From the NCBI RefSeq assembly GCF_046119375.1, contig NW_027362761.1, positions 980,902,001 through 980,966,000 on the forward strand: a stretch of DNA of 64,000 nt, given 5' to 3'. Below the pieces are notes generated by a model. The model did no database searches and was not told the origin of the DNA. It was given only the letters and a program-made list of their open reading frames with translations. Origin of the DNA: Phyllobates terribilis. Taxonomy: Eukaryota. Positions 1 through 64,000 of this stretch are shown here, piece after piece (position 1 is the stretch's first letter; each line of letters begins with the position of its first letter). The position numbers and the translations under genes are program-made.

Positions 1-1565
1 AATGAAAGTTTTTAAGAACAGGAAACAAAATAAATAGGACCCACAGAACATCTTTCATTTCTGCCAACTATTGCCAAAAAGACGTGGAGCATCAGAGAGG
101 AGCAGCGACGGTAAACTCAACAAGTAACGGCTGCCTGTTCTTCTGAGAAAACAAGGTTCAATGGATCTTCAGACGGGGAAAAACAAAGTCACAAAAAATG
201 AGAACATGTATTGTAATCCTTTCAATTTTACATTGTACACTGAAACCTGATGATCTGTCACTTTCAATCTTTCATTCTAGTAAAGTCACAGCTCAGTAGT
301 TTTTCCACTACAATCTATCGGCTTCCACAATATCCTATAAATAATGAAACAAGAAATGATGTGATGATGGTACAATTCTACCAAGCTTATGTGTAGCGCT
401 AAAGCCAGCTAACAACTGTTTCGACTTTAGATTTACTCTATTTTATAGGTGGAAAGTCGCTTTACAGCTACTAAACCTATACATTTGTAACAAACATACA
501 GGGAAAAATCCTTAATACTAACAATTCATAATCCAGAAATTCTAATTATTCTCAACAAGATTGTCTTGAATTGCAGACCAGAAACAGAAACTTGAGCAGA
601 AAGAATAAAATCGGAGACTGCTCTAGGTTGTATAAGGTTATGTAAAATTATAAATTGTTAATTTACTAGAATTTTAATTCAGGCTTCTCTACACTTACAG
701 AGTTAATATGTACTATTCAAGGACAGTTTAAAAACATATCAATCCTAAAACACCCATATACTTAATTTTTGCTTTCCTCTTCAAAACTACTAAAACAATG
801 AGACAGCACCAAATGGAAAGATGGTTACAGGTCAAAAAAGTCTTCACACTCAATCCTCCATTAACATACACCAGCCAACATGTTGAGGGCACGAGTGGCT
901 ATTGGTAACACCAATGCTGCCAATCCTGGAAGAAAACAAGTAAGGTCTATCAAAGTAGACACTTGACAATTCCACCTCCCAAAGGAAAAGTGACAAAAGG
1001 AACATTAAACTGTACTCAGAATCTAGGAGCAAAAATGTGTATATCCGGTTTATAAAATTCACCAGCAGATACTCAGCATGTATCAGCAGGACTCACTTAT
1101 ATGTCATATACAATAAATCTTGACACATCTCCTTTACAAAGAAATAACAATGTGTACCATAAAAGTAATCCCATAAGTAAATATTCTCAGAGTAGCAATA
1201 AAACCAGTGAAAAGTAAGAGTCTTGGAAAACTATTACTTCTTCAGGTCTCCCCGATGTTTCGTTACTTTCCTACAAACCTTTACCCCATGTTGGAAAAGG
1301 GTTAAACACACAATAAAAGACATTTTATATGATGGGTTTCTCCATCGATGGCTACTGAAAAATGAATCGATGTCTCGGTACCCTGCAAAATGTAATTTTC
1401 ATTTATACAGGAAATAATTATAATTATATTGAGGAACCAAATTCAGATATTCGGAGTCTAATATCGAAGGGGGTGTTCTAATGAAGACATCTTTTTAGAT
1501 GGAAGTTGGTCAATGTCTCGCATTAACAAATTTACATTTCATTGGGGGAAGTGCAGTATGACATA

Positions 1566-3178
1566 CAGTGCCTTGTGAAAGTATTTGGCCCCCTTGTACT
1601 TTTCTACCTTTTGCCACATTTCTGGCTTCAAATATGAAGATATAAAATTCAAATTTTTTTGGGAAGAATCAACAACAAGTGGGACACAATCGTGAAGTAG
1701 AACGAAATTTTTTGGATATTTTAAACTTTTTAAAAAAATTAAAAACTGAAAAGTGGGGCGTGCAATATTATTCGGCCCCCTTGAGTTAATACTTTGTAGC
1801 GCCACCTTTTGCTGCGATTACAGCTGCAAGTCGCTTGGGGTATGTCTCTATCAGTTTTGCACATCGAGAGGCTGAAATTCTTGCCCATTCTTTCTTGCAA
1901 AACAGCTCGAGCTCATTGAGGTTGGATGGAGGGCGTTTGTGAACAGCAGTTTTCAGCTCTTTCCACAGATTGGATTCAGGTCTGGACTTTGACTTGGCCA
2001 TTCTAACACCTGGATACATTTATTTTTGAACCATTCCATTGTAGATTTTGCTTTATGTTTGTGATCATTGTCTTGTTGGAAGATAAATCTCCGTCCCAGT
2101 CTCAGGTCTTTTGCAGACTCCAACAGGTTTTCTTCCAGAATGGTACTGTATTTGGCTCCGTCCATCTTCCCAATCAATTTTAACCATCTTCCCTGTCCCT
2201 GCTGAAGAAAAGCAGGCCCAAACCATGAGGCTGCCACGACCACGTTTGACAGTGGGGATGGTGTTTTGAGGGTGATGAGCTGTGCTGCTTTTACGCCAAA
2301 CATATCGTTTTGCATTGTGGCCAAAAAGTTCGATTTTGGTTTCATATGACCAGAGCACCTTATTCCACATGTTTGGTGTGTCTCCCAGGTGGCTTGTGGC
2401 AAACTTCAAACGAAACTTTTTATGGATATCTTTGAGAAATGGCTTTCTTCTTGCCACTCTTCCATAAAGGCCAGATTTGTGCAGTGTACGAGTGATTGTT
2501 GTCCTATGGACAGACTCTCCCACCGCAGCTGTAGAACAGAGTGATCATGGGCCTTTTGGCTGCATCTCTGATCAGTCCTCTGCTTGCTTGAGATGAAAGT
2601 TTAGAGGGACGGTCGGGTCTTGGTAGATTTGCAGAGGTCTGATACTCCTTCCATTTCAATATGATCGCTTGCACAGTGCTCCTTGAGATGTTTAAAACTT
2701 GGGAAATCTTTTTGCATCCAAATCCGGCTTTAAACTTCACCACAACAGTATCTCGGACCTGCCTGGTGTGTTTCTTGGTCTTCATGATGCTCTCTGCACT
2801 TGAAACAGAACCCTGAGACTATCACAGAGCAGGTGCATTTATATGGAGACTTGATTACACACAGGTGGATTCTATTTATCATTACCAGTCATTTAGGACA
2901 ACATTGGCTCCTTCAGAGATCCTCACTGAACTTCTGGAGTGAGTTTGCTGCACTGAAAGTAAAGGGGCCAAATAATATTGCACGTCCCACTTTTCAGTTT
3001 TTAATTTTTTTTAAAAGTTTAAAATATCCAATAAATTTCGTTCCACTTCACGATTGTGTCCCACTTGTTGTTGATTCTTCCCAAAAAAAATTAGAATTTT
3101 ATATCTTTATGTTTGAAGCCAGAAATGTGGCAAAAAGTAGAAAAGTTCAAGGGGGTCAAATACTTTCACAAGGCACTG
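1566..3178 (-). mobile_element. Tc1 DNA transposon (Passport-like subfamily), full length, transposase frameshifted
   Basis: TA-flanked CAGTG...CACTG ends with ~215-bp TIRs; minus-strand ORF fragments 2785-1786 give MKTKKHTRQVRD..., WSYETK, FQQDNDHKH, WPSQSPDLNPI and AAKGGATKY. Confidence 0.95.
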
Positions 3179-4417
3179 TATAAACCAATGAAATTGAGGG
3201 ATTAAACTTACGGGTTTGTTCTAGAACAAAAAAACAAAAACATAAAAAAAAAGAAAAAGAAAAAAAAAGACATTCATCTACCATAGCCACGCTGTTCTTC
3301 AATACTGATGCCGAAGTCCCAGAAAAGAGAACTAGGAGGTTGGCCACAATAGTCATGTGCCATTCGAGCTGGAAGAGGCAATCAGTGATCCCATGCTGCA
3401 GCCAGCCATGGGACACCCCACACCAGAGGAGCATGTGAGGAGCCCAGGAGACATTGCAGTGGTACCAAGGTACAGTGGGGGTCCAAAGGGTGAGCATATA
3501 TTTATTTTAGACCACGGGTCCAAAGAATAATACAAGTTGTGGATAACCCCCCTTAAAAACATAGTATAAATTGACTAATTTACCACTCCTTTAGTGTGGT
3601 TCTTGTTATAGTCCACAATATTTTGTAGCTCCATGCTGGAAACAAGACCAGAAGCAAAAGAATGCGCAGTCCCATAATGAAAACTGACTGATATATTCTA
3701 TTTTGGGCTGTCTGGAGGTAGATTTTAATTAATTTTCTATGGCAAACCCATAATGAAAGCATTTGATAATGCAACACCTGAAAGGTCCAATTAATCTTCT
3801 ACTTACAGGACATGCTGGGAGGTCCTCCAGCAGCCGCTTCTAACCTCATTATAAAAGTGACCCCTGAGAATCACTACTCCCTTTCCTAGATCAACAATGA
3901 TCGATGCAGGAGCAGCCACGGCGTTCTATGTTTTTTTTTGGCCAGCACTGTATTCTTTTCGAGGTCTACTGACTGTTTTGTAAGCAACTCTCTGAGGAAA
4001 CATGACAAGGTTCTAAATTAATCCTTGTTGTGAGGTCACATTCCAAGCTAGGACTAGATACAAAAAGAATGTTTTTTTTAAACATTTTTTTTTACCCTAA
4101 AGCGGTGTGTATGTGTTAATATACTCTCCTACCGCCGCCTACTCCAGGATCCAGCACCATTTCTCTCCTCTTCTGACATCACCCCTCTGCAAACTCTGGG
4201 TCATGTTGCACTCTGTGTGACCAGGCAGTGGCTTTTACAATGTAAGTCTATGGAGCGTCAGAATGAGACTTCCTAGACTTATGGCTCACACAAAACGATC
4301 CAGAGAGTCTGAATTGCCAACATGCGACTCAGAAGAGGATTGGAACATAGCTGGATACCAGAGTAGACGGATGGGACTACATTAGTACCACACACTACAC
4401 TACAGACACAGTTTTAT

Positions 4418-4437
4418 GGGGGGGGGGGGGGGGGGGG
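4418..4437. repeat. poly-G homopolymer (20 nt)
   Basis: Read directly from the sequence. Confidence 0.9.
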
Positions 4438-5194
4438 ACACATTTCATGGGGATGCTTCTTTAAAGGGATTGACCAAGATTATAAAGAAAATGAATCTCT
4501 CATTTTTGTAGAAACACCACCACTCCTTTCCATGTGTGTCTGTGTCTGTCCAGTATTACAAAAGCATCAACTAAAGTGAATTGGGGTGAGCGGCAACATC
4601 AGGCAATGCCTTTCTTATTTCAGACAACAACAGGGAGATTGACACATGGAAATCAGTTGTTACAAAATTAACATTAAATATTAAAGGGAAAATAAATCCT
4701 TTCCCTGTAATGAGGATTAAAAAGAAGCTTTAATCCTCGTATTAAAGGATTTTTTTTGTAAGAGAATCAAGATGCCCTGTCTCTCTCTCTCATAATTGAC
4801 TTGAACTGGGAAAAACTGCAGTTTGCCAAGTCATATGCAGGAAGTGAATTATGCCTGTATATTTTTATTTTCCATTTTAAGGGGATCTACTTCATAAGGA
4901 ATAAATATTAAGACGACTGATCTGATGCAGAGGAAGATGCCGTCTGCTGCATCAGTACTTATAGCTAATAAATATGGGTAAATCAGAGATAAAGGAGTCT
5001 GTGTGGGGGATTAGTGCTAAGAATATGAGGTTACAAGACCAGCCATATGTTAAGCCCCAAAGCCGAGCAACCTGTCCTTGTCCAAAGTAGACCATGATCC
5101 AGCTGAGTTTAGGATTGGGCCTCTCAATGCTCAGCCATCTTTTTTTACTTATTGTTAACCCCTTAGTAACAAAGTCCAATTTTTCAAAATTTAC

Positions 5195-6570
5195 ATAAGA
5201 TAATAATAAGATAATAAGATATACTTTATTTATCCCGGAGGAAATTGCGGTATCACAGCAGCAGAACACAGATCTCGAACATGACACATATAATAACATA
5301 ACATTTGGAATGCTTTAGACATTGCTTTTCAGACATTTGTTAAACACCCCCATAGCTGTTGGAACAAACGATCTCCTGTATTTTTCCTTTTTACACCTTC
5401 GTTGTATTAGGCGATTGCTGAATGTGCTCTTCTGTTTCGCAAACAGTTCATAAAGCGGGTGTGTGTTGTTGCCCATTATAGCTCTGCACTTCTTCTTAAT
5501 CCTATCCTCTACCACCTCTTCAAAAGTCCCAAGCTGTAGGCCCACCGTCGCGCTAGCCTTCTTTATAAGTTTGTTGAGCTTGTTGGCGTCAGCAACACGC
5601 ACACTGTTACCCCAGCAAATTATTGCCGCAAAGGTGGCACTAGCCACAATGGATTGGTAGAACACCTCAAGCATTTTGCCACACACATTAAAAGACCTTA
5701 ACTTCCTTAGGAAGTACAATCTACTCATCCCCTTCTTGTAGACCTTCTCCATGTGGCACTTCCAGTCTAGCTTGCTATCCAGGTAAACCCCCAAATATTT
5801 GAAACTGTCCACCATCTCCACATCCTGACCATCAATGGTAACAGGTAGGCATACCTTCTTGCACCTTCCATAGCTCATCACCAACTCCCTGGTTTTCTTA
5901 ACATTTAGTTCTAGATGGTTAGCCTGGCACCATACTACAAAGTCCGCAACCACCCTTCTATATTCCTCTTCATCCTGGTCCTTCCCAATACCGCCAACTA
6001 TCACAGAGTCATCCGAGTACTTCTGGAGGTGACAACGGTCTGATTTATACTGAAAGTCAGCTGTGTACAATGTAAAGAGGAATGGCGACAGCACTGTTCC
6101 CTGCGGGGCTCCGACACTGCTCAGTACACTATCTGATGTAGCCGTCCCCCACCTAACAAACTGTGGCCTATCCGACAGGTAGTCAATTATCCAATTCACA
6201 AGTCCCTCATCCACCGCCATTTTAATCAACTTTCCACGCAGTAAGAGTGGCTGTAATGTGTTGAACGCACTAGAGAAATCAAAGAACAAAGCACGCATTG
6301 TGGTTCCATCATTGTCCAAAAAGGAATGTACTGTTTGTAGCAGAGACGCTACAGCATCGTCCACCCCCAGTCCCTGCCGGTACGCAAACTGAAGAGCATC
6401 AGTATGCACCATCACCCTCGGACACAAGTGAGCAAGTACTATTCTCTCCAAGGACTTCATCGCATGCGATGTTAAGGCCACCGGTCTATAGTCCCCCGGG
6501 GAAGCCGGGAAGGTAGTCTTGGGAACCGGCACCAGGCAGGAAGTCTTCCATAGCACTGGTACTCTCTTTC
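5195..6570 (-). mobile_element. 5'-truncated Rex1/Babar-clade LINE with open RT/C-terminal frame
   Basis: ERVPVLWKTSCLVPVPK, DYRPVALTSHAMKSLER, FFDFSSAFNT, GAPQGTVLSPFLF, LQKYSDDS, FKYLGV; ORF 5315-6556 has no stops; short-repeat (TATCTTAT-type) 3' tail at ~5195-5222. Confidence 0.9.
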
Positions 6571-6868
6571 CTATTGTTTACTTACTTCAGTATCATTATT
6601 CAAAAGTCCTTTTGTTAGGACGTTGGAGTTAAAAGTCAATTTTTCAAGGAAATATAAAAAAAAAATGTTTTTTTTTGTTGTTTTTTTTTAAAGGTCCAAT
6701 TCAGTTTTGAAGTGACTTTGAGGGGCCTATATATTGCAAAACCTCAAAGTGATACAATTAAAAACAAAACAAAACTGCACCCCGTAAATTATTTAAACCG
6801 GTCAGGAAATTTGTACCCTTAGAGGAATTAACAGAAAGTGGAATAAAAATTAGGAATTAATCCTAATA

Positions 6869-9800
6869 TTTCCAGGAGACCATCATGACCGCGCGACAGG
6901 AGGTTGTCCTTCTCATGCTCTAGGGAAAGGTAACACACGAGAGGTTAAAAGCCTCCCCCCTGCATCACACCCTCAGTGTCTTACCAAATCACCACACCAG
7001 GATGGATGAATTTTATTTTATTGAATTGTCTCACACCAATTCAGGGAAGGAATGTAATAGTGCTGTCATGATGGACTCCTGGAAATATAATTACCGGTAG
7101 GACCAATTCCTAGTTTCACCAGGACATGACAGCACGACAGGAGAAATACCAAATCAATGGAATATTTATGGCGTGACTACTGCCTGAAGGACTTTCCTTC
7201 CGTAGGCTAAATGTTGAGCTGATGAAATGTCCAGCTTATAATGTCTACAGAAAGTGGTTATATTGGCCCATGTTGCAGCCCTACAAATTTGGTCCACAGA
7301 GGCCCCCTGCCCTTTCAGCCAAGGAGGTAGAAATTGCTCTTGTAGAATGTACCTTGATATCAAGCGGAGGCTCTTTCCCTTCCAACTTGTATGCCATGGA
7401 AATGATTGAGGTAATCCATCTGGCTGAAGTCACTCTTGAAGTCACTCTTGCTTCTGTTTTTACCCGAATGCTGAATGAAAAGATTTGAGTCATGTCTCCA
7501 TGGTTTTGTGACTTCCGCGCAACACATTACTGACCTTCTGACATCAAGTGTATGGAATAGTCTTTTTCGTTTTTCGGGTGCTGACAAAAAGATGGCAATA
7601 TGATTTTGTGGTTCAAGTTTTTCATGGACATTACATTCGGGAAGAAGGATGGGTCAAGTTTGAAGACTGTCCGGTCAACCAGAATATGCAAATAAGGGTC
7701 TGTTGTTGATAGTGCCTGAATCTCTCCTACTCACTTTGCTGATGTTACTGCTACCAGAAATGCTGTCTTCATGGAGAATAATTTTATACTGGTTTCCTCC
7801 TGAGGTTCAAAAGGAGTTTACATAAGGCACCTAGTATCAGGTTTAGGTCCCATGGTGGTACTAATTTTCAGATTGTAGGTCTCAACCTAGTAACTGATTT
7901 TGCAAACCTTGCCATCCAGGGATGGTCTGCCAGTGGGTAATCTAAAAAGGCACTAAGAGTCGAGATCTGTACTCTAAGTGTGCTTGGTCTCAAGCCCTTT
8001 TCAAACCCTAGCTGAAGGAACTCTAGAATCTTTGGAATGTCGGGCTGGGAAGAGATTCCTAAGGATTCTCCAACATGACAGCAGTATTTCTTCCATATCT
8101 TGGAGTAGATGGCGGAAGTGGCTGGTTTTCTACTAGCCTGTATGATGGTTATTACCCTATCCGATAGACCCTTAGAACTTAGAATCTGCCTCTCAGGACC
8201 CACGCTGTCAGACATAAGAAGTGTATATCCTGATGTATTAGAGGGCCCTGTGATAGAAGGTCATGTCTCTCCGGCAGGGAACACGGATCTTCTAGGGCTA
8301 TGTGATTTAACAGAGGGAACCAGCTTCTTTTGGGCCATCAAGAGGCTACTAGAATTACTGTGGCACAGTCTTCCTGGATCTTTTCTTAGGACCTTGGAAA
8401 AACCTTTTCACTTTCGTATTCCTGTGGGTGGCAAAGAGATTTAGTGACGGGACGCCCCAGCGGTGGATAAGATTGTGAAATACCTCCGGATTCAACTCCC
8501 ATTCGGATGACCAAACCATTTCCCTGCTGAGGAAGTTCGCCACTATGTTCTCTGATCCCTTGAGGTGAACCGAGGTTATGGAGATAAGTCTTCTCTGCCC
8601 ACTGGAATATCTACCCAGACAGATTCTGTAGAAGCTGCCCTCTTGGGCCTCTTTGGTGCCAAATAAACGAGACAGTCGTTATATTGTCCGAAAAAAATCT
8701 TCACATGTTTTCCTCTGAGGACGTGCTGGTATTGCTGAAGCACTTCACATACCGCTCTTAATTCCCTGTAGTTTGATGATTTCCTGCTCTCTTCTGGGGA
8801 CCAAGTACCCTGAATGTACTGACGTTCTACCTCTGCTCCCCAACCTAGTTGGCTAGCATCTGTGGTAATTCTTATACACGGGGATGGAGTTCATTGTATT
8901 CCTCTTTGGAGATTTCTTGGAGATGTCCACCATGACAGGGAGGACTTTAGACTTGCGGAAATCTTCATTTCTTTGTCTAGTCCAGAATGGTTGCTTGTTC
9001 CAGTTTAGCAGGACTGTCTGCTGCAGTTCTCTGGAGTGCGTCTGACCCCATCGTACACTTAGGAAGCATGATTTTATAAGCCATAAGATTCTCATGGTGT
9101 ACCTTACGGACGCTGTTCTTTTCTTTTTGAACAAGCAAATTCTGCTGCTTATATCATTTCTTTTGTCAATCGTGAGGGAGGACATTCAACGATGTGAATA
9201 TAGGAGGACTCCCAAGAACACCTTCTGCATCTCTGGCTACAGTTTGGACTTTTCCCATTTTATACAACATTCTAGGTTTTTTAGCGTATGGATGGTCTGG
9301 ACAAGATGCTAATTGAGAAGCGATACTGAATCTGCCGCCAGAAGGAGATAGTCCACATATGGTACGATGATTATGCCTTCCTGAATGCCGCTGCTACCTC
9401 CATCATTAGCTTTGTGAAGAAATGAGGTGCCGAGGATAGGCCAAGTGGCAGGCATTGGAACTGGAAGTGGTAGATTCTTCCCTGGTATTTTAGTGCAAAT
9501 CTTAGAAATGAATGGCAGGCGGGATGGAAGGACACATGGTAATATGCGTCTCTTAAGTCCACCATACACATTACTGAATTCTTTTTTTAATGGAACAATT
9601 ATTTTTATAGTTTCCATCTTGAATTTTTTGTATTTTATGCTCTGGTTTAAAGGTCTTAGAGTTATGATCGTGCCGTAATTCCCTGAGGGTTTTTTTTTTA
9701 GAGAGAAAAAAGTGAAGCGCAAGGTCCTTGCCCTCTCTCTAAAGGTTGTACTGGCCTGACCATGCCGGATTTCAACAGATCTGACGCGCCCCCCCTTACC

Positions 9801-12800
9801 CAGAGTCTTTTTAAGGCAGTAGGAGTCGGAGCGATGGTAAGCCGATACCTTTGAGGTGGGATGCAGGCAAATTCAGGCAAATTCGATCCTGTAGCCTTAT
9901 TTCATGGTTTGCAAAATCCATGGATTTTCCGTGATGGACTGCCAACCCGTGTGAAAAAAACCGAAGTCTCCCCCCGATTTCTCTGGCGTTAGGGTCTTCC
10001 TGATGGGCCTGTAGCGAATCGGTGGTCCTGCCCTTACCTCCTTTGGGATAACTCCACCTCCCAGATTCACCTTTTCCTTTGTAATCCTGGCTTTGCGATG
10101 GTCGGGGCCTACGAAAGGACTGATATTTTTTAGTTTTCTCCTCAGGGAATGCCTTTTTTCATCTGAAGCACTTTCCAGGATCTTATCCAAGACCCGCCCA
10201 AAGACATTGGCTCCTGAAAACGGGATTGCACAAAGCTTATTTTTGGAATGGCAGTCCCCCGACCAGGTTTTCAGCCAGATGGCTAGAACGAATGTCTTGT
10301 CTCGGGAAGGCAAGCTGAGAACCTTACAGAGTCTGCTGATGGATCTGCCATAAACTAGGTTGCAGATTTTAGCATAGGAAGGGAATCTAGGATGACCTCT
10401 CGGGAAGTATTAGATTTTATTTGTGATGATAACTCATTGATTCAAAAAGGGACATGGACCTGGCTACCGAAGTTGCGACTATATAAGATTTAATAAGAGC
10501 AGCCGAGGCCTCCCAGCTTCTCCTTAGGAGCCCATGAGCATTTCTATCCATGGCGTCGCAGAGGCACAATGAATCCTCAAATGGTATTGAGGTCTTTCTT
10601 GCCACTCTGGCCATAGGAATGTCAATTTTAGGGACTTCTTCCCAAATCTTGTATTCCTCCGGGTTAAAAGGGAGATGGGCCTTGAAATCCCTAGGAACAA
10701 GTCGCTTCTCCGTACCCTCCCATTCTTCCAAAATCATGGACCTTATATGTTCGTTAACTGGGACACACTTTCTTTGGGTTCTTAGTCCCCCGAACATTTC
10801 ATCTTGTATGGTATGTGGTATTTGAGTATCCTCATAGTATTTCTGACTGCTCTTAATAACTTTGTATTCTCGGATGAGAAAAGATATTTCTTCCGGTCTT
10901 CGGAGGTGATATGGGGGCGATATTTCTCTCGCTTCTAGATCCTGTTCAGAATCATAAGAATATACTTCCTCCTCCAATAATTCATCCATCTCCCATCTGG
11001 CTCTCTTGTGACGGGATGTATCTTGAACAGTCTGGGGTGGCATAAGCCTGTAGACCGTGCTCTGGACCTCTTCCCAGATCATAGAAAGTATGTTTGCCTG
11101 GAATGTGGAATGTTCCTCTTTGAGGACTTTGGCTATACACTCTGCACATACAGTACAGACCAAAAGTTTGGACACACTTTCTCATTTAAAGATTTTTCTG
11201 TATTTTCATGACTATGAAAATTGTACATTCACACTGAAGGCATCAAAACTATGAATTAACACATGTGGAATTATATACTTAACAAAAAAGTGTGAAGCAA
11301 CTGAAAATATGTCTTATATTCTAGGTTCTTCAAAGTAGCCACCTTTTGCTTTGATGACTGCTTTGCACACTCTTGGCATTCTCTTGATGAGCTTCAAGAG
11401 GTAGTCACCGGAAATGGTTTTCACTTCACAGGTGTGCCCTGTCAGGTTTAATAAGTGGGATTTCTTGCCTTATAAATGGGATTGGGACCATCAGTTGTGT
11501 TGTGCAGAAGTCTGGTGGATACACAGCTGATAGTCCTACTGAATAGACTGTTAGAATTTGTATTATGGCAAGAAAAAAGCAGGTCAGTCAGTGCGAAAAA
11601 TTAGGAAAACTTTGAAAGTGTCCCCAAGTGCAGTTGCAAAAACCATCAAGCGCTACAAAGAAACTGGCTCACTTGAGGACCGCCCCAGGAAAGGAAGACC
11701 AAGAGTCACCTCTGCTTCAGAGGATAAGTTTATCCGAGTCACCAGCCTCAGAAATCGCAGGTTAACAGCAGCTCAGATTAGAGACCAGGTCAATGCCACA
11801 CAGAGTTCTAGCAGCAGACACATCTCTACAACAACTGTAAAGAGGAGACTTTGTGCAGCAGGCCTTCATGGTAAAATAGCTGCTAGGAAACCACTGGTAA
11901 GGACAGGCAACAAGCAGAAGAGACTTGTTTGGGCTAAAGAACTCAAGGAATGGACATTAGACCAGTGGAAATCTGTGCTTTGGTCTGACGAGTCCAACCA
12001 CCGTGTCTTTGCGACGCAGAAAAGGTGAACGGATGGACTCTACATGCCTGGTTCCCACCGTGAAGCATGGAGGAGGAGGTGTGATGGTGTGGGGGTGCTT
12101 TGCTGGTGACACTGTTGGTGATTTATTCAAAATTGAAGGCAAACTGAACGAGCATGGCTACCACAGCATCTTGCAGCGGCATGCTATTCCATGCGGTTTG
12201 CGTTTAGTTGGACCATCATTTATTTTTCAACAGGACAATGACCCCAAACACACCTCCAGGCTGTGTAAGGGCTATTTGACCAAGAAGGAGAGCGATGGGG
12301 TGCCACGCCAGATGACCTAGCCTCCACAGTCACCAGACCTGAACCCAATCGAGATGGTTTGGGGTGAGCTGGACCGCAGAGTGAAGGCAAAAGGGCCAAC
12401 AAGTGCCAAGCATCTCTGGGAACTCCTTCAAGATTGTTGGAAGACCATTTCCGGTGACTACCTCTTGAAGCTCATCAAGAGAATGCCAAGAGTGTGCAAA
12501 GCAGTCATCAAAGCAAAAGGTTGCTACTTTGAAGAACCTAGAATATAAGACATATTTTCAGTTGTTTCACACTTTTTTGTTAAGTATATAATTCCACATG
12601 TGTTAATTCATAGTTTTGATGCCTTCAGTGTGAATGTACAATTTTCATAGTCATGAAAATACAGAAAAATCTTTAAATGAGAAGGTGTGTCCAAACTTTT
12701 GGTCTGTATTGTAATTGTTTTTAATGTGCGTCAGGCAGCCTGGTATTACAGGTTAGGCATCTTCTCAACTTTTTACGGGTAGATGAACCCGATCCTAAGG

Positions 12801-13445
12801 GGCCGTTCTCCTAAATTTGAAGAGACAGGAGAATTTAATTTCTATAACCATTACCTCTTTTTAAGGTTGGGAAGTGTTACTCAGGGACCCGAGTCAACTT
12901 ACACTGCCCAGGGACTGTTCAGATTGAGTCTCTGAACGTGCAGGATTAGGATTCCATGGTCAGAATGAACACCTCATGTACTGAAGTAAGTACCCTTTTA
13001 TAGGGTCTTACCTTATCCCAGGTGCTTAGTGAGGGTCGCCATCAGGGTTCCCTTGCGTTCCACAGTGGAAAGCATGCTGCACCGTCCAAATCGGATGTTC
13101 CCCTCGAAACCAGAATCAGAAGGCGTCCAGACCGGAAGTGCGTCCCCTGGTGGAGCGCATGTGGCATGCTTTCCGGAAAAAGCGTTCTGAGGGATGCAGC
13201 GTGGCGCAGAGAGCCCTCCTGAGAGGGAGGAGGCGGCGGCGTCAGGAGCAACATCCCGCTCTACTGATGTGGCTGAGGGACCCCCACCCAGTGAGGTTTC
13301 AGCCTGGAACCTCTTGACAGCAGGAAGGGAAGAGATCGATCCCACTCAGCTCTCAGGTAGGAACTTCGTGCTGATGCGCTCCTCTCTGCATCTGTCCTGC
13401 TAGGGACAGGAAAAACACTAAGTGTGATGGGGGTGGGTAGGGGGA
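6869..13445 (-). mobile_element. DIRS1-like tyrosine-recombinase retrotransposon, degenerate, interrupted by a Tc1
   Basis: Minus-strand order: gag-like with CxxC..CxxC (~12770-9900), RT (DLRDAYYHV, LPLGLSSAP), RNase H (TTDASQLGWGA ~8850), MT-like (NLFATHRNTKVKRFF), YR (SRKPAT, GLRPSTLRVQIS, HSTRAIS, ICRAATW, TFCRHY); 3' terminus 6869-6889 is inverted-complementary to ICR 7065-7085. Confidence 0.9.
11151..12711 (+). mobile_element. Tc1 transposon inserted in the DIRS gag
   Basis: TA TSD (11149-50 and 12712-13); CAGTACAGACCAAAAGTTTGGACAC TIRs of ~190 bp; frameshifted transposase 11558-12548 (LWSDES, FQQDNDPKH, SPDLNPIE). Confidence 0.95.
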
Positions 13446-13718
13446 CTGCAGGCATCCTAACAGACCACTATAGATGGCAGATCCCGAGGCCATTACTTTG
13501 GTTACTACACTATCGCAATAGCAGGGTGCCAATGGGATTAAAGAGGGAGTTCCCTTTCTCTGTTAAACATCTAGATGCATTTTGTTATGATTGAGAGCAG
13601 CCTATATAGAGGATTAAACAGCTACAATTTGTGCCAAAACAAAACCAATCATGGCCGATGCAGCAGGCTGGCAGTTATAGCATACAGTCGGGAGAAGCTA
13701 TTCAAATATCCTGGGACC

Positions 13719-13931
13719 CTCTAAAAGGTAGCAAGGTAATCTTAGAATTGGAAAAAGCCAGACTTATTGTTTCGGGGGTTCTTTTGACCAGCACCACTTT
13801 TTTTTTTTTTTTTTTTTTTTACTAATCTGATCAATAAAAAAAAAAAAAAAAAAGGTATTGCTAGTTGAAAAAAAAGGCCTGAATCAATAAGCCTGGCTTT
13901 TTCCAATTCTAAGATTACTTTGCTACCTTTA
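13719..13931. repeat. Foldback inverted repeat with poly-T/poly-A inner arms
   Basis: 13719-13770 is a near-perfect reverse complement of 13885-13931; T-run ~13798-13820 and A-run ~13835-13853. Confidence 0.8.
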
Positions 13932-14796
13932 GGGTATGTGCACACGATGCAGAAATGAAGCAGAAAATTTCTGCATCATTTCTGCATCTCCCTGGCAGAA
14001 AAAACGCATGCAGATTGTGCATGCGTTTTTCCTGCAGAATACATGCGGATCCACATGCAGATTCACATGCGTTTCCGCATGCAGATTGACAAGCGCTTTC
14101 CAGGCGATTTTAGCATCACTTGGAAAGTGCTTGACAACTAGGTCACACTATATAAATCCATGCAAACAGCATGGATTTATATAGTGTGACCCGAGAGAGT
14201 GTATATACTTACCTCCGATGGCCCGCGCTGTCCTGCTCAATCTGTTCTCCCGGCTGCCGGCAACTTTGAATTGAAAGACCTGCCGACGTCAGCGTCACGT
14301 GACCCGTCACATGACTCTGACGTCACCGCAGGTCCTACAACTCACTGTAAGTGCCGGGAACCAAGCGGGAGCGCTGCGCGGGCCGACAGATGGTAAGAAT
14401 ACATTTATTTTTTATTTTATTCTTCTTTTACAGCTTTTTTAATGGTACCTGGGTGTGGATGAGACTCTCCTCTCCTCCACACCCGGGTACCATCCACACA
14501 TTAGAACGCACCAATTACGCAAGTACAAATGCTGTCTTGCGGAATTGGCGCGTTCTAATGCAAGTCAATGGCGGCGAAATCGCCGCGTTTCCGCAAAATT
14601 AATTGACATGCTGCGGATTTTTGACCGCAGCTTTAACGCTGCGGAAAAATCCGCATCATGGGCACAGCACATGCGGATTTCCATTGGGGAACATTGCTTC
14701 CCTTCTACCATGCGTTTTTCATGCGTTTCCGCGGCGTTTACGCAACTGCAAAAACGCCGCGGAAACGCATGAAATACGCATCGTGTGAACACAGCC
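13932..14796 (+). mobile_element. PIF/Harbinger-type MITE family A, copy 1
   Basis: TTA/TTA 3-bp TSD; GGGTATGTGCACACGATGC...GCATCGTGTGAACACAGCC TIRs; several internal hairpins; homologous to three other copies in the window. Confidence 0.8.
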
Positions 14797-15612
14797 TTAG
14801 AGGGCCATTTGACTGCATTTTCTGTACGTTGCAATAGAAACTGTTGGTGCTATATTAACAAATGGCACAAAATTATTGTAACAACAAATACAGCCCGGCT
14901 TGCTGCTTACAGCCCTGGTCTTTGTGTCACCACATTAGGAGGCAATAGCTGGGATTCTCCCCAGGGAGTACAAATACTAAGAACAAAGGAAACAGCTCCT
15001 AATACTGTAAGAACACTTCATTAGCAAAAAGGAAAGATAGGAGCAAACATCACTGAGAAGGCTCATACCATCACCAGCCCTATACAAGGCAGCCTACTAA
15101 ATAAACTACGGACCACAATGAAGCTGGGAAAGTGTGACAATGAAACTCATCTATAGAATGACAACAAATCATTAGAACTTTGGGCTAATACGGAGATAGA
15201 TAGATAATTTATTTATAATATACACACATACTAGAAAGTGCATTATACACCATTCCCAAAGGTAATTTCTAGCCTTATCCTAGCAGAAGATTCCTCCTGC
15301 TTGTGTTGGGACAGGTTCTCTTGGTGATGTATAGTATAGATACACTTGGATGAGCCTTTCCCTTCATGTTTGCAAACTATGCACCAATTCCCCTATAGGC
15401 ACCCACTAGTCATGCATATAGCGGGTGCATGTACTGGCTACATGGCAGCATCTGTCCTGCACTACCAGTCCGCAGTATAGCTTGCACTGCATCGTATCCA
15501 AGTCGACACTGGCTACACCATTTGCTTGGGGTACGGGGAGACTTTCTGTAGCGACTTTCCAATATTAACTATTGAGTGACCGTAGCAGTTCACATGAGTG
15601 CATTGTGTACCA

Positions 15613-15938
15613 CAGGGCTGTGGAGTCGGAGTCCATTTTGGTGGAGCCGGAGTTGGTATAAAATGGATTGACTCCTACTCCTAAAATATATAATAACTTG
15701 GGTACAGTAGTTCAATGCAGTTTGTGGGGAATATTTTTTTCATAAGAATTTGGGAAAGTTATGAAATGTCCTATAAATGTCTGTCCTATTCCTGATCTAA
15801 GGGTCTAGACTTTGAGCCGAGATTAATCTGTGCTACAGTAAATTTATCACTTAAACATGAGCCATGTATGAGGGAGTCGGAGTCTGTGTCATGGAAATCG
15901 AGGAGTCGAATGTTTGGCTTACCGACTCCACAGCCCTG
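15613..15938. mobile_element. hAT-type MITE
   Basis: CAGGGCTGTGGAGTCGG TIRs; perfect 8-bp TSD GTGTACCA (15605-12 and 15939-46). Confidence 0.92.
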
Positions 15939-16551
15939 GTGTACCATGCAACTTAAAGCGTTCCCCTAGAAAGCAGCTCTTTTTTCATGCTACACAACAT
16001 CTCCATGTAGCTACAGCTTAATATCTTACCTGGCCAGTGCCAGGAGTGTCAGGTAGCATTTCCAAAGCTTTGTAAACAATCTACACAACAGCATTCACAG
16101 ACAGGAATGGGCCCCTGTGCAAGAGGAGTGTATGGGTCCTTTGCAGTCCAATTGTTCGGTCTATGACTGCTTTGACTCTGTGTGGCTGCACAGGTTTGCA
16201 CCAATGATAAGTCAGACCCTGACTCTACCAACACTAGTTTTATGTGTGAAATCTGAGGTCTGTGTGTCTAGGGCTCCCTCCAAACACATTGATGGAAAAT
16301 GCGATTAGGGCAATGATAAAGACCTAAAACACAAGGTGCCCCATAAAGGTTAGACAACACCTGACACTATTCTTATAAGCCATTTATGAGGCAAAACCAA
16401 ACAGAATTGTTAGAGAAAATCTTAAAGGTTTATACATCTAAAAAAGGTGCAGATAAAGCACGCAGAAAGCCTGAAGATATGTAAGGGTTTAGTCACAGAG
16501 GTATTGATGCAAAAAAATCCAACATAGGTTTCGGAAACCACATAAAGTTAA

Positions 16552-17785
16552 AGGGGGTTTTCCCAGGAACAAAAGTTGATTTTAATCAATAGATCTGTGA
16601 ATAATAATAATTTCCACAATTGGATGTGTTTAAAAAAAATGTTCCTGTGCTGAGATAATCTTATAAATGTGCCCCTGCTGTGTACTGTGTAATGGCTGTG
16701 TCTGACCATACAGAGACATGGTCTGATCGTATCACATCTCCTGGGCAGGGGAGGAAGGAAAAGAGTATACAGACATTACAGCAGGGGATCACAGCTGATT
16801 CTTTTTGTGAGGTAAAATATTTCACCGTCTGTTTATAAACAATGTTTTACCTCAAAGAAAGAATCAGCTGCGATCCCATGCTTTAGGCTGTGTGCCCACG
16901 ATGCGTTTCTGCACCTGCAGAAACGCATTAAAAACGCATGGTAGAAGGGCAGCAATGTTCCCCAATGATAATCCCCATGTGCTGTGCACATGCTGCGGAA
17001 ATTTCCGCTGCGGATTATCATTGCGGAAAAAAACGCAGCACTACCAATTATTTTGCGTTAGTGCTGCGTCTTCGCCGCCATTGACTTGCATTAGAACGCA
17101 TGGATTACGCATCACTGCATCTGTACTTGTGTAATTGGTGCGTTCTAATGTGCGGATGGTACCCGGGTGTAGAGGAGAGGAGAGTCTCATCCACACCCAG
17201 GTACCATTAAAAAAGCTGTAAAAAAAGAATAAAATAAAAAATAAAACGTATATTTACCTTCCGGCGGCCCGCGCTGCGCTCCTCCTTGCTTCCCGGCACT
17301 TTGTAGTGGATTGAAGGACCCGCGCTGACGTCAGAGTCATGTGACGGGTCACGCGACGCTGACATCAGCAGGTCTTTCAATCCACCGCTGTCGGCAAGGG
17401 AGAACGGAGTGAGAAGGACACCGGGGGCCATTGGAAGGTAAATATACATTTATTTTTTTTATTTTTAACCACTCTCTCGGGTCACACTATATAAATCCAT
17501 GCCATTTGCATGGATTTATATAGTGTGACCTAGTTGTCACAAGCACTTTCCAAGTGATGCTAATCGCTTGGAAAGCGCTTGTCAATCCGCATGCAGAAAT
17601 GTCAGTGAACGCAGAAACGCTCAGGAAAAAATCCGGAGCATTTCTGCTTCGTGGGCACATAACCATAATGTCTGTATACTCCCCCCCCCCCCCCCCCCCC
17701 AAGGGTATGTGGTACGATCAGACCATGTTCCTGTACGGTCAGACAGAGCCATTACACAGTACACAGCAGGGGCACACAATACAAT
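16552..17785. mobile_element. TTAA/T2 (Kolobok-type) palindromic MITE hosting Harbinger MITE A copy 2
   Basis: TTAA|AGGGGGTTTTCCCA start; left arm 16670-16790 mirrors 17665-17780; the outer right arm is missing. Confidence 0.7.
16886..17664 (-). mobile_element. Harbinger MITE family A, copy 2 (inverted)
   Basis: GGCTGTGTGCCCACGATGC left end; reverse-complement homology to copy 1, including the TATATAAATCCATGC hairpin. Confidence 0.8.
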
Positions 17786-18693
17786 GTGTAGTTCTCATTG
17801 AAATCAATAGGAAGCATGCTCAAGGAATCTTCAACAAGGTTTTTGATAAGCATTTTGAAACAGATCTGCATCATAAATGGCATAAAAAGTGAGCAAATTA
17901 AGAGTTTATGTACATGGCAGAGCCGTGTGCGTGGAGCTTCTACGGAGACATTTGCGTGACACAATTTTGCGTCGTTATGATGATCAATGCAAACATTTCA
18001 CAATTTCAGTCACGTTTTCCCTATCACTTCTACCTGCGCAATGAAATATCAGACGTCTCCTCTACAATATTAATGCACAATGTACATGACAGACTGAGGT
18101 TTTTGAAAGAGTATAAAATCAATCTTCCAAACGGCTGGTAACAGGGACGACCTGTAACAGTTGAGCGCGGTCATAGTGCAGTGTAAGGTTAGCCATGTTA
18201 CAGAGCACATTCCTCTCACAGGTATGTCACCGCCACACTGACATCGCTGCCCATTCTGTGTAACCACAACATACACAGAGCAGCTTGTTTACCCTGCTGT
18301 CTCATGTGCTGGGAATGCAAGCAATATTACACAAGTGTTTCACCTCCACAGAATCAGCCATTTCACATAGCAATCACATACAAACAACACAATGCACAAA
18401 TATTTGTGGCAGATCAATATAAAGTCAGCGCTTTCCAAGTTAATTTGTGACCAGTCGGTTATGTGGACTTCTGTGGCTGGTTACCACTAAAGCAGGACCA
18501 GCTTATTTATCCCCTTTTATCTGTGTCATCTATTGTCCTCAAGGCTTCCACCTGAACTTTACCTACTGTAGCACGGGTCCGTGGACCCTGTGACACGTTA
18601 GTGGTTTTTTACTATGCAGCACCTGTACCCGCCCCAAATATACGTATTTTATTGGCTCGATGCCCATTATTAAGGAGGGCTTGTTCCCTCACT

Positions 18694-18737
18694 AATCACC
18701 CCTGATGAAGCTATTGCGAAATGCGCATTGGGTTGTT
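18694..18737 (+). ncRNA. Degenerate minimal type I hammerhead ribozyme motif, probably in a Penelope-like element terminus
   Basis: AATCACCC-CTGATGA-A-GC(TATT)GC-GAAA-TGCGCA-TT-GGGTTGTT; three CpG transitions from GAAACGCGCGTCGGG explain the departures from consensus. Confidence 0.6.
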
Positions 18738-19656
18738 GGTGAGTGAGCAGTGACTATGTTACTCTATATTCATGGATTGCTTATATGCTTAAAGTTGAGG
18801 GATAGTACCCAATTATGTATGTAGGTTTGATTCACAAATACATTGATTTATGATTATGTTGATTATATACTCACTTTGAGTGTACACATATATATATTCT
18901 TTATATATATGTATTTGATGTCACTTTATACCTACAGAATTAGAGTATATACAGTATTGGGCTCTCTCTGTTGCTTACTCACCTTTCTGTGCATCATTAT
19001 ACCTGTTGTTGGATTCCTATTATATTTGTTTGTGTCTTTTATTCAATAAAATTTACATCTTTTTAAATAATGTGGATGTATTTTGGTCCTGGCATTTTTC
19101 TTTTTTCTTTGTTGGATGTATTTATAGGTAATAATGCCCTCTAGGACACCTTATATATACCAGGGATTCGTTGCAGTTTTTTGTAAATTCTAGTACGGGT
19201 CCTGTTTTAGGCCCCATTCAGACATCAGTTATTTTTCTTGTACGCTTCATTAGGCCTAATGCAGACCTTAGTTATCCTTCTTGCAGTTTGGACAGTGCAC
19301 CAAAGTTTCATCAGTTTTTCTCGGATGAAAATAAATAAAAAAAATCTGATTGCTTTCTAATTATTTCACGGAACCATAGACTTGCATTAGCGATTTTGAT
19401 CGAAGAATCTGATCAAGATCAGATGAGTTGTGATATTGTCCAGACCAGTCGGACCGTAAGAAAAAAAAATATATATATACAATGACTAGTGAACAGCCCC
19501 ATCGACTATACTACGTACGAGTTCTAGTCCCCTGAAATATTAGAGGTGGTGGTTCTGAATACAGAAACTCCTCCAACCACAGTGGTCAACTGCCACATGG
19601 TTTTGTTTCACAATTGAGAGACCATTGGTCTTGCCTTGGATCTTTGCCCACACTAA

Positions 19657-20071
19657 GGCCTCATTCACAAGTCCGTATATAAAAACATATACGTGAAAAA
19701 TGGTACTGGTGTCATCAGGGTTTCAGATCAGTGTGGCATCAATGCAAGGTCCATGTGCCGTTTTTACCAAGAGTGTCAGTATTTTTCACAAATGGATAAA
19801 TTACAAAACTTCTATGCTTTGCAATGTTAAATACGGACAGCACACAGACGCCATCCATGTGCTGTACATGATGGTCACTGTCCCATAGACTTGTATTGCC
19901 TCTTTTCATCCGTGATACTGGAGAAAAACAGCTATATGTCTCCATGAAATTTGCACAGACACACTGTCCGTAAAAAAACATGGACATGTGAATAGCACCA
20001 TAGATTATAATGGGTACATGTTCTATCCATGAAAAAACAGGTACGTGCAACACAAATGTCTGAATGAGGCC
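19657..20071. mobile_element. Harbinger-type MITE (GGCCTCATTCA TIR)
   Basis: TAA TSD on both sides; GGCCTCATTCACA...TCTGAATGAGGCC ends. Confidence 0.75.
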
Positions 20072-20436
20072 TAAGGCTGCACCGCCACTGCACCATCTGG
20101 TCATACTCTTACTGCCAGGTTTTCCATCAATTATTGGAGATCGCTGGAGGGCTCAACAGTAGAGAATTTTGTGATAAGTTTACCATCAAGGAACTTTGTT
20201 CACAAGTAGGGATTGTCCAAAGCAGAGAACCCCTTTAAAGCCTCAGGACAGTTGGGGTTTCCACTGATCAAACCCTCAAATTATCATTGAGCACATGAAA
20301 AACTGCCTGAGATTCATCTGTATCGTCATCCATATTCTATCCATATGTCAATTTTTTTACATCAGTGTGACATTTGTATTTATACATAGCACTTGCTCAT
20401 GGTGTGGCTCTGTTTATAAATTGATTGCTTTATTAA

Positions 20437-20879
20437 AGAAACACTCCTCCGGTCAAAGTTTTTATCCCCTTAATATATTGCAGTCATATTATATGGCACT
20501 GTGTACTTACAATTGCTAATTTTTCCTTTCTATCCAGTTAATTCTTCTCTTTTCCATTTAAGTCTACTACATCACTTGATTAAAACTGACTAGATGAATC
20601 CTTCTAAACTCCATCTAGTAACAGAAGATAAGTTTTCCCTGCACAAGTCATGAGTCACTGCAAAATTGGGGAGGTGGGAGGAGAGAGCAGCTGGGTCAGG
20701 AGGTGAAGAGGAGAATGATAAATGCAGGCAAAAGAGACTTCCTGTTTCTACAAAGAGCAGAGAGAGGAGGAGAATTAGCTGGGTAGAAATGTAAAATGAG
20801 CAATTTTAAGTACACAGTGCTGTATAACATTATGATTGCAATATATTAAGAGGATGAAAACTATGATGAGAGTGCTTCT
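20437..20879. mobile_element. TTAA/T2-type palindromic MITE
   Basis: TTAA|AGAAACACTC...GAGTGCTTCT|ATAA; arms are mutually complementary (ttaatatattgcagtcat / atgattgcaatatattaa). Confidence 0.7.
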
Positions 20880-21719
20880 ATAAAGACTGTTTTTTTGCAA
20901 AACTGCGCAAGCAACCGCTTAGAAAGTCATTACAAAGAGGCATCGCTTATTTTTCTTTAGGACACTAAACCAAAACTTTATATTGGCCAAGTTTTATGGG
21001 AATTTTAATTTTGTTCACAACTGCTTTAAAAGGGTATTCTAGTCTACAAAAGTGATCACCTATCCACTGGACAAACTGATGAGCACTATAGCAGATGGAC
21101 AGCCAAGTAGTAGCTGCAAAACAAAGGGGCAATTAAGTGTGGCTGTTTGGCAATTGATGAACAATCACTTAATTTTGTAGGGACACTAGTTTTTCCCACA
21201 AAAAAATGTGCCAATTGCAATTGGATGAGCACGCCATTTTTCAGTAAAAAAAAAACAAAAAAAAACAGCTACTCCTTTCAAAGATCAACGGTTAACCTCT
21301 TACAGATCAGTCATTTTTTCCCATTTGTACTTTTCATTTTTTCCTCACGTTCTTCCAACAACTCTATTTTTTCACAGCCATGGGGACTTGTTTTAAGTGG
21401 AACGAGCCTTAGTTTTTATTGATACTATTTATTTTACTGTATAATATACTGAAAAATGGAGAAAACAAAAAAAAAAAAAAATAATAATCTTCCAAGTGCA
21501 ATGAAATGGTAAATGTAAACAAAACACAAATTTGCCACTGTGTGTGGGGGGGCCGTTTTATGCATTTCATTGAATGTAAAAATGCTAAAATTCAGAAATA
21601 TATTTTTGTTGCTACATTCTGAGACCCACAACTATTAACGTATTTTTCCATCGATAGAGCTGTATGATGGCTTGTTTTAGAGTGCTGAGCTATTTTTTTT
21701 ATTGATATTTTGGAGTACA

Positions 21720-22474
21720 TGTAGGGGGCCAGCCCTTACTGGACATTGAATGACACTGTGGCTTTAAAGTACCATGCTCCCCTCTGGGTTTTGTTGTTGG
21801 ACTAATCGCCTCCCCCCCTCCTGTTGTTTTTGGTTTGTGCTGAGGGAGATGAACCAAGAAGCAGAGAGACCTGGTGTGTGTCTGAGGGAAGGAACAGAGA
21901 GGGTCCTCTGGTTCCCTGATAAGGAGAGACTAGAAAAAGAGGCTGTTCATCTATGGAAAGATAAGCTTCCTGACTTTAGCAAGATTTGTTGCCAGGACTG
22001 TGTCAAAGAGTAGAGAAATTCATCCCTTTTACACAAGTAAATTGATTCGGCACAGTTACACCAGGAACAAGCGTCGGCTGCCATCTGCGTCTGATCTGCT
22101 CAATTGTGAGTGACTCACCAGTGTTGAACTGTTTTCGGGTTAACAATAGTTTTCTTTAGTTAGGACGCTGTAGCAGCATGGCCGAATAGCGGAAAGCCGG
22201 ATAGAGAATTAGCTGAGAGTAGTTTGTGAAACTTAATGTGTACTGTTTATATTGAACTTTCATTGCCATAGCTGGAGAACAGCTTTGTGACTCACTTCAG
22301 GTATATCTTCCTATGTCCATGTTCTTAATATTGTCATTGTAAATACTGTTATTCTCTTCTCATTTTCCGGCATATAATTCCTTTGTACATAATAAAGCCG
22401 GAGTCGGTTCCGCCTTCTCATCTGCTGTGCCGTACTTGAATACTGCCTTGCAGTGTTCTTTAGACACCGATACA
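21720..22474 (+). mobile_element. Solo LTR
   Basis: TGTA...TACA termini; 4-bp TSD TACA (21716-19 and 22475-78); AATAAA at 22391. Confidence 0.75.
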
Positions 22475-22511
22475 TACATGCCATGTTTTAATCGCTATAT
22501 AATCGTAAATT

Positions 22512-22514
<3 letters not shown>

Positions 22515-22579
<65 letters not shown>

Positions 22580-22580
22580 T
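22515..22580. repeat. (CA)n(TA)n compound microsatellite
   Basis: Read directly from the sequence. Confidence 0.95.
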
Positions 22581-22825
22581 GCAATTTTGGAGGGAGGTGC
22601 AGAGAGTAGAAAATAGAAATTCTGGCATTTCAATTATTTTCTCTTAACTGCGTTTACAGTGCGGGCTAATTTCATATTTTCAATATGCAAATTGCCTCTT
22701 CAGAGAAAAAGAGGCCTGGTACTCTATAGCGCCACCTATTGGAAGCAGCAATCCTACAAGTCACAATCAACCCTTTAACGAGTCATGCAATAAGACTTAG
22801 GATAAAAGCCAAATCAGAATCTCAA

Positions 22826-22870
22826 TTTGCAGACAGGGTGTTTCGGGCTGTTGGCCCTCGTCAGTGCAAA
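22826..22870 (-). ncRNA. Type I hammerhead ribozyme with intact core, in a satellite-2/retrozyme-like repeat monomer (~22680-22920)
   Basis: Minus strand: TTTGCA-CTGACGA-GGGC(CAACA)GCCC-GAAA-CA(CCC)TG-TC|TGCAAA. All core nucleotides are present, the cleavage triplet is GUC, and stem I extends by 6 + 12 bp. Confidence 0.88.
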
Positions 22871-24536
22871 GTATGAGATCTGATTTGGCTAGGTGAGAGG
22901 CTCTGGACTGAGGTCTATTTTCAATAGACTTTTAAAAGGGAACCTGATAGGCGATTCATGTGCCTAAATCATGGGCAGCATGCATCAGCCACTGGCTGTA
23001 CGATCAGAGCCATGTATGTTTGTCTCTGAAATGCTGCGGTATTTCAGAGAAAAGCATACTTTTACTAGCGCCGAGCTCTGCCTATGGCCACACTATCAGT
23101 ATTTTTTCTCAGGAGTGGGAGCCAAAACCAGGTGAGGAACAATCAGAGAAAAGGTATAATACAAACAAGTCACCAATTCTGCATTTATCACCCACTCCTG
23201 GTTTTGGCTCCCACACCTAAAACAAAAAATACTGATCGAATACTGACCAAACACTGATAGTGGGGCTGTGGCCTAAATATGCGTATAGGCAGAGGCTTGT
23301 CAGTTACTCTCAGTGGGCAGGGAGAAGCCGCCAGGAACATGCCTGTATGACTAGTGCACAGTGCCACTCAGTTCCAGGCAGCTATTAAAAGTATGTCTTT
23401 CTCTGAAACACCACAGTGTTTCAAAGTCAAACATACATGGCTGTGATCATACAGCCAGTGACTGATAAATGTTGCCCACGGTTTGAGCAGCATGCATCAC
23501 CTGTTAGGTTCCCTTTAAGCAAGGGCTGCATGTCAACTTTGGCAACGACATGTCACGAGGCCACTGCTACATCCCATCATGTTTCAATAGAGTCGCACGG
23601 CTACTATGGCGGTACTGCAACCGCAACAAGTACGCTGCAAAAAAATTGCTTGTAGCAGTATCCTCAGGTTTTTAAAAAATATATATTTATTTTTAATGGG
23701 AAAAAAGGACTTAGATATTTTCTTATATTTTAAAAACATTTTTTTACATTATTAGTCCCATTGATGGACTTGAACATGCGATCTTTTAATCGCTTGTTGT
23801 ATATACTACTATGCCTTAGTATGGCTCTATTTTGAGGCTGCCTGGCTTGTGATCCTGCTCCATACATGTGGACCTTCGCACAGTTGTGAAGTTACATCCG
23901 TACGTACCAAGGGGTTAAATACCGCAACGCTTAATTATCGCTGCAGTTTGGGATCACACCACAGGAGTGATTTGGACGTTCCGTTTTCCTTAGAGGCCAT
24001 TTACAAGGACTGACCCACAACATGATACGACTGCTGATTGGTAAAGTTTTACTGATTGGCAGTCCTTGGAACGTCTGTTTACACAGTCAGATCAAAGTAA
24101 ACGATGTGCACGGAGCGATCTATACTAGATTGCTCAGCGCACATAGGCTGCCATTGTTCTCGGCAGCATGAGTTCTGGTTTACACAGGATGATTCACCCC
24201 CTTTTATGCTGCATGAAACATAATTTCACCAGATGAATGAGCGTGTTGCTAGTCCATCAGGTTTACATGGAAAGATAATTGGGAAACGAGCGTTGCTAGA
24301 AACACTTATCTTGCAGTGTAAATGCCCCTTAACCCCAATTGATAGATAGGGGTGTCTCACGACTAAGATTTTACAGATGGTTAAATCTGGGCACTGCGCT
24401 CGGCCGTCATCATCCCTCCTCAGAGACATTGAATGGGTCAGCAGGGTGCAAGCTCAATCAGTCGCTCGGTTCAAATCTCCCTGCCTATGGTTTAGGTTGC
24501 AGGAGAGAACCAGGTACATAAGTTCCCCGCTCTGAC

Positions 24537-26166
24537 AACACAGGTCTGCAAGGGTAAAATTGTTTGAAAAGAGGTGATTTTTATATACTTTCAATAGTTG
24601 AACTCAGTAAAAATATTGAAAGAATTCCATCACATACAGTTTTACATACCTGTCCCTTCACCTCCAGAGAAACTTGAAGATACATCTGATTCAAAACATG
24701 AAGAGCAGGATTCCTGCAAAGACTTTCACGCTAGTCCCAACAAGCCACATCTTTTTTCACAGCTCGAATTTAATGATTTAGTCAGGGACTTGGACCTTTC
24801 TAAACATTCTGCAGAACTTTTAGGCTCTAGACAAAAGGAAAAGAACACGCTAGCTCCTGGTACCCGTTTTTCATGGTACAGAAGCAGAGAAAAGGTATTC
24901 CTTCCATACTTTTCTCAAGACGGTGCTCTGGTGAATTGCAGTGATACTCCTGCGCTGATGGAAAAATTTTACGTTAAGTACAATGTGAGCGAGTGTTGAC
25001 TATTTATTCATCCCCCAAAAAGTCTGAAAGCTGTGCTACTGCAGCAGGTATGCTTCAGTGCCTGTAGGGAATTCTGTGCACTTGAAGGAAAGCCATGAGA
25101 ATTTAGACTTTATTCTAAAAAAAAAACTTAACTACAAGGATTAAGGATGGACAATAAATGGTGATCTGAAAGTTCCCTCTTTGACTCTTGGGCAACAAGA
25201 AGGATACACAAAGTACCCATACTTTTTGGGTGAATGGGATAGCCAGGATACGACTCATCACTGGAGCCAAAAAATTTGGCCAATAAGAACATCTTAGCAA
25301 CCTGGACTCAAGAACATAGTTTAGTAAAGTTTATTTGATCCCACTAAAGTTCTCCACCACTCCACATTAAGCTTGGACTGATTAAGTAGTTTGTGAAAGC
25401 TCTACCGAAAGAAGGAGAGACTCTTAAGTACCTGTGTACCAAGTTTCAAAGGACTGTCCGAAGCAAAACTGAAGGCAGTTTTTGTGGGTCCGGATATTCG
25501 GAAACTCATGAAGGATGACGTGTTGGAAACAAAAATGAAAGGGGTTGAGAAAAGAACTTGGGATTCTTTTAAAGAAGTTGTGAAGAAATTTCTAGGTAAC
25601 AACAAAGACCTCAAATTTAGGTCCATCGTGGAGAGTATGCTGAAATGTTTCAAAGACTTGGGTTGTCTGATGAATTTGAAGTTACATTTTTTACATTCAA
25701 AATTTGAACTACTTTCCTGAAAACCTTAGGTGCTGTTAGCGAGCAAGGAGAAAACTTTCATCAGGAAATCAAGGAGATGGAACAACGATACCAAGGTAGA
25801 TGGAATGTGAACATGATGGGGGACATCTGCTGGATGCTTCATAGAGAAGATTCGCAGGCTTTCTATACATATTAGAAAAGATATCAAGAGTAGGTTTAAA
25901 GAGAAATTGAAAAGGCATAAGAATTAATTTCCAATAAGGTTGCAGAATGAATGTTCAATAAATCTTTATATAAAATTTTGTGCACATTTTTGGCTACAAT
26001 AAAGTTTTTCCTCGCATGCATGTACATTCACATACGTTTTGTGCGAAATCCATATGTGATGGTTAAAAATAGAAGTGTTTTTTGAAATCAGGGTTTAAGA
26101 ACACATAAGAATCAGTCATTGGATTCTAAAAAAAATTCTCATACTCAAATTTTGCATACCTGTGTG
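24537..26166 (+). mobile_element. Chapaev3-like (CMC) DNA transposon remnant, internally deleted
   Basis: Broken frames: PHLFSQLEFNDLVRDLDLSKHSAELLGSR, KSLKAVLL, PLHIKLGL, FVGPDIRKLM, MNLKLHFLHS, FHQEIKEMEQRYQGRW; short TIRs (A/C)ACACAGGT(C/A)TGCAA. The family name is from recall of these motifs. Confidence 0.75.
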
Positions 26167-26178
26167 CTCGAGTATTAA

Positions 26179-26684
26179 AGAAGTTGCCTGGTACTTTTTC
26201 TTTTTTTTTTTTAATTGCCCAATGTATTCAGCATGTGGGCATAAGTATATTTGTAAATACCTTGTGTAGCTGATAATGCCTGTGAGCGGCGCTATCGGTG
26301 GATGCTCACAGGCATCACGTGACCCCGCGCTGATGTTACAACAAGTGAATCGTGACTCAGTGCTGGGGTCCCCGCGCGCTTTCCCAATGAATGATGAATG
26401 GGGAGAGGGAGAGCGCGCGGTGGATGCTGGGCGTGACTCGGGTGGGCGGGGTAACTCCACCCACAACCCAGCAGCCACCGGTGGAAAGCGGAAGAGGGAC
26501 CCTTGACTGCAGCCTGGACTTGTGACATCAGCGCCTGCAGCAGCCGGGGGTCACTTGATGCCTGTGAGCGGCCAGTGATCGGGCCGCTCTCTGGCATTAT
26601 CTGCAACATAAGATATTTACAGATATACTTATGCTCACATGCTGAATACATTGGGCAACTTAAAAAAAGTACCGGACAACCCCT
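26179..26684. mobile_element. TTAA/T2-type palindromic MITE
   Basis: TTAA on both sides; the two arms are reverse complements (ttgcccaatgtattcagcatgtg / cacatgctgaatacattgggcaa). Confidence 0.8.
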
Positions 26685-27688
26685 TTAATGCAATTGGTGG
26701 AGGTCGCAACACAGATCTAAAGCTGATTACAAATTATTACTTAATCAGTGGATTGGTGGTAATTTTTGTAAACTGGAATAACCCTTCAAAGTGAACCCAT
26801 GATGACAACATCATAATGAACAATCAGAAGCAGCCGAAGCTACATAAAGTACTGCCATATACCAGGGGATTGTATACACTTGCTGTTCATAAGTTTTGTT
26901 TTTCTCCTCCATGACATTAATACGCACCCACAATTTACTATATTTGGATGTGCACCAAACAATTTACCGTAATCACTACACACACAACCTCACGCAACAT
27001 ATGAGTCAGATCTTAAGATTCCTGTGTGCCCCAGTTAACAATGTCAGCCACAGAGTAAGAGTAAGTAAATACTGGTGATATAACAGCACTGGACACGCAG
27101 TCATTTCTTCAAGTATGAAGTTTTATCAAGTTTTTAAGTTATCCCCTGCACTCAATCTCTATGAGAGATGTGCTTGGCTACCTCTGGCAGTCCCAAAAAG
27201 AATGAATAGTGTGGAGGAAGCAGAGACCAAGCACATGCTTGGTCTCTGCTTCGTTCAGACAGGGCTTTGCAGAGCCACGTTCTCAGAAGCGGTGGGGAGG
27301 CCAGTGTTTGGACCCCCAGCAATCAGCAAGTTATTCCCTATCCTATGAATGCGGGATAACTTAAAAACTTTTCACAAATTCTTGTGACAGGTCCTGTCAC
27401 TAGATTAAAAATGACCAGTTTTTGTCCTTATTATATCCCTGCTGTTCACCTGAGTGTTCTTCTGTTTTCATGAATCAGGAGCGTCTGACTCCAGCACGCC
27501 TCCTCATCACGACCGGCATGAACGCCGGACTTTGATACATTGGGATCAATATATTCTTCAAATTTGCACCGGAAAAGATGACTGTTTGCACATATTTCTT
27601 TTGCCGTTATATGAGCATAGACAAATTGAGTTGTAATTTGAAGAAAAGTAAAAAGTATCTAACTTCATGCAAGATATGCCAAGTCTAA

Positions 27689-30241
27689 GGCTGTGCCCAC
27701 GATGCAGAAATGCTCAGGATTTTTTCCTGAGCGTTTCTGCATCTCCCTGTCAGAACAAAACACATGCGGATTGTACATGCGTTTTCCTGCCAGGGACATG
27801 TGGAAGTGAAGCGTTCTTCACATGCATTTCCGCATGCGGGTTGACAAGCCCTTTCCAAGCGATTTTAGCATCACTTGGAAAGTGCTTGTCAACTTGGTCA
27901 CACTATATAAATCCATGCAGACAGCATGGATTTATATACTGTGACCAAAAGAATGGTAAAAAAATAAATACATACAGTTATATGAAAAAGTTTGGGCACC
28001 CCTATTAATCTTAAGCTTAATGTTTTATAAAAATTGGTGTTTTTGCAACAGCTTTTTCAGTTTGATATATGTAATAACTGCTGGACACAGTAATGTTTCT
28101 GCCTTGAAATGAAGTTTATTGTACTAACAGAAAATGTGCAATCTGCATTCAAACAAAATTTGACAGGTGCATAAGTATGGGCACCTCACCAGAAAAGTGA
28201 CAGTAATATTTAGTAGATCCTCCTTTTGCAAAAATAACAGCCTCTAGTCGCTTCCTGTAGCTTTTAATGATTTCCTGGATCCTGGATGAAGGTATTTTTG
28301 ACCATTCCTCTTTACAAAACAATTCCAGTTCAGTTAAGTTTGATGGTCGCCGAGCATGGACAGCCCTCTTCAAATGATCCCACAGATATTCAATGATATT
28401 CAGGTCTGGGGACTGGGATGGCCATTCCAGAACATTGTAATGGTTCCTCTGCATGAATGCCTGAGTAGATTTGGAGCGGTGTTTTGGATCATTGTCTTGC
28501 TGAAAGATCCATCCCCTGCATAACTTCAACTTTGTCACTGATTCTTGAACATTATTGTCAAGAATCTGCTGATACTGAGTGGAATCCATGCGTCCCTCAA
28601 CTTTAACAAGATTCCCGGTGCCGGCATTGGCCACACAGCCCCAAAGCATGATGGAACCTCCACCAAATTTTACTGTGGGTAGCAAGTGTTTTTCTTGGAA
28701 TGCTGTGTTTTTTTGCCGCCATGCATAACGCCTTTTTGTATGACCAAACAACTCAATCTTGGTTTCATCAGTTCACAGGACCTTCTTCCAAAAAGAAATT
28801 GGCTTCTCCAAATGTGCTTTTGCATACCTCAGCCGACTCTGTTTGTGGAGTGCTTGCAGAAACGGCTTCTTTCGCATCACTCTCCCATACAGCTTCTCCT
28901 TGTGCAAAGTGCGTTGTATAGTTGACCGATGCACAGTGACACCATCTGCAGCAAGTTGATGCTGCAGCTCTCTGGAGGTGGTCTGAGGATTGTCCTTGAC
29001 TGATCTCACCATTCTTCTTCTCTGCCTTTCTGATGCTTTTCTTGGCCTGCAACTTCTGGCCTTAACAAGAACTGTCCCTGTGTTCTTCCATTTCCTTACT
29101 ATGTTCCTCACAGTGGAAACTGACAGGTTAAATCTCTGAGACAGCTTTTTGTATCCTTCCCCTGAACAACTATGTTGAATAATCTTTGTTTTCAGATCAT
29201 TTGACAGTTGTTTTGAGGAGCCCATGATGCCACTCTTCAGAGGAGATTCATACAGGAGAACAACTTGCAAGTGGCCACTTTAAGTAGCTTTTCTCATGAT
29301 TGCAAACGCCTGGCTATGAAGTTCAAAGCTCAATGAGGTTACAAAACCAAAAAAAGGGCTTTAGTAAGTCAGTAAAAAGTAGGTAGGAGTATTTAAACCA
29401 AGAAAATGATAAGGGTGCCCATACTTATGCACCTGTCAAATTTTGTTTGAATGCAGATTGCACATTTTCTGTTAGTACAATAAACCTCATTTCAAGGCAG
29501 AAACATTACTGTGTCCAACAGTTATTACATATATCAAACTGAAATAGCTGTTGCAAAAACACCAATTTTTATAAAACATTAAGCTTAAGATTAATAGGGG
29601 TGCCCAAACTTTTTCATATAACTGTATATACTTACCCTCTGATGGCCCACGGAGTCTTGCTTCCCTCCGTTCTCCCTTTCCGACAGCGGTACACTGAAGG
29701 ACCTGCCGACGTCAGCGTCGCGTGACCCATCACATGACTATGACGTCAGCGTCGCGTGACCCATCACATGACTATGACGTCAGCGTAGGTCCTTCAGTCC
29801 ATCGCTAGATGCCGGCATGAAAGGACGAGTGCAGCGGGGGCCACCAGAAGGTAAATATTTATTTTTTATTTTATTCTTTTTTTCACAGTTTTCTGTGGTA
29901 CCCGGATCCGGAGGAGAGTCTCCTCTCCTCTAGACCTGGGTACCATCCGCACATTGGAACGCGTGCATTCCGCAAGTCCTTATCTAGTGAAGCGGAATAC
30001 ATGCGTTCTAATGCAAGTCAATGGCGGCAAAAACGCAGCACTTCCGCAAAATAATTGCTAGTGCTGCGTTTTTTTCCGCAATGGTAATCTTCAGCGGAAA
30101 TTTCCACAGCATGTGCACAGTACATGCGGATTATCATTGGGGAACATGGCAGGCCTTCTACCATGCGTTTTTTTTAAGCGTTTCTGCAGTGTTTTTGCCG
30201 TTGCGGAAACGCTTAAAAAAACGCATCGTGGGCACACAGCC
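27689..30241 (+). mobile_element. Harbinger MITE family A, copy 3 (interrupted by a Tc1)
   Basis: TAA TSDs; the two halves join into a family A element once 27975-29624 and one TA are removed. Confidence 0.8.
27975..29624 (-). mobile_element. Young Tc1 transposon with near-intact DD34E transposase
   Basis: TA TSD; ~210-bp TIRs with 3 mismatches by eye; MGSSKQLSNDLK...KVL*TDETK...FQQDNDPKH...SPDLNIIE...AKGGSTKY in one frame. Confidence 0.95.
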
Positions 30242-30262
30242 TAACAGTATGTGCCAGTCTAA

Positions 30263-31151
30263 GGCTATGTGCCCACAATACGGAAATGCTCCGGATTTTT
30301 CCTGAGCGTTTCTGCATCTCCCTGGCAGAAAAAAAGCATGCGGATTGTACATGCGTTTTTCCTGCCAGGGACATGCGGAAGTGAAGCGTTCTTCACATGC
30401 ATTTCCGTATGCGGGTTGACAAGCGCTTTCCAAGCGATTTTAGCATCACTTGGAAAGTGCTTGACAACTTGGTCACACTATATAAATCCATGCAAACAGC
30501 ATGGATTTATATAGTGTGACCCGAGAGAATGTCAAAAAATAAAAAATAAATCTATACTTACCTTCCGATGGCCCCCGCAGTCTTGCTTCACCGTCCCGGC
30601 TAACGGCAGATCGCGATACACTGAAGGACCTGCCGACGTCAGCGTCGCGTGACCAGTCACATGACTGATGTCAGCGCAGGTCCTTCAGTCCATCGCGAAC
30701 TGCCGGCATGAGAGGAGTGTATCGGGGGCCGCCAGAAGGCAAGTATATATTTATTTTTTTTTCATTTTATTCTTTTTTTGTTTTTTTTTTCCTTCATACA
30801 GTTTTCTATGGTACCCAGGTCCGGAGGGGAGTCTCCTCTTCTCTAGACCTGGGTACCATCCGCACATTAGAACGCATGGAATGTGCATCTACATATACAG
30901 TGATGCGTAATCCATGCGTTCTAATGCAAGTCAATGGCGGCGAAAATGCAGCACTTCCGCAAAATAATTGGTAGCGCTGCGTTTTTTTCCGCAATGATAA
31001 TCCGCAGCGGAAATTTCCGCAGCATGTGCACAGCACATGCGGATTATCATTGGGGGACATGGCAGGCCTTCTACCATGCGTTTTTTAAGCGTTTCTGCAG
31101 CGGTTTTTCCGCTGCGGAAACGCTTAAAAAACGCATCGTGGGCACACAGCC
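30263..31151 (+). mobile_element. Harbinger MITE family A, copy 4
   Basis: TAA TSDs and TIRs; homologous to copies 1-3. Confidence 0.82.
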
Positions 31152-33147
31152 TAAATTTGGAGTATCTTGTGGTTATGTGCTTTACACTGTCTAACTATTG
31201 GGGACTGATACAGCTGTGGATTCTCTTTATGTTAAAAAAAAGGGTCCTGCTAATACTTGACTGGAATAGTGTAGTACACTACCATCTCTTCTATTACAGG
31301 GTGCTGACTTATCAGCCAGAGTACAGATGTAACTAGATTAAAGGAACACTGACAAATTATATAGTTTCCTCCATTTGTAATGTAAATGAGGTAAATATGA
31401 TTCGTCTTCTGCTAAATAACAAAAAAAAAGTAAGAAAATTTAGAGCAACATGAGAGCTCCTCTACCGATACCAACTTTATATGAGCCCACTGTTCCATAA
31501 TCTCTGTGTGCAATACACTTAATTCTAGGTGTGAAAAATAAAGTTATAATCCTTGCTTGCACTATGTAGATTACATAGGACTAATCGGTGGAGCAATGTT
31601 CCCCCAGACTAGTCAGGCCGAGGATCTCAGATCCACATCCAGCACGGTGATGACGTCACCATCAGGTCTCTGCAATTCTCAGCACATCCGTGTAATGTTT
31701 TTCCCCGGCTTCAATATGCATGATCAGGTAGGCAAGCTCAGAGATCTGCAGGGCCCCAATAATGACATCACACCTCTGAGCTGGATGTCAATCACCCCCT
31801 TGGAAGCATGGTTACAAGACCTGAGAGGGGACTAGTATGGGAGAATTAATGCCCCTCCAGACTAATCCTGGCTTATTTGCATACCGGAAGCCAGATTTAT
31901 AACTGTTTTTTACACACAGAAAATATAATCACACATGAAGGAGTTTATTGCAATGCAGCAAAGGGCTTCTGTAAAATCATAATGGTGGTTTTAGATGGGT
32001 AGGGGGTCATCTGAGGAAATAAACCAGACTTTAGCGCTAGTCAGATCAGCTCTTTTCTGTGGAGGATGCTGGATGAATGGCTTAGTTAGCCATCAACGCC
32101 AGACCCATTCTCCATGGTAGATGATGTAAAGAAGGAGTCTGGTTTAGGTGCTGAACTGTACTCGATGGCTAGCGCCTTTCATGCACGTTGACTTTTTATC
32201 TATCTGGTCAACCCCTTTAATATTAGGAAGAGCCTGCAATGAACCTTGGGGCTTGCCGCTTATGCTTATTCCAACACAGGGGCTCAGTCCATGGTGGCAG
32301 TGTACCCCATCTCCATACGGTAGTAATATGTATAGGTGAACCCAATACAAGTGGAGACAGGAGAGGCAGCGGTCTGATAAACCATGTAGATATCAAAATG
32401 CAAAAATGTTACGGTTGTGTAAAACTGGCATTAGGAATCCGTGAATCACGTACGGGTTTTATCTGTGGCTTTCATGAATAAAAACACGCACCCATTATAG
32501 TCTATGATGCTAGCCACACGTCTGTGGGTTTGTTTGTTTTTTTTGAGTCACAGAATAGAATGACTCATTCAAGTCTGTGTGTCCATTAAAGTCAGACACC
32601 ACACGTTACCATCATAGTGCAGTCCATGATTAACACTAATGTATAGGAGAAGCATAGTCATTTATTTTTTCATAGGTGAAATTCACGGATGAAACACTGA
32701 TGGGAGAACTGACCAAACCCTGATGACACTTTGACCATATTTTTGTATGTGAAAAATAACATGTCTAAATGAGGCCTAGCCCCCCCAGCACATTAGATTA
32801 CAGCTGGCCATATCCACCAACAATCTAATGTATATGGGGCCCTTGATGTCAGGGGAGTTAAAGGTAGGGTTCTTTGAATGTAAATGTCTGTGGGGGGTTT
32901 ATTGCTGTTCGGGAGATAAGTGGCCACAGGAGCCGTCTGGCAGCGGCTTTCTGTGTTATCCCCATGTTCGGCCAACAATGTAGCATGTGTATGGCCAGGT
33001 TTAGGCCTGGGTCACATGAGAGTATTATATATTGTAAGGATTCACCCTCTCTGGTGGGCATTAGGCAGCGTTCACACAGGCAATGCAATTTTGGTCCAAA
33101 CACATGCAGTTTTTATTGCTTTCCACAGCACCAAAACAACCAACTCA

Positions 33148-33890
33148 TCTACTATATAATCAGCTTATCCCGTCTGTCTGTCCATCCAGGAAATCCCGCG
33201 TCGCAGATTGTCCACGGCCGGACCAATCAGCGACGCGGGATTTCAGAACAAGATGGCGGCCGTTAGCGGCTCATCTGCCGCATGGAGGTCAGCGGCGATG
33301 CAGCTGGGAGATGACCGGCGCAAGCTGGTCATCTCCCGGCTGCTCGCAGCAGAAGTACCCCGACCGGTGGCCTAGGCGGAGCCGCTCCCTGGTCCTCCCT
33401 TCACACTTGCCGTCGGGAGATCAGCGGCCTTAGCCGCAGCGGAAGTACCCGCACAGCCAGCGCCGCTCCCCGGTCCTCACTAACACGCTTCTCTGATTAG
33501 TCGCGGCCGGCTGGCCGGGACCAATCAGCGACTGGCGCAGTAAGGCCGCGAATTGGCGCCGGATTTGAAACACGCAGGCCACCGTCGGGAGATCAGCGGC
33601 GACGCAGCCGGGAGATGACCGGTGCTCGTAGCAGAAGTACCCCGACCGGCGGCCTCGTTCCCCGGTCCTCCCTTCACACTTGCCGCGTGGTCAGCGATGT
33701 TGTCACAAGCAGTATTGACAACATGAAGTAATTACAGAATTCATTAGGGGCCCTGGGGGGAATACATTGGGGGGTTAATTTAAAGTAGTGCACAACCCAT
33801 TTAAAACACTGCTTCGCTGATTAGTTGCGCCCGGTTGGCCGCATACATATTCTAGAATACCCAATGCGTTAGAATCAGGCCACCATCTAG
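33148..33890 (+). mobile_element. Non-autonomous Helitron
   Basis: A|TC 5' end (TCTACTATATAA), CTAG|T 3' end, subterminal imperfect hairpin at 33859-33882, no TSD. Confidence 0.8.
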
Positions 33891-34101
33891 TAAAACATAA
33901 ATCCCTAGCCTTGTTCAGGCGCTAACTAAACAGTACAGACCCTGGCTACTCATACACGGCTGAGCTAGCCCCATAGCCCCAGCTCGGTCACACAAGACAG
34001 CTATTGTCCATAGCAACCAGTGATTGTGGTTCTCTGTACACGGCCGGTGCAGACTCTTCTCAGAAAGGGATTCCAGCCTCAGCTACTTCCAGACTGACTT
34101 A

Positions 34102-34846
34102 CCGTATTTTTCGGACTATAAGACGCACATTTTTCCAAAATTTTGGAGGAAAATGGGGGGTGCGTCTTATAGTCCGAATGTTGAGGGGGGGGTGTGTATA
34201 TATATGTCAAGTGTGGGGGGAGCGGTAGCAGTGGAGGAGCGGGGCACAGGAGGCAGCAGCCGCCCGCTGCAGCCTACACTGTCCCCGCTGCTAAAGAAAA
34301 TGAATATTCACTGCTCCACATGCCCATGCATACCAGGACGGGGATGAGGGGTGCCATGCATACCAGGATGGGGATGACGGGGTGGCATGCATATCAGGAC
34401 AGGGATGAGGGGTGCCATACATACCAGGACAGGGATGAGGGGTGCCATGCATACCAGGATAAGGATGAGGTGTGCCAGGCATACCAGAATGGAGGGATGC
34501 CAGGCATACCAGAATGGAGGGATGCCAGGCATACCAGAATGGAGGGATGCCAGGCATACCAGAATGGAGGGATGCCAGGCATACCAGAATGGAGGGATGC
34601 CAGGCATACCAGAATGGAGGGATGCCAGGCATACCAGGATGGGAACCACGTATAAAAGGAAGGGGGGGGCATAATACCAGGATGGGGGATATTGTCAGAA
34701 TTGGGGGACATTACCCCTATACCAGTGTAAGCAGAAGACCCTCTCCCCCTTAAAAGTGCATCATGACCACATTTTTTGCTTAAATTTTTATTTTTTTATT
34801 TTCCTCCTCTAAAACCTAGGTGCGTCTTATGGTCCGAAAAATACGG
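34102..34846. mobile_element. Tc1/mariner (pogo/Tc2-type) MITE with an internal minisatellite
   Basis: TA TSD; CCGTATTTTTCGGAC(T/C)ATAAGACGCAC TIRs; 30-bp then 25-bp tandem units at 34320-34640. Confidence 0.85.
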
Positions 34847-35456
34847 TATGTATGGAGATGGCTACTCTTAGTTTGCACCTGTACACACCAGTCCTCTTAT
34901 TTGGAAGTGCCATTCAGTCCTTGGTTATTTGTATATTGGCTCTCTGACCACTCCAGCCATCAGCCTGTGGCAGTTTTAATTAGAGCAGGATCCTATCAAC
35001 CCATATAAATATAGGCTATCAGCCAGGAGAGGAACCACATTAGATTAGGTTCCCAGCAAAGAAGGTCTCCTTGTCGTTGCCTGCTAGGTACACATGACTT
35101 GGCCAAAATATGTGTTAAGTATCTTCGTTTTTTCCCATTTTCTATAGCAGTAATGCAATTCAAATTTCATATATTTCATGGTTACATGCTATAGCACTAC
35201 AGAGTGAAACTTTGTTAGTTACATCCAGCCTGAATAACTCCCCAGTCACTCCATACTCTGCTACAGCACACATCTTGACTGGTCACTTCACCAGTCTTCT
35301 CAAATTCCACTCTGCTACATCCAATTCATGGTTATTAACATCACACTGCAGGTACACTTCCAATCAAGACCTGTGGTGCTAGGACTTAACCCTGTCCTTC
35401 GCACGTATGCTACAAAAAAATATAATATCCATCTATATCATGAAAGATATATATAT

Positions 35457-38400
35457 TGTGAGGCAGTGACCGGGAGCGTATACAAGGGACGTTATATATC
35501 CCCCAGAATGTGTACAGAGACCTATTAAATTCATAGGAGTGCATTGCAGTCACAAACTCACCTGCGGCTGCAATGCAGGAATGAAGGCGAGCAATGACCT
35601 GGTCAGGCTATCTGGCTAAGGCAGATTAGTAAAACCCGGCAGGGCCTATATTTCTGGAGGAGGCTACAGGAAGGCAGTGAGGCAGCCTCCTCCCTCCAAC
35701 CCGGGTTTTCCAGTGGCTCTTGCCACAGGTCCTTTAAAAACCCTGCACTAAGTATTAGTGTTGTTCTATGTTGGAACCTGCTAGGAGCATAGCAGGAAAG
35801 CTCAGCAGGATTGAGTGTGGCTGAACCCACACCTGGGAAGGCTCTGCACCTGTCAGGCTCTGAGCAGCCCGGCACGGCCATTGCCCACGGCAACCGTTGT
35901 TTAAGGACTCGTGTTAACCCGGCTGCGAACTGGAGGACTTTTCTGTTACCCGTGAGTTTCTGAATAAAGCTGTTTATGTTGGACTTGCCTGGGTCACTGC
36001 CTCAGTTACTGCACGGTGTGAACACCACCGCCTTACAGCTTGTGGAGAATGCAGGCAGTGTGACTGAGGCATACCCCCACTGGCAGCTGCATGACCACAA
36101 TCCGGCCTGCCACCTTTCAGTTCCACCCCGTGGACAAAATGGACTGTTAAAGCAGCTGGTACTCACCCAGCAGCAGCAGCTGCAGTCTCAGCGGCAACAG
36201 CGGGAGCAGCAGCGTAATCAGCAGCAACAGCTACTGTACCAGCAGCAGCAAAAAAACAGACGAACTCTTGCTGCAACAGATTGCATCCCTGCGGGAGACA
36301 TCGACGGCATCAGCCCCGGAACGTCGAGAGGCCCGGGACAAGGTTCGCTTAGCGTTGAGGAAGATGAGACCGGAGGACGACGTGGAAGCCTTCCTGACCA
36401 TTTATGAGCGCACAGCGGAGCGGAAAAACCTACCGGCCGGCCAGTGGGCAGAAGTGGTGGTGCCGTTCCTGATCGGCGATGGCCAAAAGGCCTACTTCGA
36501 CCTCAGTCGGGAGGACGCCCAGGACTACCAGAGGCTCAAAGGTGAGTTCCTTGCCCGACTGGGGGTCAATACATACGCGAGGGCTCAGTGTGTATTTTCA
36601 TGGGCCTATGTGGAGACCCGACCCGCCCGGTCTCAGGCTTATGACCTCCGGCAGCTGGTAAAGAGGTGGCTCCAGCCTGAGACTTTGTCTCCAGCCCAGA
36701 TGGTGGAGAGGGTGGTGGTTGACCGGCTGGTGAGGACTCTGCCAGCCGCTATCCAACATTGGGTGGGGCAAGGGGACCCCGGCAGACTCGACTAGGTGGT
36801 CAGCCTGATCGAGCGCTTCTCGGCCACTCAGGACTTTATCTGGGACTCCGCCCCCTCGCGGCTGTCATGCCGATCCCTGCCAACCCAGGAACCGAGAAAG
36901 GGGGTCGCGTCCTTCTGCTGAGGACAGTCAGCACCGTGCCCGTGCTGATGGGGTACCCCGGAGTGAGAGTGGCAGGAGACCGGTTCCCTCCCAAACGGTC
37001 ATAAGACCTAACAGTATCTCCACCACTAGGTGCTGGCGGTGTCAGGTGCCGGGACATGTGGTTGCTAACTGCCCCATGACTACGGAACCCATGGACTGCG
37101 GGGATAACCGCCGGGTCTCAATGTATGCCCAGACCGTCTGCACGGCGAGCGCTGAACCCCGAGACAGTGAACTCCGACTGTGCCAGGTACTGGTTAATGG
37201 GTACTCCACGGAGGCCCTCCTAGATTCGGGGAGCCTAGTGACTTTGGTACATGGGTCGCTGGTGGCAGGAGACAACCCCAGTGGACGGACAGTCGGGGTT
37301 GTGTGTATCCATGGGGACCTCCGAGAGTACCCAACCGCGGAGGTAGTTTTGTCCACACCATGTGGAGACATAAAACATGTGGTGGTAAAAACTCTTCCCT
37401 ATGGGACTGTGTTGGGAAGAGACTTGCCCCTGTTCTTGACTCTGTGGAAAAACAAAATCCACTCTCCCCCGGTAAAATGTATTACAGGAACTGTACCCGA
37501 CGAACCCGAGTCAGGGGTACCTGCCGTGTGGGTGTCCAACCTAGGGACAGAGTGTGACCCCCGATAGGTTTCCCCTAGAGGTGCTGGCAGGAGAGGTCAA
37601 GGAGACCCCATCGATCCCCGAGCTGGAGGTGTCCCGGGGCACGTTTGGGACAGCTCAGCTACAGGATCCCACTCTGACTCGGGCGCGGGAAAGGGTGTTA
37701 GAGGTAAATGGCGTAGCTCAACAGCCCGGTGCAGATACTGTATTTCCATGCATGGTAGTCAACGGTGAGTTGCTCTATAAGGAAGACAAAATCGGGGACG
37801 AGGTCGTGGAACAGTTAGTGGTACCTCAGTCGTACCGTCGGGCAGTTCTGGAGTTGGCACACACACACCTGCTGGGTGGACACTAAGGGGTTAAAAAGAC
37901 GCAAGAGCGTATCTTGCAGCGGTTCTTTTGGCCGGGGATTTACGCGGAGGTCCAAAAGTACTGCGAATCCTGCCCCGAATGTCAGTTGACCACACCCACC
38001 GCAAGTTTCCGTAGCCCATTGGTACCCCTGCCAGTGATAGAGGTACCTTTTGAACGGATTACAATGGACTTGGTAGGGACCATTGTAAAATCCGCTCGTG
38101 GCCACCAACATATACTAGTGGTCGTCAACTATGCCACCCGGTACCCGGAGGCTATACCGCTATGTCACACCTCGACGAAACTGATTGCAAGAGAGCTGTT
38201 TGCCATGTTCTGTTGCCTTGGACTACCTAGGGAGATCAAGGGACCCCTTTTATGTCCAAGGTGACAAGGGAACTGAGCAAACTGGTAAAAATTAAACAAT
38301 TGCGCACCTCGGTGTACCACCCTCAAACCGACGGGCTAGTAGAGCGGTTCAATAAAACCCTCAAATCCATGTTAAAAAAGGTGGTTTCTAAGGACGGAAG

Positions 38401-40964
38401 GGATTGGGACATGTTACTACCCTATTTGATGTTCGCTGTCCGTGAGGTACCCCAGGCTTCCACAGGGTTCTCTCCCTTTGAGTTATTGTACTGCAGACAC
38501 CCTAGGGGTCTGTTGGACGTAGCCAAAGAGACGTGGGAACAAGAGCCGACTCCACATAGGAGTATAATTGAACATGTGGCTAGTATCCAGGACCGGATTG
38601 AGGCGGTCATGCCCATCGTGAAGGAACATCTGTTAGATGCCCAGGCAGCGCAGAGGCGCACATATAATAAAAGAGCCACGGTCAGGTCTTTTAACAAGGG
38701 CGATCGGGTGTTAGTACTGGTACCCACAGCAGAGAGTAAGCTCATGGCCAAGTGGCAAGGGCCATATGAGGTTCGAGAAAAGGTGGGGGAGGTGAATTAC
38801 CGGGTGTATCAGCCCGGAAGGAGGAAACCTGAGCAGCTTTACCATGTAAACCTGCTAAAACCTTGGAAAGATCGAGAGTGTTTAGTTACAGATGTCACTC
38901 CGGGCATATCGCCAGAGAGTTCTCTACCTTCAGCCAGGGATGCATCAGGGGGAGAGGTCAGGATAAGTGATGCTCTCACAAAACAGCAGCGACAGGAGGC
39001 TCGCTCGCTGGTGCAGCAGAATACCGACGTGTTCTCAGAGGTACCGGGTAGGACTACAGTTCTCCAACATGACATTGCCACCGAACCTGGGGTACGGGTG
39101 CGAATGAGACCGTACCGGGTACCCGAAGCCCGGAGGCATGCCATCATGGCTGAGGTAAAACAAATGCTCCAGTTAGGCGTCATCGAGGAATCACTGAGTG
39201 AGTGGGCTAGCCCCATCATACTGATTCCGAAAACAGACGGATCGTTGCGCTTCTGTAACGATTTCCAGAAATTAAATGAAGTATCGAAATTTGACTTATA
39301 TCCAATGCCCAGGGTGAATGAGCTCATTGAGAGACTGGGGCAGGCCCAGTACTTTACCACGCTCGATCTCACCAAGGGTTACTAGCAGGTACCTCTCACG
39401 AAATCGGCGAAGGAAAAGACCGCCTTCATAACTCCAGAGGGTCTGTATCACTATGTGGTCTTACCTTTTGGGTTACATGGGGCCCGGGCTACATTCCAGA
39501 GGTTGATGGACATAGTGCTCAAGCCTCATCAGAAGTACGCCTCAGCGTATCTAGATGATATCATCTTTAGCACCGACTGGCATACGCACCTATCCCAGGT
39601 ACAAGCGGTGCTGGATTCTCTCAGAGCCGCGGGGTTAATGGCAAGCCTAAAAAAATGTGCGATAGGGTTAGAGGAAGCCCGGTATTTGGGGTATGTGATT
39701 GGCCGAGGAGTTATCAAGCCCCAAATCAATAAAGTTGAGGCCATAAAAAACTGGCCTAAACCGTCAAGTACAAAGCAGGTGAGGGCGTTCCTTGGCATCC
39801 TTGGGTATTACCGCAGGTTTAAACCTAATTTTGTTGGGAGAATGGCGGCCCTGACCGATCTCTTGAAAGGAAAGAAATCGGTAGTGGTTCGGTGGAACCC
39901 TCAGGCAGAAGAAGCCTTTCAGTCCACGAAGTTGGTCCTGTGTGGACAGCTGGTCCTCATCAGCCCCAACTTCAAGGAAACCTTCATTGTACAGACAGAT
40001 GCCTCAGAGGTAGGCCTAGGGGCGGTATTGTCACAGAGTGAATGGTGAAGAGCACCCGGTCACCTACTTGAGTAGAAAACTTGTCCCGGCAGAGAAAAAC
40101 TATAGCGTGGTAAAGAAGGAATGTTTGGCTATTAAGTGGGCCTTGGAATCGCTACATTATTATTTATTCGGTCGTCAGTTAAGCTTGGTGATAGACCACT
40201 CACCCTTGGTATGGATGAGAAATGCCAAGGAGAGGAATGCGCGAGTCACCAGGTGGTTCCTATCACTGCAAAATTTCAGTTCTTCTGTAGAACATCGCCC
40301 TGGGAAGTTGCAGGCAAACGCGGATGCGGGCATCCTGTATGGTGACAAATGTTCAACCCCACAAGTTTGAACAGGGGGGGGGGGGGATATGTGAGGCAGT
40401 GATCGGGATCGTATACGAGGGACGTTATATATCCCCCAGAATGTGTACAGAGACCTATTAAATCCATTGGAGTGCATTGCAGTCACAAACTCACCTGCGG
40501 CTGCAATGCAGGAATGAAGGCGAGCAATGACCTGGTCAGGCTATCTGGCTAAGGCAGATTAGTAAAACCCGGCAGGGCCTATATTTCTGGAGGAGACTAC
40601 AGGAAGGCAGTGGGGTGGCCTCCTCCCTCCAACCCGGGTTTTCCAGTGGCTCTTGCCACAGGTCCTTTAAAAACCCTGCACTAAGGATTAGTGTTGTTCT
40701 ATGTTGGAACCTGCTAGGAGCATAGCAGGAAAGCTCAGCAGGATTGAGTGTGGCTGAACCCACGCCTGGGAAGGCTCTGCACCAGTCAGGCTCTGAGCGG
40801 CCCGGTGTGGCCGTTGCCCACGGCAACCGTTGTTTAAGGACTGGTGTTAACCGGGCTGCGAACTGGAGGACTTTTCTGTTACCCGTGAGTTGCTGAATAA
40901 AGCTGTTGGACTTGCCTGGGTCACTGCCTCAGTTACTGCACGGTGTGAACACCGCCGCCTTACA
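35457..40964 (+). mobile_element. Complete Gmr1-like Ty3/gypsy LTR retrotransposon (SCAN-gag; PR-INT-RT-RH)
   Basis: LTRs 35457-36037 and 40390-40964 (TG..CA); TSD ATAT; PBS 36040-36057; PPT 40369-40389; CWRCQVPGHVVANC knuckle, LLDSGS protease, HTHLLGGH..CESCPEC, PQTDGLVERFN, YLDDII, QTDASEVGLGAVL; several frameshifts and stops. Confidence 0.93.
36040..36057 (+). promoter_or_regulatory. Primer-binding site, tRNA-Ala-like
   Basis: TTGTGGAGAATGCAGGCA matches 16/18 with TGGTGGAGAATGCGGGCA, the complement of a vertebrate tRNA-Ala(AGC) 3' end as I recall it. Confidence 0.7.
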
Positions 40965-40987
40965 ATATCTATATATACACATACATA

Positions 40988-42530
<1,543 letters not shown>

Positions 42531-42533
42531 ATT

Positions 42534-42581
<48 letters not shown>

Positions 42582-42593
42582 TACACATACACA

Positions 42594-43277
42594 CACGGTG
42601 GTCCAAAAGTAGGTGGACAGAACTCAGTTGCCCTTAGCAACCAATCAGATTCCACTTTTCTTTCCTCACAGACTCTTTGGAAAATGAAAGGTGGAATCTG
42701 ATTGGTTGCTAAGGGCAACCGAGCCCGTTTCACAGATCTAGTTTTCACAGATAGATCTCCCCCAAATCTGTTTTCTTTTCAGATAATTCAGATAACACAT
42801 AATGGCAAATAATTTAAATACAGATCAAAGAAAATGGATTTTAACTGAGTATTGGAAATCTCAAAATGCTGAAACTGTTAGAGCAAAATTGGGTTGAAAC
42901 ATTTGGTACTCAAGCCCCAAAGAGACAAACCATTTACCGCATTCGTGACAAATTCAATGCCACTGGCTCAATCCTTAATGCTCCAAAAACTGACTGACCC
43001 AAAACAGTCTGTACAGAAGATAATAAATAACTTGTTGCTGAAACATTTGTTCAGAGTCCAAAACAGTCCACCAGAAGAGCCTCTTTGGAATTGGGAATTT
43101 CACGAGCTTCTATCATGCAGATCCTGAAATCTATTGGGTGGAAAGCTTATCGTCCACATCTAATTCATGGTTTATTGGAGGATGATCCATACAGGCGGCT
43201 GCAATTTAGTGTTTTGATAAATCTCCCCCTTCATAACCTTATTACACTTTCTGTCCACCTACTTTTGGACCACCCTG
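42594..43277 (+). mobile_element. Internally deleted mariner-type element (DUF4817-like HTH N-terminus)
   Basis: 27-bp TIRs CA(C/G)GGTGGTCCAAAAGTAGGTGGACAG; TA at the right end; remnant frames KWILTEYWKSQNAETVR, TIYRIRDKFNATGS, STRRASLELGISRASI, HGLLEDDPYRRLQF. Confidence 0.75.
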
Positions 43278-43702
43278 TATAAATATAAAAAGACTTATGA
43301 TTGGTTATGGAAACGCTAAAGGCCATTAAAGTCCCAGCTTTTTCTACATTAGCTGAGCCGACCCCATACATTATACACATATTCAATGTACAAATAGAAC
43401 TTATAAAGAGAGCCAGTTGTCAACCCAGAGACAGTGCCCTTACTGCCCACTGCAACCCATTCAAGGTAGCTCAGATGCATGTTGCCCAATGTGCCACGTA
43501 CAGGCAAATCTCTTCTACCAGCCAAGAAAGTCTCATTTCTGCCATAGTATGTAAGGGAAACAATATCATTGGTTGTAACTACAGTAGGCTCTTTCCACAT
43601 GTGTCCCCACCCCTCAATACAAAAATTGGGGTTAAGAAAATCTAAATCCAATAGGTTTTATTACTAACATAATTTTGATAAAAAAATGATAAAAGTATGT
43701 AA

Positions 43703-44005
43703 GGCCTCATTCAGACGTCACTTTTTTGCATACAAATGCTATCTGTGTTTTACATGGGGTCCGTGGTTTTCAGCAGACCGAGTAGTTGGTGCAAAATCGC
43801 AGAGACCCATCTAATTCGGAACTGAATGTCAGACAGAATTGGCAATTCAAGGCTATGCGTGTATGAAAAACTGGGCAGCACCTGGATGACATCTGAGTGC
43901 GGTCTGATTTTCACAAACTGTTGCATATGAAAAGAATGTACTTTTTTTCTTTTACAAGGTCAGTTTTTCCTCTTCTGTCATAAAAAACAACGTGTGAATG
44001 AGGCC
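43703..44005. mobile_element. Harbinger-type MITE (GGCCTCATTCA TIR)
   Basis: TAA TSD on both sides; same TIR as 19657-20071. Confidence 0.75.
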
Positions 44006-44404
44006 TAAGACAGGGTACATCCAGAGATCAGTTCCTGACATATCAGACATTCTCCAGAATGCCCATCGGTTGGCACAGTGTTACCCTGCAATGATCGCTA
44101 CAGAATTCCCTACGAATTATTAAACCAGAACACATTTCTTTGCAAAAAAAAAAAGTCTATGACCACCTGTAGTAAATAGCCCGTCACATTACTCCTGTCA
44201 TGAGAAGTTGTATGCCAGCGGCTCGAGAGTATCGAGGAATCTGGTGACATGGCTATGTGCGGTGACAAAGGCACATTACTGACATTTATAGCACAACGCT
44301 GGGGGCCGGTATGTGACTACTATGACATGCCCCAGGGGCCAGCAGCACCACCACTACTATCCCGTGCTGGCTCACCATGCTTCACTGGGCACAACACTTT
44401 GCCG

Positions 44405-44978
44405 GCCTGGCACTATAACACGTCCCCATCACAGGGAGGCCTGGCACCATAACACGTCCCCAACACAGAGAGGCCTGGCACCATAACACGTCCCTATCAC
44501 AGGGAGGCCTGGCACCATAACACGTCCCTATCACAGGGAGGCCTGGCACCATAACACGTCCCTATCGCAGGGAGGCCTGGCACCATAACACGTCCCTATC
44601 GCAGGGAGGCCTGGCACCATAACACGTCCCTATCGCAGAGAGGCCTGGCACCATAACACGTCCCTATCGCAGGGAGGCCTGGCACCATAACACGTCCCTA
44701 TCGCAGGGAGGCCTGGCACCATAACACGTCCCTATCGCAGGGAGGCCTGGCACCATAACACGTCCCTATCGCAGGGAGGCCTGGCACCATAACACGTCCC
44801 TATCGCAGGGAGGCCTGGCACCATAACACGTCCCTATCGCAGGGAGGCCTGGCACCATAACACGTCCCTATCGCAGGGAGGCCTGGCACCATAACACGTC
44901 CCTATCGCAGGGAGGCCTGGCACCATAACACGTCCCTATCACAGGGAGGCCTGGCACCATAACACGTCCCTATCACAG
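44405..44978. repeat. 34-bp minisatellite, ~17 copies
   Basis: Unit CCTGGCACCATAACACGTCCCTATC(G/A)CAGGGAGG, head to tail with no spacers. Confidence 0.95.
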
Positions 44979-45399
44979 AGATTCCACCTTTGAGGCCTTT
45001 TCACTAGCCACAGTGGGCGCTCATGTGACACATTGCTGGCACTTGTGGGCACACGCCCCAGATAATTTTATTAACCAGTTGGAGGGCAGCACAGCAGTTT
45101 GGGCAGTGTGGGAAAGCTGCGCCCCCTCTTCCCGCCCCAGTAGTCAGCCTCTAGGTTGTCTCACCACATTTTTCCCTCACAGAGCCCAGCATTCCTGAGC
45201 CGGCTCCACCTACCCTCATTACCCAAAGTGACTGCTCCATGTGCCTCCCCCTGCCGACCACCACCCCCTGGCCTGCCGCCTCCCCCTGCCCTGCCTGTCT
45301 TTCTTCCCAAACTCCCTCCCCCTCCAGGCTCAGATACACATAACCGTATAACAGCTGCTACATTGTAACCTCTCTACCCCATGTAATGTCTGCTGTAGT

Positions 45400-46030
45400 G
45401 GTGCCCAGCACCCAGGAGCGGCGTACGGGGCTGCAATCCCCGGCCAGCAGGGGCCACATGTCACCTACCTGTCCCTGGGGTCGATCCAGCTGGTCTGCCT
45501 GCTGGTGTGGTCGATGTAAAACACCTTCCCGTCGTAGTCTCTCGCTTCTTCCCAGCCATCCGGTAGAGGCAGCTGTCCATTCCCCTTCCTAGGCATGATC
45601 AGCCCCTGCGAACTCCTCCATAAGTACAAGAAGGGGCTGGAGAGGGGCAGCCGGGGCTTACACTGCACACAGCGAGGAAGCCCCTAGTGCAGCAGGGCTG
45701 CGAGCCCCCCAGCAGGCAGAAAACCCCCCGCTCCACTAGCCAGCATGTCTGGGGGGCTGCACTGGCAGCTCCCGGCCCGGAGATCGCACAAGCAGCAAGG
45801 AGCCGTCTGGATTAGGATCCGGGGAAGCCAATAACCTCGGCCTGTTCCCAGCCACAGGCTCATTAGCATGAGATTAGCATCCGTCTCATCTGCATGCACA
45901 TTCCACACTCCTGCATTCCTCAGCGCTAACCCCTTGTGCGCCGGCTTGCTGCAGCCGCGGCGGCCGCTACTGGGACTTGTACTCAGCAGGGCAGGGCTGC
46001 CGGCAGCCGGGAGGGAGCACATTCTGCAGG
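45400..46030 (-). promoter_or_regulatory. GC/CpG-rich promoter and 5' UTR of the WWC gene
   Basis: Locally high GC and CpG content that is not repeat-derived; CCAAT near 45826; MCAT motifs at 45899 and 45914. Confidence 0.65.
45469..45596 (-). CDS. WWC2: First coding exon of a WWC-family (KIBRA-like) protein, most like WWC2; encodes WW domain 1
   Basis: [42 protein letters not shown](R); ends at a phase-2 donor AG|GTAGGT (GT at 45468-67), as in WWC genes. The N-terminus resembles WWC2 (MPRRAGSGQLPLP) more than WWC1 or WWC3. Confidence 0.8.
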
Positions 46031-47465
46031 ACGGGGAAACTTCATCCCAGGCTGCCAAGTTCCTGCCCTGACAGTCACAGTGGGCCTACACCTCTCACTG
46101 ATTCCTAATGTCATAAATACCTGGAAATCATGTTTACAAATATCCGCACTATTGTTTATAATAAAGGGTCAACGTGGTCCACCCAGATCACCACCGCTAA
46201 CTATGGAACTATTAACCCCCTTTAAGGCCATTTTCTTTTTTCCCCCCATCTCGTTCTTTCCTCCCTTATTTCCAAGACCTTTTCTATTTTTCCGTCTTCA
46301 CCACTGTATGAGAACTTGGGTTTTTTATTTTGCTGGACATGTTGCAGTTTTTAATAAAACCCCTTTTTATACCTTATAATGAATTGAAAAATCAGGAAAA
46401 AATTCCAAGGGGGGGTGAAATGGTGATGCCACTTCCCTCCCCCCAAAATAATTCTGCCTTGTTTTGGGGCATTCATTCTGCAGTGAAAATGGCCTTCAGT
46501 TTTGTACGATTACGGTAGAACCAAACGTTTTAATTTCTTTATCATTTTGTTAAATTAAAAAAGTCAAAAGTTTGTAAAAAAAAAAAATGTTTTTAGTTGC
46601 CATTTTCTGGGACCCATAACTTTTTTGTATTTTTATGTCACTGGTCCTGTTTCAGGACTTGTGGTTTTTTGAGCGGCGAGTAGTTTTTATTGGAAACATT
46701 TTAGAGATCTCTTTCTTTTGCATTTTTTGGGGGACAATGAGATGACGGAAAAATGACCATTCAATTTTTATTTATTTACATAGTTTACTATTTGGGTAGA
46801 TTAATTTTAGGTTTTCATAGTAGGCAGGGATGTGGAAATAAATACACTTTATTATTATTAATTATTATTTCTTTATTTTTTAATTGGAAAGTGAGATGAA
46901 TATTTATTTTTAAAAACATTTTTAATAATTTTTCACTTTACTTTTTTAGTTTCTTTCAACTCCTGTCCTTAAATCCCATCAACCGATCATGTGTTCAGGA
47001 TTTACTTAGTATTGCACAGATGCTGGAATTATCACCAGTGTAATTCTGTGAAAATCCTGAAAACAAGAATTCTTAGTGGGACCTGAGGACAGGAGATGAG
47101 GAACACTGCTTTAAGGGACTTGACCCTACTAAATACTGCATCTCCATATGAGGATCAAGATGGCAGCAATGGGGCTTTGCCTTTAGGTGCCATTACACCA
47201 CGAGATCTCAGTGATTGACAGCGTCACCTGAATACTTACAAAGCAGCAACTGGTGATGGCTCTGGTTGCTATTGTTAGAGGCAGGTGCCGATTGTGTAAC
47301 AGAGCTGGCAGCAGCCCTGTGTGGCTCGTGCTTCGCTACTGAGCCTGCTCAATACACATGCGTCCTGACACTAACATATATGCATGTAAGGGGTTAATGG
47401 CTATGACATATTGCTAGTGTCTTGAAAGCTTGCAATTTGTCACCACCTTGTCAGTTTAACATTAA

Positions 47466-47909
47466 AGGGGTTGTCCACTACTAGGACAACCCTTTTTTGA
47501 TGAAAAGGTTTGGCCCGATAAAATAAAAAAGCTTATACTCACCTCGTGGTGTCAGCACTCGCGGTCCCGGGGCTGCCGTGCTGTTGTTGTGATACGAGAG
47601 CCCAGCGCCCAATTAGCACCAGTGTCACTGTCTCCGCCTTCGTACGGATTGAACATGAAGAGGCAGTCCGGGCTGCAGCTGCTCTCTGACTTCCTCTTCA
47701 TGCTCAATTTGACGGGATGCCGGGATAGTGACGCCAGCGCTGATTGGGCCCAGGGTCACGTGTCATAACAACAGCACCGCAGCCCCAGGATCGTGAGTGC
47801 TGACACCTTGGGAACAGCGCCAGCACAGGAGGTGAGTATAAGCTTTATGATTTTATCGGGGCCTAGCGAGGGGCATGCACAGGGATTGTCCAAGTAGTGG
47901 ACAACTTCT
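47466..47909. mobile_element. TTAA/T2-type palindromic MITE
   Basis: TTAA|AGGGGTTGTCCACTAC...GTAGTGGACAACTTCT|TTAA. Confidence 0.8.
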
Positions 47910-49451
47910 TTAAGGCTATGTTCACACATAGCTTTTTTGCAGCTTTTTTACTGTAGCCAAAACTTGATCTCAACAGTAAAAAAAAGTTTCAGCCATAACG
48001 CAGAATTTGCTGCTTTTCTTGCTGCTTTTTTTCAGGATCCTTTGCTTCCACCTTCCAAGCATAAGCAATACAAGGTGTTAGGCCACCAATGCAAGACACA
48101 TGTGAAACCATAAGGGTATGTGTCCACAATCAGGAGCCGCTGCAGGTTTGAAGCTGTGGGTTTATGCAGAGTCAAACCCACAGTGTCCAGATGGTACAGC
48201 ATAGTGGGTGGATTTCTAGAATTCCCATGTCCACTGTGCACCTGTGGATCACCTGCGGAAACTGACATGAGGTGTGTCTTTCCAGACCGCAGCATGTCAA
48301 TTTGTCTTGTGGGTCCGTTTGTGGAAATTCCCCATAGACTATATCAATGAGGAAAGTCCGCATGTGAAAAAAAAATGCGGCCGCTCATTTGCATGAGGGC
48401 GGAAGCCGCATGGCTGTTCAGCAGTGCCGGGGCTGCAGCAGCTCCTTATCGTGGGCACATACCGTAAAGCATTTAAATACACCTTCCCACCTGCTTGTTT
48501 TCCCACAATTAATTAACTAGCAGGTGGAAAGGTGTATAGAAATGATTGGCCCCGCCATGATGCACAGAGCACCTGTACTTGGTTTTAGCAGTCATTCTGT
48601 GCTGACAGAGTCCCTTTAAGGATCTCTCCAACTTTTTAAAACACTTTATTAAACAGGTGTAAATGTTAGAAAACTAACAAACAAAAAATACTCTTGTCTC
48701 CAGTGATGTAGCTTCCCTCCCACTCTTTGCTTACAAGTGCCTAGCCTGTGCCCATCACAGCCAATCAGTGGTCACAAGCCAAACATTACTGGTAGCACTG
48801 CTTAAAGGGTCTCTGTCAGAAGGATCAACCCTCCTAAGCTGTCTATATGTGAATGTAGGTCATAGGAAGCTGAATAAAATGATACCTTGATATCTGTGAT
48901 CTGATGTCTTATTCCAGAGAAAGACACTTTTTTTTATATGTAAAGATATATATAGTATATCTTGACTTCAGCAAAGCATTTGACAAAGTATCTCACACCA
49001 TCCTTATTGAAAAAATGACCAAGTATGCAATGGACCAGGCAACTACCGCCCGTGCAGCCGGTTCATTGAACGGGGGCCCCGAGGGAGAGGGGGCCCCTCC
49101 AGCCTCCAGCAGGGCCGCCATCAGGGCATGACTGCCCTGACTCCAGTATGGGGCCCGGCCGGTAGGGGCCCCCTCGGGGGCCCCCCTCTTGTGCGTCTCT
49201 CTCCTCATGGGGCCCCCGGCCCCATGCTATGCGCCGGGTCCGGGACATTTCAGCGCTGAGCTGCGCTGTTGCAGCAGCGCCTTCATGATTCCCCTGACTT
49301 CCGGTCATGTGACGGTGCCGTCACATGGCCGGAAGTCAGGAGAACCTGCTGTCAGCGATTTGGACGAGCGCCAGGATTCTGCAGGGATCGCATGGGGGTA
49401 AGTATAACAAGTTTTATTTTTTTTAAAATACAATTAACTAGGAGTGGAGAG

Positions 49452-49462
49452 ATGGGAGATGC

Positions 49463-49501
<39 letters not shown>

Positions 49502-50075
49502 GGGGAGATGGGAGATGCACATGTGTGTGGGGGGGGGAGATGGGAGATGCACATGTGTGTGTGTGTGGGGGGGGGATGGGAGATGCACATGTGTGTGGGG
49601 GGGAGATGGGAGATGCACATGTGTGTGTGGGGGGAGATGGGAGATGCACATGTGTGTGTGGGGGGAGATGGGAGATGCACATGTGTGTGTGGGGGGAGAT
49701 GGGAGATGCACATGTGTGTGTGGGGGGAGATGGGAGATGCACATGTGTGTGTGGGGGGAGATGGGAGATGCACATGTGTGTGTGGGGGGAGATGGGAGAT
49801 GCACATGTGTGTGTGGGGGGAGATGGGAGATGCACATGTGTGGGGGGGGGATGGGAGATGCACATGTGGTGGGGGGGAGATGGGAGATGCACATGTGTGG
49901 GGGGGGATGAGAGAGGTGCACATGTGGTGGAGGGGGATGAGAGAGGGGCACATGTGGGGGAGGGGGACGAGAGGGGCACATGTGGGGGAGGGGGTGAGAG
50001 ATGTGCACATGGGGGGGATGAGAGCTGCACATGGGGGGGTTTGAGAGCTGCACATGGGGGAATTGGTAGTAGGGG
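49452..50075. repeat. G-rich ~31-bp minisatellite (GAGATGGGAGATGCACATGTGTGTGTGGGGG)
   Basis: Read directly from the sequence. Confidence 0.9.
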
Positions 50076-51304
50076 GATAATGAGCTGCACATAACGAATG
50101 TGGGGTGGGGGAGAGTAAATGATAAATGATGATGGGGTGGGGAGAGCACGGACATGATATAATGAATTGGGGCAGGGGGTGCATGTAAATATTGAATGCG
50201 GGGAGCAGGAAGTATAGAGTAGGGGGCGTTGCGGATGCAGGAGTGTGACTGGTAACAAATTGGCAGAAAGAGTAGAGGTTCTAATTAAACTATATATTAA
50301 GTGCCTATTTACAGTTAATGGGGGCACAGTGGTGGATTACAATTTATATTTGGAATGGTAGGTTGCATAATAACTAACCATATATTGATGGTGGATGCAC
50401 GTCTGTATTCAGCTGCGTAATGTAGAAGTTGGGGAATGTGCTCTAGATAACTGTGTTATTTTATGCAGAGACGAGTCCTGGCTGGAAGATGTGATGGCGG
50501 TCTGTGCTGGATGAAGGAGAAAAGCGAAGATGAAGGACTTCACCTAGAGACGTCACCGGTGAGTCAGTCTATTACATGTACACTGTGTATAATGTCACTG
50601 GTGATCACTGTATTACCTGTACACTGACACTATATACAGAGCTCCTGTGTATAATGTCACTGGTGATCACTGTATTACCTGTACACTGACACTATATACA
50701 GAGCTCCTGTGTATAATTTCACTGGTGATCACTAGATTACCTGGACACTTACGTTATACATACCATGTATAGAGCTCCCGTGTATAATGACACTTATGGT
50801 AATATTAGTAATGTGGTGGTAATATTAGTAATGTAGTGGTAATATGTGGTCTGGTCATGGTGTGGCAGTTTTTCTCCCTTCTGTGTGGTATTATTCGGTC
50901 ACTATGTTGTGGTAATATGTGGTCTGGTCATGGTGTGGCGGTATTCCCTGTATGTGGTATTATTGGTCATTTAAAAAAAAAATGTATATGACACATTCCC
51001 TTAAAGAAAACTAAATAAAAATATATCTAAAAAGAGTATTGGATATTTTAAGAAAATTTTAATAGGTTAGAGTAGGGCCCGCCCAGAAGAGTCTACCTTA
51101 TCGTGGTGGCGGCTTTAAAAATCTTTTGGCCAAAACAAAAGCTGATGGCTATGTATGTGGCGCCGTCACATGGCCGAACGTCAGGAGAACCTGGTGGCAG
51201 CGACGTGGACGAGCGCCAGGATTCTGCAGGGATTGCATGGGGGTAAGTATAACAAGTTTTATTTTTTTTAAATACAATTAATTAACTAGGAGTGGGGGGA
51301 ATCA

Positions 51305-51610
51305 GAGATGCACGGGGGGATGAGAGATGCACATGGGGGGGGTGAGAGATGCACATGGGGGGGTGAGAGATGCACATGGGGGGGTGAGAGATGCACATGG
51401 GGGGGTGAGAGATGCACATGGGGGGGTGAGAGATGCACATGGGGGGTGAGAGATGCACATGGGGGGATGAGAGATGCACATGGGGAGATGAGAGATGCAC
51501 ATGGGGGGATGAGAGATGCACATGGGGGGATGAGAGATGCACGGGGGGTGAGAGCTGCACATGGGTGGGATGAGAGCTGCACATGGGGGGGTGAGAGATG
51601 CACATGGGGG
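51305..51610. repeat. G-rich ~21-bp minisatellite (GAGAGATGCACATGGGGGGGT)
   Basis: Read directly; shares the GAGATGCACATG core with the 31-bp array. Confidence 0.9.
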
Positions 51611-53674
51611 GTTATGTTTGCATAACTTTGTTGCCTTATGAAGGGCAGGGGGGGCCCCCCAAAATTTCTTGCACAGGGGCCCACTACAGTCTGTGTCCGC
51701 CCCTGAGGCAACTGTTAGGTGGATTCATAACTGGCTTAGTGATCGGACTCAAAGGGTGGTTGTAAATGGCTTCACATCCAGCTGGATGAATGTCTGAAGT
51801 GGGGTACCACAGGGCTCCGTCCTGGGACCTGTATTGTTCAACATCTTTATCAATGATTTAGATGAAGGAATTGAGGGTAAGCTGATTAAATTTGCTGATG
51901 ACACAAAGCTAGGAGGGATAGCTAATACTAGAGAAGAGAGAGAGAGGATTCAAAAAGACCTAAATAAACTGGAGCAGTGGGCAGCAACCAACAGAATGGT
52001 TTTTAACAAAGAAAAATGCAAAGTACTACATCTGGGCAATAAAAATGAAAAAAGCATATACAGAATGGGAGGAATAGAGCTAAGCAACAGTACATGTGAA
52101 AAAGACTTAGGTATACTAATAGATCATAGACTGAACATGAGTCAACAGTGTGATGCAGCAGCAAAAAAGGCAAATACAATTCTGGGATGTATTAACAGAA
52201 GCATACAGTCTAGATCACGTGAAGTCATTATCGGTCTTTACTCCTCTTTGGTCAGACCTCATCTGGAATACTGTGTACAGTTTTGGGCACCACATTTTAA
52301 AAAAGACATAGACAAACTGGAGCAAGTTCAGAGAAGAGCGACCAGAATGGTGACTGGTGTGAAAACCATGTCCTATGAGGAACGGTTGCAGGATTTGGGA
52401 ATGTTTAGCTTGCAAAAAAGAAGACTGAGAGGAGACTTAATAGCTGTCTACAAATATGTCAAGGGCTGTCACATTGTAGAAGGATCATCTTTATTCTCAT
52501 TTCCACAAGGAAAGACTAGAAGCAATGGGATGAAACTAAATGGGAGGAGACACAGATTAGATATTAGAAAAAACTTTTTGATAGTTAGGGTGATTAATGA
52601 GTGGAACAGGCTGCCACGAGAGGTGGTGAGTTCCCCTTCAATGGACGTCTTCAAACAGAGGCTGGACAGACATCTGTCTGAGATGATCTAGTGAATCCTG
52701 CTTTGAGCAGGGGGTTGGACCAGATGACCCAGGAGGTCCCTTCCAACTCTACCATTCTATGATTCTAAATGAACTGTTAAGCTCTATGGGCTGGACATAT
52801 CTCCTCAGGAATCTGCCTCCAGACATTATTTTAAATGGCAGGACGCTTTACCAGTGTGAGACATAACACAGAACAGCAGAACTGAGCTTTGTCTTCTTAC
52901 AAACACATTTGCTGCAGCTCTACAGCTCTGCTATATTGCAACACTGTCTGCCTGTGAGATGGAAGCTGAAGCCCTGAGTGGACACCTGCAGATGTGTTTA
53001 TTGTGTAGATAGCTATATAACAGACATAATGGCGCTATGATAATAAATAATAATAATAATAATCACACACAGCTCTGCTGTGAGATCAGAAGAGCAGCCT
53101 GTCAGCCATTACATGTCTCACACTGGTAACGCCTCTTTCATTTAAAATAAGCTCTGGAGACAGATTCTCAGGGAGATCAGTGTCCGGCCCTTAGTTCTGT
53201 ACAGCTCATTTACACATAAGAAAAATGTGTCTTTCTCTGGAATAAGACATCAGATCACTGATATCAAGGTATAATCTTATTCAGCTTCCTATGACCTACA
53301 TGCCCATATAGACTTAGGAAGGTTGATCCTACCGACCGATTCCCTTTAGCAGCCCAGATGTAGCACATTAGATGCCCACTGTTGGCTGCAGCGGTCACTT
53401 GCCGACCGCTTGTAAACAAAGACCTAGAGGAAAGCCAAGATATCAGCACGCGATTTGTGGAATGTAGAAGAGGTTTCTATCGTTTCTTTTTTTACTCTAA
53501 CATTTGCAGCTGTTTTAGAAGAAAAATAAAAAGTTTAAAAACTAATTTAACATTTTTGTAAGATTTTCTAAGTTAAGGGGAAATCAGAGTAAATTTTATT
53601 AAAACCTGGTACCCCAGTACTACAACACATACTTGTCCAGTACTGAAATTGTAATTGCGGCTATTAGTGTATAA

Positions 53675-56667
53675 CAGTGCCCAGTGAAATTTTCCGCTTT
53701 TTTTCAAGTTACACCTACAAACTCAAATGTATTTTATTGGGATTTTATGTGATATACCAACACTAAGTAACAAGGATTTGTGAAGTGAAAAGTAATTGAT
53801 ACATGGTTTTCTAATTATTTTAAAAATATATATCTGTAGACGTGCATTTGCATTCAGCCCTCCCTGAGTCAATACTTTGTAGGACCACCTTTCACTGTAA
53901 TTACTGCTGTAAGTCCTTTTGGGTATGTCTGTACCAGCATTTCACATCTGAATTGTTTGCATATTGATCTTTGCAAACTAGATGTAGCTCAGTGATGTTG
54001 GATGGAGAGCATCTGTGAACAGCAATTTTCAAGTTTTGTCACAGATCCTCAATGGAATTTAGGTCTGGACTGTGACTGGGCCATTCAAACACATGAATAT
54101 GCTTTGCTCTATACCACTTCATTGTAGGTCTGGCGGTAAGTGTTATGCACACGCCCGGGCTAAGCGGCGTGTGCGTGTGATTGGTAGTGATTCCACTGGA
54201 CCGTGCCGGAGAGTGAATGCCTGGAGGGGCGTGACTAGGTATTCACCCGATCCGACCAGGGTCGCACGACGGCATACGACGCCAGTGCACCAAGGAGGAA
54301 CCGAGCAGAGGGACCAGGTGCTACTCCAGGACAGACCCCGGACACGGCTGTTGACCCACACAGGGGAATACAGGAACAGGCTGGTAGGCTGGCACACAGA
54401 CTGGTGGGTATAGGCAGGCACGACTGGTATGCAGGCAGGCGGGTATGCAGGCAGGGGGGTAAAGGCAAGCACAGCTAGAGTGCAGACAGGGAGGCACTAG
54501 CAGGTAGGAACACAGGCGGGATAGGACCCAGTACACACCGGGACTCAGGAACAATACAGGCAGAGGGTTACAGGCAAGCACAGCTAGAGTGCAGACAAGG
54601 CTGAGCAGGGAGGACAGGGCTCTGTTCACACGGAACAGACAGGAAGGGAAAGACAGAGCCAGATACTCACACAGTACTTGCAGAGACAACAAGCAGGAGT
54701 TAGGTACGAGTTCAGACTCTGCAGAAAAAGGAAGGGAACGGACATAGAGGCAAAACAGGTAAAGGACAGGAGAGAGTTCAGACTGGAACTGAGTGTACGG
54801 AGGAGACCGACACTGCAGAGGGATACAGGAGCGGGTCTGGGAATACGGCCCCCAGAGAGGCGGAACGAACAGGCAAGGAGCGTGTTCAGACAGGACAGAC
54901 CAGACACAGGAGCGGGTCTAGGAAATCGGCCACTAGAAGGCGAGAGGAACAGGCTAGGAGCGTGTTCAGACAGGACAGACAAGAGAACACAGAAAGGAGT
55001 CAGTTCAGACACGGGAGCTGATATCGCAAAGCAGGAGACATACAGGACTCAGTTCAGACACGGGAGCTGATACCGCAAAGCAGGAGACATACAGGACTCA
55101 GTTCAGACACGGGAGCTGATACCGCAAAGCAGGAGACATACAGGACACAGTTCAGACACGGGAGCTGATACCGCAAAGCAGGAGACATACAGGACTCAGT
55201 TCAGACACGGGAACTGATACAAAAAGCAGGAGACAAGAGACGGGACCTGGCACCTTCAGAGTGCAAGCACACACTGAAGGAAACACTATGCTCAGGCAGG
55301 GATAGAAGGGAGCTGCTGAGCTATATACCAAGTGACAGACAGCAATAGGCTGAGGACGCACAAGGGGTGTGACCCACAGCAGGTACAAAAGGCAGGAAGT
55401 GATCGGGCGCCGCCCTTAAGCAGCAGAAACAGACACAAACAGACAGCAGGAAGGGAAGCCAGAGAGACATTCTGGACAGGAGATCAAGTGCGCCCTCTTG
55501 CACAGTGGGAGATGGACCACCATGCAAGGACGCCGCCAGGTATGTTACAGTAAGTTTAGGGTCAGTATCCTGCAGGATGGTGAACCTACGCCCCAGTCTC
55601 AAATCTTTTTCAGGCTGTAACAGGTTTTCTTCCAGGATTGCCCTGTATTTAGCTCCATCCATTTTACCATCAACTCTGACCTTTTTCCATGTCCCTCTTG
55701 AAGAAAAATATTCCCACAGCATGATGTTGCCACCACCATGTTTGATTGTGGGGATGATGTTTTCAGGGTGATGTGCAGTATTAGTTTTCCACCACACATA
55801 GCGTTTTGTATTTAACCCAAAAAATTCTACTGTGGTCTCATCTGACCAGAACAACTTCTTCCACATGCTAGCTGTATTTCCTACATGTTTTTTTTACAAA
55901 CTGTACATGGGACTTCTTATGGCTGTTTTTTAAAAATTGCTTTCTTTTTACCAAAGATCCATAAAGAACAGATTTTCGGCATTTAAAACTAATAGTTGTC
56001 CTGTGGACAGATTCTCCCACCTGAGCTGTGGATCTCTGCAGCTTCTCCACAGTGACCATGGGCCTCCTGGCTGCCTCTCTAACTAGTGCTCTCCTTGTTT
56101 AGCATGTCAGTTTAGGTGGACAAATATGTTTTGGTAGGTTTGCAGTTGTGCCACATTCCTTCCATTTTTGGACGATGATGATGAAACAGTGAGATGTTCA
56201 GAGCTTGGGCTATTTATTATAACCTAACCCTGCTTTACTCTTCTCCACAACTCAATCCCTAACCTGTCTGGTGTGTTCATTGGTGTTCATGATACTGTGT
56301 GATCTCTAATGTTCTCAAACAAACCTCTGAGGCTTTCACAGAACAGCTGTAGTTATAGTGAAAATAAATTACACAGGTGGACTCAATTTACTAATTATGT
56401 GACTTCTGGAGGCAATTGGTCACTCAGGATTTTATTTAGGAGTATCAGACTACAGGAGGCTGAATACAAATACGTCACGATTTTCACTTTTATATTTTTT
56501 AAAACATTTAGAAAGCCATGGATCATTTTCTTTACACTTCACAAATACTTGCTACTTTGTGTACTGTATATCACATAACATCTCCCAAAAATGCATTTAG
56601 GTTTGTGGGTGTAACGTGAAATAATGTGGAAAAGTTCACAGTGTATGAATAGTTTTTCAAGGTACTG
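53675..56667 (-). mobile_element. Old Passport-like Tc1, interrupted by a solo LTR
   Basis: CAGTGC...GTACTG|TA ends; MNTNEHTRQVRD, FWSDETTVEFFG, IPTIKHGGG. Confidence 0.8.
54141..55549 (-). mobile_element. Long solo LTR with an internal 49-bp tandem array
   Basis: TG...CA termini; perfect 5-bp TSD GTAAG (54136-40 and 55550-54); 49-bp units start at 55001, 55050, 55099, 55148 and 55197; TATA-like TATATAG on the minus strand near 55325. Confidence 0.85.
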
Positions 56668-57491
56668 TAAATGCTCTGACTTTCTATACAGATTTCCAAC
56701 CAGTTTGGCAGCATCCAGACAAGCCAGTACTAGGTGCCAGAACCTGCTTAGCTTGGGGGTAGCTTCCCCATCCCAAATAAACATTTTACATGACTGTCAA
56801 ACTGAGGGTGGTTTAGACAAGAGGAATGATGTGATTATGTTGCCAATGGCCACAGATACCTAGAGTCCACATTACACATGACTGCTTTGTGAATAAACTG
56901 TGTATTAAGATGCAAAAATGGAATGTATTTTGAACCAGAAGCTTCAGTAGCATAGCTACCAGGGTCTAGAGGGGGCGGTCGCCCTGGGCCCACTCACACA
57001 GTAAGGCCCACTCACATGATTGTTTCCACCCGGAGCGACCACCACTCTTAACTGTGTAGGTGTGTGCAGTATGCCAATACGGTTAAATTCTGCGGTACTG
57101 TAGATAGCTATGGTGTCCATGTCCTACCACACTCTATTCTGTTATTCTGTAATCCACATGTTGCTTTAGGTCTGCAGCCTACAGAAAGGTAGAAGCATGC
57201 ACAGGACATCAAAGTTTCAGCACAGATGGTCTGATGATGTCACCACGACACTTCGCCTGGACTGGGATACTGATGGTGTTCCAGGATATGGTGTTAGGTG
57301 AGTATATAGTGCTCATTTTGTTTACTTTATGACTCAGTAGGTGATTGTGGGGTCATCATACTGTATGAGTGGGACTACTGGGGGCCAATATACTGTGTTG
57401 GGACCTGTGAGGGTAAACTAATTTGTGTGAGGGAAACCGAACGAAATGAACCGGAGTATACGTTATTCATACAATGTGTAGGAACATACAA

Positions 57492-59019
57492 AAGTGGCGA
57501 CCAAAAGTTTAGCATTTTTTTTAAAGTGTGATTACTTCTGTCTCGTTGTGATGCCATTTTCCTGGTGTTGAATTGAAAGTGCATAAAGTTGTCATCATGC
57601 AAGACCTTAATTTTAACCAAAATGTTTTTTAATGGTCATTTATTAAAGAAAACTGACTGCCAAAAGTTTTGCCTATACTATTTATTGATCACAACATAGA
57701 GCGTAATTCATTCATTACAATGCCATAACATAGTATCTTGTAGCGTAACCTCTTGCTTTAATTACCAAACCACACCGACGGGGCATTGAAGCCACTAGGG
57801 TATTCAAGACATCTTGAGGGATCTTGCTCCATTCCATTTGCAAATCTGCAAACAATTCATCTTTATTGCTATGGGTACAGGCCCCAACTCGTCGCCCTTA
57901 CTTGTCCCCAAGTTGCTCTATTGGGTTTAAATCAGGTGATTGGCTTGGCTATTGCAACAGGCGAACATTTTTCTTTGCTAACCAATTTTTTACTAAATTG
58001 GATGTGTGCTTAGGATCATTGTCTTGCTGGAATTTCCATCCCCTGCCTACTTTGGTTTTACCATGTGGCAGCATTACATTCTCCAGTATATCCTTGAACA
58101 TGGTAGCATTCATATTTCCATCAATTATATGCAGAGAGCCAATGGCGGATGCAGAAAAGCAGCCCCAAACCTTGACATTGACACAACCATGTTTCACTGT
58201 AGGTGTTTGGTACCTTACATCATTACGTTTTCCGACTGGGCAGTATATATAGTGCTTGCCATCACTACCAAACAGATTGAACTTGGATTCATCCAACCAC
58301 AACACCTTAGACCAATCTGCCTCTTTCCATTGGCTGTGTTCTTTGGCAAACTCAAGTCAGACCTTCCGCTTCTTTGCAGAGATGAAAGTCTTCTTGACTG
58401 GAACTCGTGCATTTAACCCTACTGCTCTTAGCTGTCGCACCACAGTTTGACGACTCACTTTGACTCCATATTCTTCATTCATTTAGTGCAAAGTCTGTAC
58501 AGCACTTTTATGGACATCAGATAGAGACTTTTTCTTAACAATGTAATCAACTCTGGAGGAAGTTTTCCGTGGTCGTCCACTTCTAGGTTTGTCAGCTGTT
58601 TCATAATCTTCTTTTTCTTTCTTTAATATACATGACACTTGACTCTGAAAACAGTTGAATTCTATAGCTACCTCTTTTTGGCTTTAGCCTGACTGCACTC
58701 CTCTCAGAATAATAAGCTTCCTGACAACTGGTGATAAATTTGCCTTTGTCTTTGCCATGTTTTAACCTAAAAACACAAACATAAAAAAAAAAATTAGGCA
58801 AAATTCGACTACTCATGACAACATATGCAAAACATTTGGCCCAGCAAATGTTGAAAACTAACACATAAAGGGATAAAACAATGTCAAGCGCAATTTTCAT
58901 CCTTATAGCTGCCAACCATTTGCTTCCAATTTACTAAAATCACCAGGAAAATGGCATCACAACAACCAGACAGAAGAAATCACATTTTTAAAAAAAATGC
59001 AAACTTTTGGTCGCCACTA
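57492..59019 (-). mobile_element. Degenerate Tc1 transposon (separate family)
   Basis: AGTGGCGACCAAAAGTTT TIRs; MAKTKANLSP.., LWLDESKFNLFGSDG, FQQDNDPKHTS. Confidence 0.85.
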
Positions 59020-59246
59020 TATATAGACAATAGAATATTTTGAATCAATAGCATGATTTTATTTGAGACAACACGATAGAACAAAACTGGTTAAAAAAAC
59101 ACAAAATCACAAGACATGATTAAAAAAAAAAAACATATCATTTGGCCTGTTGAACTATATGAAAACAAAGCCTTTATGCTTTAAGATTTGACTTTTCCTA
59201 TACCTTTGAACCTTCACACTATAACGTCTCCTTATATACTCAGAAC

Positions 59247-62200
59247 TAGTGATGAGCAAACACTAAAATGCTCGGGTACTCGTTGCTTGGGTCGAGCAAA
59301 TTGGAATACTCGGGTGCTCGACCCAAGCAACGAGACCAATGTAAGTCTATGGGAAACGCGAGCATTTTTCAGGCGGCTCACCCCGGTGGTCTGCAGAGGG
59401 CCTAAAAATTGCCCAAATCAATGGGAACAGTGCTCAAATGACATGGGAACAGCATGGGGAAGACCGCTGGAAGCATTTCTGACTCCAAGGTCACTGCTGT
59501 CAACAACGTGGTCAGAGTATTACGCCACTTTTACGGACTCACAATAAAACATACAAAAACAAAATGGATTTTCCTGGGAAATATGTTAAGGAACATCCTT
59601 TCCAGGACAATGACTTGTATATAAGGCAAAATAAATAACCAAAAGCAAAAATACTCATCCACATATTGGGCTATGTTCACACGTAGCTTTTTTTATGTGT
59701 TTTTGCACTTTTGCATTGCTTTCAACCAAGACAAATGCATTCACTGGGAAATGTCATTTTAACATTTTACAACCTTATCTGGCCATGTAGTGTGTAACAC
59801 ATCATCAGACACATGCATACAGTGCTGAAAAGACATGGGAACAGCATGGGGAAGACCTCTGGAAGCATCTCTGACTCCCAGGTCACTGCCTAAAAGTGTG
59901 CCCATCATAAGTGATCCTTGGCGCATGCAAAGATGCCTCCCGCCATGCACCTGTCGTTGCAGACTTGCAACAATCACCGTCCACGTCCTTGTCCTAGTGT
60001 AGCGTTCAGTTGTCCCTACCCCATTCCTTGGAAAGCAAGCGCAAGTATGCAGCCAGCCACCCACCCACCGGCTGCAATATTATACTGCCAAATTTTTGAC
60101 AACTGCTTGCACTTGAAATGTGGCCTTTTAGACTCATGGAGGCGGAAGCTGTCCACAATCTTATGGCAAAGAGTGATGACACACACCGGAGAAGCAGCAG
60201 GAACGCAAGTTTACACTATCACACCACCAACAAGGCCTTTTCCAAGCCAGTATTTCCGTTTATCCATTAAGCTTTATCCCCTTTGGATGCAGTATATAGC
60301 GATGTTTTTGAAAAAGGCCTATCCAGGTCGAAACGTCATGTATCGCTACTAAGCACCTTTTTTCTACAGTGTGGTGTTGTATTATAATAAAATTATCACT
60401 CTTTGCAACCAAGAATTTGAGTGCGGCTATTATCTATAAGTGATTGCTTGGATCGTACCTCTTTTAGCCAGCACCTCTTCAGTACTGTGTGCTCATCTTT
60501 TTTTCATGCAATTTCACAATTTAATGGCGGCGGCGACCAGGTATCCATACTCGGTCCCCAGCCGCTACTACTATCCCGGTGTCGTCTCCGCCTTCCACAA
60601 GCATGGGTCCCACAACATTACCCGTGCCCTCCCCAGTGCACTTACTGGGAAGGACCGCCTAACCACAAACACGTGGATAGGTGAATGTGGCCAGGGATGG
60701 TACAGAGCCAGTCCACAGCTTTTTTTGCTGAGTTGTATTTCACCACAGCCATATTCTTTAGCTTGGTGAAAGGACTTGGGAAACCATATCTACTCTTTTG
60801 TCATTTCTCCCAGGAAGTCCTCTAAAGCTGCTTTCACTTGAAATGTGGCCTTTTAGGCTCGTGGAGGCGGAAGCTTTTCATAACCTCAGCCGGCGGCGGC
60901 CTGGTGTCCATACTCGGTCCCCAGTCTCCACTATTTCTCCCGGTATCGACTCCGCCTTCCACAAGCAGGGGTACCACAACATTACCCGTGCCCTCCCCAG
61001 TGCACTTTCTGGGAAGGACCGCCTAACCACAAACACGTGGACAGGTGAATGTGGCCAGGGACGGTACGGAGCCACTCCACAGCTTTTTTTGCTGAGAGTT
61101 GTATTTAGCTCGGTGAAAGGACTGGCATAGAGGGAAACCGTATCTACTCTGGGTGTCATTTCTCCCAGGAAGTCCTCTAATGCAGCTTGTTGCAGAAGCA
61201 ATGGCAGCCCGTCCAACATCAACTCGCACTTGTCGGTGGTGCTTTGACACACAAACACCTTTCTTTGCGCCTTTAATTTCATGACTACAGAGTTGGGTAA
61301 TGGCCTGATCTGCAATGCGGTTTGAGAAATAACATGCATAAGCACGTCCGATCCACATTAAAAAAGCAGCCATAGAGTGTCCGGGAACCTTCCCCCACAC
61401 TTTTCTAAGCCAGGGCTGCTTCTCGGCAGGGATGGACGGACCCCCCAGAGAACCGGAGACTCCTCCGGTGGGCCCTGGAGAGTTCTTAGTGCCGAGGTGA
61501 GGCCATGATGATGATAGAGACCACCATCTGCTTAGTTTTCTGTTACTTGGATTGCAAGCTCAAGTATGCAGCCAGCCAGCCACCCACTCAACCACAGGCC
61601 ACAATACTAAACTGCTAGATTTCTTGGCAGCTGCTTGCACTTGAAATGTGGCCTTTTAGGCTCGTGGAGGTGGAAGCTTTTCACAACCTCATGCCTCGTG
61701 TCCATACTTGGTCCCCAGCCGTCACTATTTTTCCCGGTGTTGTCTACAAGTGCGGGTCCCTGAACATTACTGCTGGTACTTTCTGTGGGAATTTGCTTGC
61801 CTCTTACCAGCCTGGAATATTTCCAGTAAACTATGGTACGACGCCATGGTATTAGCACTGCCCCCAGTACCAGTAGCGAAGCCATCCCCTATTTCCTTCT
61901 CAGGAATTTTATTTGGTAGACTGAGTGGCTGCCCAAATACATTAGTTTCTCACAAAGGAGCTGAAGATAGAATGGCAGTAGGTGCAAGTTTCTCCAGCCT
62001 GTTTAGATATTAGAGGGTGAACGGCAGCACATTGGATCAGTGGTTAGCACTGAAGCCTTGCAGCGCTGGGATCCTGGGTTCAAATCCCAGCAAGGACAAC
62101 ATCTGCAAGGACTTTGTATGTTCTCCCCGTGTTTGCGTGTGTTTCCTCCTCAGTAAAAGATTAGCCATAGAGTGTCCGAGAACCTTCCCACACACTTTTC

Positions 62201-63480
62201 TTAGCCAGGACTGCTTCTCGGCAGGGTTGGACTTTCCCACTGGAGAATCCTCTGGTGTGCCCTGGCATCTACCTCAGGAGAGTTCATGATAGCGCTAACT
62301 TTGCAGCTGCTATGGAACTCTTGAGCGGGGGAGAAAGGTGAGCCCTCAGATCAGAGGCAAATCCTCTGGTGGGCACAATGTTTTTCAATCTGAAACAGCT
62401 TCTCAGTGGGAGTTGTATTTCACCACAGTCATATTCTTTAGCTCGGTGAAAGGACTAGCATAGAGGGAAACCATATCTACTCCGGCTGTCATTTCTCCGT
62501 CACCAGGTTCCGTCGATTGTCACACACGACCATACCTGGCTGTATGTTCAGCGGTGAGAGCCACAGATCAGGCTGCTGTGTTACAGATTTCAACAGCTCT
62601 GCAGCGCTGGGCGGTTTGTCACCTAAGCATTAAGCGTGTTATCTTCAGCACAGCCTGTTGCTGCTTGGCCAAGGCAGTGCTGCAGTGCTGTCAGCTTGCG
62701 AATGATGTGGTCATTTCAGAGATGGAGGAGGAGGAGCAGGTGCTGAACAATGTGATTACATTGAGGTTACATTGGCGACGCTGTTTTTTATACTAAAGAA
62801 AGATCCTATTGTTTTGTTTTTTTACGTTCTTTTTTAAGACAAATGCATTCACCGGGAAATGTCATTTTAACATTTTACAACCTTATCTGGCAATGTGGTG
62901 TGTGACACATCATCCGACACATCCTGTTTCATTTATGATGGAGGGACTCTGAAAGTCAAAAAGCCTATTTTTATAGGGCCATCGGGCGGCCCTTACTATT
63001 GTTAGAGAGCCATCAGCCGGCTATGCTTTGTTGTTCCCATTATTAACAAGTGGGTCTCCTATACTGTTATTGCATATGCAGAAACTGCAAGGGCTGCCAA
63101 AAATTCGGACGCAACCAATTACCCCTTTGAAGAGACATAGAAGAGGGTCTCAGTAAAAAAAATGTTCCCATTATAAAGGAGCGGGTCTCCTATAGTGGTA
63201 ATGCCCATGCTGTGACTGAAAGGGCTGCCAAAATTTGGGAAAAACCCCACTAACAATTTAAAGACACATAGAGCAGAGCCACAGTAATGAGTACGACATG
63301 TTCCTATTAGAAAGGAGAGGGTCTGCTATACAGTTACAGGGTATGCAGTGAGTCCAACGGCTGACCAATTTTAGGAAAAATCCCACTTAAAATTTAAAGA
63401 CACATAGAGCAGGGCCACAGTAACGACAAATTCCCATTACAAAGGAGAGAGTCTCCCATAGTGTTGGTCTATGCAGTGAA
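59247..63480 (+). mobile_element. hAT-derived non-autonomous mosaic with repeated transposase fragments; the right end is not in the window
   Basis: TAGTGATGAGC left TIR; repeated LEMWPFRLVEAEAF..SVPSRHYFS..LTTNTW..GQG hAT transposase segments at ~60110, 60540, 60840 and 61640. Confidence 0.65.
62023..62152 (+). mobile_element. tRNA-derived V-SINE (Mermaid/DANA-like) 5' fragment
   Basis: A-box-like TGGATCAGTGG, B box GGTTCAAATCC (62077-87), V-domain TTTGTATGTTCTCCCCGTGTTTGCGTG. Confidence 0.75.
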
Positions 63481-63482
63481 TG

Positions 63483-64000
63483 TGTGACGCCTCTACTCGT
63501 AAAGCCCGTGTTTTACCCTGGGTGTTGGGGGACTCGGTGTCGGGCCCTGTTGGAGAGATGGGATGCAGCCGTGGCCCGGGCCCGACCCGTGCTCAGGGCC
63601 GTCACATTAGAAAGAGATGGTGTGGGCTTGTCTGGGTTGAGTTGCTGATTAACGACTACGCCACCTGTGGTGCCTGGTGAAGGGTCACCAGCGCCGCTAC
63701 AGTCCGCTGAGGCCAGGTGTCATGGCGACCAAAGTTCTCACTGCTCCCCACAGGCGGAGCAAGGCCTCAGGGCAGGCAAACAGGAAAGAGATGGGGTAGT
63801 AGTGCTGGGAGTACGGGCACCGCGTCGCATGGTATGGCGCGTAATGAACAGTCCAGAGGCCATAGGGGTGAACTTCCAAGGCTTTTACTCACTCAGAGAT
63901 GACAGCGGGAAGGCGACTCCCTGCTCCCCGCGGAGTCCTGCGGCCACCAGGGACGGGGGTCCGACTACCTCCGAGGAAGTCCAGTGTTCGGTAGCGACCC
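63483..64000. mobile_element. Probable LTR, cut by the window edge
   Basis: Abrupt shift to GC-rich sequence starting TGTGACGCC; no second terminus or TSD is visible. Confidence 0.45.

Follow-up and report, generated by a model that had tools for sequence, protein, structure and literature searches.

A 5'-truncated retrozyme copy with an intact type I hammerhead motif in intron 1 of a WWC gene of Phyllobates terribilis

The 64-kb stretch of Phyllobates terribilis DNA analyzed here (the window) carries on its minus strand the coding part of WWC exon 1, which includes the WW domain (45469-45596) and is followed by a GT donor at 45468. Exons 2 and 3 lie outside the window at C1:980868809 and 980840575, exon 2 about 33 kb beyond the window start. 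These exon positions give an intron 1 of about 78.6 kb and place a hammerhead motif at 22890-22807 within it in sense orientation, as an earlier note on this DNA had stated; the predicted cut site is separated from the donor by 22.6 kb and from the acceptor by 56 kb. The host gene is putatively akin to human WWC2, and it might be a paralog. Six further frames, picked by eye from the window's translations (1953-2544, 5315-6577, 7868-11181, 11555-12028, 28149-29279, and 51798-52691), resemble Tc1-type transposases, LINE reverse transcriptases, and a DIRS-like element. An LTR retrotransposon at about 35600-40930 has two similar terminal repeats and fragmented protease, integrase, and reverse transcriptase frames. 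It also contains a weak hammerhead-like string at 39963, which we rejected as a candidate: its stem II has only 2 bp, and it recurs in another copy of the surrounding element.

Read on the minus strand, the motif in the WWC intron comprises a CUGANGA-type core (22864-22858), a 4-bp stem II (22857-22854 paired with 22848-22845), the GAAA element (22844-22841), a helix III with three pairs in the monomer (22841-22839 with 22835-22833), and C17 at 22832, the cut being predicted between 22832 and 22831. Sequence, a stem-constrained pattern, and structure agree in delimiting the core, stem-loop II, and short helix III to 22832-22864. The 5' strand of stem I (22865-22878) contributes five distal pairs, a 3-nt bulge (22873-22871), and six inner pairs, the last formed between 22870-22865 and 22831-22826, and beyond these a distal 12-bp helix, recovered both by folding and by an inverted-repeat search, joins a 5' arm at 22879-22890 to a 3' arm at 22818-22807; in the fold, the 3' strand of stem I, including that arm, spans 22807-22831. 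The earlier note had read a consensus hammerhead here, and indeed nothing is missing from the core, from stem II, or from the extended stem I. Its long pairing in stem I likewise stands, but its tally of 6 bp plus 12 bp counts A22879 twice; folding of a 141-nt stretch gives an extension of 17 pairs with one bulged U. The energy of this fold (-41.9 kcal/mol; z score of -4.6) is better than that of all 200 shuffles, mainly by virtue of the long stem I, and in the lowest-energy structure, the core pairs with the helix III strand and stems II and III are absent. The bare core pattern is found in the window at chance level (12 matches against 9.6 expected), and when the stems are required, 22864 is the only site in the window with a 4-bp stem II and a 6-bp stem I. 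None of the Rfam hammerhead families was matched by the motif, either at the gathering score or at E values up to 10. The placement of the core at a three-way junction with stem I open supports the type I assignment and the satellite 2/retrozyme architecture proposed in the note. On the basis of these features, we conclude that the minus-strand motif at 22890-22807 is a genuine type I hammerhead, for which cleavage itself is predicted.

The hammerhead is carried by a 230-bp insertion on the minus strand (22686-22915), which corresponds to positions about 100 to 331 of a 332-bp repeat unit and is hence truncated at its 5' end; the sequence that it has in common with other copies of the family runs from 22917 to 22679. 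It is bounded by identical, AT-rich 11-bp target-site duplications at 22916-22926 on the 5' side and 22675-22685 on the 3' side, and no pair among 3,000 random flank pairs shared at least 11 bp. Of 234 positions, 6 depart from the family majority in this copy. Four of its substitutions are rare in the family, and one of these falls within the ribozyme, so that there is no sign of protection, in a count too small for a test. Sequence comparison places an octamer motif at its 3' end, which we call family end A (22685-22692, minus strand). The SPH-like and PSE-like motifs that come after the octamer in tandem units are absent from the window copy, and none of the three motifs occurs within 385 nt upstream of it. 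The 230 bp also fall short of the two consecutive units with complete hammerheads by which an active retrozyme is recognized. The description of the element as a lone monomer does not hold, for it is about 70% of a unit of a dispersed family and shares the intron with an older, decayed copy. That older copy has a broken core; two more lie beyond exon 3, and an inverted pair lies further downstream (L131:7798-7965; L134:606-835 and 7386-7547; L142:3270-3606 and 4628-4858). Four of these five run in the direction of the gene, and the best-kept core belongs to the single antisense copy. At the 5' junction of the window copy (22908-22932), the host flank, the duplication, and the first letters of the element are predicted to fold into a perfect 7-bp hairpin, and a palindrome is likewise present at the 5' junction of another locus (L013). 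A miniature inverted-repeat element (22933-23516; arms 22935-22960/23491-23516 and 22961-23069/23381-23489) lies beside the retrozyme and has a second hairpin element nested within it at about 23087-23266.

A search of the frog's own genome (10.57 Gb) returned 721 candidates, of which the 40 best scored are 96 to 98% identical and are distributed over 11 large contigs. The exact 33-place core pattern has 1,134 matches genome-wide, 581 forward and 553 reverse, with none in the control and no strand bias. The dispersed family postulated in the note is accordingly real, with over a thousand copies and with tandem arrays. An older subfamily, 79% identical to the young one over 333 columns, adds 714 core matches and 4,707 candidates. 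Units are 332 bp long in 19 of 22 young cases; a second type is about 319 bp. They are arranged head to tail, with about six units in the longest arrays; in one array (L085), four exact cores are spaced 332 bp apart, as in active retrozymes. The two unit types have GC contents of 45% and 43%, and their longest ATG frame is 95 aa. These properties are those by which non-LTR retrozymes are defined, namely, tandem units of 150 to 450 bp with a type I hammerhead in each, a GC content under 50%, and neither an LTR nor a long frame; dispersed insertions with duplications longer than 4 bp, a further hallmark of retrozymes, are also found. Judged by its sequence, the family belongs to the non-LTR retrozymes, which frogs are already known to carry: a recent preprint describes such elements in all seven amphibians sampled, with a mean unit of 316 bp (Li, Clavereau and Pollet 2026, 10.64898/2026.07.22.740005; hereafter the preprint). 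In sequencing runs that bear the labels of five organisms (A to E), contigs span the element or a whole unit, and related families are thus present in other species. Median divergence from the family majority is 3.0% over 88 pieces, a figure that leans young because the loci were picked by likeness to the window copy or by an intact core. Under the same bias, units differ by 4.4% within arrays (10 pairs) and by 6.1% between arrays (221 pairs). Variants shared privately within an array, which bear on whether a circle or a multimer served as the template, numbered 0, 2, 0, and 0 in four arrays.

For a structural alignment, we used 46 rows (45 of 63 extracted copies and the window copy), 6 of which lack an intact core. 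In this alignment, 93.5% of the stem cells are paired, and the covariation (0.146) exceeds that of shuffles (0.093) and was reached by none of 500. Double changes are seen in stem II (CG in 22, GC in 19) and in the stem I extension (UA in 20, CG in 19); the number of covarying pairs is not above that of the shuffles (86 of 500), and the changes amount to two or three events between the subfamilies. These compensatory changes indicate that the ribozyme has been kept by the lineage of the element. In both subfamilies, the helix III strand is self-complementary on either side of a single central letter, which makes the dimerization that the note had thought possibly necessary for a weak stem III a probable requirement. 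Such a dimer design has been described for amphibian hammerheads (PMC4209133; PMC7229834). The predicted intermolecular helix has an energy of -7.0 to -7.5 kcal/mol in 36 of the 39 other copies with an intact core, against -0.1 kcal/mol for the self-duplex of the window copy. The difference lies at 22836 (minus strand), in loop III, where the window copy has a C that breaks the dimer helix and favors a decoy fold; G is found there in 82% of young pieces, and C in only 3 of the 1,134 exact matches. In the predicted ensemble, the window copy has a helix III pairing probability of 0.0 and a stem II probability of 0.40, as against 0.83 or more for stem II in 17 of 20 other young copies. Its gap to the active monomer fold (3.5 kcal/mol) is within the range of other young copies (1.5 to 6.0), and many copies of the old subfamily are also low for stem II, so that these folding predictions discriminate poorly. 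Published activities of related hammerheads vary: axolotl monomers were 6% and 22% cut in an hour (PMC7229834), newt monomers whose helix I is extended by an internally looped stretch are reported to be able to cut (PMC6155905), and one of nine Xenopus dimers cut in vitro according to the preprint. An internally looped extension of helix I like that of the newt monomers is present in the window copy.

The boundaries of 54 insertions point to a mode of movement. Outward 3'-type ends fall into two windows of about 20 nt each in 62 of 66 cases, one just after the octamer (class 1; 47 of 66) and the other after the PSE-like motif at unit positions 95 to 109 (class 2; 15 of 66), and the older subfamily has the same two ends. 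The 5'-type ends, in contrast, lie outside these windows in 36 of 42 cases. An inverted head is seen in 12 of the 54 insertions, and a duplication of at least 7 bp (7 to 14 bp) is seen in 25, compared with 1.1% of 3,000 random pairs. The family thus shows 5' truncation, heads in inverted orientation, and two fixed ends with an optional tail between them, all of which are Penelope-type features. Penelope-like elements are described as showing truncation, partial tandems, inverted heads, and an optional tail (PMC8557442), and in the Anolis element, reverse transcription starts at two internal sites that bound the tail and uses AT-rich targets (PMC11167929). A search of 20 short loci and 40 ten-kb regions drawn from 4,370 GIY-YIG candidates revealed no autonomous Penelope partner with the repeat in common, and the involvement of a Penelope enzyme is accordingly deduced from the insertions. 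Two of the 40 regions (L178 and L188) hold family copies; the one at L178:5893-6324 is a young retrozyme with an inverted head, nested in a Penelope-like reading frame and flanked by its own duplication of about 13 bp. Separately, a Penelope-like family in three small contigs (L033, L036, and L038) has a tandem repeat of about 58 bp at its 3' side.

At the junction between tandem units, an exact octamer is followed 7 nt later by an SPH-like motif and, 82 nt after the octamer start, by a PSE-like motif. One class of U5 genes in this genome has the octamer in the same orientation, an adjacent SPH-like motif, and a PSE core 95 nt on; both upstream motifs are present in two of seven U5 loci. The U5 cluster at L193-L200 has two promoter types, one with the octamer at about -152 next to an SPH-like motif and the other with the octamer at about -212 without it. 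This octamer-SPH-PSE layout is that of snRNA promoters (PMC2235858). The U1, U2, and U5 loci that we inspected have their PSE core at -57 to -61, a spacing that predicts a transcription start for the family 50 to 54 nt upstream of the cut, i.e., at about 22885-22881 on the minus strand in window coordinates. The letters of these motifs are well kept between the subfamilies (19 of 20 in the SPH-like block, 16 of 17 in the octamer block, and 13 of 15 in the PSE-like block, against 79% overall). The motif order was reproduced in none of 20,000 shuffles, a significance that is overstated since the pattern was composed after the unit and the U5 promoter had been seen; the octamer alone occurred in 406 of 20,000. 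We propose that the tandem units are likely transcribed from an internal snRNA-type promoter, as is reported for newt satellite 2, with RNA polymerase II (PMC2220036). In the literature covered, the two fixed ends and an snRNA-type promoter are unreported for frog retrozymes: the text of the preprint has zero occurrences of promoter, octamer, snRNA, and tail, and in PMC7229834, the word promoter occurs only as T7. The supplements of the preprint may already contain this family.

Taken together, these observations suggest the following life cycle. Tandem units bearing the octamer, SPH-like, and PSE-like motifs would be transcribed from the snRNA-type promoter, with a start site some 50 nt before the cut. 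Neighboring hammerheads would then pair through their self-complementary helix III strands and excise a unit-length RNA that is subsequently circularized, a step modeled on the anatomy of the units and on the axolotl and newt data. A Penelope-like reverse transcriptase would prime on nicked AT-rich DNA and begin copying at one of the two fixed internal sites; here, the fixed ends, duplications, and inverted heads are observed, and the enzyme is inferred. Copying would usually end early, and in the case of the window copy, it appears to have halted after 230 bp, leaving a copy with neither a promoter nor a second ribozyme and thus presumably unable to make a circle or to move alone. Such a copy would be read only within the WWC pre-mRNA, and cleavage, 56 kb ahead of exon 2, may affect a small share of the transcripts. 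We are therefore confident, if short of certain, that the element is a 5'-truncated 332-bp retrozyme flanked by target-site duplications, which landed in WWC intron 1, likely by a Penelope-type mechanism, and is likely a weak or inactive passenger there. Two suggestions of the note fare poorly against this background. Release of a retrozyme-like RNA from this copy gains no support, given a single cut site in less than one unit, and neither does an action of the copy or its family on host introns, the copy being young, truncated, and promoter-less, with a rare loop change that removes the predicted dimer helix.

We consider it unlikely that the chance insertion still cuts the WWC pre-mRNA as a monomer, lowering or altering its output as a mild, unselected allele. 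The sense orientation, intact core, and extended stem I are all compatible with such cutting, as is the cleavage of extended newt hammerheads as monomers (PMC6155905), but the helix III and stem II probabilities in the predicted ensemble (0.0 and 0.40), the slowness of axolotl monomers (PMC7229834), and the eight of nine Xenopus dimers left uncut in the preprint argue against it. The 56 kb to be transcribed before exon 2 would allow time for cutting. At usual elongation rates, the polymerase takes 20 to 30 min to reach that exon, and over this interval, the axolotl monomer rates (6 to 22% per hour) would correspond to roughly 2 to 10% of WWC transcripts being cut.

That the 230 bp represent instead the terminal repeat of a curtailed autonomous Penelope-like element is very improbable. 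The fixed 3' ends, inverted heads, and 7- to 14-bp duplications would all fit such an origin, and the preprint notes a resemblance of Xenopus retrozymes to Penelope terminal repeats. However, in the arrays, the part present in the window copy is preceded upstream by another 332-bp unit, no likeness was found near 20 GIY-YIG hits, and only two of the 40 ten-kb regions, in a sample of the 4,370 candidates, hold copies, the examined one of which is nested in a Penelope frame. Domestication of the hammerhead as a conserved intronic regulator of WWC, in the manner of the amniote RECK and C10orf118 hammerheads, is a reading to which we give hardly any credence. Intronic hammerheads of that kind have been proposed to derive from those of retroelements (PMC6155905), and all copies that turned up in the gene's first introns (the window copy, that in L131, and two in L134) are in sense orientation. 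Against this, domesticated hammerheads are low in copy number, whereas the window copy is young, belongs to a family of over a thousand, and retains a perfect duplication; the ribozyme contains one of its four rare substitutions, the core of the older copy in this intron is broken, and the Rfam hammerhead models are not matched. The truncated, passenger retrozyme remains our preferred reading of the locus, and a perfect-looking intronic hammerhead is what chance insertion would be expected to produce in an amphibian-type genome.

At the level of the family, the data provide a testable model of retrozyme transcription, from an internal snRNA-type promoter, and of retrozyme copying, from two fixed start sites; the preprint names both processes as open questions. 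More tentatively, and with the balance of our judgment somewhat against it, the family might be the frog counterpart of newt satellite 2, self-transcribing and copied in Penelope fashion from two start sites that bracket the SPH and PSE motifs. If so, the tail between the two sites would be the promoter itself. Class 1 ends would then split the promoter, as in the window copy, and about a quarter of ends (15 of 66) could leave behind an snRNA promoter that faces outward into host DNA. A single mechanism would thereby connect satellite 2 with retrozymes and with the Penelope tail, and the genome would hold hundreds of sense-intronic ribozymes and orphan promoters as a natural test set. The young, near-identical copies that keep or lose the dimer helix are also suited to testing selection against sense-intronic hammerheads.

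Among known systems, the conserved intronic hammerheads of amniotes (RECK and C10orf118/CTCL), for which Rfam has the names HH9 and HH10, share with the window copy the type I form and a sense position in a long intron. They differ in being few, conserved across species, and detached from any mobile family, whereas the window copy is a young one among over a thousand and matches no Rfam model. Penelope-like elements, including Poseidon PAc of Anolis, are alike in 5' truncation, partial tandems, inverted 5' copies, two internal start sites of reverse transcription, AT-rich targets, and a hammerhead in the repeat (PMC11167929; PMC8557442). In contrast to these elements, our family has no reverse transcriptase frame and bears the canonical rather than the minimal hammerhead form, and its two ends are about 100 nt apart rather than 30 to 40. 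The closest correspondence is with the animal non-LTR retrozymes described by Cervera and de la Pena (2020; PMC7229834) and in the preprint, which likewise consist of tandems of about 330 bp with one type I hammerhead per unit, have a GC content under 50% and a short self-complementary helix III, occur as dispersed monomers and in short arrays, and show duplications of more than 4 bp. Many copies are intronic in frogs as well, with 42 to 44% of Xenopus copies in introns and mild depletion reported in the preprint. The window copy differs in being shorter than one unit, and the two fixed insertion ends and the putative snRNA-type promoter of our family do not figure in the descriptions given in PMC7229834 and the preprint, so far as these sources were covered. 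Finally, newt and salamander satellite 2, together with axolotl Rtz331 and Rtz353, have a comparable unit of about 330 bp, a bulged extended stem I, and a dimer-type helix III; the likeness to satellite 2 is one of architecture. Helix III has two pairs beyond A15.1-U16.1 and a 3-nt loop here but one or two pairs and a tetraloop in axolotl (PMC7229834). The parallel with newt satellite 2 may extend to the snRNA-type promoter for RNA polymerase II (PMC2220036), of which the frog family has the motifs, arranged in a U5-like order.
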